NCBI GenBank assembly: GCA_019057865.1
Contig: JAHLWP010000028.1
Location: 1 to 55,770 of the forward strand
From: Promethearchaeota archaeon
Lineage (GTDB): Archaea; Asgardarchaeota; Lokiarchaeia; Sigyniarchaeales; SOKP01
DNA: 55,770 nt
Reading direction: 5' to 3'
Part shown: positions 1-55,770 of the stretch, piece by piece
Numbering within the stretch: position 1 is the stretch's first letter
Layout: the number at the start of each line of letters is the position of its first letter
The notes under the pieces: generated by a model
Told to the model about the DNA's origin: nothing
What the model saw: only the letters and a program-made list of their open reading frames with translations
The model's database searches: none
Position numbers and translations under genes: made by a program

Positions 1-394
1 ATGCCTCTAATGCCATATGAGGTTCTTCACAAATTATTGTCTTAGGTGTTGGGATTTTATGTTTTTCTAAAAACACTGATGTTAGAAATTTATCACTAGC
101 TATCTCTAAAGATTCTCTTGAATTTATTAATTTAACATTGTGTTCTTCTATTGCTCTTAGTATATCAAGCCTAAAAAAGATCCTCTGAGTAGCTGCGGCT
201 CCAAATCCTCTTACAAGGGCCGCTCTATGAGTTAGACTTTCAAATCTTTTTTCAAATCTACTTTGGAATCCAATATTGACTTTAATGGTTGATGGAATAA
301 AATATTGGACATTGTATCCTTGGTTTTTAAACTCATTAGACAAAATCTTAACTTCAGGATCAGAAGGATTAGGAGTAATTATCATTGTTTCCAT
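1..394 (-). CDS. RimK/LysX/MptN-family ATP-grasp ligase, N-terminal part (runs off the window edge)
   Basis: Manual translation from ATG at 394: METMIITPNPSDPE...LVRGFGAAATQRIFFRLDILRAIEEHNVKLINSRESLEIASDKFLTSVFLEKHKIPTPKT. The 'IN...DK..T...L....IPTPKT' pattern is typical of RimK-type ligases. Not in the supplied ORF track. Confidence 0.8.
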   Translation of the reverse strand, partial: METMIITPNPSDPEVKILSNEFKNQGYNVQYFIPSTIKVNIGFQSRFEKRFESLTHRAALVRGFGAAATQRIFFRLDILRAIEEHNVKLINSRESLEIASDKFLTSVFLEKHKIPTPKTIICEEPHMALEA

Positions 395-475
395 TTTAAT
401 TTCACATTTAAAAAAATTACTTAATTAAACAATAGGACTAATTTTTAAATAAATTTAATTTCTTATAAAATATAT

Positions 476-1102
476 ATGAATTCTATGGATCATAAAAAAG
501 AAGAAACTGACATACAGAAATTGTCGTCAATGCTCAGTAAAATTCAAGATCTATATTATAAAAAAAAAGAACAACTAGAAGAATTACAGTTAGAAATATC
601 TGAATTGAGAGATATTATAAACTACTTAAATTCACTTATATCAAACAAATCCTTTTATAGTGCAGATGAGATTTATACGAAAACACTAAATAAAAGAAAA
701 GAATTAAGTGAAGATGATTATTTTATAGAAGAAATTCCTAGGGAAAAAGTCAAGGATACAAATATTAAGAGAAAAATATTCTCTAAAGAAGATGAAAAAG
801 AAACAAACTTGTTATGTATTTTAAATTTTTATGATTTTAATGAAGTGGAAATTAAATTTATCGAACCTGAGACACGATATATAAAAGAATCATCTGAAGA
901 TTTTGTACGCATTTTCTTAAAAGGAGCATTAATCAAAATTAAAGAAAGTAACCCTACTTTAAGTGTGAGTTATAATTATTACAAAAATACTGACATGATT
1001 GAACGTATGAATATCTCTAATTTAAATTCGATTAAAGAATATGACTTAATTACCTCAAAAATAAGAGAATTATTAGCTTCCGAGATAACTTCTAGTAAGT
1101 AA
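476..1102 (+). CDS. Hypothetical protein with N-terminal coiled coil
   Basis: 208-aa ORF; heptad-like K/E/L segment at residues ~12-55; no recognised motif. Confidence 0.7.
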   Translation: MNSMDHKKEETDIQKLSSMLSKIQDLYYKKKEQLEELQLEISELRDIINYLNSLISNKSFYSADEIYTKTLNKRKELSEDDYFIEEIPREKVKDTNIKRKIFSKEDEKETNLLCILNFYDFNEVEIKFIEPETRYIKESSEDFVRIFLKGALIKIKESNPTLSVSYNYYKNTDMIERMNISNLNSIKEYDLITSKIRELLASEITSSK

Positions 1103-1254
1103 ATTGAAAAGCTAATAATGTTATGTATATTACTGTTTTTCCGATTATCTCCAAAATAAGTGAAAAGTTTTAAATAAAATAGTTGAATAATTAATTTTTA
1201 AAGTTAACAGATTTTTCTTATTAAAAATCCAATATAATAAAAATAGAATAATTA

Positions 1255-1965
1255 GTGAAAAGAATTATGAAAAGAAAATTTTATTTTATAACTATATTAA
1301 GCATTCTTCTATTTCTCTTAACATTTCAATCAATGGGAATAGTAACTGCTAGAACAGAATCTTTTACTGATCCTGAAGACGACGTGTATCGCATTGATGT
1401 TCAGCATAATGATTTCAAGAAGGGGGATTACCATGATGAAATAGACATTACGAGTATAGCAATGGTTGATAACTATTTTAATGCCACATTTGCGGCTAAT
1501 TTTACGGGTCCTGATATTCAATGTGCGTTTTATCTTTTTGAGCATTATGATCCTGATAACAAAACACATTTTGAATATGAGATTTTTGCTGAAAATTCTT
1601 CAGTATATTTTGTTCATCACGTTGGAACTGGATTAATACAGTTTCTAGAAGTTTGGACTGAAGCGGGTTGGTCGTTTAATTTTAATGACGGTTTAATTAT
1701 TGGAAGTATAGCAGGTAATTTAGTTGAGGGAACTGTTCCCCCTGCGGCTTGGACCGTTCCAGATAACGTCACATGGTATGTTGGTAGTACAGCCGGTAAT
1801 CCTTTGGTAGATGTAATCCTTTATGCTGATATTGCTCCCAATGAATATGAACCATTTCCAACGGGTGGTGATGATGCAATTCCGGGGTATGATTTGTTTA
1901 TTTTTATAGGTGCCTTATTTGGAATTTCTATATATGTAGTAATAAAGAGAATAAAAAGAAAGTAG
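1255..1965 (+). CDS. Secreted/surface protein with Loki-CTERM-like C-terminal anchor (paralog 1)
   Basis: Basic N-terminus plus hydrophobic signal; C-terminus IPGYD + TM helix + KRIKRK; shares TDPEDDVYR, KKGDYHDEIDI and LYADIAPN with the next gene. True start is probably ATG 1267. Confidence 0.8.
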   Translation: MKRIMKRKFYFITILSILLFLLTFQSMGIVTARTESFTDPEDDVYRIDVQHNDFKKGDYHDEIDITSIAMVDNYFNATFAANFTGPDIQCAFYLFEHYDPDNKTHFEYEIFAENSSVYFVHHVGTGLIQFLEVWTEAGWSFNFNDGLIIGSIAGNLVEGTVPPAAWTVPDNVTWYVGSTAGNPLVDVILYADIAPNEYEPFPTGGDDAIPGYDLFIFIGALFGISIYVVIKRIKRK

Positions 1966-1980
1966 AAGAACCCAAATTCC

Positions 1981-1993
1981 TCTTTTTTTTTTT
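1981..1993 (+). terminator. Oligo-T archaeal terminator candidate
   Basis: T-run immediately after the stop codon of 1255..1965; a similar run follows the paralog (~2936-2949). Confidence 0.5.
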
Positions 1994-2171
1994 AGTTATT
2001 TTATGCTCAACGAATAGCTCCTATTGCTCAAAATTAATTAAAATCTAAAAATTTGAGATAATAAAACAACTATAATAAGTTTTAAATACAACATTGGAGT
2101 AACTTTATTTATATTTTACAATATTGTTCTATAAATCCAATAAATAAAAATAGATTAAGAAATGAAGAAAA

Positions 2172-2921
2172 ATGTCAAAAAGAATTCATTATATATTTGC
2201 TGTTTTAAGTATTGTTTTACTCTCGCTTACACTTCAGACATTTACACCTGTGTTAGGACTTAATGCTATAGAAACTGACCCAGAGAATGATGTTTATCGT
2301 GTACATATGACAGAATCCAGTCAAGATATAAAGAAAGGAGATTATCATGACGAAATTGACATCGTTAAATTAGAAATTAATGGACAAACTGTTAATTTAA
2401 CTTTTGCTGGTAATATAGCTGATTGGCAATATAGTGATAGCATTGAAACAAGAGCCATAATTGTATTACATGAGAATTTTACAAGTTTGGAGGATATGAC
2501 ATATCCTTATTATGCTATTCTTTATGATAATTGGACTTACTATGCATTAGGCTATAGAGTATTTCTTACTTATGAGACAGAATTTGATACAGATTATTGG
2601 GACGGTTCAGGATGGGTTGCTACTGAAGATTTAGCTGTGGAGGTTGGTTCTGCTTCCGATAAATCAATTGTAGCAAATTTGTCTTCAGGAGCTTTTATTA
2701 TACCAGATGATATCACATTTTTTGCACAGTCAATGCGCGTGGAATTCATTGGAGTATTCCCTGAAGAGGAGGTGCTTCTTTATACCGACATAGCTCCTAA
2801 TAAATATGATCCTCTAGCATCATCTGCAGATCAGATCCCGAGCTTTAACTTATTCATAGTTGTGGGTGTCTTAGTTGGAATTTCCCTGATCATAATAAAA
2901 AAGCAAATTAAAAAAGAATAG
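2172..2921 (+). CDS. Secreted/surface protein with Loki-CTERM-like anchor (paralog 2)
   Basis: Signal peptide; TDPENDVYR, KKGDYHDEIDI, LYTDIAPN; C-terminus IPSFN + TM + KKQIKKE. Confidence 0.8.
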   Translation: MSKRIHYIFAVLSIVLLSLTLQTFTPVLGLNAIETDPENDVYRVHMTESSQDIKKGDYHDEIDIVKLEINGQTVNLTFAGNIADWQYSDSIETRAIIVLHENFTSLEDMTYPYYAILYDNWTYYALGYRVFLTYETEFDTDYWDGSGWVATEDLAVEVGSASDKSIVANLSSGAFIIPDDITFFAQSMRVEFIGVFPEEEVLLYTDIAPNKYDPLASSADQIPSFNLFIVVGVLVGISLIIIKKQIKKE

Positions 2922-3144
2922 AATAAAACAAGTTAATTTTTTTTTTTTTCATCTTTTTAATTAAATAAGCGCTATTATTGAATTAAAGTACCTTAAATAT
3001 TAAGATATAAAATTAAATTAACTAGTTCATAATAGTTAGAAAATATTATATTAAGATAATATATAGTTTAATTAAAATACGAAAAATTAATTATTCAGTA
3101 ATTTTTATTTATTCTAACTAAATTAATATCGGAGTGAAAGAATT

Positions 3145-3960
3145 ATGGCAAAAAAGCAAAAATCATGGTTACAAATGCCAATAGTTCATTCAAAATTTCA
3201 TGATACAAAATTGGAAGATGTTTTACTTAATAAAGCCTTAGAATTATTAACTGGTGAAAAAGGAGATGCACCGTCCTTTTTATTCCTTTCAGGAGCTTTC
3301 TTTGATGTGAAATCTTTTGCATATTCAGGATTAAGAGCTTGGAAAGGTGCTGCAAAACCTTCTGAGTCTAATGGTGGTAGAAGACCTGTCTTAGAAGCTA
3401 CTTTTGCATCTATATCTGTGTATTTAAGCTCCCTTTTAGCACTTCAATCAGATTTCTATTTTGCATATGATGAGATAAAGGATATATTGCTAGAGAAAAA
3501 ACGGGAAGATCTATGGACAATAGTATCAGAAAAGTTGCCATTTATTTCATTGCCACCAAAAGAAATGTATGGTTCTCAAGCTTCTCCAATATCTCCATAT
3601 TTTGTGATTAAACAAGATGAGGAAATAATCTTAGGAGAAATATATCCCTCAGCTTACTTGACTAAAGTCATAACAAATATCAAGACAAGATTTTTTGTAT
3701 TTTTCCAATATCAAGGTTATTCTGCTTTTGGATTTTTCAACTCATTACCCCAGCTCTCTAAATTTGGTTTTGAAGAAGAAGTAAAGGATTTTATTACTGA
3801 ACCAACACCTGAAAACCTAATAAAATATATTAAAAATGCAAAAACAATAAAAGAAGTGTTAATAGCACTTATTCATGCTCATAACAATGCATATCTTGAG
3901 CAATTTTTAATACCAGATTATGAATTATTATTAAACAAGTTATTGGAGGGAGAATCATAA
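3145..3960 (+). CDS. Hypothetical protein translationally coupled to a small GTPase
   Basis: 271-aa ORF, GGAGTGA RBS at 3131; stop overlaps the next start (TAATG). Confidence 0.75.
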   Translation: MAKKQKSWLQMPIVHSKFHDTKLEDVLLNKALELLTGEKGDAPSFLFLSGAFFDVKSFAYSGLRAWKGAAKPSESNGGRRPVLEATFASISVYLSSLLALQSDFYFAYDEIKDILLEKKREDLWTIVSEKLPFISLPPKEMYGSQASPISPYFVIKQDEEIILGEIYPSAYLTKVITNIKTRFFVFFQYQGYSAFGFFNSLPQLSKFGFEEEVKDFITEPTPENLIKYIKNAKTIKEVLIALIHAHNNAYLEQFLIPDYELLLNKLLEGES

Positions 3961-4595
3961 TGGTAAATATAGGTTTATTAGGTGATGTAAGTGTTGGCAA
4001 AACTAGTATACTTAGGCTTTTTGTGAGGTATCTCAATAAAGGAGATATTGAAAAAGTTGAAGGTGGAGTAAAATGCTCTGTGGTGAAAACTGATTTTTCT
4101 GGAGAAGCAACTGTTCCTAGAGGTGAAAAAGAGGATGTTTTAGATGAAAAAGCAACAAAAACGATTCACCCAAATAGAATGGTGTTTAGAGAAGATACTA
4201 CTAAAAAAGCTCATACTCTCTTCGGGCCAGGTGGAGACCGACGAAGGGCGGTAGTTCGCATGGGCATCATCACAATCTCTCGTATATCGACCCAAATTAT
4301 AGCTGTCTTCTCATGCGACAGAGATTTAGAAACTCAATTTGAATTCTTTAATGATATTCGCTTTTTTCCAGAAAAGATTTACGTGTGTATAAATAAAGTC
4401 GATTTACTTAAAGGTGATATAGAAAAAAAGCTTGAGGATATGAAAAAGAAAATCAGTGAATTTTTTAAAACTAGAAAGATTAATGTGGCAGAATTCTTTA
4501 TAACATGCGGAGAAACAGTAGAGGGGTTCGAGGATGTTGAGAAATATAATAATCAAGTGGCAGAAATGATCCTAAAAATTGCTATTCCACCTTAA
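3960..4595 (+). CDS. Ras-like small GTPase with atypical G3 (MglA/CvnD-like)
   Basis: G1 GDVSVGKT, G4 NKVD, G5-like TCG; the G3 position reads LFGPGG rather than DxxG. Confidence 0.8.
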   Translation: MVNIGLLGDVSVGKTSILRLFVRYLNKGDIEKVEGGVKCSVVKTDFSGEATVPRGEKEDVLDEKATKTIHPNRMVFREDTTKKAHTLFGPGGDRRRAVVRMGIITISRISTQIIAVFSCDRDLETQFEFFNDIRFFPEKIYVCINKVDLLKGDIEKKLEDMKKKISEFFKTRKINVAEFFITCGETVEGFEDVEKYNNQVAEMILKIAIPP

Positions 4596-4649
4596 TAAGG
4601 GTTGTTATAATATCTTTTTGTAAAATCATTTATTGAATTTTTTACTATT

Positions 4650-5177
4650 CTAATTTTTTAATTTTAAAGCTAATTTTAAGAAAAGTTTATTTATATCCAA
4701 TTGATAAGCTATTAAAGATGTTAAACGTACCTCTCCAGTATCTTTTTGAATAGTGATATATCCTCGTTTTTCTAATTCCTTCAAATCATCCAGTATACCT
4801 TTTTTATTTCTCATTTTTTTAATTTGTTCTACTTTTCCAACTCCAGAATTTTTGAGACAATTAACAAGAGTATAAAATAAACTCGCAGCTAACCTTGATT
4901 TCCCCTCAAAAGGATTTGCAGAAATAATATCTGAAGTGTCTGTATCAAAGGAAATAAACCAGTGAGAATTTAAGGGATTATATCTAACTTGAAGTCCTAG
5001 CGGTTCTATATAATTCGATAAATTGGTAATTAAATCTTGAAAATAAATTGATTTATTTTTATTTTTCAAATTAAGATTTTCAAGAATTTCTTTTTTAGTT
5101 GCCCCTATTTGAGATACAGTGGATTTTCTACTTAATAAATACATTAATAATGTAACTTCATTCAATTTTTTTATCAC
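4650..5177 (-). CDS. KITE subunit (tandem winged helix; Nse1/Nse3-MAGE/ScpB-like)
   Basis: Last gene of the SMC-kleisin operon. LLMYLLSRK..GATKKEIL...FQDLITNLSNYIEPLGLQV...HWFI resembles WH-A of MAGE/Nse1; LKELEKRGYI...GEVRLT is a second WH. Start is possibly the TTG just after the GGGGTGA RBS. Confidence 0.7.
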   Translation of the reverse strand: MIKKLNEVTLLMYLLSRKSTVSQIGATKKEILENLNLKNKNKSIYFQDLITNLSNYIEPLGLQVRYNPLNSHWFISFDTDTSDIISANPFEGKSRLAASLFYTLVNCLKNSGVGKVEQIKKMRNKKGILDDLKELEKRGYITIQKDTGEVRLTSLIAYQLDINKLFLKLALKLKN

Positions 5178-5181
5178 CCCA

Positions 5182-5832
5182 TTATGAGTATAAAAAGTTA
5201 GTATCTTTTTGGTATTTGATTTTGCCTAATTGAAGAAGATGGAGTAAATATATAAAATTTTCATAAATTTTAATTTGATCTTGTTCATCTTCAAATATTT
5301 CATCATAAGCACATGGGAGTTTCCTTTTAATGCTATTGAAGAATCTCATCATCTTTTCAGTAAATTTTTCTTTAGGTAATTCCAGATAAAATTCTTCATT
5401 AACTTTTTCTTTTTCTAGAGGTTCAAGAGAGAATACTGTCCCTTTTCTATTAAAAAGTTTATCTTTAGAGAATTCAAGAAAATTTAAGGAGAGATTATCA
5501 ATATTAAATAGATTTCTCCAACATCCTTCCAGTAATTGATAAATTTCTGTGTCTTTAGGATTTGATTTCAAATATTCTAAAATTTTATTTTCACTATCTA
5601 ATGAACTAATCAAAATTTGCAATTCTTGAAATTTTTGATTAAGTAATCTGCAGGCTTCAGAATATGTTTCAGAACCATCATAAATATTATCAATTGTAAG
5701 GAAATCTTTTATATCATTGAAGATTGGAACAAGTTCCAAATCTAATAAATTGATTTCACCTAAAAGAACTTTATTTTGTATATCTTCAATTTTTTTATTT
5801 AAATCATTATATAGGTCTTTATGTTCAACCAT
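5182..5832 (-). CDS. scpA: Kleisin (ScpA-like)
   Basis: N-terminal GEINLLDLELVPIF and C-terminal NFIYLLHLLQLGKIKYQ match kleisin N-domain and C-terminal WHD patterns; start overlaps the SMC stop (TAATG). Confidence 0.75.
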   Translation of the reverse strand: MVEHKDLYNDLNKKIEDIQNKVLLGEINLLDLELVPIFNDIKDFLTIDNIYDGSETYSEACRLLNQKFQELQILISSLDSENKILEYLKSNPKDTEIYQLLEGCWRNLFNIDNLSLNFLEFSKDKLFNRKGTVFSLEPLEKEKVNEEFYLELPKEKFTEKMMRFFNSIKRKLPCAYDEIFEDEQDQIKIYENFIYLLHLLQLGKIKYQKDTNFLYS

Positions 5833-8800
5833 TAGTTATTGTTCCTTTTTTTTTTAATAATTTTTGGTTTAAAAACTGATGATACTTCATTTTTACCGAC
5901 TCTAGCAATTCCTATTAACTTTTCAGCGAGATTAAATAAAGGAGTTGAAGATTTGGGTAGAAACATAAGCAACTGAATTGGGTTTCCTTCTAAAGTAGAC
6001 TTAATCAACTGGTAAGCAATTTCTGAATTTTTTTCATCTAAAAACATTCCTGCCTCATCAAACATACAAAGCGGAGATGGTTTAATTTCTTGAAGAGATA
6101 AAATTAAGCAAATTGATATCATTGACATTTGACCTCCGCTTAATGCTGAAAATGATTTTAATTGTTCTTTAGAGGTTGCTGCTTTAATAATAACCCCTAA
6201 ATTTTCAAAATCTCCTGTTAATCCAAGAGAACAATAAGATTTAATTTGAGAAGATTCAAATTTTTGGTTGATTTTAGATTGTAGATCTTCAATTAATAAT
6301 CCAAATTTGTTATAATATGTCTTTTCCATCTTGTTTTCAGTTTTAATTGCTGCTTTAATATCATTTTCTATATCTCTTTGGTTTTTAACGATTTCTTTAA
6401 GAGATGATATAATTTGATCTCTTTCAATCAGAATTGTGTCATCAATGTCTAAAAATTTAAGTAACTCTTTTTCTATTTTCAAGAGACCTTTTTCAATTTC
6501 ATCTATTGGTCGAATTTCTATTTTTTCTTCTAAAATCAATGGAGCTATTTCAGAATTAATCCTTTTCAAATCTTTTTTCTTTAATTCAAATTCCTGTTTA
6601 AATGCATTTAATTTAATGTTTTCTTGTTCTAACTTGAGGGTATTTTGAATATTTCTTTTGTCTATTTCACTTTTCTCAAATTGATATTGTGATTTTAATC
6701 CATTTGATTTTAAAAAAATTTTTTCGATATCTTTAAGTTCTTCATCAATCTGTTCTAAATGCTGATATATATTAAATGCTGATTTGTCTGCCTTTTGAAA
6801 ATTTTCCTTTTTTGTTTTATACTCCAGCCCTATAAGGCTAAGCGTATTATTATGTTTACTCATTTTTTCTTCGATTTCTTTTAGGAACTGTAAATTCTCA
6901 TTTAATCTTACATCCCACTTTTTCTTTTCTTCATTTAGTAATGTCAATTCATTAGGAATTTCTTTAATTCTATCATTCCACTTAAAGAAATCTGGATCAC
7001 TCTGAGTTTTTAATTCCTTAATTTTTTTATCTAATTCTTGAACTTCAACTTGAATAGATACATTATTTTTCTCTAGATTATGCATTTGTTCGTATAACAG
7101 GTTCTTTTTTGTTGTAATTCTTTGTTTTTGATTAAAATTAAATAACAGATCATTGAATGCCTCTTTTTTTCTAAAAATATCTTTTTGAATCTCATCTAAT
7201 TTAGATTGCTCTACCTTAAGCTCTGAAATATGGTCATTTGATAATTTAATTTCAGATTCTAAAATTTCTGATTGTTCTTTTTGTGTTCCAGCACTTAATA
7301 ATCCTTTTAATCTCTTTAAATAAGGTGTTTCATATACATATTTATAAGAAACAATTTGCTCTCCCTTTAAAGTAACACATTTTCCCTTGAAATTATAATC
7401 GTTATAAAGTGCTATTCCTGAACGATAATCTTTAACAACAAGGCAGTTTTTTACTTTTGAATAAATAACTTTTTTTATTTCAATGTCATCATCAGTTATA
7501 TCAATTAGTTCTGCTAAATATCCAATAACACCATTAGCAGAAATTTTAGGAAGAGGTGTGATATTGGTACTTTTAGCAACATAAATATTACAATACGCAT
7601 TATATTTATTTTTTAAGCGTTTTAATAAGTTTAAGGTATCCCAATCATGGGCAACAAAGCTATATAATAATTTTTCCCCTAAAACTGATTCAATTGCATA
7701 GCTTAACTCATCTTTATATTTCAAATAATCAATAATAGGACCTTTTACTTTTAAATCTCTTTTATTTATCTCATCTTTGAGAACACTTATGTTTGAAGGA
7801 AGAATTACTCGACGTTCTCTAAGGGAGACTTGAAGAAGTTTTAATTTTCTCAACTTCTTTGATCTTTCAATCTCTAACTGCTTTACCTCTAATTCAATCT
7901 CATAAATTTTTAAAGATGTATTTCTTAGTTCTTTATCAAGCTGTTGTAGAAGATTTTGTGTTGGATTTTCTAAAAACCACTTATTCTTTTCTAATTTGTG
8001 TTCTATATCCTTAAAGCTTTGAAATAACTGATTAATTTCATCTTTATTACTTTTATTTAGATTATCATTTTCGTGAAGCTGTTTTAATTTCTCCTTTTTC
8101 TCAGAGATTATTTGATTATACTCATCTAAAAGAGTTTTATTTTGCTTTATTTTTCTTACTAATTGATTTTGCTCTTTTATTAAGCTATCAAGGTTAAGTT
8201 CAATTTTCTTGGATTCTCTCTTAATTGTATTTAATTCAATATCCAAACTTTCTTTCTGTTTCGTAAAATTATTAGCTATTTTTTCAATTTTCTCAATTTC
8301 TTCAGCCAAGGTATCTAATTCTTGTTTGACCATTAACTTCTCTTTTTGCCATTTTTGAATTTTAGTAATTAAATCTTGTTTTTGATAATTTAATTCACCA
8401 ATTTTTTCTGAAAGTTTATTAATATTTCGTTCTTCAACTGTAATCTTTCCTATTAATTCCTCTATTTCTTTATCATGCTTTTCTTTTTTATTTTTTATTC
8501 CATCAATAACTAATCCAAGGTTTTTAATCCTTTCTTGTAAGGAGTTTATTTCTTTTTGTAGTTTATCTCGATTTGCCCATAAAAGTTCGTCATTAATTTT
8601 TTTTTTAATTTGTAATAATTTATTCTTTTGTTTTAGGCGTTCTAATTTGGGCTCTATCAATTCTAAGCTGATATTCAATGTATTTTTCTTGCTAATTAAT
8701 GAATTAAGTTCTGTATTCAAATTAAGTAAATTATTTTTTTGCTGTAAAATTTCATCCCTTAAACTTTTTAAACCAATTCCTTCTTCAAGAAAGGTGCACA

Positions 8801-9326
8801 ACTCAGTTGGTTTTAAATTTTTTATGGCAGCGATTTTTCCTTGGCTCACAATAGCAAATTGGTTATCAGGATTAATATTCAAATCAGAAATTAATTTCTG
8901 AATTTCATGAGCTTGAACTTTTTTAAAATCATTGTCATTCTTTCTTTGAATTTTAAAAAATGGTGATTGTCCTCTGATTACAATTCTTCTTATTTTAATT
9001 ACTTCTTCATCTTTTTGAATATGAATTTCAACCAAGGTATGATTTTGGCCATTCCTTATGAAGTTTGACCATTTTTTATAACGCTCATCTCTCTCATTGC
9101 TTCCTAAAGCAAATTTAATTGCTTGGAATACAGATGTTTTACCACTCCAGTTAGGTCCTACAATAATTACAAATTTAGCTTTTCCAAAATCTACTTCATC
9201 CTTTTGGAAAGATAAGAAATTCTCTAAAATGACCTTTCTAATGAATATTTCTTTTCTTTGAGATAATTTATTGTTATTTTCTTTAAGGTTTAATTGTGAT
9301 TGAATGGTCATTTTTACCATATCCAC
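5832..9326 (-). CDS. smc: SMC ATPase, Smc5/6-related type
   Basis: LENFLSF, Walker A GPNWSGKT, Q-loop PDNQFAIVSQG, two long coiled coils around a hinge (VKGPIIDYL), signature LSGGQ, Walker B/D-loop SPLCMFDEAGMFLD, terminal QLLMFLPK. Confidence 0.9.
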   Translation of the reverse strand: MDMVKMTIQSQLNLKENNNKLSQRKEIFIRKVILENFLSFQKDEVDFGKAKFVIIVGPNWSGKTSVFQAIKFALGSNERDERYKKWSNFIRNGQNHTLVEIHIQKDEEVIKIRRIVIRGQSPFFKIQRKNDNDFKKVQAHEIQKLISDLNINPDNQFAIVSQGKIAAIKNLKPTELCTFLEEGIGLKSLRDEILQQKNNLLNLNTELNSLISKKNTLNISLELIEPKLERLKQKNKLLQIKKKINDELLWANRDKLQKEINSLQERIKNLGLVIDGIKNKKEKHDKEIEELIGKITVEERNINKLSEKIGELNYQKQDLITKIQKWQKEKLMVKQELDTLAEEIEKIEKIANNFTKQKESLDIELNTIKRESKKIELNLDSLIKEQNQLVRKIKQNKTLLDEYNQIISEKKEKLKQLHENDNLNKSNKDEINQLFQSFKDIEHKLEKNKWFLENPTQNLLQQLDKELRNTSLKIYEIELEVKQLEIERSKKLRKLKLLQVSLRERRVILPSNISVLKDEINKRDLKVKGPIIDYLKYKDELSYAIESVLGEKLLYSFVAHDWDTLNLLKRLKNKYNAYCNIYVAKSTNITPLPKISANGVIGYLAELIDITDDDIEIKKVIYSKVKNCLVVKDYRSGIALYNDYNFKGKCVTLKGEQIVSYKYVYETPYLKRLKGLLSAGTQKEQSEILESEIKLSNDHISELKVEQSKLDEIQKDIFRKKEAFNDLLFNFNQKQRITTKKNLLYEQMHNLEKNNVSIQVEVQELDKKIKELKTQSDPDFFKWNDRIKEIPNELTLLNEEKKKWDVRLNENLQFLKEIEEKMSKHNNTLSLIGLEYKTKKENFQKADKSAFNIYQHLEQIDEELKDIEKIFLKSNGLKSQYQFEKSEIDKRNIQNTLKLEQENIKLNAFKQEFELKKKDLKRINSEIAPLILEEKIEIRPIDEIEKGLLKIEKELLKFLDIDDTILIERDQIISSLKEIVKNQRDIENDIKAAIKTENKMEKTYYNKFGLLIEDLQSKINQKFESSQIKSYCSLGLTGDFENLGVIIKAATSKEQLKSFSALSGGQMSMISICLILSLQEIKPSPLCMFDEAGMFLDEKNSEIAYQLIKSTLEGNPIQLLMFLPKSSTPLFNLAEKLIGIARVGKNEVSSVFKPKIIKKKRNNN

Positions 9327-9333
9327 TTAAATA

Positions 9334-10608
9334 CTATTTTCCAAAAGCTTGTTTAATATGATCCATCCTTTTCTTAGCCTTTTCTAAATTAATTTGGGCT
9401 CTATTTGGAGAATCATTAAGAATAAATGGATAAATCGCCAAAATTTTCCTATCATTATCTTCAAGAGGTTCATTTTTATTTAATTTATCAATTATTAGCA
9501 CAAGTTCATTATAATTTTTAGAAGCTGCATTTTCATATAATTGATTTAACATAAATTCGGAAGTGTTTGATTGTCGGATGTAATCAACAATCTCACTTAC
9601 GTCCGTAATGGTAATTTGTTCATTTTTTTTCTGATTTGGTATTGTTGGAATATTGAGTATTTTTTCTTCTGGGGATTCTATATCCTCCGAAATCTCTGAA
9701 ATTTTAGAGTTGATTGAAGGGATATATTCGCCTGATTCAATTAAATCGATTAAAATGTCTGTTATTTCATTACTAGTTTCATTTAATTCTGAATTTAAAA
9801 AGTGTTTAAAGATTCCAACTTTTAATAACTGATTTATATCTTTTACTTCCCAATTAACTGTATACTTAACTATAGCATTAACATCGAATACAATTTTAGG
9901 ATTTCTTTCCAAAAAATGTCTAAGTATTGTCTCTCTTTCTATTTCATTTAAAAGAGGTATTTTAATAAAAAGGTCAAATGTATTATATAATTGATTTGAA
10001 TTATCGGCTATCTCTTTTAAATCATAATTAATCCAAATTATTAGCAAATTTGAGTTAAGAAAGTTTAAATAACTATCGTTATTTTGCTGGATATCTATAA
10101 ACTTTTGTAATAAACTTTCTCCTTGTAAAATTTTCGTTAACTTCTTTTGTTGATTTATAATTATTAATTTCTTATTATCATTTTTTTCATAATTCGTTTG
10201 ATCAGGTTTATCTTTCTCTGCGTTACCAGTTTCTAATTCTTTTTCTGATTTTGAAGCCATACCAAGGCTTGTTATGATTGAATTAAAGTTGTTTAAAAAT
10301 TTATTTTGAGATTTCATAATCTCTTTATAATCTAACTCGATAAGATCTAAATAATAGTTGCTTGAAATTAACTTAATAAAATCAATTAGGTCTGTTCCTA
10401 GATTTATATTAATTAAAAGTGCTCCTTTTGGTTTAACATATTCCTGTATTACCATATCGTCACTTTTAGTTAACATTACCTTTATATAATTAATAATGTC
10501 ATTATATTTGTCCCGATAAAAGATATTTTCTTTATTAATATCAATTTCTGATGGTGAAATTAATCGAAAGTACTTTAAAAATTCCGGAATCTTACTTAAA
10601 TCATTCAT
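9334..10608 (-). CDS. Degenerate (probably inactive) AAA+ protein of the PAN/CDC48/FtsH clade
   Basis: KPKGALLININLGTDLIDFIKLIS aligns to PKGVLLxGPPGTGKTLLAKAVA without GKT; FDLFIKIPLLNEIERETILRHFL aligns to FDRIIEFPIPDEKAREAIFKIH of the PAN in this window; WEVKDINQLL aligns to ATGADIKAIC. Confidence 0.65.
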   Translation of the reverse strand: MNDLSKIPEFLKYFRLISPSEIDINKENIFYRDKYNDIINYIKVMLTKSDDMVIQEYVKPKGALLININLGTDLIDFIKLISSNYYLDLIELDYKEIMKSQNKFLNNFNSIITSLGMASKSEKELETGNAEKDKPDQTNYEKNDNKKLIIINQQKKLTKILQGESLLQKFIDIQQNNDSYLNFLNSNLLIIWINYDLKEIADNSNQLYNTFDLFIKIPLLNEIERETILRHFLERNPKIVFDVNAIVKYTVNWEVKDINQLLKVGIFKHFLNSELNETSNEITDILIDLIESGEYIPSINSKISEISEDIESPEEKILNIPTIPNQKKNEQITITDVSEIVDYIRQSNTSEFMLNQLYENAASKNYNELVLIIDKLNKNEPLEDNDRKILAIYPFILNDSPNRAQINLEKAKKRMDHIKQAFGK

Positions 10609-10867
10609 GAAAATTTTTCTTATTTATTTTGGCAAATTTATGAATATTATTTACATGGCAATTTACACATATATATTTAGCGATGACTATATTTTCCGAT
10701 AATTGGGATTTCGACAAAAACCATAAAACTTATAAGATTGTATTTTAGAAAAAGAATATCAATAGTTAATTTGAGGATTGAAAGACATATCCATATTACT
10801 CTATGAAAATGAACTCACTAATATTAAAAATTTCTAAACAATAAAAAAAAAATAAAAAGAGATTATA

Positions 10868-11116
10868 TTACTTTTGTTCCCATGGCATACAGAAAAATCC
10901 CTTTTCTAATTCATATTTTGAGAACAACCCACAACCAAAACAGCTACATCCTTTATTTTCTACTTGGTCTTTAGTTTTAGTTGTTTGTCCTCTCGAACAG
11001 AATAAGGCATGTGGCTCAAACTCATTAAGTTGATTTGGTTTGAAAGAAGGACAAGGTCCACAAAATTTTCTGCATTCATTCATTGATTCTTCTGTATCTG
11101 GAACCGGTAATGGCAT
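10868..11116 (-). CDS. Small Cys-rich protein (DUF2769-like)
   Basis: CxxxCxxCPSF...LFCSRG...GCSCFGC...YxL..GFFC pattern; 8 Cys. Confidence 0.75.
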   Translation of the reverse strand: MPLPVPDTEESMNECRKFCGPCPSFKPNQLNEFEPHALFCSRGQTTKTKDQVENKGCSCFGCGLFSKYELEKGFFCMPWEQK

Positions 11117-11239
11117 AATTTTTATCCTTATTTTTTAATAACAATTTTAACTCATAATTTATGATTACGTTCAAAAAAAACTGATTAACTTTTAAATTTA
11201 ATATTTATAGAATATTAGTTCTGAATGAAAACGATCTAA

Positions 11240-11632
11240 TTAATCAAAATCAAATTCTTCACTTAATATCCTTAAATATGATTTTAATTGGTTTTTAACC
11301 AATCCGTAATAAGTGAATTTACCTTTCTTCCATCCCCGAATTAAGTCCACTTTTTCAAGCTCTCTTAAATGATGAGATATTGATGGTTGAGATTTATCTA
11401 ATATGACCTCTAATTCGCAAACGCAACGATCTTTCTCTTTCAAGGCATATAATATTGTTAAACGCTCTTTATTACCTATTGCATTTAAACTAGTCAACAT
11501 AGCATTGAAATTATCATTATAGCTTAAATTATTACCTAAATTTTGCAAACTTTCAAATAATTTCTCACTATCGATGCATTCCTCACAGCTGCATAGCATC
11601 CCTTTAATTTCTGTTTTTCTTTTTTGTTTCAT
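11240..11632 (-). CDS. arsR: ArsR/SmtB transcriptional repressor
   Basis: RLTILYAL...CVCEL...SQPSISHHLREL...GKFTYY; extra N-terminal CSCEEC; divergent from acr3. Confidence 0.93.
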   Translation of the reverse strand: MKQKRKTEIKGMLCSCEECIDSEKLFESLQNLGNNLSYNDNFNAMLTSLNAIGNKERLTILYALKEKDRCVCELEVILDKSQPSISHHLRELEKVDLIRGWKKGKFTYYGLVKNQLKSYLRILSEEFDFD

Positions 11633-11692
11633 AAAAAATCAATTTTATCATTATTATCTTGATAGAAGCCACAAGATTATAAAAGTTTTACC

Positions 11693-11730
11693 CATATCGA
11701 ATTATTTGAATTCAAATCGAAATATTTTTA
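11693..11730. promoter_or_regulatory. Candidate ArsR operator
   Basis: Perfect 14-bp palindrome ATTTGAATTCAAAT (11704-11717) flanked by two ATCGAA half-sites, between divergent arsR and acr3. Confidence 0.5.
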
Positions 11731-11797
11731 TTTGAACAATTCTATTAATAACTCAAGCTTTAACAAAATATTCAACAATTTTTTAAATCAGGTTAAA

Positions 11798-12868
11798 ATG
11801 AGTGAGTTACAAATCGAAAAAGTTATAGAAAGTGAAGTTGAAAAACCTAAAAAAATTAGTATTTTCGAAAAATTATTGCCTCTTTGGGTATTATTATGCA
11901 TAATAGCAGGAATATTATTATCTCAATTAATCCCTCAAATTAGTGAAGGTATTGATGCATTGCAGATTGGTGGAATCTCAATACCAATAGGTATATGCCT
12001 ATTTTTAATGATGTATCCAGCAATGTTAAATATCCAAGCATCTGAACTTAAGAAACTAGGAAAAAATCCTAAACCAATTATCTTAACTTTAGTATCAAAT
12101 TGGCTTATTGCGCCTTTTGTAGGCCTAGCAATGGTAAATCTATTTTTACAAGGAACTAGCAATACAATAAAAGAATTAACAGTGGCTATAATACTTCTAA
12201 GTTCAAGTCCATGCACAGCAATGGTTTTAGTGTGGGGTTGGATGGCTAAAGGAAACCAAGAACAGAATGTAGTGAATACAAGCCTGAATACAATAACGAT
12301 TATCTTTCTATATGTTCCTATGGTTACTTTTTTAACAGGTATTAAAAATATTCAAATCGATTGGATACTTTTATTGATTTCATTAGTATTCTTTATTGGA
12401 CTTCCATTATTCTTAGGCATACTCAGTAAACGATTGGTTATTGCATCTAAAGGAGAAGATTGGTTTAATAATACATATCGTCCTTTCGTTGGGAAAATCT
12501 CGATTATTGCATTGTTAACAACATTAATAGTCCTATTTTCATTAAATGGTGATGTTTTAATAAATAATCCGAATTATTTATTATTAGTTTCAATTCCACT
12601 CTTGGTTGGCTTCGTCATTGTAGTAGGATATAATGTAATTATGACAATAATCTTTAAATTGAAATATAAAGAAGCAGTAATTACAGTTATAATTGGTTCT
12701 TCAAGTCATTTCGAGATAGCAATTGCTACTGCTATAGCTATATATGGAATTGGATCTATTGCCGCTTTAGGTACAACTATGGGGTTATTCTGGGAAGTTC
12801 CAGTGATGCTTTCTATAGTATATTTAGGAAGATATTTAGAAAAAAAAGGTTTTTGGAAAACGAATTAA
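11798..12868 (+). CDS. acr3: Acr3 arsenite efflux permease
   Basis: FEKLLPLWV, MMYPAM, NWLIAP, PCTAMVLVW, SSSHFEIAIATAI, EVPVML; ~10 TM segments. ATG 11798 preferred over TTG 11732. Confidence 0.95.
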   Translation: MSELQIEKVIESEVEKPKKISIFEKLLPLWVLLCIIAGILLSQLIPQISEGIDALQIGGISIPIGICLFLMMYPAMLNIQASELKKLGKNPKPIILTLVSNWLIAPFVGLAMVNLFLQGTSNTIKELTVAIILLSSSPCTAMVLVWGWMAKGNQEQNVVNTSLNTITIIFLYVPMVTFLTGIKNIQIDWILLLISLVFFIGLPLFLGILSKRLVIASKGEDWFNNTYRPFVGKISIIALLTTLIVLFSLNGDVLINNPNYLLLVSIPLLVGFVIVVGYNVIMTIIFKLKYKEAVITVIIGSSSHFEIAIATAIAIYGIGSIAALGTTMGLFWEVPVMLSIVYLGRYLEKKGFWKTN

Positions 12869-12920
12869 AATAGAATTTTTTTATTAATTAAAATTTAAAT
12901 TAGAGATATATCGTGCGCTT

Positions 12921-14579
12921 ATGGCAGTCGTTTATATGCGAAAACTGGAAGAGGAACCCGAATCTTATGATTCTAAATTTACAACCCTTACAAAGGGAGT
13001 AAATCTTGAAGTTCAAGACTGGGTTCTAAATCATGTTAATTCTTCGGAGTCAATATTAGAAATAGGATGTGGTACTGGCTCTCTTGCATCAAAAGTGGCT
13101 TTAAAGGGGAATAATGTTATTGCGATCGATAAAAATTTCCAAATGATTAATTATGCAATGCAGAATTATCCTAATAACATATCCAGTGAGAATCTTTTAT
13201 ATCAAATTGGTTCATTTACTGATTTACCCGTCGAAATATGTTCTCAAGATGTTGTGATAAGTACTTTTATGTTATCTGAACTTCGTCCATTAGAACAGCA
13301 AATCCTTCTTAGAAACATTTGGAGGGTATTAAAACCAAATGGTCACTTAATTTTGGCTGCTGAATTTGTTCCTTCTGGTTTTTGGAAATTAACGTTTAAG
13401 ATTAAAAGGTGGCGGTATAAGAAGAAGTTAAAACGACTCCGTTTAAAGAGTACATTTCTTGTTAAATGGTTTTTTAAATATATAGAACCTATAGGATTTA
13501 AAATCAATTCTCAGAAAAAATGGAAGTATGATTCAATTCAAGCAATAGAACTTAGAAAAGTTAATGATAAAAAAAATAAAGAGCCTGGTTATTATAAACC
13601 TGAAAAAAAAAGATTTAAAGGACTGCTATCGCAATTAAGAATTTATCGTTGTATTTTAACTGGACAAGTTGATCGGGTTCCTATTGAACCTGGAATTTAT
13701 CAATCTGGGAATCCCAATAAAATGTCACCTATAATTGTAACTGCCAATTATGAATATACATATATTAAAGTTATGCGTGATCTTAAAGGGCTCGATGCTT
13801 GGGTATTATGTGTGGATTCAAACGGAATTAATGTATGGTGTGCCGCTCGCGGTAATGATTTTGGTAATAAACAACTTCTTGAGGTAGTAGAAGCAACAGG
13901 GATTAAAAATCTAACTGAGAAAAAAATATTAATACTTCCACAACTCTCGGCTGGAGGAGTTGCAATACCTCAACTTCCAAAAAAGTCTGAGAAATTCCCA
14001 TTTAGAATTAAATATGGCCCTGTTTGGTCAAAATTTATTCCTCAGTTTGTAGAAGATGAGGCAACTCGAAAACCAGAACATATGAAACTAGCAAGATTTA
14101 CGCTATTCCATCGAATTCGTGCCGGAATAACTCACACGACATTTTTATTTCGAAAAATATTTCTCTTACCTTTATTTGCACTAATAATACTATTCTCAGC
14201 TTTAAATTGGTTTTACAAATTATGGTGGATTGGTGAGTTAACTCTCTCGATACTATGCATAAATTTAGTTATAGTACTCTTATTTCCCCTTGCAAGATTC
14301 ACTAGAAGATTTATATTCAAAGGGATTTTTTTTGGGGTAATTAACATTATTCTCTTTGGAAGTTTATCATATTTAATTCATAGCTCGATATACTATATAC
14401 TCTGGCATATATGTTTTTACTTTTGGATTACTTTCTTCTCAACAATGTCATTTAGTGGATACACAATGGCTACAAGCCAAAGAGAAATTCAAGAGGAATA
14501 TCCAATATTTAGTGTAATAAATAAAATTTTGTTTGTTTTAAGTTTGATTTTTCTAACTTTAGGAATTATATTTTATTAA
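12921..14579 (+). CDS. hgcA: Fusion: class I SAM methyltransferase + HgcA-like corrinoid-binding domain + C-terminal TM bundle
   Basis: N-terminal ILEIGCGTG motif I and RVLKPNG; then VPIEPGIY.SGNP...SPIIVTANY, cap helix GINVWCAARG (NVWCAARG at 13830-13853), LILPQLSAGGV, YGPV; about 5 TM helices ending SFSGYTMATS. The symbol denotes homology, not proven Hg methylation. Confidence 0.85.
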   Translation: MAVVYMRKLEEEPESYDSKFTTLTKGVNLEVQDWVLNHVNSSESILEIGCGTGSLASKVALKGNNVIAIDKNFQMINYAMQNYPNNISSENLLYQIGSFTDLPVEICSQDVVISTFMLSELRPLEQQILLRNIWRVLKPNGHLILAAEFVPSGFWKLTFKIKRWRYKKKLKRLRLKSTFLVKWFFKYIEPIGFKINSQKKWKYDSIQAIELRKVNDKKNKEPGYYKPEKKRFKGLLSQLRIYRCILTGQVDRVPIEPGIYQSGNPNKMSPIIVTANYEYTYIKVMRDLKGLDAWVLCVDSNGINVWCAARGNDFGNKQLLEVVEATGIKNLTEKKILILPQLSAGGVAIPQLPKKSEKFPFRIKYGPVWSKFIPQFVEDEATRKPEHMKLARFTLFHRIRAGITHTTFLFRKIFLLPLFALIILFSALNWFYKLWWIGELTLSILCINLVIVLLFPLARFTRRFIFKGIFFGVINIILFGSLSYLIHSSIYYILWHICFYFWITFFSTMSFSGYTMATSQREIQEEYPIFSVINKILFVLSLIFLTLGIIFY

Positions 14580-14628
14580 AAAAACTTTAAAAAAATTGAA
14601 AGGTATAAAAAAATAAAAGGTAAGAAAG

Positions 14629-14994
14629 ATGACAGAAATAAATCTTAAATCATTTAATTTTACTGAAATTGTAAAAGATCTACGGATTTTTATTGATAAA
14701 CAAATCTGTAATGGCTGTGGGCTTTGTGGAGAAATTTGCCCATTTGGTCTTCCTCAAGTCACTGATTCTGGTAAATATGAAATAAGAAATCCTAATTTAT
14801 GTACAGAATGCAGTGCTTGTAAAAGAAATTGCCCAACGCAAGCAATTATATTGAATGAACGAAAGGGTTGTGGTTGCTTATGGGATGCCAGAGGACGAGC
14901 GAAAAGTTCTAAAAAAGGAAATATTAAGGAGAATAGTTGTGCCTGCGGTTCAGACACACAATCAAATTCAAATAATAGTTGTTGTGGAGCATAG
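14629..14994 (+). CDS. hgcB: HgcB-like 2x[4Fe-4S] ferredoxin with Cys-rich tail
   Basis: CNGCGLCGEICP, CTECSACKRNCP (cf. HgcB C[MI]ECGAC), GCGC (cf. GVGC), tail CAC...SCCG; directly after the hgcA-like gene. Confidence 0.8.
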   Translation: MTEINLKSFNFTEIVKDLRIFIDKQICNGCGLCGEICPFGLPQVTDSGKYEIRNPNLCTECSACKRNCPTQAIILNERKGCGCLWDARGRAKSSKKGNIKENSCACGSDTQSNSNNSCCGA

Positions 14995-15030
14995 TATATT
15001 AAAGTTAATTGAAAGATAGAGGTATAAAAT

Positions 15031-15351
15031 ATGAAAAGTGAAGAATTAAAAAGTATACCCATAAAAGATAACAAGAAAACAATAGATTCCAGTAAATTAC
15101 AGGTAGATATATATGTTCCTTTGGATGCATGTGCATGCGAATGGTCTCAGTTTATGAATTTAATATTCAATGCTATTACGCCATATATAAAGCATATCAA
15201 GCACGAAACAAAATCACTAAACTCAGAAGAAGCACAAAATCTTAATCTGCATAGCAATTGTGTAATTGTAGATGGAGAGAAAAGATTTTCTTCATCATTT
15301 ACACTTAAGAAGGAACTACCAAAACTTCTTAAAGCTAGAGGACTTATTTAG
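15031..15351 (+). CDS. Thioredoxin-fold, ArsD-like putative metalloid chaperone
   Basis: VDIYVPLDACAC resembles ArsD IEIFDPAMCC; C-terminal CVIVDGE...KEL; ars-operon context. Confidence 0.55.
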   Translation: MKSEELKSIPIKDNKKTIDSSKLQVDIYVPLDACACEWSQFMNLIFNAITPYIKHIKHETKSLNSEEAQNLNLHSNCVIVDGEKRFSSSFTLKKELPKLLKARGLI

Positions 15352-15381
15352 AAGGTAATTTTTATTTTTTTATATTATTTA

Positions 15382-15744
15382 TTGGGGGTGATAATAAAAA
15401 TTAAGAAAATTAAGTTAACAATTTTTGCTCCGGATCCTGAAAAGAAGTTATCAAATGGACTTGATTACAACTTAACTATAGATGATAATGGATCAATAAT
15501 TGACGCATTAAGCATTTTAGATAAAATTATTTATGAAAATCCTGAAAAATCTATTTTCCCCATATATAAAGGCTTAATTCACAGTTATCTTCAGTTAATA
15601 TGGGACGCTGAGGAAAATGCTATTTATGACGATTGTGCAGTAAACGCCTATGGCCCAAACAAAGAATTCATACCTTTACACGAAGATATAAATTTTAACT
15701 TATATCCTGATAGTGAAATTACAATAGCTGTTCATGCTGATTGA
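15382..15744 (+). CDS. Hypothetical protein, possible beta-grasp (MoaD/ubiquitin-like) fold lacking C-terminal GG
   Basis: IKLTIF...LTI..NGSIIDAL..L...AVNAY...LYPDSEITI pattern; ends VHAD-TGA-TGA. Confidence 0.55.
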   Translation: MGVIIKIKKIKLTIFAPDPEKKLSNGLDYNLTIDDNGSIIDALSILDKIIYENPEKSIFPIYKGLIHSYLQLIWDAEENAIYDDCAVNAYGPNKEFIPLHEDINFNLYPDSEITIAVHAD

Positions 15745-15941
15745 TGAGCTGATGTTATGAAAGAACGATTAGATTATGGCATATTTAAACGGATTATTAT
15801 GAAAAAATATGGAAAGGATCATGAAACATATGCCCATTATTTTAAAACCAGAAGAAATAATAAATATTTTGAATGATGTCTTTCAAAAAATGATAGTGAA
15901 AGATTGACAATAGGAATGTCTCCTAAATATTTTATATATAT

Positions 15942-16199
15942 ATTAGCAAATATACCTCGAAAGAATTAAAGCAATACATGGGAAAAATACATTTCGGGGT
16001 TGTAATAACTGTATGTGCTAAAGCAGAAGAAAGATGTCCAACGATTCCAGGAATAGGTACCATATTATATTAGCCCTTTGAGGACCCTGCTACTTTTGAG
16101 GGATCTGACGCAAATAAATTAAATAAATTTCGAGAAGTACGATATAAAATTCATGAAAGATTAATTTCTTGGATGAAAGAAAGAAAAATCTTGAAATAA
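15942..16199 (+). pseudogene. arsC: arsC (thioredoxin-dependent arsenate reductase) 3' remnant
   Basis: Manual translation ISKYTSKELKQYMGKIHFGVVITVCAKAEERCPTIPGIGTILY*PFEDPATFEGSDANKLNKFREVRYKI; TAG (16071-16073) at the conserved Trp; the N-terminal CxxNSxRS loop is absent upstream. Confidence 0.85.
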
Positions 16200-16428
16200 T
16201 CACAGTAATTTTTAAATTTATACCCAAATAATCTTCTTAATACATATTTTTTAAATCTAATTCTCTTAACAATGTGAAATTAAATATTTCATTAAGTATA
16301 ATTTAGACTAGAAAAGATTAAATTCTTTGAAAATGAGAGTTTTTCATTTATTAATCGCTTAGATAAGGATATATATATTGATTAACTCTAGAGATATAAT
16401 AATATACTGAAAATATCCTCAAAAAAAT

Positions 16429-17643
16429 ATGCAATCATTACCTGCAGATAAGAAAAAAGAGAAGGACACTAAATCTGGGGAACATTTAATATCCTACACA
16501 CACCATCTGGAAAAACGACTCCGTGCTCTTGAAACTGAGAAACAACTATTAAACACAAAACGTTTAAGTCTAGAAAGAGAATTAAAAAATTTAAGAGAAG
16601 AGATTAATCGATTGAGAGAACCTCCCTTAATCAGGGCTACAATAGTTGATACATTAGATGAAAAAAATGAAAGAGTAATCGTAAAAAGTTCTACTGGACC
16701 AAGTTTTGTAGTAAATACAAATAAGAAGGTTAAATATGAAAAATTATATCCTGGTATGACAGTTGGTTTAAATCAACATTCTTTATCCATTATGGAAATT
16801 TTACCCACTAAACTGGATCCCTTTATCAAAGGAATGGAATTGATTGATACTATTCCTGATATAACTTACAATGACGTTGGAGGTTTGGAAAATCAAATTC
16901 AAGAAGTTAGAGAGATCGTAGAATTACCGTTAAAAAAACCAGAAATATTTAAAAGAATTGGTATTGATCCACCAAAAGGAGTTTTATTTTGTGGTCCTCC
17001 TGGTACTGGTAAAACATTATTGGCAAAAGCAGTGGCTCATGAAACAGAAACTACATTTATAAGGGTGATTGGATCGGAACTAGTTCAAAAATTTATTGGT
17101 GAAGGTGCTCGATATGTAAGAGAAATCTTTAGCTTAGCAAGACAAAAAGCCCCAACTATCTTATTAATTGATGAATTAGATGCTATTGCCGCAGAAAGAA
17201 TGGGAGATGCAACATCAGGAGATAGAGAAGTTCAAAGAACTATGATGCAGTTATTAAATGAGCTAGATGGTTTCGATGAAAGAGGGGATGTAAAGTTTAT
17301 TGGTGTAACAAATAGAGCTGACATTTTAGATCGTGCTTTATTAAGACCTGGTCGATTTGATAGAATAATAGAATTTCCTATTCCTGATGAAAAGGCTAGG
17401 GAAGCAATATTTAAAATTCATATGAGACCGTTAAACATTGATAAAAATATTGATTTAAAGGTATTAGTCAAGATGACACCTCAAGCTACAGGAGCGGATA
17501 TAAAAGCTATTTGTACTGAAGCTGGAATGTTTACAATAAGAAGAGAGGGAGATATTATTACCCGAGAGGATTTCATTAAAGCTGTTAGCAAAATTACGAA
17601 AAAAGAAAAAGAATCTCCTTATTCAACGAACTTTTTTATTTAA
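16429..17643 (+). CDS. pan: Proteasome-activating nucleotidase
   Basis: N-terminal coiled coil ending EPPL, OB domain VKSSTGP, GPPGTGKT, IDELD, ALLRPGRFDR, HbYX-like tail FFI. Confidence 0.95.
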   Translation: MQSLPADKKKEKDTKSGEHLISYTHHLEKRLRALETEKQLLNTKRLSLERELKNLREEINRLREPPLIRATIVDTLDEKNERVIVKSSTGPSFVVNTNKKVKYEKLYPGMTVGLNQHSLSIMEILPTKLDPFIKGMELIDTIPDITYNDVGGLENQIQEVREIVELPLKKPEIFKRIGIDPPKGVLFCGPPGTGKTLLAKAVAHETETTFIRVIGSELVQKFIGEGARYVREIFSLARQKAPTILLIDELDAIAAERMGDATSGDREVQRTMMQLLNELDGFDERGDVKFIGVTNRADILDRALLRPGRFDRIIEFPIPDEKAREAIFKIHMRPLNIDKNIDLKVLVKMTPQATGADIKAICTEAGMFTIRREGDIITREDFIKAVSKITKKEKESPYSTNFFI

Positions 17644-17686
17644 GATTATCATAAATTAAATATTTTAAAAAATTTTTATCCTACAT

Positions 17687-18286
17687 ATGTATAAAAAGGA
17701 TATCACCTCAATTGTAAAAGATTTTGCATATAAAAATTCAGAAAAGGATGATATCCATGGTTATCCGCATGTTATTCGTGTTTATGATTTATGCCTCAAA
17801 ATTGGAAAGGAACTAAGCGCAAATTTACTTGTTTTAAAGTTGGCTGCTCTGTTTCATGATATAGGTAGAGTTGGTGAGCAAAAACCATTTAATAAAAAAA
17901 ATTATGCGGAGATCTCTGCTGAAATTGCTTCAGATTTTCTTTTATCCAAAAATTTTGATATCTCTAACGAAGATATTGAGAATATAATTCACAGTATTAA
18001 AGCTCATTCTTTTTCAAATAAAATAATTCCTAAAACTCTTGAGGCAAAAATATTGTCTGACGCTGACAAATTGGATGCCCTTGGCGCGATTGGAATATAT
18101 CGAACAATTGGTTTTACTGTTAAAAACCATGGCGGGATTGAACAGGTAATTAGCCATATGGAAGAAAAAATATTGGTACTAAAAGATCAATTATTATTAG
18201 ATATTTCAAAAAGAATCGCAAAAGAAAGACAGAAAATCATTTTAGATTTTTATAAAAGAATAAAAAGTGAAAGAGTAGAGTTTTAA
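17687..18286 (+). CDS. HD-domain metal-dependent phosphohydrolase
   Basis: HGYPHVIRV, ALFHDIGR, HSFS, SDADKLDALGAIG. Confidence 0.9.
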   Translation: MYKKDITSIVKDFAYKNSEKDDIHGYPHVIRVYDLCLKIGKELSANLLVLKLAALFHDIGRVGEQKPFNKKNYAEISAEIASDFLLSKNFDISNEDIENIIHSIKAHSFSNKIIPKTLEAKILSDADKLDALGAIGIYRTIGFTVKNHGGIEQVISHMEEKILVLKDQLLLDISKRIAKERQKIILDFYKRIKSERVEF

Positions 18287-18352
18287 AAGGTTAATTAGTA
18301 GAATTAGAAATCTTTCCTCGGATCACCATATAAAAGAATTATATTCCAAGAT

Positions 18353-18629
18353 CTAAAGATGATATTGTGTGATATTTATCTGCGGATAGTTTGTTCTCTG
18401 TTCTACAGTGACAGTCGGACTTAATCCTTCTATAAGATCAAATGGTTTCTCATCATCAAATTTAGGCGGAAACCCAATCGATTGGAGATAACGATTCATT
18501 CCCTTATCAAAGATGATATCAAATGCTAGACTGGATTTTCCGGAGCCTGACACCCCTGTTATAAGGGATGTTCACATTTATATCCTTTAAATTATGAATC
18601 CTTGCTCCAACTACCTTTATCTCGTCCAT
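18353..18629 (-). pseudogene. uvrA: uvrA-like 5' fragment
   Basis: MDEIKVVGARIHNLKDINVNIP, then a short deletion/frameshift, then ITGVSGSGKSSLAFD...IEGLSPTVTVEQ, then truncation. Confidence 0.85.
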
Positions 18630-18637
18630 TAATAAAC

Positions 18638-19163
18638 TCATCTCTTAATGTGGTTTATTTTTTGGATTATATAAGTTATACAATCAAATCCCGTGGTATT
18701 TTTCTTGACCATCTCTATTTCATTTACATGTCGTTTAATATCTTCAATATCATCGAGATTATCATGCTTTTTACGTAAAGTATTAATCTTTTCCTCCAAG
18801 GGAGCATAATATTCCGTCCACCAACATTCCTTTGCCCAAGGTATTTGTTTAACGAGTTTAAAGCCGAATTTAGGGAAGTGCTTGAGCTTTCTATCTGCCC
18901 AGTTAGTCGCTTCACCCGTGATCATAAAGCCATTCAGGTTCAGCACTCTATTACATTCCGTTAAGGTTTTCTTGAGATCAAGCAAGTGTATAACCCCTTC
19001 TTTCCAAATAATGTCAAACCTCTCGTCCTCAAATTGCGTGTCATATACTGAACGATTATACACCTTTACCCTGTCTGGAAGACCTTCTTGCTTAATCTTA
19101 AGATTTAATTTATCCAAGGCACTCTGATCAATGTCAATTCCAGTTATCTCACCATTACTTAAC
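18638..19163 (-). pseudogene. Class I SAM methyltransferase lacking its N-terminus (motif I)
   Basis: Frame continues upstream of the ORF call as LSNGEITGIDIDQSALDKL; FDIIWKEGV and RVLNLNG present; no GxG motif or start codon. Confidence 0.75.
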
Positions 19164-19580
19164 TTCTAATTCACAAGAGAGATAATTTGTGAAGTGTTGA
19201 GCTTTGTATTTAATGCTTGTTGGATATTTATTTGATAATTGTTCCATCCAATAAGCTTCAATTGAGACTATTTCCTTAATTAGTGGATTATTGTTTAGTG
19301 GAGGAATAGTATTATTCATCCTAGCGTATTTCTCCGTTAAAAGATTTCTTTTTGTGGATAAAGCAACTTGTAAATCGTTTAAATAGGATTTTAAAGATTC
19401 TAATGATAAAACTGAATGGTTCATTTCTCTCATAATTTCGAAGGTTTCAGGAAGATCTTGGCAGAGAGAAGGTTCAATTGTTCTAACTTTTTGGAACATA
19501 CCCAATTCAATAGCAATTATTTTTTTTAACTACTTCCTTTGTTTTCTAGGATTCATGTATTTTCTCTCTGGTTTTGACAT
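19155..19580 (-). pseudogene. DUF4125-like protein with internal stop and 3' truncation
   Basis: GAGGTG RBS + ATG 19580; TAG at 19532-19530; E.GMFQKV, CQD.PETF..MR, SYLNDL, RNLLTEKYARM, YLSCELE, then the ORF ends abruptly. Confidence 0.75.
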
Positions 19581-19711
19581 AGCGCACCTCTCAAAATTGA
19601 ATTAATAATAGAGAAGTCATATTTGAATTAATAATGAAAAAGGATATATTTTAAGATATGTTTAATTCTTTATTTGAAAATTAAAAGTTATCATTATTAA
19701 GAAAATTATTA

Positions 19712-20845
19712 ATGGGGATAAATAATATGAGTTCAAATGATATAGAGATATACAGAAAACTACAAGAACATTTTGATAAAATGCCTATAGGTTTTCCTGC
19801 TGTTAAATCTGGTTCTGATTTACGTTTGTTAAAACATCTTTTCACGCCTGAAGAAGCTAAAATAGCAATGTTATTGAAATTTGGCTGGGATAGAGATTTA
19901 GAAACATTAGAAACCATTTTTAAACGTACTAAAAAAACTGAAATATCTATTGAAGAATTAGAACAAATATTGGATAGGATGGCTAAAAAAGGATCTATTA
20001 TGTCAAAACGAGAAGGAGACAAAACCTATTATGGTAACGCATTACTAGTGGTTGGTATGTTCGAGTTTCAAGTAAATAAGCTTACAAAAGAATTTGTTAA
20101 AGACTTTGAAGAGTATTATATGGAAGCTTGGCTCCCAGAAGCTATGAAGGTTAGAGCTGCTCAGCTACGCACAATTCCAGTAGAGCAAAGCATTGAACCT
20201 GAGCATAATGTAAGTACATATGATGATCTTGAAAAACTTCTTGAAACTACAGACGGACCTATTGTAATAGTAAATTGTATTTGTAAACAGGCAAAGGATG
20301 TATTGGAAACCCCTTGCAAAGTCACAGAAAGGAGAGAAATTTGTATGGGATTTGGTAAAATGGCTCAATTATATATTGATCAAGGATGGGGTCGACAAAT
20401 TAATAATGAAGAAGCTCTCGATATTTTAAGAAAAAATGAGGAAGAGGGACATGTGCTTCAACCAGATAACTCACAAAATTTATCTTTTATTTGTAGTTGT
20501 TGTGGTTGTTGTTGTGAGAATTTAACGAAACTTGTATTATTACCCAATCCAGGAGATTTCTCAATAACTAATTATTATGCAGAAGTGGATTCTGATTTAT
20601 GTTCAGGTTGCGATACCTGTGTGGAAATTTGTCCAATGAAAGCAATTTCTCTTAAAGATGATATTTCCTTAATAAAAAGGAAACGTTGTATAGGCTGTGG
20701 AAATTGTGTTGCTAAATGTCCATCTGAAGCTATTAAACTTCTTAAAAGAGAAAGACAATTTGATCCTTTCCCAACGATGGATTATTTATTTGATAGAGTT
20801 ATGCTACGAAAAATGAAACTTATAGAAAAAGGATTGAAATCTTGA
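19712..20845 (+). CDS. 4Fe-4S dicluster protein with N-terminal wHTH-like region (paralog 1)
   Basis: LFTPEEA, CICK, ICSCCGCCC, two CxxCxxCxxxCP motifs. Confidence 0.88.
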   Translation: MGINNMSSNDIEIYRKLQEHFDKMPIGFPAVKSGSDLRLLKHLFTPEEAKIAMLLKFGWDRDLETLETIFKRTKKTEISIEELEQILDRMAKKGSIMSKREGDKTYYGNALLVVGMFEFQVNKLTKEFVKDFEEYYMEAWLPEAMKVRAAQLRTIPVEQSIEPEHNVSTYDDLEKLLETTDGPIVIVNCICKQAKDVLETPCKVTERREICMGFGKMAQLYIDQGWGRQINNEEALDILRKNEEEGHVLQPDNSQNLSFICSCCGCCCENLTKLVLLPNPGDFSITNYYAEVDSDLCSGCDTCVEICPMKAISLKDDISLIKRKRCIGCGNCVAKCPSEAIKLLKRERQFDPFPTMDYLFDRVMLRKMKLIEKGLKS

Positions 20846-20913
20846 AGAATAAGATTTAATTAAATATTTTTATCCAATTAAATTAATAATAATTAAAGGG
20901 TGAAAATTAAATT

Positions 20914-22020
20914 ATGACAGAAAATATTTATCGAAAATTACAAGAACACCTTGATAAGATGCCCATAGGTTTCCCTAGGGCGAAATCAGGAGCAGATATA
21001 CGTTTGTTAGAATATCTTTTTACACCTGAAGAGGCAAAAATAGCTACATTTTTAAAATTTGAGTGGTATAGAGATGTTGAGTCATTAGAACAGATTTATG
21101 AACGAATTAAAAATACGGGAATATCCTTAAAAGATTTAGAGAGAAATTTAGACAATATGGCAAAAAAGGGATCTATATTATCAAAAAGAGAAGGAAAAAA
21201 GAAATATTTCGGTAACGCTTTGGTGATAATTGGTTTATACGAATACCAAGTCAATAAACTTACAACCGAATTTTTAAATGTTTTAAATGAATATATTAGT
21301 GAAGTCTGGGGTGCGGAAGCTAATCCAACAGATTATCATCAATTGCGTGTTATTCCCGTTGATGTTAGTTTTGACTCAGAACTTAATATTGCTCCTTATG
21401 ATAATGTAAAAAAGATTATAGAAGACTGCGATGGCCCATTTGTAAAAATTAACTGTGTTTGCCGTCAAGAAATGGAATTTCACGGAGAGCCATGTAAAAT
21501 GACTAAACATAACGATAATTGCCTAGGGTTGGGAGATATGGCTCAAATGTACATCGATCAAGGATGGGGAACCCAAATTAGCAAGGAAGAAACTCTTGAA
21601 ATTTTACACCGAAATCAGGAAGAGGGATTAATTTTTCGACCAAGTAATTCTCAAAAAGTAGATTTTATTTGTAGTTGCTGTTATTGCTGTGATGGAGGGA
21701 TTTCAAGTTTACGAAACCTACCCAATCCTGCAGATTTTGTAGATTCTAATTACTACTCGCAAATAGATCCTGAATTATGTACCGGGTGTGGTACATGTCT
21801 TGAACGTTGTCAGGTTAAAGCCATTACTCTTATTGACGATATAGCTTCAATAGACCTAAAAAGATGTATTGGTTGTGGAAATTGTATTATAGTTTGCCCA
21901 TCTGAAGCTATTTCACTTCATCAAAAAGAAGAACAATATATTCCTCCTCAAACTATGGATGATCTTTATGATATGATATTAATTGAAAAAACTAAGTTAA
22001 AAGAACGTAAATCAAAATAA
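20914..22020 (+). CDS. 4Fe-4S dicluster protein (tandem paralog 2)
   Basis: Collinear with the previous gene: YRKLQEH.DKMPIGFP, LFTPEEAKIA, YIDQGWG, ICSCCYCC, two ferredoxin motifs. Confidence 0.88.
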   Translation: MTENIYRKLQEHLDKMPIGFPRAKSGADIRLLEYLFTPEEAKIATFLKFEWYRDVESLEQIYERIKNTGISLKDLERNLDNMAKKGSILSKREGKKKYFGNALVIIGLYEYQVNKLTTEFLNVLNEYISEVWGAEANPTDYHQLRVIPVDVSFDSELNIAPYDNVKKIIEDCDGPFVKINCVCRQEMEFHGEPCKMTKHNDNCLGLGDMAQMYIDQGWGTQISKEETLEILHRNQEEGLIFRPSNSQKVDFICSCCYCCDGGISSLRNLPNPADFVDSNYYSQIDPELCTGCGTCLERCQVKAITLIDDIASIDLKRCIGCGNCIIVCPSEAISLHQKEEQYIPPQTMDDLYDMILIEKTKLKERKSK

Positions 22021-22035
22021 TAAATTATTTTTTCA

Positions 22036-22575
22036 TTATTTCTTATAATAACTATAGACAGTGCCTTCTTCAATCCAACTCCAGTGGAACATTGGTTTGT
22101 GAAACTCTTTAACCAATTTAAAACCAGAATTTTCCATTTTTTTTTTAACTTCCTCTAAATCAATTCCATGATATCCTATATGTGTTGCGAAATAAGATAA
22201 AAAACCAGTTTTATCTTTTAAAATTCGATAAATTTCTTTCAATAATGTAATCCTATCCTCTTTATCTAATAGGTGATATACATCGTAAACTAATACTACA
22301 TCTAAGGAATTGTCTTTAAGAGTAATTCCAATTTCTTTAGAAGTTTTAATTATCTCTATATTTGTAATCTTTTGAGTCTGAATCTTTTCAGTTAACTCAT
22401 TAAGTGATTCCTCATCATTATCAAGGGCATAAATCTTTCCCTCGTTTCCTACAATTTTTGACGCAATTTGAGTATAAGTGCCTGATCCACATCCAAAATC
22501 TAAAATTTCCTGTCCTTCTTTAATACCTATTTCTCTAAGCACCGTTTCTCCTTTAGATTTTAACCAAACTTCCAT
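22036..22575 (-). CDS. Class I SAM-dependent methyltransferase
   Basis: ILDFGCGSG, IYALD, EIYRILK. Confidence 0.88.
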   Translation of the reverse strand: MEVWLKSKGETVLREIGIKEGQEILDFGCGSGTYTQIASKIVGNEGKIYALDNDEESLNELTEKIQTQKITNIEIIKTSKEIGITLKDNSLDVVLVYDVYHLLDKEDRITLLKEIYRILKDKTGFLSYFATHIGYHGIDLEEVKKKMENSGFKLVKEFHKPMFHWSWIEEGTVYSYYKK

Positions 22576-22712
22576 CTTATTATTAGATAATCATTTATGA
22601 ATTAAAATTTTAAGTTTATGAATTCCTTAAAAAAAAAGTTGTTCGTGTTATTAGTACGAAAATTCGCTTCTATCTGAAATTTAAAAAAACAAAAACTATA
22701 AGTAATAATTAA

Positions 22713-22822
22713 TGGAAGGAGCTAATCCGCACCAAACATTGGATTTCGCCCTCTATTAAGCTCAAAAAAGAGCTTAATTTTCTAATACCTTTTTATTTTA
22801 TGGTCGGATTAAATTCCTTTCA
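22713..22822. other. Structured intergenic element (nested inverted repeats; ncRNA, UTR or MITE-like candidate)
   Basis: TGGAAGGA..TAATCCG.ACCA (22713-22734) pairs with TGGTCGGATTA...TCCTTTCA (22801-22822); internal perfect hairpin ATTAAGCTC-A6-GAGCTTAAT (22755-22778). Confidence 0.45.
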
Positions 22823-22918
22823 CTTCTTTTTTATATCACTCAGAATCCTAATAAGTTCTTAATCATTATACTAATATCAATATTATTAACTTTTAAAAAG
22901 AGGATAAGGGATATTACG

Positions 22919-24235
22919 TTGTCAAATGAAAAACTTGTTTTGATAGGGGCAGGTTCATTACAATTTGGGCTAGGCAGTGTAGGCAGTATTTTGAATAGTG
23001 AAATTTTGAAGGGTGCTACTATTTGCTTGCATGATATTAACGAAGAAGCTCTCAAATTAGCACATGAAGCATGTGAATCAGCCATTAATAAAAGAAATCT
23101 AGATTTTACCTTGGAATCAACGATGATTAGGAAAGAGGCATTGAAAAATGCTACATTCATCATTAATTCAATTGAAATAACACCAAGATTCAAATTATTA
23201 GATATGGATTATCGAGTGCCGCAAGAATTCGGAAATAAACAAATTATGGGAGAAAATGGAGGTCCAGGTGGTTTGTTCCATTCACTCCGGACTATTCCAC
23301 CTATATTAGATATTTGTGAAGATATCCAAAAAATATGTCCTAGTGCTCTTTTTATAAATTATTCTAACCCATTAAGTAGAATTTGCTTAGCTATAAAAAG
23401 AAAATATCCATCCTTAAAATTCGTAGGGTTATGTCATGAATTTGAAGATTTTATTCCAATTTTAACCAAAATTCTTGGAAAACCGGTATTAAACTTCAAA
23501 ATCAAGGCAGGAGGGTTAAATCATTTTGGAGTTATTCTAGATATTAAACATAAAGATACCGGTCAAGATGCTTATCCTATAATACATAAAAATGGTCCAA
23601 AATTATTAAGATCGATAGAACAGGGTCCACTTTTAGATAGTGGTTATGATTTTATTGCCTTCATTTTGGAAACGTATGATTATCTTCCATACACCACTGA
23701 CGGCCATTATGGAGAATATATGCAGTGGGCTTGGGAACTAGTTGATATACCCGCTACACGCAAGTTCATAAGAGACTATGAACAATTTTTAAGTAACCAG
23801 TCTGAAAGACTTAAACGTCTTATAAAGATAGGGAAAGGTGCTAAAATTGTAAAATTGGACGGAGAACGTGCGATACCAATTATTGAAGGAATTGTATCAG
23901 ATGCCAATCATGAAGAAGCTTCAGTAAATATTCCCAACGATGATATTATTACCAACTTAACACAAGATTTAGTTGTTGAATGTCCAGCAATTATAAATAA
24001 AAGTGGTATTCATGGTATTAAACTTGGAGAATATCCTAAAAGCCTTGCTGCTTTATTAAGAACTCAAGCTTCAGTTCAGGATTTAGTTGTAGAAGCAATA
24101 CTTACCAAATCTAAGGATATTGCATTGCAAGCATTACTCGCAGATCCTGTTGTTGAAACTTATTGGCAGGCAAAAAAGATTTTGGAAGAAATGCTTAGAC
24201 TACAAGAAAAATACCTTCAAATAGAATTAGAATGA
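22919..24235 (+). CDS. Glycoside hydrolase family 4 (NAD/Mn-dependent alpha-galactosidase/alpha-glucosidase)
   Basis: LIGAGSLQF, GENGGPGG, NYSNP, VGLCH, GLNHF, ALLADP. Confidence 0.92.
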   Translation: MSNEKLVLIGAGSLQFGLGSVGSILNSEILKGATICLHDINEEALKLAHEACESAINKRNLDFTLESTMIRKEALKNATFIINSIEITPRFKLLDMDYRVPQEFGNKQIMGENGGPGGLFHSLRTIPPILDICEDIQKICPSALFINYSNPLSRICLAIKRKYPSLKFVGLCHEFEDFIPILTKILGKPVLNFKIKAGGLNHFGVILDIKHKDTGQDAYPIIHKNGPKLLRSIEQGPLLDSGYDFIAFILETYDYLPYTTDGHYGEYMQWAWELVDIPATRKFIRDYEQFLSNQSERLKRLIKIGKGAKIVKLDGERAIPIIEGIVSDANHEEASVNIPNDDIITNLTQDLVVECPAIINKSGIHGIKLGEYPKSLAALLRTQASVQDLVVEAILTKSKDIALQALLADPVVETYWQAKKILEEMLRLQEKYLQIELE

Positions 24236-24411
24236 AGATTCTTATTGTAAAAGTTTCCTTTATAATTCAAATGTAGAAAATTTATGTATTTCATAAAATT
24301 CTATTCTAAACTTTTTATTTTCCTTAACGCACCTGGTTTAATATTTTACATAATGTATGGACATTATCCGTTCAAAACATATTAAAGTTTATTTAAATTA
24401 TCTAAATTATT

Positions 24412-24558
24412 ATGATGGGAAAATGCAAAAATTCCATAAAGAGTTGTGGAATGATCCGTTCTACTAAAGATTTAGTGTTGTTAGAGGATGGAAAGTACAT
24501 GTGTTTCTTATGTTGGAATAAATACCATAAAGGGAAAGATGAGAAAATAAATAAATAA
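24412..24558 (+). CDS. Small zinc-finger-like protein (48 aa)
   Basis: Manual translation MMGKCKNSIKSCGMIRSTKDLVLLEDGKYMCFLCWNKYHKGKDEKINK; below the ORF-track cut-off. Confidence 0.5.
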   Translation: MMGKCKNSIKSCGMIRSTKDLVLLEDGKYMCFLCWNKYHKGKDEKINK

Positions 24559-24596
24559 TAAAACTAATTTTATTGAAGCCAATTAATGCAAGAATT

Positions 24597-24809
24597 TTAA
24601 TCATAAGACAATAGAAAGGTGGTTTCGAGATTAAACCTTCTAATTTTTATATCATCTTGTGATTTTTCAGTTTGAATCAGAGGTATTTTAATAACGATTT
24701 TAAAATCGTCTAAATAAATGTTGTTATAAAATCTATTTTTAAATTTATCCCAATCAAGATATTTACTTACTGATAATCCTTTTTTCTTAATTGTTGGGAC
24801 TAATGACAT
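24597..24809 (-). CDS. Small hypothetical protein
   Basis: 70-aa ORF preceded by GAGGT RBS. Confidence 0.45.
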   Translation of the reverse strand: MSLVPTIKKKGLSVSKYLDWDKFKNRFYNNIYLDDFKIVIKIPLIQTEKSQDDIKIRRFNLETTFLLSYD

Positions 24810-25077
24810 TTAATACCTCTAAAATTTTACTATTAATCTTATAGAGTTTGGTATTAATAAATTTGCCACTTATTTTTTATGATTTAACCCTAAATTTCTT
24901 ATTTTTTTATAAATGGATTACTAACTTCAAATCTACGTGATATTTTCTATACCAAAAATATTATAACAAACGACCTATTTATAAGTTTCGACTTTTTGAT
25001 TAAATAACTATTTGAATAATTGATTTCTTCACTTATAGGACATAAATTTAAAAGATATAATTTCTTAATCGATTTAA

Positions 25078-27042
25078 ATGAGCCACGGATATTTTGGCAA
25101 AGTTTTATGGATAGATCTCACAAACGAGAAGTTTGAGGAAGAAAATTTACCTGATAAGATTTATCGTCAATATTTTGGTGGATATGGCTTAGGTTGTAAA
25201 TTAATATATGAAAATATGCGACCTAAAGTTGATGCTTTAAGTGCCAATTCAATATTTGGATTTTTTCCTGGGTTATTAACAAGCACTGCCGCTCCCTTTT
25301 CGGGTAGGTATATGGTTGCTGGGAAATCTCCACTTACAGGAACTTGGGGAGATGCAAACAGCGGAGGGACATTCGGACCAGAGATTAAAAAGTGCGGATA
25401 TGATGCTATTTTATTTAAAGGTGCTGCTGAGAAACCTATATATGTTACGATTATAGATGGAAATAAAGAGATTTTAGATGCAGCAGACTTATGGGGTTTA
25501 GATATTATAAAGGCTGAAGAAAAATTAAAGATAAAGCACGGTAAATTTATTAAAACTGCTGGTATAGGACCAGCAGGAGAAAAACTATCACGTATTTCAG
25601 GAATTGCTAATGATAAAGGAAGAATTGCCGCACGATCAGGGATTGGTGCTATAATGGGTTCTAAAAATTTGAAAATGCTAGTTTTAAAAGGAAACCATAA
25701 AGTCTCAATGCATAATAAAGATGATTTTATGAGCTTAGTGAAAATATACAACCAAGAAGGAAAGAAAAAGGAACCCGGTAAGTTAATAAAATCTGTTTTA
25801 AACAAAGCCCCTAATTTTGCTAAGTTAATGCGGAGATTTAGGATTAAAATGTCAGGTTCAGCAGGGATGATACGCCATGTATATCATAACTATGGAACAA
25901 GCATGGGAAATACCCTAAGTGCAGAAATAGGTGATTCTCCGATAAGGAATTGGTCAGGAATTGGAATGTATGATTTTCCATTTTCTAAATCAAAGAATCT
26001 TTCAGCAATAAATATTCAGAGATATAAAGTAAGGGAGTATGGTTGTTATAGTTGTCCAGTTCAGTGTGGAGCAATATTAAAAGTACCTGAATTAAACTTT
26101 GAAGAGACTCATATTCCTGAGTATGAAACTTGTTGCTCATTTGGAGCTCTATTACTTAATAATGATTTGATGTCTATTTTTGAGATTAATGAATTGTGTA
26201 ATCGAGCAGCAATAGATACTATTTCCACGGGCGCGACTGTAGCGTTTGCTATAGAATGTTTTGAAAATGGCATTTTAACTAAAGAGGATACAGATGGATT
26301 TGAACTCACTTGGGGAAATGCGAAAGCAATAGTAGAGCTTGTTAAAAAAATTATTAACAGAGAGGGAATTGGAGATATTTTAGCTGATGGGTGTGATATT
26401 GCAGCAAAACAAATAGGAAAAGGAAGTGAGAATTTTGCTATGACTTCATTAGGTTGTGAAATTGCAATGCATAATCCGAGGATTTTTCCATCCCTAGCTT
26501 TTACCTATGCATATGATCCAACACCGGGAAGGCATACGGCAGCTAGTATTGATATGATTGAAATTGGGTCAATTAAAAAATTTCAGAAAGGATTAAAACT
26601 GCCCGATGGATGGAAGAAAAATGAAATGAAGTGGATAAAAGGACAAAAAATTACAACTTGTTTCTATCAAGCTTTATGTTGTGCTGGATTATGTTCGTTT
26701 TCAACATTATTCGGTCCTTACCCATTCCTCGATATAATTAATTCCTTAACTGGATGGAATATTACTGTAGATGAATGTTTAAATATTGGATTAAGGATTC
26801 AAACTCTACGTCAAGCATTTACTCTACGGGAAGGTATAAATATTGCCAATAATAAACTACCAGGACGAGTTATTGGAGATCCTCCAGATGAGAGAGGTCC
26901 AACTAAAGGAATTTCTGTCAATTATCAGAATTATTATGAAGGTTTTTGTACTGAAATGGGCTGGAATCCTGAAAATGGATATCCTTTAAAAGAAACTTTA
27001 AGAGACCTTGATTTGGAATTTGTTATAAAAGATTTATATTGA
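25078..27042 (+). CDS. aor: Tungsten aldehyde:ferredoxin oxidoreductase family
   Basis: KSPLTG, ANSGG, IGPAGE, AARSGIGAIMGSKNLK, CYSCPVQC, PEYET, DTIS, MGW..NG.P. Confidence 0.93.
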   Translation: MSHGYFGKVLWIDLTNEKFEEENLPDKIYRQYFGGYGLGCKLIYENMRPKVDALSANSIFGFFPGLLTSTAAPFSGRYMVAGKSPLTGTWGDANSGGTFGPEIKKCGYDAILFKGAAEKPIYVTIIDGNKEILDAADLWGLDIIKAEEKLKIKHGKFIKTAGIGPAGEKLSRISGIANDKGRIAARSGIGAIMGSKNLKMLVLKGNHKVSMHNKDDFMSLVKIYNQEGKKKEPGKLIKSVLNKAPNFAKLMRRFRIKMSGSAGMIRHVYHNYGTSMGNTLSAEIGDSPIRNWSGIGMYDFPFSKSKNLSAINIQRYKVREYGCYSCPVQCGAILKVPELNFEETHIPEYETCCSFGALLLNNDLMSIFEINELCNRAAIDTISTGATVAFAIECFENGILTKEDTDGFELTWGNAKAIVELVKKIINREGIGDILADGCDIAAKQIGKGSENFAMTSLGCEIAMHNPRIFPSLAFTYAYDPTPGRHTAASIDMIEIGSIKKFQKGLKLPDGWKKNEMKWIKGQKITTCFYQALCCAGLCSFSTLFGPYPFLDIINSLTGWNITVDECLNIGLRIQTLRQAFTLREGINIANNKLPGRVIGDPPDERGPTKGISVNYQNYYEGFCTEMGWNPENGYPLKETLRDLDLEFVIKDLY

Positions 27043-27137
27043 ATCTAATATTTTTTTAGTTGGTTTTGTTAAATATTTATATTCTTTAAACTATTCTAAT
27101 CAATCTTCTTTAATTACTTCAGGAGATAAATATAATT

Positions 27138-27626
27138 TTGAAAGAAGAAACTGGAGGTACTTTATCAGAAACTGAATCCCTAAAAGAATACATTAAAAAC
27201 GAGATAATTATTAACGCAAAGAAAGTAAGAGGTAGACATACACCGATTTCTGAAATTGTTAATAATGTACCCAAAACTCTAAAGATTAGAGAGATTTATA
27301 ATTTACAAGGTAAATTAAAGAATATTTATCTTTTTATAGCAAATAATTATACTAAAAAGCCAAAAACTCGCTATTTTTTAGTAATATCTCTAGCTTCTCA
27401 AAGTTCTGATTTTTTAGTAAGTCTCGCCAAAAATTTTGCGAAACGTAATGACTTAAAATTAATTCAATATTCAATTTTTCCAAAAATTTTAAGGATTAAT
27501 TTATTGTTGATAAAAGAGTTGACTGAGATAGAGGATTATTCAAAATCGATTCAAATGTTAAAAAATTTTAGAATCGTATTCCAGAATAGACTAACTAATT
27601 TTAGAGATCTAATAGAAAATCAATAA
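27138..27626 (+). CDS. Hypothetical protein
   Basis: 162-aa ORF, AGGAG upstream; no recognised motif. Confidence 0.6.
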   Translation: MKEETGGTLSETESLKEYIKNEIIINAKKVRGRHTPISEIVNNVPKTLKIREIYNLQGKLKNIYLFIANNYTKKPKTRYFLVISLASQSSDFLVSLAKNFAKRNDLKLIQYSIFPKILRINLLLIKELTEIEDYSKSIQMLKNFRIVFQNRLTNFRDLIENQ

Positions 27627-27703
27627 TATTTAAACATCATCACAATATTATTATTAACTATTACAAATTAGAATTTGAAATTTAAACTGAGAAACGAGTT
27701 TAT

Positions 27704-29167
27704 ATGTCCTTTAGAGAAAATACAGTGAAGATTGTAGCGACATTAGGTCCCGTGTCATCTTCAAAAGAGATGCTAAGGAAACTCATTGATGCGGGAGTCG
27801 ATATTTTTCGATTAAATTTTTCACATGGAAGTCATAGTGAAAAAGAGGAATTAGTTAACAGAATAAGAGAGGTAAGTGAATATACTGGAATTTTAGCCGA
27901 TATACAAGGTCCTAAGATCAGAGTAGGTGAATTCAAAGGTGATGAGCCTTACATTTTAAATGTTGGACAGGAGGTAAAAGTTTTCGAGAAAGAAATTGAA
28001 GGAGATCAAGACCAGTTTTCAGTTCCTTTAATTGGTTTCCTAAAATTGATGAAGACAGGTGACTTTTTTTTTGTAAATGATGGAATCATTAAAATTAAAG
28101 TAAAAAGTAAAGAAAAGGACCATATTCTTGGAGAAGTGTTATCTGGTGGAATAATCAGTGATCGAAAAGGTGTAAACATCCCTTCTGGTGAACTAGTACA
28201 GAGGGTTCCTACAGAGAAGGATATAAAAGATCTTGAGTTTATTGCTGATCTTGATCCTGAATATGTGGCAATTTCATTTGTATCTGGAGGAGATGATGTG
28301 CTCCACGTTAAAAAAATCCTTGAAAACTATGGAAATAATACTATAAAATTAATTTCAAAAATTGAACGTCCAATTGCTTTGGAGAGATTTGATGAGATAT
28401 TAGATGTTTCGGATGGATGCATGGTCGCCCGTGGAGACTTAGGTGTGGAAATTGATCCTGATAAAGTTCCCTTATGGCAAAAAGAAATGATTTATAAAGC
28501 TAATAAGGAAGGAAAGCCGATTATCGTTGCGACACAGATGCTTGAATCGATGATCTCGAACCCGATACCAACACGCGCAGAGGCAAGTGATGTTTATAAT
28601 GCAGTTATGGATGGAACTGATGCAGTTATGCTTTCTGCAGAAACTGCTGTAGGTAAATATCCAATACATGCTGTTCAATATATGAACCAGATTGCTAAAA
28701 CTGCTACTGAAAATATACCTGGAAGGACTCCTGATGAGTATGACTCAGGAAGTTTAACGCATACACAAACACTTGGACATGCTATACATGCCTTGGCCAC
28801 TGAAATGGAAGAGCTTAACTTCAGAGGAAAGATTGTGGTTATTACTCGTAGAGGATACGGTGTACGTATGATTGCAAAATACCGTCCTCCATTACCGATA
28901 ATTGCTATAACTCCATTTAAAAAAACAGCAAGAGAATTAAATTTAGTATGGGGGGTACACCCTGTACATTTAGAGAAATTTGATTTTTTTAACATGGATG
29001 CTGAATCTATTATAGAACAATCCGTTAAATATACCGTCAAAAGGGGAATAGTAGATGAAAATGAGCATGTTGTTATTTTATTAGTATCAAGGAAATTTGA
29101 AAGACGAGGAAACTTAGTAGGACTTTATTATGTAGGAGAGATTCTTGAATCAAAATCTGAAAATTAA
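27704..29167 (+). CDS. pyk: Pyruvate kinase
   Basis: KIVATLGP, RLNFSHG, DIQGPKIR, SKIER, MVARGDLGVE, ATQMLESM, PTRAEASDV. Confidence 0.97.
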   Translation: MSFRENTVKIVATLGPVSSSKEMLRKLIDAGVDIFRLNFSHGSHSEKEELVNRIREVSEYTGILADIQGPKIRVGEFKGDEPYILNVGQEVKVFEKEIEGDQDQFSVPLIGFLKLMKTGDFFFVNDGIIKIKVKSKEKDHILGEVLSGGIISDRKGVNIPSGELVQRVPTEKDIKDLEFIADLDPEYVAISFVSGGDDVLHVKKILENYGNNTIKLISKIERPIALERFDEILDVSDGCMVARGDLGVEIDPDKVPLWQKEMIYKANKEGKPIIVATQMLESMISNPIPTRAEASDVYNAVMDGTDAVMLSAETAVGKYPIHAVQYMNQIAKTATENIPGRTPDEYDSGSLTHTQTLGHAIHALATEMEELNFRGKIVVITRRGYGVRMIAKYRPPLPIIAITPFKKTARELNLVWGVHPVHLEKFDFFNMDAESIIEQSVKYTVKRGIVDENEHVVILLVSRKFERRGNLVGLYYVGEILESKSEN

Positions 29168-29290
29168 TAATAAGCATAAGATAAACTTTTATAAAGGTTT
29201 ATTAAATATTAAGATCTTAATTACGTTTTATTTTACAAAGAGTTTAAGTGAATTATAGAAATAATTATTTAATAAATAAGTGATGGTTAG

Positions 29291-29746
29291 ATGGAAGAGG
29301 AACCGGAAAAAAAATCAACCTCGAATTGGGAGAAATATGAATCATTTGTTTCTACACTTGGTAAATGGGCTTGGATAATTATATTAATAAATGCTATCTT
29401 AACTTTTTTCTATGGTATATGGGTCTTGGCATGGGGAGGAATCTATTGGTGGTTATGGGCGGGAGGTGTAGCTTACGGGATTTGGTTAATTATATGTGCA
29501 ATTTTAATAGCAATTCTGGCATTCTTCATAGTAAAGCCAAGATTCTCAGATAAGTGGGCCTCTAAAGATTGGGATTTTCTACTCAATGATGTATTAGTTA
29601 TTGGAAATGTAAGAATTCCATGGATGTTAATTATAGGTATAATTATTGAAATTTTAGGCCTATGGTGGTGGGGCGGATTAGCAATTTTAATCCCTATGAT
29701 CTTCTTATTAGTTGCTGGTCCAAAACCATATAATTGGAAAAAGTAA
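29291..29746 (+). CDS. Trp-rich membrane protein
   Basis: 3-4 hydrophobic helices. Confidence 0.75.
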   Translation: MEEEPEKKSTSNWEKYESFVSTLGKWAWIIILINAILTFFYGIWVLAWGGIYWWLWAGGVAYGIWLIICAILIAILAFFIVKPRFSDKWASKDWDFLLNDVLVIGNVRIPWMLIIGIIIEILGLWWWGGLAILIPMIFLLVAGPKPYNWKK

Positions 29747-29884
29747 TGGGACATCTAAAAATAAAAATTAAATTTTTTTTATTTTTATATTATTTACATA
29801 ATTATTAGAAAATCTTAGCTCTTTTATTTTATTTAAATGATCTTTCTTTTTAATTCATAATTTTATCATAATGAGTGAAAGAAT

Positions 29885-30286
29885 ATGTATAATAATCTTA
29901 AAACTTTTAAGAATAAAGTTTATACTGGTATGAAAATAGGGAATTCCCATAATTGGAACTATACTAATGGAAAATGGCATGAGACTAAAATCGCTCCTGA
30001 TAAATGGAGTTTTCAATTTGATAGTATAAAAACACGTATACAACCTGCTCCTGTTAATACAGGTGCTAATATCAATACAAAATTTCATTGGTATATTATA
30101 GCAGATCAAATTGCTACAAAAATTGATGCGAATTCATATACTACCTTAATGCAAGGAGTCAAATTTAAGGTCGGTCATAAACGTCCTTATTGGAAAACTT
30201 TCAGTTATAATTATCCAGAACAACCTTCATATAAACAACGTATTATAAGTTTTTTAGAAGAAGCTATTAGAAGACTAAAAGCATAA
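29885..30286 (+). CDS. Hypothetical protein (aromatic/basic, beta-rich)
   Basis: 133-aa ORF, GAGTGA RBS; YTGMKIG.SH.WNY..GKW.ETK, FHWYIIADQ, KVGHKRP look like conserved blocks. Confidence 0.75.
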   Translation: MYNNLKTFKNKVYTGMKIGNSHNWNYTNGKWHETKIAPDKWSFQFDSIKTRIQPAPVNTGANINTKFHWYIIADQIATKIDANSYTTLMQGVKFKVGHKRPYWKTFSYNYPEQPSYKQRIISFLEEAIRRLKA

Positions 30287-30304
30287 ATTAATTTAAAAAG
30301 AAAA

Positions 30305-30814
30305 TTAACCTCCACCAATCGGTGGAAAAATAGCTATAATATCTCCATTATTAAGAATTGTAGTCTGATTTTGATGTGGTCTTCCATTTATTAATATCTT
30401 TAAATTCTTTTCTTCTTTGGGAATATTAGCTTTTTGGATGAGTATATTGACTGTACTTCCCTCTGGTAAATCTAACATCGCTTCTGGCAGCCCATATTTC
30501 CTTAAATTAGCGTACAATTTAAACTTAACAGAGATTGTATTGTTTTTAGCTATCTCCACAAACATTAATGCCATTCTTTTCGGGAATAATCCTATCCGAT
30601 CTCCTTCTCCTATTTTTTTCCCCGGACCACAGTATTTTCCATTTACAAATATATGACTAAGCTCATTCTCTTCTATGTTAAATTTTTTAAGAATATCCAA
30701 AATCGTATCTATCCCATTACTATCAATTCTTAATGTGCTCGGTTTACCGACATCAAAACCGGGCTGTTTAGCTTTTTCTCTTAAATCTCCATATAATTTT
30801 ATTGTAACTACCAT
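30305..30814 (-). CDS. Tandem MoaD/ThiS (SAMP-like) double-domain protein
   Basis: Two repeats: IKLYGDLR...FVNG...GDRIGLFP and FKLYANLR...LINGR...GDIIAIFPPIGGG. Confidence 0.88.
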   Translation of the reverse strand: MVVTIKLYGDLREKAKQPGFDVGKPSTLRIDSNGIDTILDILKKFNIEENELSHIFVNGKYCGPGKKIGEGDRIGLFPKRMALMFVEIAKNNTISVKFKLYANLRKYGLPEAMLDLPEGSTVNILIQKANIPKEEKNLKILINGRPHQNQTTILNNGDIIAIFPPIGGG

Positions 30815-31011
30815 TTCTAAAAAAAAGTCTATTTCTCTAAGAATTCAACAAGTTGATAAGAATAAAAAATTACCTTTTATAAAATAAAAATTGGTCGAAT
30901 CTTATTATTATAAATTATTTATGTAATAGATCTCTATATAGGATTATAGATCATATTTAAATCCTTGATATTAGAAGTATAATGATTTAATATACTTTTT
31001 TAAGAGGGTAG

Positions 31012-31308
31012 ATGTTTATGGAAGATAAACCAAAAGTAGGTTATCAAATTATTGGTACTATAAAGGATATAAAGGGACACTGCAATGCGGGTCATAAGAT
31101 AGGAGATAAAATAGAACTCGATGGCCATAACGCGGGAGGGTTATGTGGTTTTTTTTATCATGATATTTTTCCTTACGTTATAATGCTACAGTTTGGAGGA
31201 TCATTTCCTGCTGAATGGGATGGCGATCCTGACGTCGTTGAGTTAGAATGCCCAGACAGAACGAATGTAGTTAAAATAGAATTGAAAAGAATAAGAGATA
31301 AGGTTTAA
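31012..31308 (+). CDS. TIGR04076-like small Cys protein
   Basis: KGHCNAGHKIGD, GLCG, ECPD. Confidence 0.8.
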   Translation: MFMEDKPKVGYQIIGTIKDIKGHCNAGHKIGDKIELDGHNAGGLCGFFYHDIFPYVIMLQFGGSFPAEWDGDPDVVELECPDRTNVVKIELKRIRDKV

Positions 31309-31470
31309 ATAAAAATTATGTTAAATTTTTTTTTCTACTAATTTTCTATCTAAAAAATAATTCTAATCTTTTGAATCTGATCTATATTTACAAATTATAA
31401 ATCTCTTAATCTCGCATTTAATATTAATGAAAATCATTTTGTATCACTATAAGTAACTGACCATTGAGTT

Positions 31471-31920
31471 TTGACAGACAATCCCCAGAAATTTCTGAAA
31501 TTAGGCATGATTGATTCTCAAAATGATGATTTAAAAGAAGATAGCTATTATCATCTTCAAATTGTTGGGATTTATTATACAAATAATGGTGAATATTTAT
31601 CTAAATTACCATCAAAAACCGAGTTTGAATTAAGACCAGAACCAAATAATGCTTATGATAGATTCGCTGTAAGTGTTTGGCACGATACTAGAAAATTAGG
31701 ATATCTTCCACGTAATAAGAATAAACCTTTTTTTAACGCAATTTTTTCTACTAAATTGATTTTAACTTGTATTTTAGGTTGCTATCTCCCCAGCTCCGGA
31801 AACTTTCATTATAAAGGAAGATTTCAACCAGAACGGGCAAATATTACAATCCATACCTATAGAAATGAAATCACATGGCGACCCGTAAACTTATTACCAG
31901 AAGACTTAATGGCATTTTAA
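31471..31920 (+). CDS. Stand-alone HIRAN domain protein
   Basis: IVGIYY, LRPEPNNAYDRFAVSV, LGYLPR. Confidence 0.85.
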   Translation: MTDNPQKFLKLGMIDSQNDDLKEDSYYHLQIVGIYYTNNGEYLSKLPSKTEFELRPEPNNAYDRFAVSVWHDTRKLGYLPRNKNKPFFNAIFSTKLILTCILGCYLPSSGNFHYKGRFQPERANITIHTYRNEITWRPVNLLPEDLMAF

Positions 31921-32317
31921 AGAACCAACTAAATTTGAAGGTTTAATTTTTTAGAAATTAAGTTGAATTAAAATGAACTAAAAGGTTTTTCCAACTTAAT
32001 TATATATCGTAATTTTATAAATAATTAATCTTAGACAATTTCTTAATAAAAATTTAAATTGAAACCAGTATAATTGATTTAGGTTCCGTTTTAATAAAAG
32101 TGTTTTTTTTTTTGTGATTATCATTTTTAAATAGACAATCTTGTCAGTGAACAATGTATATAAAATCATTCAAAATAAATGTAATTTTGTATTTTTATTA
32201 ATTTTACTTTAAAAAATTAAAAATATTTTAACAATAAAAAGATTTAAAAAGATCACTCCTATTTATCTTTAACTATCCAGAGTGTAGGCGGAGTTAAATT
32301 CTATCTTCAGAAATGTT

Positions 32318-32536
32318 GTGAGCGAAATTAACAAAGAATTTAAGTGTCCTCGGTGTGGATCATCAAGTTTAATAAATTATGGTAAGACTTTTGAATGTAC
32401 TAATTGCCATCTGGAATTTTATAAAGAACTCGATGAGGATATTGAAGATGAGAACAGAATATCTCTCCAAGAGATGAAAGGTTTTATCGACTCCTTTTTA
32501 CCAAGTGATAAGAAGAATAAAAATAAGCGGACATAG
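32318..32536 (+). CDS. Small zinc-ribbon protein
   Basis: CPRCGS...FECTNC. Confidence 0.7.
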   Translation: MSEINKEFKCPRCGSSSLINYGKTFECTNCHLEFYKELDEDIEDENRISLQEMKGFIDSFLPSDKKNKNKRT

Positions 32537-32597
32537 GTAGAATTTTTCAAATTATAGAATACTTATGTTATAAGTAAAAAAAGCTTTTTAAAATAAT

Positions 32598-33269
32598 TTA
32601 ATGTTCCCTTACAATTTCTATACCTTTCTTTTTAAGATTCTTTAACACAAAGGGGTATCTAATCAGAGTTTCATATTCTAAATCAGGAATTCCTAAATTT
32701 TGTATTTGATCATCTGTAAATAAATCAATAAGGATTGCTGCTCTATGTTTTATTTCATATTTCTTAAGCAATTCTAAGGCATTTAACTGATTTTTAAAAA
32801 ACTTTCCCTCGGCTCCTGTGATAGTTTCAAAGGTTTTTTCATCAATTCCCTTTAAAGAAACTCTTACATAAATATTCTTGAATTTATTTAAATCTTTTAT
32901 ATAGTTTTCATCTAGCAATATACCATTTGTCTCAAGAATATACAAAGTATTTTTTGGAATCAAATTTATTAAATCAAACAGAGATCTCTTACATATTGTA
33001 GGCTCTCCACCGCTTATTCGTGTTAATGATAAATCCATTTTTACTAGTTTTTCACTAATTTCTTTTGGTGAATAGTATTTGCCAAATTTCTCTGGATTCC
33101 AAATCTTTTTCTGAGCCCAATAATAAACACATCTTAGGTTACAACCTAAACAATCAGCAGTAGCACACCCTCCATAGAATTGTGTCTTTCTAAATCTATA
33201 GAATTTTCTCGAATTATTCCTACATACTTCACTCTGAATAGTTTTTGTTAGTTTAATTGGATCAATCAT
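32598..33269 (-). CDS. Radical SAM protein with altered cluster motif
   Basis: FYGGCATADCLGCNLRCVYYW, RISGGEP, LETNG, VRVSLKG; the third Cys of CxxxCxxC is Tyr. Confidence 0.85.
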   Translation of the reverse strand: MIDPIKLTKTIQSEVCRNNSRKFYRFRKTQFYGGCATADCLGCNLRCVYYWAQKKIWNPEKFGKYYSPKEISEKLVKMDLSLTRISGGEPTICKRSLFDLINLIPKNTLYILETNGILLDENYIKDLNKFKNIYVRVSLKGIDEKTFETITGAEGKFFKNQLNALELLKKYEIKHRAAILIDLFTDDQIQNLGIPDLEYETLIRYPFVLKNLKKKGIEIVREH

Positions 33270-33425
33270 AATTGTATGTATTATATTTTTACATAATTGG
33301 AAAACAATAAAAATTGAAAATATTTACGTTATAATAGTAGAGAAATGTTAAATTTTTAAAACCTTTTTATTCTTTCCACATTTTAATAACATTAATTAAA
33401 TAATGATGCTTAGGTCTAATTTCTT

Positions 33426-33710
33426 ATGGTGCTAGAAGAATTAATAAATTTTATAAAAAAAAGGGGAATTAACGACACTTTTCAAATTCTCTCTCAATTC
33501 GAAAATAATAAAACTGAAAAACACGTTTTTTATGATAAATTAAATCGATTTAGCTATTATAATTCGTTTCTCCGTGTAAAAGATAAACTAATAGAAAAAA
33601 AATTAATTAGCATTGAAAAAAACAACGACAAGACATATATAGGACTGACAGAAAAAGGTAAAAAAGTTCTAGATAAACTCACAGAACTTAACAAATTAAT
33701 AAAAACTTAA
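33426..33710 (+). CDS. Small winged-helix protein
   Basis: KLIEKKLI...YIGLTEKGKKV wing motif. Confidence 0.7.
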   Translation: MVLEELINFIKKRGINDTFQILSQFENNKTEKHVFYDKLNRFSYYNSFLRVKDKLIEKKLISIEKNNDKTYIGLTEKGKKVLDKLTELNKLIKT

Positions 33711-33803
33711 TCTTTTTTTATTTTTAGTTTTGTATAAAGAATAACAAAAAATAAGAGGAGACACTTTCAAAAATAAAGAGATTAGGAATTATTTTTCTTT
33801 TTT

Positions 33804-34313
33804 TTAAAATTTTTCATAATGCACTATTTCTTCAATTGGTTTACGGTCTCTAACTTCACCTTTAGGTTTAACTGGGTATCCTAATGGTGTTATACCTAAA
33901 ACTTTATATTTTTTTGGGATTTTTAGAATTTGTTTTATTTCTTTCTCATTAAAATATCCAATCCAACAAGTTGCTAATCCTTCAGCGGTTGCTGCTAAGA
34001 TTAAATGCTCAAAACAAATTCCGAAATCCACAGGGTAATACTTAATGCCCCTTTCTCCAGAAAATTCTTCAGAAATTGCTCCTACAATAAACAAAGGTGC
34101 TTCGATAAATTTTTCTGATTGATTTATTGCTCTCCATATAGCTTTTACGTTTTCCGGTTTTTGAACAACAATATAATGTACCCCTTGTAGGTTTGCCCAT
34201 GTCGGTGCTAATCGAGCAGCTTCTAAAATCCTATCGATTTTTACTTTCTCAGGCATATCTGGTTTGTAAAAACGATAACTTCTTCTCTTCCTAACAACAT
34301 CATAAAAATCCAA
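33804..34313 (-). CDS. Nitroreductase family protein
   Basis: RRSYR, ARLAPTWANLQ, LAATAEGLATCWIG, LGYP. Confidence 0.92.
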   Translation of the reverse strand: MDFYDVVRKRRSYRFYKPDMPEKVKIDRILEAARLAPTWANLQGVHYIVVQKPENVKAIWRAINQSEKFIEAPLFIVGAISEEFSGERGIKYYPVDFGICFEHLILAATAEGLATCWIGYFNEKEIKQILKIPKKYKVLGITPLGYPVKPKGEVRDRKPIEEIVHYEKF

Positions 34314-34499
34314 TATATAATCACTTTATCATTTTAAACATTTTTACCTAATTGAATAGTTTTTAGCTTAATTATTTTTTCAAATTAGTTTCATATGATA
34401 CATATGATACTCACCAATAAAATAGCCAATATATATATAAGAAAAATGAATTTTGATAGTAGATTTATAAATAATCTATGATAATCTATAAAACAACAA

Positions 34500-36006
34500 A
34501 TGAGATCCATCTCAAAAAAAATATCTATTATAATAATATTAGCAATTATTTCTTCAGTTATAATTGTTAGTAGCTTCATTTTTTTTAAAGAACAAGATGG
34601 TAATGGTGAACCTTTAAATATCAGAGCATCAGTTTACAAAGAGGACGGTCTTGGTGGATGGACCCCAATTGTTAATTCAAGTGAAAAAATAGATGGTAAT
34701 ATCAATTTTAGTGTGAAAAACTCTCAAAAAGTAATAAAATCATTGAATTATTAGAATTTTATTTAGTAAATTCTCTTCCAGATCTACTAAATCCAAATCC
34801 CGAGGATTGGAGTAAAATTTACACCTTCAATGAAGACATGGTCAATTATTCTGCAATAATAGACAGTCGAACTATTCCAGATGACGATTGGTATTTTATA
34901 GTAAGAGCAGTTGATAAAACTGGATCTATTGTTTACGACGCTTATAATATATCTAACCAATTAATACCATTTTTAATTGATCGTTTTGAAAATTCAGTTA
35001 GTTTTAATTATATTGATATAGGAGGAAGAATAAACCAAAATTCATATATAGCAATTATTCCATCAATACACTTTGAGCAATATATTGATAAATTAGATAT
35101 TTTCATAAATTTCCAAGAAGCAATAGATCTTTTAACTGAGCCACCAATTAATTATTCTGAAATTATTTCTAATTATTATTTAATAGATTTAACAATATTA
35201 TCTGCCTGGATTGATAATAAATCTTTAGCTCCTGATGAATATAATATATCATTCATCATTAAATTACATCTTGACTATGGTGAACAATATTCTAAATATT
35301 TCCAAAATTATATCTTAGAACAGATAGTTTTAGATATTGAGGAACCAGATATTATTTTACTCTCTGAAGATATATTTGAAAAGACATATAATGACCTTGG
35401 AGATCATATTTTAAATGCTACCCTTAGTTTTACTGATAATCATTTTGATTATGTTAAGCTGGAATATTCATATGATACTCACGAACCAGGAAAGGAGATT
35501 TGGTACGATTACAGTAATTATATTGGTAATTCACGCTTAATTTGAGTTTTAACATAATTAACTGGAAAGACGATAAAATTTTTATGCATTTTACTGGATA
35601 TGATAATTTGGGCAACTATTATACTTTAAGCAATGATAGTTATTGGATAAGAAAAGACATGAATAATCACCTAGATTTCATAATAGAAGATTTAAGTGAA
35701 GATTTTAATTATACTGTTGATGGTTATGGTATGATCGATATTAATATTACTGTATATCCATATGATAATGATGTTACTAGAGTTTCTGTGCACACAGATT
35801 ATGAAGTTTTTATATTATCGGATGAAATTATTATAGATGACTATATTTACTTTACTGACCATGGGTCTTCAGATGATGATATAAAATTAGTTTCAGCGTT
35901 TTATAGCATAATGCCCGGTATTAATTACATTCCTATTTACATAGACATTTATCAAAATGCTCTTCTTATAGCTTCAAAAGAAATGACAATTAAGGTTTTA
36001 GGTTAG
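34500..36006 (+). pseudogene. Membrane-anchored extracellular protein broken by two frameshifts
   Basis: N-terminal signal anchor; the frame of 34838..35545 is open back to ~34730 (KIIELLEFYLVNSLP...) and the frame of 35542..36006 overlaps its end; uniform D/N/Y/I-rich composition; Ig-like VRAVDKTG and FTGYDNLGN motifs. Confidence 0.7.
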
Positions 36007-36087
36007 CTTTAGGCAACTTCCTTATCTTCGGAAGATAGACTTTAATATATTTTTTTATCCCCTATAATTAATGTTCTTTAAATTTCA

Positions 36088-36321
36088 TTAAGTTATATTT
36101 CGAAATCTGCTGAAATAGTTGTAATATCCTCTTCTCCTTTTAAATGGCCTTTCAGGGAGATTAAAATAACAATCAGGACAATAAATCAAAATCATAGGGT
36201 CTTTCCAAAATTCTATTGCCTTTTTTTGTGATAATGAGGGATTAATTCGGCAAAATTCCTCAAATGTTAGTGATTGATTACAATCAGCACAATTTTTAAT
36301 TTTTTTTTTATATAAAGTCAT
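36088..36321 (-). CDS. Small zinc-finger protein
   Basis: CADC...YCPDCY. Confidence 0.7.
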   Translation of the reverse strand: MTLYKKKIKNCADCNQSLTFEEFCRINPSLSQKKAIEFWKDPMILIYCPDCYFNLPERPFKRRRGYYNYFSRFRNIT

Positions 36322-36450
36322 TTATAAAGATTACTAATTCCTTATTTAAAGAATATAGACTAAGCAAATTTTAAGAATTATCCAATTTTATCCTTACTCA
36401 AATATCTTCAGATGATAATGTTCAAGAAGATATAGAAGAGGTAATCTAAG

Positions 36451-36921
36451 ATGAAACGCTTAAATCCAAAATGGGTAGATTTTGTTCAATCTTTTATTAA
36501 TAATAGTCCCTACTTTAAAAGTCAGAATATGAAGATAATCGATTTGAAGTATGGTGAATCATTAATAGAAGTAGATATCAAGCATAAACATCATCAGAGT
36601 TATGGCTATGTCCACGGTGGTGTTTATGCAGCATTGATAGATGGTACGGGCTTTTTTGCAGTATATACACAAGTAGAGAATAATAATAGTGCAGCAACTA
36701 TTGAAATGAAAGTGAATTATTTATCAAGCGTCAGAAATGGTAAATTACTTGCTCATGGGCGTTGTATAAAACTTGGTAAAAGTATAGGGTTGGCAGAAGC
36801 CACGATAAAAAATGAAGAAGGCAAACTCCTGGCACATGGTTCTGTGACCGTGATGGTTAAGCCCCCAATTTTATTTCCCGGAATAGAAAGTCTACCGTCT
36901 AAATTCTCAATAGAATTTTAA
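36451..36921 (+). CDS. PaaI-family hotdog thioesterase
   Basis: GYVHGGVYAALID, TIEMKVNYL. Confidence 0.92.
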   Translation: MKRLNPKWVDFVQSFINNSPYFKSQNMKIIDLKYGESLIEVDIKHKHHQSYGYVHGGVYAALIDGTGFFAVYTQVENNNSAATIEMKVNYLSSVRNGKLLAHGRCIKLGKSIGLAEATIKNEEGKLLAHGSVTVMVKPPILFPGIESLPSKFSIEF

Positions 36922-36943
36922 ATAATATTTTATATTAAATTAT

Positions 36944-37276
36944 ATGGAAAATGAAATTAAAGATAATATAATTGAAGCTTTTCATATGAAAGAGTTTTTA
37001 ATAACATTAGATTCTAACCCAACAACAGGATATTCTTGGGTTCCTTTATTTGATAAGAGCTTTCTAGAGTTAAGAGAGCGATCTTTCAAAAGGAATGACA
37101 AAAAATTTGGAAGCTCGTCTAAGGAGGTATTTAAATTTTACCCGATAAAAAGTGGTAATACAACTCTTACAATGATCTATAAAAGAGCATGGGAAGAAAA
37201 CGGAATACAAAAAGTTAATTTCGAAATAAATATAGATTATATATATAATTTCAAATTCAAAAAAAATCAAAAATGA
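36944..37276 (+). CDS. Chagasin / I42 cysteine-protease inhibitor domain
   Basis: LDSNPTTGYSW and YKRAWE motifs. Confidence 0.85.
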   Translation: MENEIKDNIIEAFHMKEFLITLDSNPTTGYSWVPLFDKSFLELRERSFKRNDKKFGSSSKEVFKFYPIKSGNTTLTMIYKRAWEENGIQKVNFEINIDYIYNFKFKKNQK

Positions 37277-37282
37277 AAAAAC

Positions 37283-38227
37283 ATGATATTTAATGCGCAT
37301 TCTCACTTAATGCATAAAGATATGATCTCAGAATTTTACGCGGATGCTCAGTTAAGCGAATTTTCTAAAGGTATGAACATCCCCAAAGAAATTTTACTTC
37401 AGAATCTGAATTTATTGGTAATGGCAAATGCAGAAATTTATGTTAAAGCCATGGATGATGCGGACATTGACAAAGGATTAGTTGTGGGAATTGATTTTGG
37501 GTTGTCTGTTGCCGGTGAAGCTAAGTGGTCAGTAGAAGAGATGAATCAATGGGTGGCTAATCAAGTTGCTGAATATCCTGATAAGTTATATGCCCTATGT
37601 GGAATAGACCCAAGAAGAGGTGATCGAGCAATCAAGCTACTTGAGAAAGCGGTAGAAGAATGGGGAATGAAGGGAGTTAAATTTTATCCCGTCTGTGGTT
37701 TTTATCCAGATGATCCTAAATTTGACCCTTTTTACAAGAGGTGTGTAGAGCTGGAGGTTCCAATTTTTTCTCATACTGCAATAATTACCACACCCCTCAT
37801 GGAATCGAAATATGCTGATCCAATATATCTTGATAGCGTTGCTGCAAAATTTCCAGATCTGAAAATTGTTTTGATTCATTTTGGTAGTAGTTACTGGACT
37901 TTAAAATGTGTAGAAATAATGAGCCAACGACCAAATGTCTATGCGGATATATCAGGACATCAAAATAAAACATTCTACGGAACGGAGCAGTTTTTAAGAC
38001 TTTTGGAAAACTTATTCGGACAAAATAGCTTTGGATTTTTTCCCATAAAGCATAAACTTATGTTCGGAACTGATTGGCCTCTATTTGAAACTGTCTTCAA
38101 AGATAAAGATTGGGTTGAGTGGGTTAAAAATATTCCAGAAAAAGCGAAAGAATATGATTTAAAGATTAAACGAAGTGATATTAGAAATCTCCTTGGAAAT
38201 AATGCCATGAAACTTCTAAAATTATAA
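37283..38227 (+). CDS. Amidohydrolase-2 family protein
   Basis: AHSH, GVKFYP, IVLIHFG, VYADIS, LMFGTDWP. Confidence 0.92.
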   Translation: MIFNAHSHLMHKDMISEFYADAQLSEFSKGMNIPKEILLQNLNLLVMANAEIYVKAMDDADIDKGLVVGIDFGLSVAGEAKWSVEEMNQWVANQVAEYPDKLYALCGIDPRRGDRAIKLLEKAVEEWGMKGVKFYPVCGFYPDDPKFDPFYKRCVELEVPIFSHTAIITTPLMESKYADPIYLDSVAAKFPDLKIVLIHFGSSYWTLKCVEIMSQRPNVYADISGHQNKTFYGTEQFLRLLENLFGQNSFGFFPIKHKLMFGTDWPLFETVFKDKDWVEWVKNIPEKAKEYDLKIKRSDIRNLLGNNAMKLLKL

Positions 38228-38255
38228 AACTCTTTTTTTCTTACTTTCCACAGAA

Positions 38256-38282
38256 AGGAGAAGAATAGTTTTTATTTCTCCT
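38256..38282. terminator. Hairpin between convergent genes
   Basis: AGGAGAA-N13-TTCTCCT followed by a pyrimidine tract. Confidence 0.35.
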
Positions 38283-38319
38283 CTTTTATACCCCTTTCCC
38301 CTCTTTTTCATAGCTATGA

Positions 38320-39729
38320 CTATAAATATCTTTTTGACTTTAAGAAATCAGGTATCTCTTTAAGGGGATTATCGAAAAAACTAACTCTTTCTAAATTTCT
38401 TAATTTTTTCATAGATTCTGGAAGAGATTCAATTTCATTACACATCAAGTTTAACACTTTCAAAGAAGTTAAATTTCCAATGCATTCAGGAATGAATTTA
38501 ATATCATGAGTGCTTAAATGAAGTTCTTCAAGATAATTAAGTGAACATAATTGTAGGGGAAATATTCCTAAATAAGGTTCTCGAAAATAGAAATAAATAT
38601 GTGTAATATAACCAAGTTCATTTATTTTATAATGATACATAAAATGTAATGGATCGAATTTTTCTGAGTGATATATATCTTCATTTTTTTCTAGCTTTTG
38701 TAATCTTATACCACTTAGAAGTTCTAATAATCCTAAAATAGGAGCCTCATCTTCATTAACACCTTTGATAATATATTTTTTTGCCTGTTTTCTCTTAGCC
38801 AGTTCAAATAAAGATTGAGGGATAAGTTTTATATTATTATTTAACAAAGCAAGATGTCTAAGTCGATTAAGAGAGCCGATCCAGGGAGGTAAAGAATTAA
38901 GATTATTTTCTTCTGACCTTAATATTCTTAAATCTTTGAGAAAAAAGATTGAATTAGGAATTTTTTTAAAATTATTGTGATATAGACTTAAATATTTTAA
39001 ATTTTCTAAATTACGGATTGTTCTAGGTAAGCTTTTTAAAGAATTAAAATTTAAACTTAAAAATCTTAGATTTTTGAGTGAACTAATGGATTCAGGAATA
39101 TAATTCAATTTTAAATTAATTAGGCTTAAAGCAATGGCATGACCCTTTTTCACGGCTAAAATCTTTGGCTTGTAATGGCCACCATAAAAAGGATAAGGCC
39201 AAAACTCTTCAAATTTATATTTATAAACATAATTTGTATTAATATCCATATTTTCTCCCAGATTTGCCAAATAAACAAACAAATCTATAAAAAATTGCGC
39301 CTCTTTTGGAACTACATTAAATATTCTTGAAAATCTTTGTAAAAGTTCTTGCTTCAAAAGAAGAGAATTCTCATCAAGATTATTCTCAATTATCTCTATT
39401 ATCGTCCTTAATATTAAATTCGACTTATCGTGTTGAATTACCCACTTCAATGAGTCAAAGCCTTCATTTAGGAAGTCTTGGATAATAACTTTTACAGCAG
39501 CAGCCCTAATTAATGATGCTTGGTCTGAGATTAAAAGATTTTCAAGTAATTTGAAGATCTCAACACTTAACGGTTTAAATTTTCCCAACAGCTCTATACA
39601 CTTAGATCTAAAAATAACACCTTTGCCAAACTCAATTAAAGAAAGTAATTCTTCAAGAGCGGAATCTTTATCAATCTTACCACTCTCATATTGTTTATAA
39701 ATTTCTTCTGGATCGATCTTTCCGTTCAC
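38320..39729 (-). CDS. HEAT-like N-terminus + leucine-rich repeat protein
   Basis: LENLLISD...IRAAAVKVI, followed by repeated LxxLxLxxNxLxxLPxxIxxL units. Confidence 0.9.
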   Translation of the reverse strand: MNGKIDPEEIYKQYESGKIDKDSALEELLSLIEFGKGVIFRSKCIELLGKFKPLSVEIFKLLENLLISDQASLIRAAAVKVIIQDFLNEGFDSLKWVIQHDKSNLILRTIIEIIENNLDENSLLLKQELLQRFSRIFNVVPKEAQFFIDLFVYLANLGENMDINTNYVYKYKFEEFWPYPFYGGHYKPKILAVKKGHAIALSLINLKLNYIPESISSLKNLRFLSLNFNSLKSLPRTIRNLENLKYLSLYHNNFKKIPNSIFFLKDLRILRSEENNLNSLPPWIGSLNRLRHLALLNNNIKLIPQSLFELAKRKQAKKYIIKGVNEDEAPILGLLELLSGIRLQKLEKNEDIYHSEKFDPLHFMYHYKINELGYITHIYFYFREPYLGIFPLQLCSLNYLEELHLSTHDIKFIPECIGNLTSLKVLNLMCNEIESLPESMKKLRNLERVSFFDNPLKEIPDFLKSKRYL

Positions 39730-39929
39730 ATTAATTAAATAGATTCTTTCCTATTTAAGTTTACCCTAATTAATTATTTTTAATTTTTATAAACCATTTT
39801 TCAAGCTAAAATGTCATTGGGGTAAAAATACTCATATCAAAATCATATTATATTTTATACATTTTTAAAGAAAAATTCTCTTGTTTCCTCTTAAACACCA
39901 TATTCCCCTCTTTTTCCCCTTATTTTATA

Positions 39930-39975
39930 AAAACGCAACCTTTATATATGTAAATTAATATAAGTTAATATAAGT
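39930..39975 (+). promoter_or_regulatory. Promoter candidate for grpE-dnaK-dnaJ
   Basis: TTTATATA box at 39941 with an A-rich BRE-like stretch upstream, followed by tandem TTAATATAAG x2 (39955-39974). Confidence 0.4.
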
Positions 39976-40080
39976 AAGTCAAGAGATTATTGTCAATCTT
40001 ACATTACATTTGAAAATATGGGGTTTAACGATTTAAAATTAAAAGAAAGGTATAGTATCAAATAAAAAAGAAAGGGAGAT

Positions 40081-40800
40081 ATGAGAAATATGGTATTTGA
40101 AGAATATTTTGACAGGTTTCTTAACGAGCGAGGTAGTCCTCGAAGGTCCTCAAATCAGATTTCGATTTCTCGAGAAGAATATGAGTCCCTCAGAGCTAAA
40201 GCGGAGAATTATGAGCTGCTTGCTGAGGAGCATAAACAAGTTCGGACGAGGAATGACGAGTTGTTGAAAGAACTTGATGATATGAAGGAAGATGGACGCA
40301 AATTGAAGGAGTTAATGGAAGAGAATGAGAAGTACTTGAATTCATTATTACGCACTCGCGCAGATTTTGAGAATTATAAGAAGCGTTCTGAGCGTGAGAA
40401 TGAGAGATATCTAGCTTATGCAATGGAAGGCATCTTAAAGAAACTAATTGGGCATTATGATGATTTAGTGCGAGCGTTAAATTTATTGGAGATTCTTGAA
40501 AATGCTGAGGGTATCAAGAAAGGGTTTGAAATTATAGTGAAGAATTTTAAGAAAATCCTTTCTGAAGAGGGAATAGAAATAATGAATTCAGAAGGAGAGA
40601 AATTTGATCCATACAAGCATGAAGTAGTTATGGTTGAAGAAGAGAGATATGATCTCCCTGAAAATACAATAATAGAAGAATTAGAGAAAGGTTATTATTT
40701 TAATAACAAGGTATTAAGGCCTGCGAAGGTCAAGATATCGAAAAGATCAAAATTACAAAATTTAGAAGAAAATCAAATTAAAATAAAAATTGGAAAATAA
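40081..40800 (+). CDS. grpE: GrpE nucleotide exchange factor
   Basis: RADFENYKKR, FDPYKHE, KGYYFNNKVLRPAKV. Confidence 0.95.
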   Translation: MRNMVFEEYFDRFLNERGSPRRSSNQISISREEYESLRAKAENYELLAEEHKQVRTRNDELLKELDDMKEDGRKLKELMEENEKYLNSLLRTRADFENYKKRSERENERYLAYAMEGILKKLIGHYDDLVRALNLLEILENAEGIKKGFEIIVKNFKKILSEEGIEIMNSEGEKFDPYKHEVVMVEEERYDLPENTIIEELEKGYYFNNKVLRPAKVKISKRSKLQNLEENQIKIKIGK

Positions 40801-40835
40801 AAATTAGAAATAAAAAAATAAAGGAGTGAAGAAAT

Positions 40836-42737
40836 ATGGGAAAAATTATAGGAATCGACTTAGGAACATCAAACTCAGCGGCTGCTGTATTGATAGGCGG
40901 CAAGCCAACCATTATTCCGAGTGCGGAGGGTTTAACATTAGGAGGCAAAGCATTTCCATCAGTAGTAGCATTTACAAAGGATGGTCAACGTTTAATCGGA
41001 GAACCTGCAAGAAGACAAGCAATATCAAATCCAGATCGAACAATCACAGCAATCAAGAGAAAGATGGGTACATCATATAAAGTAACGATTGATGGTAAAG
41101 ATTATTCTCCACAGGAGATTTCAGCTATGATTTTGCGGAAAATAAAAGAAGATGCCAGTGCCTATTTAGGTGAGGAGGTCACAGATGCTATAATCACTGT
41201 TCCTGCATATTTTAATGATAACCAAAGGCAAGCTACGAAAGATGCAGGAAGGATTGCGGGATTAAATGTCAAGCGTTTAATTAATGAACCCACTGCCGCA
41301 GCCGTAGCTTATGGATTAGACAAGAAGAACGTAAGGTTAAAGGTAGCAGTGTTAGATCTGGGTGGCGGTACTTTTGATGTTACAATTATGGAAATGGACA
41401 ATCAAGTATTTGAAGTAATTTCAACAGCTGGAGATACCCAATTAGGAGGTACAGATATGGATAGAATTCTTGTTGATTATTTTGTTGGAGAGTTTAAGAA
41501 GCAAGAAGGTGTAGATTTAAGGAAAGATTCAATAGCAACGCAGAGAGTTAGGGAAGCTGCAGAGACAGCGAAGATTGAACTTTCGACATCCGTTACAACC
41601 GATATAAATCTGCCATACATCACGGCAACAAATGATGGTCCAAAACATCTTAATATGACACTCACAAGAGCTAAATTGGAACAACTAATTGAACCAGTGT
41701 TAAAGAGATTGGATGCTCCAATCTTAAAAGCCTTACAAGATGCAGGGATGGCAAGAGGTGAAGTTGATAAAATCATTTTAGTTGGTGGGCCTACAAGAAT
41801 GCCAATAATTCAAAAGAAATTCGAGAATTTGCTAGGTAAAACTCCTGAACGTAGTATTGATCCAATGGAGTGTGTAGCGATGGGTGCTTCAGTGCAAGGT
41901 GGCGTATTGACTGGTGAGGTTGAAGATTTATTATTGTTAGATGTTACTCCATTATCACTAGGTGTAGAGACTTTAGGGAGCGTTTTTACTAAATTAATTG
42001 AAAGAAACACAACAATTCCAACTAAGAAAACAGAAGTTTTCTCAACAGCTTCAGATAATCAACCTGCAGTCGAGATTCATGTATTACAAGGTGAACGTCC
42101 AAGATCAGGCGACAATATAACATTAGGAAGATTCCATTTAACGGGAATTCCACCAGCGCCTAGAGGAGTACCACAGATAGAAGTCTCATTTGATATTGAT
42201 CAAAATGGAATTCTAAATGTTTCAGCAAAAGATAAGGGTACAGGTAAAAGTCAATCAATTACAATAACAGCGTCTACAAAGATGTCTGATGGAGATATTG
42301 AGCAAAAAATTAGAGAAGCTGAGGGACATGCAGAAGAGGACAGGAAATTTAAAGAGCTAACTGAAGCTAAAAATCAAGGAGAAGCTTTAATATATCAAAC
42401 TGAAAAGCTACTTAAAGAAAACGAGGGAGTCATTGGAGATTTGAAATCAAGAGTTCTGGAAAAAATCTCTGATTTAAGAAGTGCTATGGAATCAGAAGAT
42501 GTCAATCGAATAAAAAGTACTATTGAAGCGCTACAAAGTTCCTTACATGAAGTTTCATCACGGATGTATGGGCAACAACAAGGTCCTTATCAAGGTGCTC
42601 CACCTGGAGGAATGGGTGATGTACCACCTGGAGCTACATATGGAGATCAAGGAAAAACGCAAGATGAAATTGAGCAAGAACAATTCCGAAGAGCAACTGG
42701 GCAAGATGATAATGTAGTAGATGCTGAGTATGATTAA
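40836..42737 (+). CDS. dnaK: DnaK/Hsp70
   Basis: [43 protein letters not shown]; short archaeal/Gram-positive-type N-domain. Confidence 0.98.
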
Positions 42738-42825
42738 GTTTAGTATTTTTTTTTTAATATTTTTTTTTAATTTTTTTTTAAATATTTAAAAGGTTTTTTT
42801 ACGATTAAAAAAGGGGTTGTAAAGT

Positions 42826-43836
42826 ATGGCAAAAGATTATTATAAAATTTTGGGGATAAATAAAGGAGCTTCAAAAGAAGAGATTAAAAGAGCATTTCGT
42901 AAGATGGCTCGAAAATATCATCCAGATGTTAATCCAGATGAACCTAAATCGGGAGAGAAGTTTAAGGAAATTAATGAAGCGTATAGATTTTTAAGTGATG
43001 ATAAGAAAAGAGAAATGTATGACAAGTTTGGTGTTGTAGAAGGAGATACCTCAACATATCAACGGCAGAGAGGTGCTCCTGGAGGATCAAATGTATATCG
43101 AAGTCCAGATGGTACAACCTATTATTATTCAACATCAGGATCACCTGGAGGGTTCGATTTTAGTCAAATTTATGGAAATCAAAATAATTCAAGGAGTGGT
43201 TTTGGTGGGTATGATTTTTTTAATGATTTAGGAGATATTTTTGATGTGTTCTCAAGAAAGGGTAGTGGGAGCACAAGAGCAAGATCCCCTAAATATAGTA
43301 ATTTCCCTCGAGAGGGAGAAGATTTAAGATATGATATGGAAATCGATTTTATAGATGCCTTTCATGGAGGAAAGAAAAAAGTTCAATATAAAGATCCATT
43401 AACAGGTCAATTAAGAACTTTAAATGTAAATATTCCAAGGGGAATCAAAGAAGATCAAAAATTACGCTTAAAAGGTAAAGGAATGCCAGGGGAAAACGGA
43501 GGTGTTCCTGGAGATTTGTATATTGCAATACATATTAAAAGTCATCCAAAATTTGAAAGAAGAAATGATGATATTTATGTGGAACGAGAAGTTACCTTTA
43601 CAACTGCGGTACTTGGTGGAAAGATTCAGGTATCTGGTATTGAGAAAACATTAAATGTAACTGTTCCTCCAGGTACTAATGATTCATCCTTATTAAGATT
43701 AAAAAATCAAGGTTTTTATAAAATAAATTCAGATCAAAGAGGAAATTTATTGGTAAAAGTTAAAATTAAAGTTCCTAAAAAATTAAATAAAAACCAGAAA
43801 GAATTATTAGAAAAATTACAGATTGTAGGATTATGA
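42826..43836 (+). CDS. dnaJ: DnaJ class B (no Zn finger)
   Basis: J domain with HPD, G/F-rich region, C-terminal domains; no CxxCxGxG repeats. Confidence 0.93.
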
Positions 43837-43913
43837 AAAAGTGAATAGAAAAAACATATACTTTTTAAATTTAATTTTAAAAAGAATTATATCAAAAGGT
43901 GGAAGTTAAGATT

Positions 43914-44795
43914 ATGATTTCAAATATCAGTAAAACTTCAAATTTTTGCCCTGAATGTGGGGGCCAGATTATCTCAATTGAGGAGAGGGGGGATATTGTT
44001 TGTGGACAATGTGGTTTGATATTAAATGAGAGGCAAGTAGATTTTTCTCATACTGGGAAGAGGGCTTTTACATATCAGGAAAAGAGTGCAAGAGAGCAAA
44101 CAGGATCGCCTGTATCTATATTAACACCTGATATAAGTTTCAGTACAGTTATAGATAAAGCTAAAATTAGTAATCCTGATTTAAAGAGAGCTGCAAAATG
44201 GGATACTCGAATCACTTGGGAAAAAAGAAATCTTCTTATCGCTACTACTGAATTAAAAAGAATCAGTAGCAATTTAAACTTACCTAGTCATGTTAAAAAA
44301 GAAGCAATGCGCTATTATATTGAAGCTTTTAGGAGAAAATTACTTAGAGGGAGATCAATTAATGGTATGGTTGCCGCTTGTATTTATCTAGCTTGCCGAG
44401 TAAAAGAGATTCCCAGAACACTTCAAGAGATTTTAGATGAGACTTCGGTAAATGCAAAGGATGTAAGGAGATGTTATAATACTCTAATAAGAGAATTAAA
44501 TATAAAAACACCTACTACTGATCCAGTTTCTTTAGTTCCTAGATACATAGTAGAATTAAATCTAGATTCTGAAATAGAAAGATTAACCATTAACATTTTA
44601 ACAAAATATATTTCTAACTTCTCCACAAGCGGAAAAGATCCTAAAGGATTATGTGCAGGAGCAATATATCTAGCTTGTAAAATAAAGGATAAAAATTATA
44701 CACAAAAACAAATTGTAGATTCAATTGGAGTGACAGAAGTTACCCTCCGCTCGAGATATAAAGAATTAAAACAAAAACTTAATATTACCATATAA
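43914..44795 (+). CDS. tfb: Transcription initiation factor IIB
   Basis: CPECG...CGQCG Zn ribbon, LRGRS, PRTL, GKDP.GLCAGAIY, VTEVTLRSRYKEL. ATG 43914 preferred over GTG 43899. Confidence 0.95.
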   Translation: MISNISKTSNFCPECGGQIISIEERGDIVCGQCGLILNERQVDFSHTGKRAFTYQEKSAREQTGSPVSILTPDISFSTVIDKAKISNPDLKRAAKWDTRITWEKRNLLIATTELKRISSNLNLPSHVKKEAMRYYIEAFRRKLLRGRSINGMVAACIYLACRVKEIPRTLQEILDETSVNAKDVRRCYNTLIRELNIKTPTTDPVSLVPRYIVELNLDSEIERLTINILTKYISNFSTSGKDPKGLCAGAIYLACKIKDKNYTQKQIVDSIGVTEVTLRSRYKELKQKLNITI

Positions 44796-44869
44796 AAATA
44801 TGAATTTTCTTTTTTATTAGAGATTATTTCTAACTTTTGATATAATCTCTTCAATTTTTAAGTTCTTCT

Positions 44870-45403
44870 ATACTGGCTATTGGTGCTGGTAAAACAGCTA
44901 TCTTAGAAAAAGTTATAGAAATTCTTTCCAATAAATACAGAATTTTAGTAATATGTGGAGATATTACTACGAGAGTAGATGCTGATAGAATTCAAGCCCA
45001 TAATGCTGAAACGATACAAATAAATACTGGACGTGAATGTCCGCTAAATGCTTATCATATTTATCAAATAATTAAGAATAAAGATCTAAAAAATTATGAT
45101 TTAATCTTTATTGAGAATGTTGGAAACTTAATATGCCCTTCTGATTTTATTCTTAGTGCTGATTTAAGAATCACAGTTGTTTCGATAACTGAAGGAGAAT
45201 GGGTAATCGAAAAACATCCAATGTTATTCAAGATGTCACAAATAGCCATTATAAATAAAATTGACCTTGTTGAGAGATTAGGTACGAATGTGAATAAAAT
45301 GATAAATGATGCTAAAAAATTTAATCCAAAAATTGAAGTAATAACAACCAGTGCTAAAACTGGAGAGAATATAGATAAATTGATTGAAAAATTAGGATTG
45401 TAA
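44870..45403 (+). pseudogene. hypB: HypB hydrogenase nickel-insertion GTPase, 5'-truncated
   Basis: Open frame ILAIGAGKTAILE...CGDITT.VDADRI...INTGRECPL...ENVGNLICP...TEG...KHP...NKID...SAKTGE; in-frame TAA at 44843 and no ATG until 45221; the Ni-binding CH dipeptide reads CP. Confidence 0.85.
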
Positions 45404-45426
45404 TAATTTAAGGAAATTGAATAAAA

Positions 45427-45768
45427 ATGGAAACCCAACTACAAGAAATAAAAAAATTAGTTAAAGAAACAGAAGTAGATGTTATTAAAGTTAAAAAAAT
45501 GTTTACGATCTTTATAAATGAATATTTAAGAGGACTTAAAGTTGATAATTACATTGGTGAATATCCTACATTCATGGAACCCGTGATTCTTGGAGAAAAT
45601 GTGAAAATTGGAGATGATGTCCTGATAGGGCCCTATGTTTATATTGGAAATAATTCAGAAATCGGCAACTATGTTGAACTTTCTAACACAATTGTGTTTG
45701 AAAATGCTAAAATAGGGGATAATTTAAAATTAAATAATTGTATATATATATTAATAAGTATTAATTGA
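45427..45768 (+). CDS. Hexapeptide-repeat (left-handed beta-helix) protein, possibly truncated
   Basis: PVILGENVKIGDDVLIGPYVYIGNNSEIG. Confidence 0.7.
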   Translation: METQLQEIKKLVKETEVDVIKVKKMFTIFINEYLRGLKVDNYIGEYPTFMEPVILGENVKIGDDVLIGPYVYIGNNSEIGNYVELSNTIVFENAKIGDNLKLNNCIYILISIN

Positions 45769-45792
45769 ATGATTCTCTAAAAGTGAAGATAT

Positions 45793-46497
45793 ATAAAGAA
45801 AAAAATACCTAAAGATAAGATTTTTATAATTCTTACCGTTTTATCATTGTTAATTTTAATAATAATTGGTCCCTTTTTATTTAATATAAAAGAACTCCTT
45901 CATATAGGCCATTATGAAGTTGAAAAATCAAAAAGGGTAGATCATACTGATGGTTATAGTTTAATACGTCAAAAATTATCTATAGATTACCAAAATAATA
46001 AATATCACTTCTATAAAATAGAATTTAGTCTAAATTCATATGGGAATGTAGAAGATATAGGATTCTCCCATATTAATTACCTTATCTATGTAAATGACAA
46101 TATAAAGGAAGTTCATAAGGAAAATTTTGGAGAACCTTCCATATATTATTCCAGTGGTTATAATATATATTTAGAAAAAGATGATGAATTTATATGTATA
46201 GCTAATTTAACTTTTCTTTTTTTTATAGACAGTAATATATATAATGAAACTATAGATTTTCAAATTAGGCTTACTATACCCTACGGACCAACACATATAG
46301 CTGAAATAGATTTTGGTCTAGTTTTGTTGAATATTTTTTATGTAATTTCATATATTCTTATCCCGGTTTTATTATATATCATCATAAAACCTGATCTAAG
46401 AATTATCTATAACGAAGAAAGTAGGAAGCAGGATGCTAGATATTGGAGATATTTAGAAGATCGCCTTAAAAAACAACGAGAAGAAGAGAAAGAATAA
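45793..46497 (+). CDS. Membrane protein with N- and C-terminal TM helices
   Basis: Frame is open from ATA 45793 (after an AGTGA RBS), giving a basic N-terminus and a complete TM helix; the ORF-track TTG 45847 lies mid-helix. Confidence 0.65.
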   Translation: MKKKIPKDKIFIILTVLSLLILIIIGPFLFNIKELLHIGHYEVEKSKRVDHTDGYSLIRQKLSIDYQNNKYHFYKIEFSLNSYGNVEDIGFSHINYLIYVNDNIKEVHKENFGEPSIYYSSGYNIYLEKDDEFICIANLTFLFFIDSNIYNETIDFQIRLTIPYGPTHIAEIDFGLVLLNIFYVISYILIPVLLYIIIKPDLRIIYNEESRKQDARYWRYLEDRLKKQREEEKE

Positions 46498-46538
46498 ATT
46501 TAAGATTTAAACTTAAAGTATTTATTTAGGTTTTAAAA

Positions 46539-47350
46539 TTGAATAATAATAATTATTTCAAGATTAACTTAAAAAGATGGAATGAACTCGTAGAAATAAA
46601 TTCTAAATCAAAATTGTATGATCTTGAAGAATTTAAATCTAGTAAAACATCTCTTTTATCTATTGAACTTGAAGAATTAGGAGATGTTAAGGGTAAATCT
46701 TTATTGCATCTTCAATGCCATTTTGGAATGGACACACTTTCATGGGCGCGAATGGGTGCTATGGTAACTGGTGTTGATTTCTCACAAAAAGCGATCTCTC
46801 TGGCAAAAGAACTAAGTAAGAACTAAAAATCCCTGCGAGATTCATTTTATCAAATATTTATGATGTTTCTAAAATTTTAAATGTAAAATTTGATATTGTA
46901 TATACTTCATATGGTACTATTTGTTGGTTACCAGATATGATAAAATGGGCACAAATAATTAATAATTACTTAAAACCTAGGGGAATCTTCTATATTATCG
47001 ATAATCATCCTTTCGGCTTAATTATTGATGAGCATCAAGAACCATTCAAAGTAGGTTATGATTACTTTAATGAAGGTAAACCTATGTACTGGGACGAAAG
47101 TCCTGCTTATGCAGATCCAAATGCTATTCTCAAAAACCAAGCAAGTTATGAATGGTTTCATCTTATGAGTGATATCATTAATGCTTTATTAAAAGCAGAT
47201 TTAGAATTGGAGTTCTTACATGAATTTCCTTTTACATTTCATAATATCCATCCAGATATGAAAAGAAGAGAAGATGGATATTGGGAATTTCAAACCTTAA
47301 AATTCTCAGTTCCTATGATGTTTTCAATCCGTTCATATAAAAAAATATAA
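46539..47350 (+). pseudogene. SAM methyltransferase split by a 1-nt frameshift (~46820)
   Basis: LLHLQCHFGMDT in the first frame continues as LKIPARFILSNIYD...FDIVYTSYGTICWLPD in the second. Confidence 0.85.
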
Positions 47351-47398
47351 TTCCTATATATATTATAATTATTTTTAACATTATAAAAAGTGATAATT

Positions 47399-48379
47399 AT
47401 GGTTTCATATAAAGAATTGGGGTTCTCCAATACCAAAAGAATGTTTGAAGTAGCCTTAGAGAGGAAATTTGCTATACCAGGATATAATGCGAGTAATCTT
47501 GAACAATTACAAGGAATTATTATTGGCTGTGGTGAATCAGATTCACCTGTTATTGTTCAGATTACCCAAACGTCGTTAAAGTATATAAATAAATCAATGG
47601 TTCGATATATGGGAAAGGGATGTGTTGAAATGGCGAATGATTTAAGGTATAATATACCTATTGCTCTTCATTTAGATCATGGGGATTCTTTCGAATTATG
47701 TAAATCTTGTATTGATCTTGGATTTTCCAGTGTAATGTTTGATGGAAGTCATTTAGAATATGAAGAAAACATTAATATTACTAAAAAAATAGTTATTTAT
47801 GCTCATGAAAGAGAAGTAAGTGTAGAAGCAGAATTAGGAGTAATTGCTGGTATTGAAGAGCATGTCAAGGCAAGCGATCATTATTATACTGATCCAGAAC
47901 AAGTAGAAGACTTTGTAAATCGAACTAGTTGTGATTCCTTAGCCATTGCTATAGGCACTTCCCATGGAGCTTACAAATTCAAAGTAGAAAAAGAGGAAGA
48001 TATTCCTGAGTTACGTTTTGATGTTCTTGAGGAAGTAAGAAAACGTTTAGGTAAATTCCCGATTGTTTTACATGGCTCATCTTCTATACCACAGAAGTAT
48101 GTGAATCTCATTAATGAATACGGAGGAAAAGTATCTAAGGCTTTTGGGATTCCAGAGACTCAGCTTAAGAAAGCAACTCAATATGGTGTATGTAAAATGA
48201 ATATAGCAACAGATAGCCGCATACTTTTTACTGCTATGATAAGAAAGTATTTTCAAGAAAACATAGATCAATTTGATCCAAGAAAATATTTAGGCTCAGC
48301 TCGTCAAGAATTAATTGAAATGATAAAAAAGAAGAATAAGGAAGTATTAGGATCAGCTGGTCAAGCAGGATATATTTAA
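47399..48379 (+). CDS. fba: Fructose-bisphosphate aldolase class II
   Basis: ALHLDHG, SVMFDGS, VEAELG, AIGTSHGAYK, IVLHGSS, FDPRKYL. Confidence 0.96.
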   Translation: MVSYKELGFSNTKRMFEVALERKFAIPGYNASNLEQLQGIIIGCGESDSPVIVQITQTSLKYINKSMVRYMGKGCVEMANDLRYNIPIALHLDHGDSFELCKSCIDLGFSSVMFDGSHLEYEENINITKKIVIYAHEREVSVEAELGVIAGIEEHVKASDHYYTDPEQVEDFVNRTSCDSLAIAIGTSHGAYKFKVEKEEDIPELRFDVLEEVRKRLGKFPIVLHGSSSIPQKYVNLINEYGGKVSKAFGIPETQLKKATQYGVCKMNIATDSRILFTAMIRKYFQENIDQFDPRKYLGSARQELIEMIKKKNKEVLGSAGQAGYI

Positions 48380-48447
48380 GTATTAATTAAATCAATCCTA
48401 CTTTTTTTGGAGTTAAATTATGTATTTTCATAAGAAGTTTTGTGAGA

Positions 48448-48717
48448 TTATCCCTTTTCATAAACTACACCTGTTCCACCTACTGGATATTGGAAGTTAA
48501 TAGCCCCAGCTTCACAGACTTGATAACATGATGCACATTCTAAACATTTTGATTGATAATCATCAACAATATATATTGTATCATCCTTCTTTCGCCATAA
48601 ATTCATTATACAGATGATTAAACAGCGACCGCACCTATTACATTTATTATTATCTACTGAAATAAAATTACCTGTACCGGCTATTCTTTTGTTTAAATTT
48701 TCTAATTCAATTTTCAT
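48448..48717 (-). CDS. FixX-like ferredoxin
   Basis: CNRCGRCLIIC, CLECASCYQVC, YPVGGTGV; overlaps the stop of the upstream flavoprotein gene. Confidence 0.85.
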   Translation of the reverse strand: MKIELENLNKRIAGTGNFISVDNNKCNRCGRCLIICIMNLWRKKDDTIYIVDDYQSKCLECASCYQVCEAGAINFQYPVGGTGVVYEKG

Positions 48718-50120
48718 TTTTCTTTACCACCTCTTTTACGCTTTTTTTGAGGCAATAGTTCAAGAAGTTTTGGTAATATTGTCATTATTTTCTTAGGATC
48801 CATTAATTTGTCTAAATCATCTTCAAAAATCTTTGCAACTAAAGGAAATACATATTTCATAATAAAGGGTGTTGCTTTTGGCATGTATGATTTAATTTGA
48901 CTCGCTATTTGCCGTATCCTTAAAGCATGCGGTTGGGACCAATCAAAAATTCCACCTAATAGCTCCATGATCATTGGAACAAACCACGACATTGTTTCCT
49001 TTGGGCTAAACGGTAATGCTTTCCAGATATTCCACAACTCATATCCTGCTTCAAATTCTTCTCCAATACTTGTTTTTTGCCACATCTCATCAAATTTATG
49101 TAAAACTGCTTTAGAAACATCTCCAGACGATATTGCTTCTGTCGCAACCTCTGCAGCAATTTTTCCTGTTAACATGGCAGGATATATACCTTCTGCTTCA
49201 AGAGGGCATGGAAAGCCACCTGCATCACCAATTAAGATAACTCCATCAGTATGAGTATTATGAGGATAATCTAGCCATGGAAGCAGATGTGCTTGAAGCT
49301 CTCGAGGTTTTGCTTCCAAAATTTTTAATAGTCTTTGATAATATTTTAAATTCACAACTTTATTCAAGTAAAATAATGGATTTTTATCCCACCAGGTCAT
49401 CCAATTACCTAAGCCTTGGTGAAAACCATCTCTAAAAAATACTTGATAAGATGCTGGAAAAGTAGTTCCCCACCAAACAGCCAGTGCCTCATCACCCATA
49501 ATATCATCTATTTTTTCTGGTGGTGCTTGAAAATCATATTGGAGAGTTAGGGTAACCTGATTTTGAGCCCATTTAGTTCTTAGACCGGATTTCATTGCTA
49601 CAGTAGAAATTACACCATCCGCTCCAATTACAATTGAAGCTCCGTATTTTTCGCCTTTTTCATCTATCACACCACATATTTTTCCATTCTCTTTTATCAG
49701 ATCTACTATTAATGTTGAAGTTTTTAATTCAGCTCCCGCATCTGTTGCAAACTCTGAGATCCAAGGATCAAACTCACTGCGGTAAACATTCATAGTAATC
49801 CAACTTTTAGCAGGCTCATATGAGACAGATTCAGTAGGTCTTGCCATTATATATCCGGCAACAATATCTTCTTTGTTTACAAAATAATTTCGCGCTGCTA
49901 CTCCTGCTCTCATAGAAGGGCATTTTTCAGGAGTAAGTTCTTTCATTATTTCGAAATCATTCCACATCCTTGGTCCTAAACCACACCCAGAAGAATTTTT
50001 TTCACCAGGTTTACGTCCGCGTTCAAAAAATACTGTTTTTAAACCCATTTCAGCAGCAGTTTTAGCAGCTATAGAGCCTCCAGGTCCAGCTCCAACAATT
50101 ATTATATCATATGTATCCAA
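48714..50120 (-). CDS. Geranylgeranyl reductase/FixC-family FAD oxidoreductase
   Basis: VGAGPGG, RSEFD, IGADG, LIGDAGG, EGI..AM.TG. Confidence 0.9.
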   Translation of the reverse strand: MDTYDIIIVGAGPGGSIAAKTAAEMGLKTVFFERGRKPGEKNSSGCGLGPRMWNDFEIMKELTPEKCPSMRAGVAARNYFVNKEDIVAGYIMARPTESVSYEPAKSWITMNVYRSEFDPWISEFATDAGAELKTSTLIVDLIKENGKICGVIDEKGEKYGASIVIGADGVISTVAMKSGLRTKWAQNQVTLTLQYDFQAPPEKIDDIMGDEALAVWWGTTFPASYQVFFRDGFHQGLGNWMTWWDKNPLFYLNKVVNLKYYQRLLKILEAKPRELQAHLLPWLDYPHNTHTDGVILIGDAGGFPCPLEAEGIYPAMLTGKIAAEVATEAISSGDVSKAVLHKFDEMWQKTSIGEEFEAGYELWNIWKALPFSPKETMSWFVPMIMELLGGIFDWSQPHALRIRQIASQIKSYMPKATPFIMKYVFPLVAKIFEDDLDKLMDPKKIMTILPKLLELLPQKKRKRGGKEK

Positions 50121-50280
50121 TTTCTTCCCCTCAAATTTTATAAAAGTAGAGACTTTAAATTTTGATAGAAGGAGATAATATAAATATCTATTTAAATTTC
50201 ACCTCAAAATATTAATCACAATATCTTTATTGTATAACATATTTTTGGGAATAATTATTTGTTTTAAAGATATTAAAATT

Positions 50281-51765
50281 ATGAAAAAAGAAGTTATTCG
50301 TAAGAAACTAGCTAAAATATGCGGTTCTAAGGACCTCTCTGATGATCCAAAAACACTTAAGATTTTTTCTGAAGATATGAGCTTTACTGAGGGTCATATA
50401 CCAGACTTTGTTGTATGGCCTTCAAAAACTCAAGAAATAGAAAAAATTTTGAAACTGGCGAATAAATTAAATTTTTCTGTTATTCCAGTCAGTTCCAGTT
50501 CAATTTTTAGACATCATGGAGACACAATCCCCAAAAAAGAAAATTGTATTATATTAAATCTCTCCAAGATGAGAAAAATCCTTTCCATAGACAGGAAAAA
50601 TCGCGTTTTAATGATTGAGCCAGGAGTCACTTTTGATGATATCATTTCAAAGTTAAAAGAAAAAGGATTACGATTATTAATGCCACTTTTTCCAACAGGA
50701 ACTAAATCTGTACTCACATCAGCCCTTGAACGAGAACCCATTACTATTCCTAGATATCATTGGGATAGTTCTGACCCCTTATTATGCACTGAAGTAGTAT
50801 TTGGTACTGGAGATTTGTTTCGAACGGGTACTGCCGCAGGTCCAGGAACCGTTAAAGAACAGCAAAAAGTTGGTATTGCTTATGTAAATCCTATGGGACC
50901 AACTCAGTTTAGTCCTTTTAGAATTATACAAGGAGCTCAAGGAAGTCTGGGTGTTGTCACTTGGGCTACTCTAAAATTAGAGTTACTTCCTTCAATTCAA
51001 AGGGTTTTTCATTTTCAATCAGATAACATTCAAGAATTGCTGGATTTCCAACATGAATTAATAAAATATAGATTATGTGATGAAACCTTCATTTTGAATA
51101 ATTTATGTTTAGCTTCCCTATTAGAAAATACTACCCAAGAGATAGAAAACTTAGCAAATTCTGTATTAAAATGGAATTTAATTTATGTTATTGGTGGTAG
51201 GGGGAAATTATCTGATGATAAATTAGCATATCTTGAGGGTGATATTGGCGATATTTTAAAACAATTGAAGCTTGAACATTTAAACAGTAAAAGTCTCGTA
51301 AATGAGAGTAAAATTATCGAATGTGTATCTCAAGCAACTTCTTATCCATGGAGATGCAACTATAAAGGCGGTTATCAAGATATTTTTTTTATCAGTCAGT
51401 TTGAAAAAATTCCTGAATATACTTCATTAGTAGAATCAAATAAGTTGAAAGATCTAGGCATTTATATTCAACCAATAAATCAAGGAACCGCCTATCATTG
51501 CGAATTTGATCTTTATTATGATCCTAATGACGCCAATTTATCTACTAATCTAAAAAACACATTCTTAGAAATTAGTCGAAATCTTATGGATAATGGTGCC
51601 TTTTTCAATCGCCCCTACAGTTTTTGGGCAAAAGAAATGTATGAAAGACACAGCGATCAAACCCTAGTTGCCTTAAAAAAAGTAAAAAAGATTTTTGACC
51701 CAAATAATATATTAAATCCTGGGGTGTTATGTTTTGACAATGATGAAAAAAATAATAGGGATTAA
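50281..51765 (+). CDS. FAD-binding oxidoreductase (GlcD/VAO family)
   Basis: PDFVVWP, IEPGVTF, GAQGSLGVVT, KKIFDPNNILNPG; ATG 50281 preferred. Confidence 0.9.
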   Translation: MKKEVIRKKLAKICGSKDLSDDPKTLKIFSEDMSFTEGHIPDFVVWPSKTQEIEKILKLANKLNFSVIPVSSSSIFRHHGDTIPKKENCIILNLSKMRKILSIDRKNRVLMIEPGVTFDDIISKLKEKGLRLLMPLFPTGTKSVLTSALEREPITIPRYHWDSSDPLLCTEVVFGTGDLFRTGTAAGPGTVKEQQKVGIAYVNPMGPTQFSPFRIIQGAQGSLGVVTWATLKLELLPSIQRVFHFQSDNIQELLDFQHELIKYRLCDETFILNNLCLASLLENTTQEIENLANSVLKWNLIYVIGGRGKLSDDKLAYLEGDIGDILKQLKLEHLNSKSLVNESKIIECVSQATSYPWRCNYKGGYQDIFFISQFEKIPEYTSLVESNKLKDLGIYIQPINQGTAYHCEFDLYYDPNDANLSTNLKNTFLEISRNLMDNGAFFNRPYSFWAKEMYERHSDQTLVALKKVKKIFDPNNILNPGVLCFDNDEKNNRD

Positions 51766-52002
51766 TCTTTAATAAGCTAGTATATAAACTTTTAAGATAT
51801 TTCTAATCCTACTTATATTTTTTCATTTAAGCGGAAGTTTTAAATAATTTTTTAACCAAATTAAACCAAGATCTGATTTTATTAAAAAAATTAAAACCGT
51901 ATAACAAAAATATTCTTGAAGTATGCTATGAAGATTTAGCATAGAAATTAAGAATAAATTAAGGTGATTTAAATCTCACTTAGTGAAGATGAGTATAATA
52001 AC

Positions 52003-53314
52003 ATGATTAAGCGGTGTCTAAGATGCTCGATAGATAAAAAGAATGGCTCTCTTATCCGAGAAATGCAAATGGATACCGCAAGTTCAAATTAAAAGTCAAA
52101 AATACGCCACTGCATGTCCGTCGATAGATATCTATAATTATCATCCATATAGCGGCGGAGGTCGCATCATCTTAGCTTTATTATTAGAGACAGGCAGAAT
52201 TGAACCTTCAGAAGAATTACGAGAAATTGTTTATAAATGTACTGAATGCGGGAATTGTTCTGTTGCTTGCAAATTTCTTAATACTTTGGAACCGTTAGAA
52301 ATTATAATGAAACTTAGGGAAAAATTAGTTGAACTAGGATATGGTCCAATGCCAAAACAGCAAGAATATATAGAAGCTACCAATAAAGTCAATAATCCTT
52401 ACAATGAACCTCATGAGAAGAGATTGGCTTGGTTACCAAAAGATATTCAATTAGACCCAGATGCTAAGGTCTTGTATTTTGTAGGCTGCACATCTTCTTA
52501 TCGAAGACAAGAGATGGCAATCGCAGCAGTTCGTATCCTCAAAGCCGCAGGGATTTCATTTAATATATTACAAGATGATGAATTTTGTTGTGGCAGCCCT
52601 ATTTTGCGAACTGGAGATATCAAAACTTTTAAAAAATTTCTTAATAAAAATTTAGATGTTATTGAATCGAAGGGTATTGATACAGTTATTTTTAGCTGTG
52701 CTGGATGCTATGATACATTTAAAGTAGATTATCCATTATATAGGGAATATAATTTCAAAGTATTACATACTGTGGAATTTTTTGATGAGTTACTCGAAAT
52801 TGGTCAATTAAAACTAATAAAAGAAATACCAATAACCGCAACCTATCATGATCCCTGTCATTTAGGAAGGAATGCTGAAAGATATGATGACTGGGATGGT
52901 GATATTGTTGATTTGATGCCTCTTGTATCTATTAATATACCCCCAAAACCTAAGCGTACTGGTTCGAATGGTATATATGAACCCCCCAGAAATATACTAA
53001 AAAAAATTCCAGGGTTGAAACTTATAGAAATGGAGCGCATAAAAGAATATGCCTATTGTTGTGGTGCAGGAGCTGGTGTAAAATCCGCTTTTCCTGAATT
53101 TGCCCTACAAACTGCAAAAATTAGAATTGAGGAAGCTGAAGATACAGGGGCAGATATACTTGTATCGGCATGTCCATTTTGTTCAACGAATTTACAAGAT
53201 GGAATTAAAGAAAGTGGCACTAATCTGAAATATTATGATATTAGCGAATTATTATTAATGTCTTTAGGTTTGGAACCTGAAAAATTAGAAAAAATTACAA
53301 AGAGGGTTGCATAA
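52003..53314 (+). CDS. Fe-S/CCG-domain oxidoreductase (GlcF/HdrD/GlpC-like); predicted spliced CDS join(52003..52031,52063..53314)
   Basis: Exon 1 MIKRCLRCS(I), possibly starting at ATC 51973; exon 2 CKWIP...CPS...CTECGNCSVAC, YFVGC, CCG, CAGC, YHDPCHLGR, CCGAGAG, ACPFC. Confidence 0.85.
52032..52062 (+). other. Candidate bulge-helix-bulge intron (31 nt) in a protein-coding gene
   Basis: 4-bp helix CTCG(52026-29)/CGAG(52057-60); 3-nt bulges ATA(52030-32) and AAA(52061-63); inner helix GATAA/TTATC; outer 10-bp exon-exon helix GCGGTGTCTA/TGGATACCGC. Canonical cuts restore the frame and CxxCxxC. Confidence 0.75.
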
Positions 53315-54886
53315 TTGGTATTAGAAAAAGAAATTCTTAAAGAATTCCAAGATGTTGTTGGTTCAGAAAATGTTAACGATGGTGAGGTAATCACAAATGC
53401 ATATTCTTATAACTGGTGTATGGAATATGTTAATTACATGGAAGGTAAAGAACCAATACCATTTTCCCCCATACCTAAAGCAGTAATATTACCCTGCTCA
53501 ACAGAAGAAGTTCAAGAAGTTGTGAAGTTATGTAATAAATATGGAATACAATTTAAAGCTCAATCAACTGGTCTAGGTCCTTGGAATCAACCTTCAACAG
53601 AAAACTCGATTATTTTGGATCTCAGAAGAATGAATAAAATCATTAAAATTGACGATAAAAATCTATATGCAGTAGTGGAACCATATGTTAGCGGGGCACA
53701 ACTGCAAGTTGAAGCTATGCAATATGATTTAACGGTCCATATGCCAGGAGCAGGTCCTCAAGTGTCCCCTCTTGCTAGTGCTACATCTATGAATGGTCCA
53801 GGATTTACTTCTCCTCATACAGGACATAGTGCTCGAAACGTACTTGGTGTAGAGTGGGTATTACCAGATGGAGAAGTCTTAAGATTAGGTTCAGCGGGCT
53901 TAAAGAATAACTCTGATTGGTATAATGGTGATGGTCCAGGTCCTAGCTTAAGAGGGATAATGAGAGGGTGGGCAGGCGCAAAATCTGGAATTGGTGTCTT
54001 TACTAAAGTAGCTGTTAAACTTTTTCCATATCCATGTAGCACTGATTTTAGGCTAAAAGGATATTCTCCTAACTATATATTTGATATTCCCGATTTCATG
54101 CGATTATATGTAATGGACTGTAGAAGTTATAAATATCTTGAGAAAGCTATTTTACGAATTGAAGAAGAGGAAATTTCCTTTATGTGTAGCCATCTGTCGA
54201 GTTATGGATTAACAGCAATATTTTCGTATAGTATTGAATCTATGATGGATAAAATGGCTATAGCTAGCATGAAAACTCCTCTAGTTGTACTGATCGCAGC
54301 TAGAACTAAACATGAATTTAATTATAAGCAAAAAGTAATGGATATGCTCTTGGATGAATTAAAATTAAAAAATATTATTGGTACAAAATACACTCCAAAT
54401 TCAATTTTTTATGCAGAAGCATTACGTTCAAATTTAGGGCTACATGGCTTTATAGTAACAGGAGGTTTTCAATCAGCGAAAGGTCAATGTGATACTGTTA
54501 AAACATGTCTTAGAACTACGAAAAAGAGCATTCCACTAAAAAAGAAATATATTAAAAAAGGAGTAATAGGAAATGATTTCGGAGAAGGGGTATGGATGAC
54601 ATCCTATGAATCAGGCCATTACTTTCATGTAGAATCGATAACAATGTTCGATCAAACAGAGGAGGAAAGTGTGAAAGGAATGGGAGAATTTATGGAAGAA
54701 AATTATCAATTTGATTTAGTTAAACATCTAGGAGCACCTTTTTTCGTAGAAGGTGATCGTATGCATGATAAGTTTGGGCCTGTTATGATGAATTATCATA
54801 AATGGTTAAGAAAGATAAAGAAAGCATTTGATCCTAATGGAATTGCTGATTCCGGATTTTATATTTCAGCAAAATCAGAGAATTAA
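53315..54886 (+). CDS. FAD-binding oxidoreductase (GlcD/VAO family), second subunit or paralog
   Basis: AVILPCSTEEVQ, LDLRRMN, VVEPYV, RNVLGVEWVLPDGE, KKAFDPNG; abuts the Fe-S gene stop. Confidence 0.9.
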   Translation: MVLEKEILKEFQDVVGSENVNDGEVITNAYSYNWCMEYVNYMEGKEPIPFSPIPKAVILPCSTEEVQEVVKLCNKYGIQFKAQSTGLGPWNQPSTENSIILDLRRMNKIIKIDDKNLYAVVEPYVSGAQLQVEAMQYDLTVHMPGAGPQVSPLASATSMNGPGFTSPHTGHSARNVLGVEWVLPDGEVLRLGSAGLKNNSDWYNGDGPGPSLRGIMRGWAGAKSGIGVFTKVAVKLFPYPCSTDFRLKGYSPNYIFDIPDFMRLYVMDCRSYKYLEKAILRIEEEEISFMCSHLSSYGLTAIFSYSIESMMDKMAIASMKTPLVVLIAARTKHEFNYKQKVMDMLLDELKLKNIIGTKYTPNSIFYAEALRSNLGLHGFIVTGGFQSAKGQCDTVKTCLRTTKKSIPLKKKYIKKGVIGNDFGEGVWMTSYESGHYFHVESITMFDQTEEESVKGMGEFMEENYQFDLVKHLGAPFFVEGDRMHDKFGPVMMNYHKWLRKIKKAFDPNGIADSGFYISAKSEN

Positions 54887-54922
54887 ATTAAAAAATCATC
54901 ATTTAATTAGAAAGGAATAATA

Positions 54923-55327
54923 ATGAAAGCTAAAATACTAGAAAAAAAAGTAAGAGGGTTCGCTGGACTTATTGAAAATGTTATGGATCCTCTAAATGAA
55001 AATCCTAAATTTAAAGAACAATTTAAGAATAAAAAACGGAAATTTCTTATAAATGCTTCAAATTTAAATTATGCTGCCTTAATTACGATAAAGAATGGAA
55101 ATTTAAATATTGAGAGTGTTAGAAATGAGCCAAAAAGTAATTTAAAAAAGAAATTATTAGGTTGGGATGGTTATATTTCCATGAACTCTCAGATTTTTCT
55201 AGCACTTGCAATGGATAAGATTTCTTTATTAAATATTGGATTAAAATGGCTAACAAGAAAAGTAAAAATAAAAGGATTGATAAAAATGGTTACTCTATTA
55301 AAAATATTTAATCTTTTAAAAGATTAA
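54923..55327 (+). CDS. SCP2 sterol-carrier-like protein
   Basis: ALITIKNG, D..I.M....FL.LA...IS......LTRKVKIKG pattern. Confidence 0.65.
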   Translation: MKAKILEKKVRGFAGLIENVMDPLNENPKFKEQFKNKKRKFLINASNLNYAALITIKNGNLNIESVRNEPKSNLKKKLLGWDGYISMNSQIFLALAMDKISLLNIGLKWLTRKVKIKGLIKMVTLLKIFNLLKD

Positions 55328-55331
55328 GAAC

Positions 55332-55660
55332 TTATTTTTCTTCTATTGCTTTTTTTGGAAACAAACGTTTTTTTAATTTTGCAGTTCCTGTATCCATATC
55401 ATATTCTAACAATCCTACTTTCGCTAATTCTTGAACTGAATGTAGTATGTAGGCACCTCCAATTCCGGTTGTATTTTTCAGTTCCTCTCGCGTCATTTTT
55501 TCTTTATCTCCATGTAATCAAAAGATAGTACGTGATATTTTTCATATTTTTTGTTTAATAATTCAGTTAATGCAATCTTCGGATTTTTTCTCATAAATAA
55601 TTTCGGTTTTGCATCAGAAGAGGATTCAGGGATTAAGTTTAATAACTTCGGTTTTTTAAT
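55332..55660 (-). pseudogene. Frameshifted winged-helix-containing gene remnant
   Basis: GAGGAG RBS at ~55670; a frame change near 55520 joins ...KKYEKYHVLS to LHGDKEKMTREELKNTTGIGGAYILHSVQELAKVGLLEYD. Confidence 0.4.
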
Positions 55661-55770
55661 TATTATCTCCTCTTTTCTTCATTTATATATTAGTCGAAAT
55701 ACATATATTTAAAGAAAAATTCAACTCACCCCTTATAAATAAAAAGTAACTAAACAGAGAAAATGTTTAG

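Follow-up and report, generated by a model that had tools for sequence, protein, structure and literature searches.

No enzyme other than HgcAB is known to make methylmercury, and there is continuing debate on what its native function is and how it arose. Both methylation and demethylation of arsenic are observed in anoxic sediments, and these processes are explained by ArsM only in part. In canonical HgcAB, SAM has been experimentally shown to be the methyl donor to Co(I), without the involvement of a methyltransferase domain (PMC11588087, 2024). Two related families are already present in NCBIfam, the 'corrinoid protein-associated methyltransferase CpaM' (NF043040) and the 'HgcAB-like fusion protein' (NF043039), and some Asgard proteins of the type described below have already been named CpaM by PGAP. 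A literature search on CpaM with corrinoid proteins, on HgcAB-like fusions and on arsenic methylation by HgcA or cobalamin yielded no paper on this fusion; Haft & Gwadz 2023 may describe CpaM.

The window analysed here is the whole of a 55,770-nucleotide stretch of DNA from a Promethearchaeota archaeon (assembly GCA_019057865.1, contig JAHLWP010000028.1, positions 1 to 55,770). It contains a fusion of CpaM-type and HgcA-type domains next to arsenic resistance genes, which suggests a possible cobalamin-based route for methylating arsenic-like elements.

A methyltransferase joined to an HgcA-type protein

The gene at 12921..14579 (+ strand) is stop-free and encodes a three-part protein of 552 residues, with a class I SAM methyltransferase domain (residues 1–215; 12921..13565, +), an HgcA-type corrinoid-binding domain (residues ~235–390; 13623..14090, +) and a domain of five transmembrane helices (residues 395–552; 14103..14576, +). 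Pfam models match at residues 46–145 (Methyltransf_11, E 2.9e-16) and 235–344 (CdhD/PF03599, E 7.8e-15), and NCBIfam models at residues 3–212 (CpaM), 253–508 (HgcAB_like) and 254–543 (HgcA_corrinoid). In the AlphaFold2 model (pLDDT 91.6, pTM 0.88), DSSP assigns long C-terminal helices to residues 395–427, 431–458, 464–487, 490–512 and 520–551. Translation, Pfam, NCBIfam and the model all confirm what a preliminary description had read from the DNA, namely that one ORF combines a methyltransferase with a corrinoid and transmembrane part of HgcA architecture. At least 120 full-length homologues of about 550 residues (64–92% identity) are found in independent assemblies, the region of the domain junction is kept among them, and full-length matches occur in 29 of the 151 Asgard genomes sampled. 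The fusion is therefore real and shared by relatives, and an origin by misassembly, frameshift or chance ORF can be ruled out. Remoter versions are found in Thorarchaeota, Anaerolineales, Poribacteria and Desulfobacteraceae.

The best family for residues 1–215 is CpaM, with 137.6 bits against a cut-off of 180 (NF043040) and a runner-up about 90 bits lower, at 47. Like CpaM proteins, the domain has class I SAM-binding motifs and is tied to an HgcA-type corrinoid protein; it is 33% identical (E 3e-24) to the stand-alone CpaM of the same genome, with which it has an N-terminal M..YM..LE...E.YD signature in common. Its motif I reads EIGCGTG; across 55 fusions with identities down to 23%, no variation is seen at residues G49/G51/G53, D70, D110, E120 and E148. 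Foldseek retrieved class I methyltransferases, the nearest being the lipid- and quinone-type enzymes PmtA (8ys9), Coq5 (4obw) and UbiG (4kdc). An assignment to ArsM can be ruled out, with 41 bits against a cut-off of 263 (NF008823) and no As-binding Cys set; residues 1–215 hold no conserved set of cysteines: C50 of motif I stands alone and is itself variable.

CpaM is located directly upstream of, or fused to, HgcAB-like genes at all 30 Asgard loci examined, whereas it adjoins canonical hgcA at none of 41 loci. Three arrangements can be distinguished: CpaM followed by an HgcA-HgcB fusion, a triple CpaM-HgcA-HgcB fusion, and a CpaM-HgcA fusion followed by a separate HgcB, as at this locus. The first is found in the same genome on contig C10, where a separate CpaM gene (C10:233-895; 242 bits, cut-off 180) precedes an HgcA-HgcB fusion (C10:911-2005; 362 bits, cut-off 285). 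Every non-canonical HgcA branch examined is thus tied to CpaM, whether the two are neighbours or are fused at one of two different junctions, and canonical HgcA is not. The fusion had earlier been put forward as Rosetta-stone evidence for a dedicated SAM-to-cobalamin methyl-loading enzyme; given these counts the link between methyltransferase and corrinoid protein is real and general, but it is not new, having been anticipated by NCBIfam and PGAP. The tie agrees with SAM as methyl donor, and provides a mutable module for studying how SAM gains access to the corrinoid.

Since canonical HgcAB uses SAM without a methyltransferase domain, the domain of the fusion is in principle dispensable, and its role may be either loading or reactivation, or something else. 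MetH repairs Co(II) with an electron donor and SAM, and the CpaM domain and the ferredoxin encoded downstream could likewise serve in reductive reactivation only, re-methylating Co(II) that arises by accidental oxidation, in a protein with another main donor or acceptor. We consider this unlikely, because neither the fusion nor its conserved neighbours contain another donor or acceptor domain (no folate/pterin TIM barrel, no MtaB/MttB-like partner), and because the reactivation domain of MetH has a different fold and is not a class I Rossmann methyltransferase. Moreover, at each locus inspected CpaM accompanies the corrinoid protein stoichiometrically, either fused to it or next to it, as befits a catalytic role. 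Reductive activation of the corrinoid is discussed in PMC11588087.

The HgcA-type part and its ferredoxin partner

The order of a CFeSP-type corrinoid domain followed by five transmembrane helices is that of HgcA. The corrinoid domain matches the CFeSP gamma structure 2h9a (E 1.9e-8), and the top Foldseek match of the fusion is 9a0b_A, an HgcAB model (E 2.8e-12). The profile scores remain below the family cut-offs, with 164.6 bits against 275 for the HgcA equivalog (NF040863) and 173.4 bits against 285, over model positions 14–259 only, for the HgcAB-like fusion protein (NF043039). Proteins of the latter family are paired with CpaM, which here is in the same chain, and have a fused C-terminal ferredoxin, which here is a separate gene. 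With CdhE/AcsC (NF003195, cut-off 306) the score is 63.9 bits, through the C-terminal corrinoid domain only. Grouping of the corrinoid domain with CdhD/E can be ruled out from these scores (165–173 bits to HgcA-type models versus 64 to CdhE), and the CdhE of the same genome forms a long outgroup branch in the tree. There the fusion belongs to a third HgcA clade (98/92 support), apart from the fused HgcAB-like proteins and from canonical HgcA, whose own clade (100/99) excludes it. A sister relation of this clade to canonical HgcA appeared in a quick tree only (SH-aLRT 94); as the careful tree leaves the backbone unresolved, we make no claim on sister groups or ancestry.

The cap helix reads NVWCAARG (residues 304–311; 13830..13853, +) and includes Cys307, the presumed lower Co ligand. 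Cys and Trp of the N(V/I)WCA(A/G)GK motif are kept, while RG replaces GK; NVWCAAGK was found in 111 of the 135 hits where the motif scan located a cap helix. Residues N304, V305, C307 and A309 are invariant in the 55 fusions, and the loop between TM4 and TM5 is also conserved (MSFSGYTMATS.REIQ.EY).

The next gene (14629..14994, +) encodes a 121-residue ferredoxin with two CxxCxxCxxxCP motifs for 2x[4Fe-4S], followed by GCGC, CAC and a C-terminal CC. It scores 46.9 bits against the HgcB cut-off of 99 (NF040864), and has the motif cysteines of HgcB: C27/30/33/37, C58/61/64/68, the post-cluster C83 and C118-C119. The eight cluster cysteines, G80, G82 and C83 are invariant in 29 orthologues, and C119 nearly so. 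At the loci compared, the gene is always directly downstream of the fusion. The Cys-rich tail is kept in all Asgard members and lacking in the partner ferredoxin of Anaerolineales. The preliminary description had read the corrinoid and transmembrane part as HgcA-like, had noted a variant cap helix with Cys and Trp retained, and had called the next gene HgcB-like, with CTECSAC, GCGC and a Cys-rich tail. The first reading is upheld by profile scores and tree, the variant helix proves to mark the separate clade, and the ferredoxin is confirmed by translation and orthologue alignment.

Structure prediction supports binding of the HgcB-like ferredoxin by the fusion. The predicted complex scored 0.77 (best of three controls 0.00) and so passed a mark that 58 of 80 solved complexes, but just 2 of 110 mismatched pairs, attain; the PDB contains a computed HgcAB model (9a0b), so that the predictor may in part have reproduced a structure it had been trained on. 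At least 75% of the contacts agree between runs, and pLDDT of the partner is at least 67. The predicted interface is formed by the cap helix (306–312), residues 341–351 and loop 509–531 of the fusion, and by residues 34–40, 56–69 and 76–91 of the ferredoxin.

Membership of the same family, the same type of partner, and the retention of residues important in Hg methylation (the Cys ligand of Co, the Trp and the cysteines of HgcB; listed in PMC11588087) could indicate a plain mercury methylase like canonical HgcAB, in which the methyltransferase domain is accessory. This is very improbable in our view, considering the low HgcA score, the position outside the canonical clade and the departure of the cap helix from N(V/I)WCA(A/G)GK; in addition, the one non-canonical relative that was tested did not methylate Hg (PMC10083202).

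The arsenic operon and the proposed reaction

The fusion is the second gene of an operon with the order acr3, fusion, hgcB-like gene, gene for a thioredoxin-fold CxC protein, and gene for a small protein without assigned family, with arsR divergent from it. The arsR gene (11240..11632, −) encodes an ArsR/SmtB-family repressor (Pfam HTH_5, E 1e-14) with CVC in helix alpha-3 (RCVCELE) and an N-terminal CSCEEC, and orthologues adjoin the operon in 9–10 of 17 close loci. The third alpha-3 Cys of R773 ArsR is absent here, which together with the N-terminal cysteines also fits Cd/Pb sensing of the CadC type. A preprint raises this caveat as well (bioRxiv 10.1101/2022.10.17.512643).

A candidate archaeal promoter/operator (11676..11736) consists of a TATA-like TTATAAAAGTTTTA, two ATCGAA repeats, the palindrome TTTGAATTCAAA (11705–11716) and ATCGAAATATTTTTATTTGAA. 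The exact palindrome is not conserved in orthologous promoters and is unique to this window; the conserved candidate element is the ATCGAA-repeat/TTTTTAT(T/A)TGA block, of which ATCGAAATATTTTTAT(T/A)TGA is found at the same place in loci L001 and L023; L027 has it with a single substitution (ATCCAAATATTTTTATATGA). In L023 and L027, which lack acr3, the arsR-side candidate promoter element is located directly before the fusion gene.

The acr3 gene (11798..12868, +) encodes a probable ACR3-family arsenite/antimonite efflux permease; its ORF is open from TTG 11732, with ATG 11798 as the likely start. The product scores 277.9 bits with TIGR00832 (cut-off 282.8) over model positions 1–325 of 327, matches Pfam SBF (E 1.4e-38) and has the motifs PCTAMV and EVPVML. 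Downstream of the ferredoxin, a thioredoxin-fold protein (15031..15351, +; AlphaFold2 pLDDT 83.5) has CxC (C34, C36) at the site of the thioredoxin CxxC. Thioredoxins or thioredoxin-based designs make up 47 of the 50 listed Foldseek matches in the PDB and calsequestrin the other three, including rank 1 (E ~3e-3, TM ~0.55). Some orthologues carry N-terminal CC-rich tails, and among the loci compared the gene occurs in ars-type loci only. With it travels the gene for a small conserved protein of 120 residues (15382..15744, +), which has orthologues in seven loci and no Pfam, NCBIfam or PDB match; profile searches of both small downstream proteins against PDB sequences also gave no match. Language-model leads for P0005, to clusters of 2OG-Fe(II) oxygenases (score 0.91, low recognition), were too weak to use.

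The same gene order is found in loci L001, L003/L036, L005, L022, L024 and L037. Thorarchaeal fusions (~30% identity) also have a CVC ArsR upstream. Regulators with CVC or CC motifs precede the fusion in three separate Asgard contexts. ACR3 adjoins the fusion in only 8 of the 17 close loci. Only about half of the close relatives, and no bacterial fusion, have an arsenic context; a second subgroup of relatives has a MarR-type regulator instead, the bacterial fusions have TetR-type neighbours, and no ars genes are found near the more distant fusions. Canonical hgcAB is near ars genes at 5 of 41 loci (see also PMC7438021) and methylates Hg nonetheless, a point against an arsenic substrate and in favour of the mercury methylase reading. 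Against the latter, the operon contains a probable As/Sb-specific pump and no mer genes were found in it with Pfam and NCBIfam. A substrate other than Hg, as surmised in the preliminary description, fits both the ars-operon context and the separate clade.

From sequence we infer the chemical steps and the acceptor; the domain architecture, the clade, the conserved SAM-binding and Co-ligating residues, the obligate pairing of CpaM with the corrinoid protein and the operon context are observed. We propose, with a confidence that is evenly balanced, that the fusion and the ferredoxin form an HgcAB-type enzyme that is bound to the membrane, depends on cobalamin for methyl transfer and has its own SAM module, acting most likely on As(III)/Sb(III). 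The HgcB-like ferredoxin would reduce the corrinoid to Co(I) after docking at the TM4-TM5 loop and cap helix. The N-terminal CpaM-type domain would bind SAM and bring the methyl group to Co(I). This step would yield methyl-Co(III) with Cys307 as a ligand, from which the methyl group could pass to a thiophilic metal(loid) held by the ferredoxin cysteines (GCGC and the C-terminal CC). Such an enzyme would be a self-contained metal(loid) methylase, expressed from a putative ArsR-controlled promoter together with a probable ACR3 pump and a thioredoxin-fold CxC protein; this context makes As(III)/Sb(III) a more probable acceptor than Hg(II).

Alternatively, the fusion family may act, by methylation or another transformation, on an organic compound or small molecule at the membrane (a lipid, quinone, thiol or halomethane), and the ars linkage seen in one Asgard family would be secondary or regulatory. 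The lipid- and quinone-type structures nearest to the methyltransferase domain are in line with this, as are the more distant fusions without ars neighbours, the Anaerolineales ferredoxins without Cys tail, and a 2026 preprint according to which HgcAB dechlorinates CCl4 (10.64898/2026.04.26.720869). We nevertheless think it improbable in view of the Cys-rich tails of all Asgard HgcB-like proteins, the CVC/CC regulators in three Asgard contexts and the thioredoxin-fold CxC protein with its CC-rich tails in the operon; furthermore, dehalogenation needs Co(I) alone, which would leave the obligate SAM partner unexplained.

The proposed reaction meets the counterpoints that canonical HgcAB needs no methyltransferase domain and that true ArsM coexists with the fusion. 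The L003 operon includes an inserted, genuine arsM gene (347 bits against a cut-off of 263), and another ArsM (338 bits) is encoded elsewhere in the present genome, so that arsenite methylation by the fusion would be redundant. A demethylase or further processing would not be, which favours the MetH-like reactivation explanation; an attractive version of it is anaerobic demethylation, in which Co(I) would take a methyl group off MAs/DMAs.

We also offer, tentatively and with some doubt, a wider reading: Asgard archaea (and some Chloroflexota and Desulfobacterota, with the parts arranged differently) may have a second metalloid methylation, independent of ArsM. A CpaM-type domain would load the Cys-ligated cobalamin of a membrane protein, and As(III)/Sb(III) bound by the Cys-rich ferredoxin would receive the methyl group. 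On this reading HgcA proteins would at first have been coupled to CpaM, and the canonical mercury methylase would be a derived form that has lost its partner and takes SAM directly. The arsR/acr3 context in several Asgard genomes and the CVC ArsR before the thorarchaeal copies lead us to hypothesize cobalamin-dependent methylation, or another transformation, of As/Sb in anoxic sediments. Even if the arsenic hypothesis is wrong, the fusion genes should drop out of mercury-methylator counts in metagenome surveys.

Comparison with known systems

The large subunit of CFeSP (CdhE/AcsC) has a corrinoid domain homologous to that of the fusion (2h9a). In contrast, the fusion has neither the N-terminal [4Fe-4S] domain nor the TIM barrel, and has a membrane domain instead. 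CFeSP receives its methyl group from a methyl-pterin through a separate methyltransferase. The genome encodes its own CdhE and CdhD elsewhere.

ArsM and the fusion have in common the class I SAM fold, a position after acr3 in ars operons and arsenite methylation as the proposed end result, but the chemistry proposed for the fusion runs via cobalamin, and true ArsM genes coexist with it. The reactivation module of MetH likewise uses SAM and a low-potential electron donor to form methyl-Co(III) on a protein-bound corrinoid; its fold, however, is unrelated, and the reaction serves MetH for repair, outside the main catalytic cycle.

With HgcA/HgcB (NF040863/NF040864) the locus shares the CFeSP-derived corrinoid domain, the Cys-on cap helix, the five transmembrane helices and, in the partner ferredoxin, the Cys that follows the clusters and the CC at the C-terminus. 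The canonical proteins differ in having neither a methyltransferase domain nor a CpaM neighbour (0 of 41 loci), in their NVWCAAGK cap helix as against NVWCAARG here, and in forming a distinct clade; we do not expect the fusion to methylate Hg as its native role.

The pair of CpaM and HgcAB-like protein (NF043040/NF043039) has the same SAM motifs, NVWC cap helix, five-helix transmembrane domain and 2x[4Fe-4S] module. The point of fusion differs, since here CpaM is joined to HgcA and HgcB is a separate gene, and both halves score below the cut-offs of these families (137.6 versus 180 and 173.4 versus 285). The fusion belongs to a separate clade. Finally, the ferredoxin has a long Cys-rich tail that is absent from the fused form, and the genes are here part of an ars operon.

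The fusion protein and its distribution

The fusion gene (12921-14579, + strand) comprises 552 open codons in a window with a G+C content of ~29% that also encodes a PAN proteasomal ATPase, and its homologues carry the label Promethearchaeota as well as other Asgard names, so that the host is an Asgard archaeon. Pfam domains could be identified for a class I methyltransferase (aa 46-145) and for CdhD (PF03599, aa 235-344). The best NCBIfam match of the N-terminal 212 residues is CpaM, 'corrinoid protein-associated methyltransferase' (137.6 bits, cut-off 180; runner-up family 47 bits). The remainder scores 173.4 bits with the HgcAB-like fusion protein model (cut-off 285) and 164.6 bits with HgcA (cut-off 275), whereas the CdhE model reaches 63.9 bits. 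The corrinoid part contains the cap helix NVWCAARG (13830-13853, + strand). All sequence features listed in the preliminary description are present.

An AlphaFold2 model, computed from an alignment of 55 fusion sequences, is confident along the whole chain (pLDDT 91.6, pTM 0.88) and has a Rossmann-type fold, then an alpha/beta corrinoid domain, and ends in five long helices. In structural comparison the deposited model of HgcAB, 9a0b_A, ranks first (E 2.8e-12, 313 columns), and numerous class I methyltransferases match the N-terminal domain. Motif I, D70, D110, E120 and E148 are invariant in this domain. ArsM binds arsenite itself, but alignments of fusion homologues contain no conserved cysteine set in the methyltransferase domain, which is therefore unlikely to bind arsenite in the ArsM manner. 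Elsewhere in the window, a 159-residue ORF (18638-19117, - strand) aligns with class I methyltransferase profiles over their second half only (Methyltransf_11 positions 37-94), and may be a truncated gene or have a misplaced start.

The fusion is genuine and widely distributed. A word-indexed search yielded at least 120 full-length homologues of ~550 residues with 64–92% identity, all with the methyltransferase and CdhD domain pair; when 20 of these were aligned, the domain junction proved to be conserved like the domains themselves, and NVWCAARG showed practically no variation. With the HgcA part as query, an exhaustive HMMER search added fusions of ~525-590 residues with identities down to ~30%, including NVWCAARG fusions from other Asgard lineages, Anaerolineales-type fusions with NVWCAAGG, and triple methyltransferase-HgcA-HgcB fusions (e.g. 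P0274, 591 residues). Full-length matches in species-representative genomes comprise 16 close loci, six thorarchaeal and ~17 bacterial ones (Anaerolineales, Poribacteria, Desulfobacteraceae). In an even sample, 29 of 151 Asgard genomes encode a full-length fusion (27 of the 72 high-quality ones), and within the window's own family it occurs in 17 of 25 genomes (59–91% identity), always as a single copy.

The triple fusions, of ~590-670 residues, carry all three modules in one polypeptide from a single reading frame, and were found at ten Asgard loci (L114, L116-L118, L121, L122, L126, L127, L129, L131) and two of Desulfobacteraceae (L045, L059).

Relation to HgcA and pairing with CpaM

Maximum-likelihood analysis (73 sequences, 310 columns, LG+C20+F+G4, 1000 ultrafast bootstraps), with CdhE of the same genome as outgroup, gave three well-supported groups on an unresolved backbone: canonical HgcA (support 100/99), HgcAB-like fusion proteins including a paralogue from the same genome and one triple fusion (100/97), and the methyltransferase fusions with NVWCAARG from Asgard archaea (98/92, inner node 100/99). 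A small number of further methyltransferase fusions fall on separate branches. Sequence phylogeny therefore places the window protein in a third clade of the HgcA family. It falls outside both the canonical mercury methylases and the curated HgcAB-like equivalog.

The paralogue belongs to a second CpaM/HgcAB-like system on contig C10 (L008:233-2005), where a stand-alone CpaM (220 residues, 242 bits, cut-off 180) is followed after 15 nt by an HgcAB-like fusion protein (364 residues, 362 bits, cut-off 285) with cap helix NVWCGACG. The next ORF is what we take to be a putative acetyl-CoA hydrolase/transferase-like gene. Compared with this CpaM, the window protein shows 33% identity in its N-terminal domain, including the distinctive N-terminal helix; its C-terminal part shares 29% identity with the HgcAB-like protein.

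In the Asgard sample, a CpaM homologue is directly upstream of, or fused in frame to, the corrinoid protein at all 30 best HgcAB-like loci; an adjacent CpaM was found at none of 41 canonical hgcA loci. With CpaM, HgcA and HgcB as modules A, B and C, the arrangements A|BC, ABC and AB|C all occur, and thus give strong comparative evidence that the three work together. The pairing supports the Rosetta-stone link drawn in the preliminary description; the idea is not new, as the NCBIfam name CpaM already encodes it and PGAP labels some Asgard fusions CpaM. A literature search found no paper describing the link; for a published HgcA phylogeny that covered Asgard archaea, the first 327 columns of the alignment were removed because they aligned poorly (PMC10083202). 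As a main alternative to the cycle proposed below, CpaM could have a MetH-like reactivation role, possibly in a demethylase.

The ferredoxin partner and downstream genes

At all loci with enough sequence, the fusion gene is followed by a ferredoxin gene, which in the window is hgcB-like (14629-14994, + strand). The window gene's product of 121 residues has two CxxCxxCxxxCP motifs, followed by GCGC, CAC and a terminal CC, and its best NCBIfam match is HgcB (46.9 bits, cut-off 99). Among 29 orthologues, all eight cysteines of the clusters as well as G80, G82 and C83 never vary, and the C-terminal Cys hardly does; C83 and the C-terminal Cys correspond to residues important in HgcB, namely the post-cluster cysteine and the terminal CC (as listed in PMC11588087).

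Complex prediction supports a putative interaction between fusion and ferredoxin, with a score of 0.77 against 0.00 for the best of three controls; among 80 solved complexes, 58 reached the mark used, as did 2 among 110 mismatched pairs. At least 75% of contacts are shared between runs, and partner pLDDT is at least 67. On the fusion side, the predicted interface is formed by the cap helix (306-312), the PQLSAGG loop (341-351) and the conserved TM4-TM5 loop (509-531); the ferredoxin contributes its second cluster and the GCGC segment. Our search for crystal or cryo-EM structures of HgcAB found none; since the PDB does include a computed model, the prediction may to some extent reflect memory of it.

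The next gene (15031-15351) encodes a thioredoxin-fold protein: among the 50 PDB fold matches listed, 47 belong to thioredoxins or to designs based on thioredoxin, and three, rank 1 among them, to calsequestrin (E ~3e-3, TM ~0.55). In place of the CxxC of thioredoxin there is an invariant CxC. Among its orthologues, which include L024:8139-8573, L028:2165-2602 and L036:8744-9130, several are extended at the N-terminus by a tail containing two or three CC pairs, resembling metal(loid) chaperones, and the protein may be related to PF13192 'ArsE' of organoarsenical operons. A small conserved gene of no known family (15382-15744), whose orthologues encode 70–120 residues ending in HAD or DVGC, always follows the thioredoxin-fold gene.

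Arsenic operon setting and a proposed cycle

Upstream of the fusion lie acr3 (ACR3, 277.9 bits) and a divergent arsR, whose product has CVC in helix alpha-3. Loci labelled Heimdall-, Loki- and Promethearchaeota share the order arsR | (DUF166) acr3 (arsM) fusion hgcB trx-like small-protein, with even the flanking SMC gene kept; the arsM that separates acr3 from the fusion in one relative is genuine (347 bits). Among 17 close loci, ACR3 is adjacent in eight and ArsR in 9–10. L023 and L027 have no acr3; there the arsR-side promoter block, a TATA-like element plus ATCGAAATATTTTTAT(T/A)TGA with one base changed in L027, stands directly before the fusion or before an FMN-reductase gene preceding it. 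In a second subgroup the regulator is of the MarR type and contains three Cys pairs. Ahead of the thorarchaeal fusions (~30% identical), on the same strand, lies an ArsR gene whose product has ACVCEI. Regulators of these kinds suggest that a thiophilic metal(loid) controls the genes; the linkage with ACR3 suggests As(III)/Sb(III).

Other observations speak against an arsenic substrate. The neighbours of bacterial fusions are unrelated, and the Anaerolineales ferredoxin has no Cys tail; a non-metal substrate is one of the main alternatives. The same genome encodes a true ArsM elsewhere (C1:35098-35970, L102; 337.6 bits, cut-off 263). Plain Hg methylation is a further main alternative: canonical hgcAB also adjoins ars genes, both in the loci surveyed here and in published work (PMC7438021). 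Deletion of hgcAB in P. mercurii lowered tolerance to As(V) but not to As(III) (bioRxiv 10.1101/2022.10.17.512643).

Several further genes accompany the operon. A DUF2769 gene beside arsR (10868-11116, - strand, 82 residues) has counterparts in the corresponding position of L024, L026 and L037 (74–77% identity), and so may belong to the ars regulon. The DUF166 gene lies between arsR and acr3 in L001, L003/L036, L024 and L033, and is absent from the window; its product shows weak similarity (34.5 bits) to DfsP (seleno)proteins. Between arsR and the FMN-reductase gene of L027 (5022-5384), a short ORF would encode a peptide of ~27 residues, MGEKTKECC...EGCC, with two CC pairs, which may be a small Cys-pair peptide or due to chance. 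The SMC gene and the gene for a 424-residue protein of no family (5832-10608, - strand) both flank the ars operon and are syntenic with it in several Asgard genomes (L001, L003, L005), suggesting that the block was inherited as one piece.

The preliminary description interpreted the fusion as a self-contained metal(loid) methylase; its observation is confirmed and its interpretation only partly supported. The simplest reading is the canonical HgcAB cycle with a dedicated SAM-binding domain. In each step as we infer it, the ferredoxin would reduce Co, the CpaM domain would position SAM through motif I, D70, D110, E120 and E148, Cys307 would tune the methyl-Co bond, and the methyl group would pass to a metal(loid) held by the ferredoxin cysteines. 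As a kind, CpaM/HgcAB-like systems are already known from sequence families; new in the window system are the fusion arrangement, the separate clade and the ars-operon setting.

What the first reader, a model, noticed from the sequence alone, without database searches (positions are those of the whole stretch)
52011..52079. Candidate tRNA-type (bulge-helix-bulge) intron inside an Asgard archaeal mRNA, splitting an Fe-S ligand motif
Seen: upstream of the called ORF (52043), another frame encodes M-I-K-R-C-L-R-C-S, while the ORF continues C-K-W-I-P...CP. The CxxCxxC motif needs one codon between them, but there are 34 nt, i.e. 31 extra. These nucleotides fold into a BHB: central 4-bp helix C52026-G52060, T27-A59, C28-G58, G29-C57; 3-nt bulge ATA (52030-32); opposite 3-nt bulge AAA (52061-63); inner stem GATAA(52033-37)/TTATC(52052-56). 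Outside, two G.U pairs and a small internal loop lead to a 10-bp exon-exon helix, GCGGTGTCTA(52011-20)/TGGATACCGC(52070-79). Established: the archaeal splicing endonuclease EndA cuts after the second nucleotide of each bulge and RtcB ligates; the classic protein-gene example is crenarchaeal cbf5. Applying that rule removes 52032-52062 (31 nt) and gives TGC TCG AT|A TGC AAA TGG = CLRCSICKW, so frame and Cys spacing are both restored with no free parameters. Inference: this is a functional mRNA intron in an Asgard metabolic gene. I am not aware of one being described. It would be conceptually similar to non-spliceosomal HAC1/XBP1 splicing, may gate expression of this oxidoreductase, and implies that some 'frameshifted' Asgard genes are spliced.
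Basis: partly seen in the sequence, partly recalled or inferred. Interest (0 to 1): 0.95.

Follow-up and report, generated by a model that had tools for sequence, protein, structure and literature searches.

The report
tRNA-type mini-intron in Asgard Fe-S gene
A 31-base insert shaped like a tRNA intron splits the iron-sulfur motif of an oxidoreductase gene in a Loki-type (Asgard) archaeon. Related genomes keep it with compensating mutations, so the messenger RNA is very probably cut and rejoined by the tRNA-splicing enzymes, which is published for only one archaeal coding gene (cbf5).

Summary
Exon 1 (52003-52031) encodes MIKRCLRCS. A 31-nt insert (52032-62) folds as a bulge-helix-bulge (BHB). 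The canonical cuts give CLRCSICKW, which is exactly what contiguous orthologues encode.

The comparative evidence is strong:
- 27 alleles from other Promethearchaeota assemblies carry an insert of 29, 31 or 34 nt at the same codon.
- 17 of 21 unique variants have a strict BHB whose rule-based cuts restore the same peptide. Only 5 of 5000 shuffled inserts do.
- Every inner-stem pair in one variant group shows double-sided compensatory changes.
- Exon codons (TGC TCG, and the exon-exon helix) are fixed only in intron-bearing alleles.
- Exon 2 stays intact, with dN/dS 0.04-0.17.
- The genome encodes two EndA paralogues, RtcB and archease.

Presence of the intron is patchy on the gene tree (8-11 changes). 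A recombination breakpoint sits at the intron site.

In the papers I could search, only crenarchaeal cbf5 (coding) and a Haloferax 5'UTR have such introns.

This scan's earlier notes report similar micro-introns in other genes of the same genome. I partly re-checked three of them.

Verdict: a very probable EndA/RtcB-spliced mRNA intron, and a new member of a known kind.

The parts
52003..52031 (+). Exon 1: ATG + 8 codons (MIKRCLRCS) plus the first 2 nt (AT) of the Ile codon. It carries the first two Cys of the CxxCxxC...CP [4Fe-4S] motif.
   Evidence: It matches the N-terminus of 426-aa orthologues such as P0008. The Fer4_8 profile starts at position 2 in P0008 but at position 13 in the called window ORF. 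In 13 distinct versions of exon 1 among the intron-bearing alleles, substitutions are mostly synonymous and the Cys codons never change.
52032..52062 (+). 31-nt BHB intron. Removing 52033-52063 gives the same product.
   Evidence: The length is not a multiple of 3. No other copy exists in the genome and there is no Rfam family hit.
52063..53314 (+). Exon 2: the last nt of the Ile codon, then CKWIPQ... to the stop codon (416 codons). It is an HdrD/GlcF/TfrB-like protein with two CCG domains and a 4Fe-4S dicluster domain.
   Evidence: The ORF is intact in all complete intron-bearing alleles. dN/dS is 0.04-0.17.
52026..52029 (+). 5' strand of the central 4-bp helix (CUCG, from the Cys-Ser codons TGC TCG). 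It pairs with 52057-52060.
   Evidence: 97% of cells paired. TGC TCG is present in 10 of 10 intron-bearing genome loci found without bias, but in only 3 of 57 intronless alleles.
52057..52060 (+). 3' strand of the central helix (CGAG, the 3' end of the intron).
52030..52032 (+). 5' bulge AUA. The predicted cut is after 52031.
   Evidence: The rule 'cut after the 2nd bulge nucleotide' comes from established knowledge of archaeal EndA.
52061..52063 (+). 3' bulge AAA. The predicted cut is after 52062.
52033..52056 (+). Intron hairpin: inner stem GAUAA (52033-37) with UUAUC (52052-56), and an apical AGA/UCU mini-stem (52040-42/52048-50).
   Evidence: All 5 inner-stem pairs show changes on both sides among 9 variants.
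52011..52020 (+). Exon-1 strand of the 10-bp exon-exon helix. It pairs with 52070-52079.
   Evidence: Intron-bearing alleles average 8.85 of 10 pairs against 6.19 in intronless alleles.
52070..52079 (+). Exon-2 strand of the exon-exon helix.
52043..53314 (+). The ORF as a gene caller sees it. Its start ATG lies inside the intron (MALLSEK...), so it is a mis-called, N-terminally wrong protein.
   Evidence: The same artefact is in public databases: P0001, P0026, P0035 and P0037 start inside the insert, and many 394/396-aa forms start at a downstream Met.
50230..51765 (+). Upstream neighbour: a GlcD-like FAD-binding oxidase.
53315..54886 (+). Downstream neighbour: a second GlcD-like FAD-binding oxidase, abutting the stop codon of the Fe-S gene.

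Best explanation
The gene for an HdrD/GlcF-like iron-sulfur (CCG-domain) subunit is interrupted after codon 9 by a 31-nt archaeal-type intron.

Proposed mechanism:
1. In the pre-mRNA, the end of exon 1 (CUCG) pairs with the 3' end of the intron (CGAG). The intron forms a hairpin, and a 10-bp exon-exon helix clamps the two splice sites together. This gives a bulge-helix-bulge motif.
2. The organism's splicing endonuclease EndA cuts after the second nucleotide of each 3-nt bulge. The genome has two paralogues, consistent with the (alpha-beta)2 type.
3. RtcB, with archease, joins the exons and probably circularises the intron.
4. The spliced mRNA encodes a 426-aa protein with an intact CxxCxxC...CP cluster motif.

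Shown here: the structure, its conservation and covariation, the exact restoration of the orthologous sequence, purifying selection on both exons, and the presence of the enzymes.

Inferred, not shown: cleavage and ligation in vivo.
For: - Structure and cuts: searches show canonical geometry, and the rule-based cuts give CLRCSICKW.
- Orthologues: more than 90 orthologue clusters read ...CLRCSICKWIPQ... contiguously.
- Same site occupied elsewhere: 10 of 66 genome loci and 17 metagenome loci have an insert at the same codon. Lengths are 29, 31 or 34 nt, never a multiple of 3.
- BHB retained: 17 of 21 unique variants have a strict BHB that yields the same peptide. They use two registers (CUCG/CGAG and UCGA/UCGR) that give the same mRNA. 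Only 5 of 5000 shuffled inserts do so.
- Covariation: 93.7% and 91.3% of cells are paired, against 25-50% when partners are slid. There are 7 and 4 pairs with double-sided changes, and 0-1 of 500 shuffles reach the observed values.
- Exon codons fitted to the structure: TGC TCG occurs in 10 of 10 intron-bearing alleles and 3 of 57 intronless ones. The exon-exon helix has 8.85 against 6.19 pairs.
- Selection: exon 2 is intact in all complete intron-bearing alleles, with dN/dS 0.04-0.17. This includes a clade in which every member carries the intron.
- No alternative copy or start: no intronless copy of this orthologue exists in the genome, the best paralogue being 38% identical. There is no conserved alternative start codon for exon 2.
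- Enzymes: an EndA catalytic-type subunit whose best PDB matches are the A. pernix and P. aerophilum alpha chains, plus a second paralogue. RtcB and an adjacent archease are present.
- Published context: Asgard archaea are reported to have a broad-specificity (alpha-beta)2 EndA (PMC5829648).
- tRNA context: ARAGORN finds only 18 tRNA genes in this genome, 12 of them with introns. This is in line with heavy use of EndA.
Against: - No RNA evidence exists.
- In the window's variant the outer side of the 3' bulge is closed only by two G.U pairs.
- One variant (L022) has a U-U mismatch in the central helix, and three variants (L069/L080, L075, L071) have irregular inner stems.
- Part of the conservation of the central and outer helices is confounded with amino-acid constraint and with shared ancestry.
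- The metagenome alleles were retrieved with a pattern that forced TGCTCGATA, so they are not independent evidence for that feature.
Confidence: 0.85

Rival explanations
1. The insert is tolerated but not removed. The protein would be made from a downstream start (the ATG inside the insert, or a later Met) and work without the first two cluster cysteines, leaving exon 1 as a relic.
For: Gene callers produce exactly such ORFs (423 aa here, and 394/396/426-aa forms elsewhere). Exon 2 is under purifying selection on its own.
Against: - Exon 1 is retained with its start codon and both Cys in all 27 alleles, and its substitutions are mostly synonymous.
- The in-frame ATG inside the insert is not conserved. 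Several variants have a stop after it or no ATG at all.
- The window's exon 2 has no Met until about residue 88.
- This reading explains neither the BHB geometry, nor the covariation, nor the exon codon bias.
Confidence: 0.06
2. Translational bypass (ribosome hopping, as in T4 gene 60 or the mitochondrial byp elements). The ribosome would skip the hairpin-forming insert without any RNA cutting.
For: The insert is short, forms a hairpin, and lies inside a coding sequence. In the UCGA-type variants a second TCG codon lies near the 3' end, so a matching take-off and landing pair exists.
Against: - In the window-type variants no matching landing codon gives the conserved spacing. Landing on TCC would give S-E-K-C.
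- In the UCGA-type variants a hop would give S-E-C, not the conserved S-I/V-C.
- The features that are conserved are the 4-bp helix and the two 3-nt bulges, which are what EndA needs and not what bypass needs.
Confidence: 0.03
3. The gene is a recently disrupted pseudogene, or the insert is an assembly artefact.
For: An insert that shifts the frame is the usual signature of a broken gene.
Against: - The identical insert occurs in independent assemblies (L004, L067, L084).
- Diverged inserts occur at the same site in lineages with dS up to >2, yet the ORFs are intact and dN/dS is 0.04-0.17.
Confidence: 0.01
4. EndA cuts the BHB, but mainly as a regulatory switch. Most transcripts would stay unspliced or be destroyed, with splicing efficiency setting how much enzyme is made.
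For: - The outer helix covers codons 3-6, next to the start codon.
- Presence of the intron is polymorphic between very close relatives.
- A negative-regulator role was proposed for the cbf5 intron (PMC2738675).
- Removal of the Haloferax HVO_1309 5'UTR intron appears to matter for expression (PMC7714728).
Against: No data bear on splicing efficiency. The close intronless relative L003 shows that the intron is dispensable. This is a refinement of the main explanation rather than an alternative to it.
Confidence: 0.05

Closest known systems
BHB intron in the cbf5 (pseudouridine synthase) pre-mRNA of Crenarchaeota (Watanabe 2002; Yoshinari 2006; Yokobori 2009, PMC2738675)
   Same: A short intron lies inside a protein-coding sequence, is recognised through a bulge-helix-bulge motif, and occurs in organisms with a hetero-oligomeric, broad-specificity EndA. 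Its distribution is patchy, with inferred secondary losses.
   Different: The gene differs (a metabolic Fe-S subunit, not an RNA-modification enzyme) and so does the phylum (Promethearchaeota/Asgard). The two introns are not homologous. Here the intron sits 9 codons from the start, splits a metal-ligand motif, and is clamped by a 10-bp exon-exon helix. Splicing of cbf5 was shown experimentally; here it is inferred.
BHB intron in the 5'UTR of Haloferax volcanii HVO_1309 mRNA (Schwarz et al. 2020, PMC7714728)
   Same: An mRNA is a substrate of the tRNA splicing endonuclease.
   Different: That intron is in the untranslated leader and does not interrupt the reading frame. The host is a euryarchaeon with a homodimeric EndA.
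Archaeal tRNA and rRNA BHB introns, including the heavily interrupted tRNA genes of Asgard archaea (bioRxiv 10.64898/2026.10.13.758758)
   Same: The motif, the cut rule and the enzymes (EndA, RtcB, archease) are the same, and the introns are similarly small.
   Different: The host RNA here is a messenger, so the cuts must also preserve the reading frame. That preprint does not mention mRNA introns.
HAC1/XBP1 unconventional cytoplasmic mRNA splicing
   Same: It is non-spliceosomal and protein-catalysed, it excises a short intron and changes the reading frame, and the exons are joined by RtcB in metazoans.
   Different: The endonuclease there is IRE1, which recognises twin 7-nt stem-loops rather than a BHB. 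No IRE1-type RNase domain was found in this genome (a search with no positive control). The resemblance is an analogy, not a family relationship.

Membership tests
Archaeal BHB (EndA-type) intron | Two 3-nt bulges on opposite strands, separated by a 4-bp helix | tested here: met
   CUCG/CGAG with bulges AUA and AAA, both in the unconstrained MFE fold and in my strict parser. The same holds in 17 of 21 unique variants.
Archaeal BHB (EndA-type) intron | Flanking helices on both sides of the motif (hBHBh') | tested here: inconclusive
   The inner helix is 5 bp, which meets the feature. The outer side has only two G.U pairs, followed by a 3x4 internal loop and then a 10-bp helix, so it is a relaxed form. 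The UCGA-type variants have 3 pairs there, U-A, G-C (one G.U) and C-G. Relaxed forms are reported to be cut by (alpha-beta)2 EndAs (PMC5829648).
Archaeal BHB (EndA-type) intron | Cutting after the 2nd nucleotide of each bulge gives a functional mature RNA | tested here: met
   The predicted product, CLRCSICKWIPQV, equals the contiguous orthologues. The same holds for inserts of 29, 31 and 34 nt.
Archaeal BHB (EndA-type) intron | The structure is maintained by compensatory evolution | tested here: met
   Searches show 7 and 4 pairs with changes on both sides. In one search, 0 of 500 shuffles reach the observed value on four of the five measures. In one search the figures are 0, 0, 0 and 1 of 500. 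The count of further pair types is not distinctive in either call (117 and 87 of 500).
Archaeal BHB (EndA-type) intron | The host encodes the splicing endonuclease and the RtcB ligase | tested here: met
   Two PF01974/PF02778 proteins; the first matches the crenarchaeal catalytic alpha chains best. RtcB scores 561 bits and an archease gene is adjacent. The L1 loop of the alpha subunit was not examined.
Archaeal BHB (EndA-type) intron | Excision and exon ligation observed in RNA (spliced junction, circular intron) | not testable with these tools
Translational bypass element (T4 gene 60 / byp) | Matching take-off and landing codons that give the conserved protein | tested here: not met
   The window-type variants have no matching pair. 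The UCGA-type variants have TCG...TCG, but the product would be S-E-C rather than S-I-C.
Self-splicing group I / group II intron | A ribozyme core of hundreds of nucleotides, detectable by Rfam models | tested here: not met
   The insert is 31 nt, and there is no Rfam hit in 51700-52400.
IRE1-dependent (HAC1/XBP1-type) splicing | An IRE1 kinase/KEN-RNase in the host | tested here: inconclusive
   PF06479 gave no match in the genome, which is 99.7% complete. The control genomes contain no eukaryote, so the search had no positive control.

The most novel reading that the evidence does not exclude
This intron would be one visible member of a genome-wide layer of EndA/RtcB-dependent mRNA splicing in Loki-type Asgard archaea. 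Dozens of protein-coding genes, some of them single-copy and essential, would carry 28-34-nt BHB micro-introns. These would be polymorphic between close relatives and would spread or disappear by recombination with co-conversion of the flanking exons. If so, the closest archaeal relatives of eukaryotes already express many genes through obligatory, protein-catalysed mRNA splicing.
Probability: 0.55. Interest if true: 0.92.

Novelty: new member of a known kind. Interest (0 to 1): 0.8.

Why it matters
- Rarity. In the literature I could search, protein-catalysed splicing of an archaeal coding sequence is documented for a single gene family, cbf5 of Crenarchaeota. A second, unrelated and well-supported case in Asgard archaea shows that the tRNA-splicing machinery can serve messenger RNAs in the lineage closest to eukaryotes. 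That bears on how split genes and RtcB-dependent mRNA splicing (XBP1) arose.
- Annotation. Gene callers mis-annotate these genes. About 20 of the 120 best database homologues of this protein are truncated, or start inside the insert, because of this one intron. 'Frameshifted' Asgard genes should therefore be re-examined before they are called pseudogenes.
- Evolution. The presence/absence polymorphism between 98-100% identical alleles, with a recombination breakpoint at the intron, gives a tractable system for studying how such introns are gained and lost.

Tried and rejected
2. Spliced forms in the protein collection. I searched for short proteins with the spliced N-terminus, which might come from cDNA or transcript assemblies. 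There were five hits at 69-90% identity and none identical, so the search was uninformative.
3. Ab initio census of the whole genome.
   - It found 113,937 strict BHB candidates, which I filtered by ORF fusion.
   - The canonical cut geometry passed no more often than controls with shifted cuts (for example 167 against 130-173, and 30 against 19-32).
   - The filter is swamped by AT-rich helices at ordinary gene boundaries, and this intron itself falls below the exon-1 length threshold. The scan neither supports nor refutes a genome-wide system.
   - It did recover a strict 34-nt BHB at contig C49 5689-5722, inside a fragmented LeuRS-like gene.
4. Strict parser on two earlier notes.
   - rnhB: I confirmed a 30-nt insert with a TAG stop inside GIDEAGR^GPVLGP of the only RNase HII gene. 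No strict BHB there gives that junction.
   - cooS: the gene is split into two ORFs, and the only BHB is a weak, AT-rich 32-nt candidate.
   - Other introns of this genome may therefore be relaxed forms.
5. Mobile-repeat idea. BLAST of the intron against the genome finds no second copy.
6. Known RNA family. Rfam gives nothing.
7. An essential-gene argument from leuS is weakened, because an intact 967-aa open frame with a full-length LeuRS match also exists on contig C1.
Full report
OBSERVATION

- An ATG at 52003 opens MIKRCLRCS in one frame.
- The ORF a gene caller would report starts at 52043 (MALLSEKCKW..., 423 aa) in another frame.
- The Ser codon and the next Cys codon are 34 nt apart. A CxxCxxC motif needs 3 nt there.

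The called ORF has two CCG domains. Its Fer4_8 (4Fe-4S dicluster) match begins only at profile position 13. In the intronless orthologue P0008 the match begins at position 2 and includes the N-terminal CxxC.

An unconstrained fold of 52005-52085 gives exactly the proposed structure:
- a 10-bp exon-exon helix (52011-20/52070-79);
- a 4-bp central helix CUCG/CGAG (52026-29/52057-60);
- a 3-nt 5' bulge AUA;
- a 5-bp inner stem (52033-37/52052-56);
- a small apical AGA/UCU stem.

The energy is -20.8 kcal/mol (z = -2.6). The 3' bulge AAA is closed on its outer side only by two G.U pairs, so the motif is slightly relaxed there.

THE JUNCTION

Cutting after the second nucleotide of each bulge removes 52032-52062. 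The joined exons read TCG AT|A TGC, that is CLRCSICKW.

A search of 5.8 billion proteins found orthologues at up to 94% identity, of 426-440 aa. They read ...MIKRCLRCSICKWIPQVQIKSQKYATACP... without interruption. The prediction therefore reproduces the orthologous sequence residue for residue, including the Ile codon that is rebuilt across the junction.

Only 5 of 5000 shuffles of the 31 nt give a strict BHB with frame-restoring cuts.

THE SAME SITE IN OTHER GENOMES

Several database homologues start oddly (MALLSEKCKW, MNRIYFFHSKCKW, MDRIYVFHSECKW) or are truncated to 394/396 aa.

I fetched the DNA for 66 related loci from Promethearchaeota and other Asgard MAGs. Ten of them carry an insert of 31 or 34 nt between exactly the same two codons, and the other 56 are contiguous. 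A pattern scan of metagenome contigs added 17 more loci, with inserts of 29 or 31 nt.

No insert has a length divisible by three. There are 21 unique sequence variants.

My strict parser requires a 4-bp helix with at most one G.U, two 3-nt bulges and an inner stem of at least 3 bp. It finds a BHB whose canonical cuts give MIKRCLRCSICKWIPQV, or the local equivalent, in 17 of the 21 variants. The other four have one mismatch in the central helix (L022) or an irregular inner stem (L069/L080, L075, L071).

Two registers occur:
- CUCG/CGAG with bulges AUA and AAA;
- UCGA/UCGR with bulges UAA and AAU or AUU.

The second is shifted by one base on both sides. Both give the same mature mRNA, which is what a structure-defined cut predicts.

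COVARIATION

The inner stems differ completely between variant groups (GAUAA/UUAUC, GGUGAAUA/UAUUCACC, AUGAA/UUCAU, and others) yet stay complementary.

| Set | Cells paired | Paired when partners are slid | Pairs changed on both sides | Shuffles reaching observed |
|---|---|---|---|---|
| 9 CUCG-type sequences | 93.7% | 29-50% | 7 (including all 5 inner-stem pairs) | 0 of 500 |
| 12 UCGA-type sequences | 91.3% | 25-46% | 4 | 0-1 of 500 |

One of the five measures, the number of further pair types, did not stand out from the shuffles in either set (117 and 87 of 500).

The exons are also fitted to the structure:
- All ten intron-bearing genome loci, which were found by protein similarity and so without bias, use TGC TCG for Cys-Ser, forming the central helix. 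Only 3 of 57 intronless alleles do; most use TGT TCT.
- The 10-bp exon-exon helix has 8.85 pairs on average in intron-bearing alleles against 6.19 in intronless ones.

These comparisons are not phylogenetically independent. The metagenome loci were selected with a pattern containing TGCTCGATA, so only the genome loci count for that feature.

IS THE GENE ALIVE?

- Every intron-bearing allele on a complete contig keeps an open exon 2 of 408-417 codons.
- dN/dS between intron-bearing alleles is 0.04-0.17, like intronless pairs at 0.11. This includes a clade in which all seven members carry the intron (dS 0.7-0.9, dN/dS about 0.055).
- Exon 1 keeps its ATG and both Cys in every allele. Its variation is mostly synonymous: Ile ATT/ATC/ATA, Leu CTA/CTG/CTT/CTC, Arg AGA/CGC/CGG/CGA.
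- The in-frame ATG inside the window's intron is not conserved in other variants. The window's exon 2 has no Met for about 88 codons, so there is no plausible independent start.
- The genome has no intronless copy of this orthologue; the best paralogue is 38% identical.

MACHINERY

The genome (99.7% complete, 87 contigs) encodes two EndA paralogues. Each has an N-terminal domain and a catalytic domain. One is most similar to the catalytic alpha chains of the heterotetrameric enzymes of Aeropyrum and Pyrobaculum.

This fits the published statement that Asgard archaea have an (alpha-beta)2 EndA with the loop that confers broad substrate specificity (PMC5829648). I did not examine that loop myself.

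RtcB and an adjacent archease gene are present. ARAGORN recognises only 18 tRNA genes, 12 of them with introns. This is in line with a 2026 preprint on heavily interrupted Asgard tRNA genes.

EVOLUTION

On a protein tree of 78 alleles, intron presence needs 11 changes, and at least 8 on well-supported branches. That tree is the quick search (SH-aLRT support only), because the careful search did not finish.

The window's nearest relative, L003, is intronless. From about 52080 onward the two are 97-100% identical in DNA. From there upstream, through the exon-exon helix region, exon 1 and the 5' flank, they are unrelated or much more diverged.

That points to recombination with a breakpoint at the intron site. 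Either the intron was gained with its adapted flanks or it was replaced by an intronless 5' end.

Introns nearly identical to the window's occur in alleles only 76-77% identical in protein (L021, L022). This also suggests lateral movement or strong constraint. These points are inference.

ALTERNATIVES

- Ribosomal bypass does not fit. The window-type variants have no matching take-off and landing codons, the UCGA-type variants would give S-E-C rather than S-I-C, and what is conserved is the EndA motif.
- A truncated protein from a downstream start does not explain the conservation of exon 1 or the covariation.
- Pseudogene or assembly artefact is excluded by independent assemblies with the identical insert (L004, L067, L084) and by purifying selection.
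- Self-splicing introns are excluded by size and by the absence of Rfam hits.
- A regulatory role is possible but untested.

WHAT IS MISSING

There is no RNA evidence.

LITERATURE

Six full-text searches found BHB introns in mRNAs only for crenarchaeal cbf5 and, in a 5'UTR, Haloferax HVO_1309. A 2020 paper states that cbf5 was the only earlier example. Nothing on Asgard mRNA introns turned up, including in the 2026 tRNA-intron preprint and a 2026 review of non-canonical splicing. The library lacks most subscription-journal papers.

CONTEXT FROM THIS SCAN

Earlier notes on other pieces of the same genome report similar micro-introns in thiolase, iolM, cooS, leuS, rnhB, elf1 and 5S rRNA genes. 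For 5S, one note reports spliced environmental RNA.

I re-checked three of these in part:
- The only RNase HII gene has a 30-nt insert with a TAG stop inside GIDEAGR^GPVLGP, though no strict BHB gives that junction.
- cooS is split into two ORFs, with a weak 32-nt candidate.
- A LeuRS-like gene on contig C49 is in pieces and has a strict 34-nt BHB at 5689-5722. An intact LeuRS also exists on contig C1.

My own ab initio genome scan could not separate true introns from noise.

VERDICT

This is a very probable EndA/RtcB-spliced intron in a protein-coding mRNA of an Asgard archaeon (confidence 0.85). It is well supported by comparative analysis and unproven at the RNA level. It is a new member of the kind known so far only from cbf5.

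Noticed in passing
window 51973-52002: The exon-1 frame stays open upstream of ATG 52003 back to a TAA at 51970. It reads ISLSEDEYNN, which resembles the N-terminal extension of the 434-436-aa orthologues (MDEEEYQK / MISESEYQK). No ATG, GTG or TTG is present, and a GGTGA Shine-Dalgarno-like motif sits at 51963-67, just before an ATC at 51973. The start was either moved to 52003 recently, or a non-canonical start is used.
   Followed up: partly
window 52000-52100 versus L003:300-420: There is a recombination breakpoint at the intron. L003 (intronless) is 97-100% identical to the window from about 52080 onward, but unrelated or much more diverged upstream.
   Followed up: partly
L070 and L085 (metagenome contigs): Each contig carries two copies of the gene, one intron-bearing and one intronless. 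The intronless copies (L070b, L085b) form their own well-supported clade, so some genomes appear to have a paralogous pair.
   Followed up: no
own genome, contig C75 81539-82168 (-): The only RNase HII gene has a 30-nt insert with an in-frame TAG inside the catalytic GIDEAGRG motif. A hairpin is present, but no strict BHB gives the junction.
   Followed up: partly
own genome, contig C49 5023-7935 (+) and contig C1 28378-31242 (+): A LeuRS-like gene on C49 is split into at least four frame-shifted pieces, with a strict 34-nt BHB at 5689-5722. A second match on C1 is full-length, in an uninterrupted 967-aa open frame. Bin contamination is 5%, so the two copies may belong to different organisms.
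   Followed up: partly
own genome (all contigs): ARAGORN finds only 18 tRNA genes in a genome that is 99.7% complete, 12 of them with anticodon-loop introns. Most tRNA genes are presumably interrupted in ways the program cannot model.
   Followed up: no
intron loop, alignment A1 columns 35-50: Most variants share AGAAU...CUCU in the apical part of the intron (an AGA/UCU mini-stem) although the inner stem below it has diverged. This may reflect common descent or an unknown functional element.
   Followed up: no
window 34711-34742 (+): My scan flagged a 32-nt AT-rich BHB-like candidate between ORFs 34500-34754 and 34838-35545. It is most likely an ordinary gene boundary and was not validated.
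   Followed up: no
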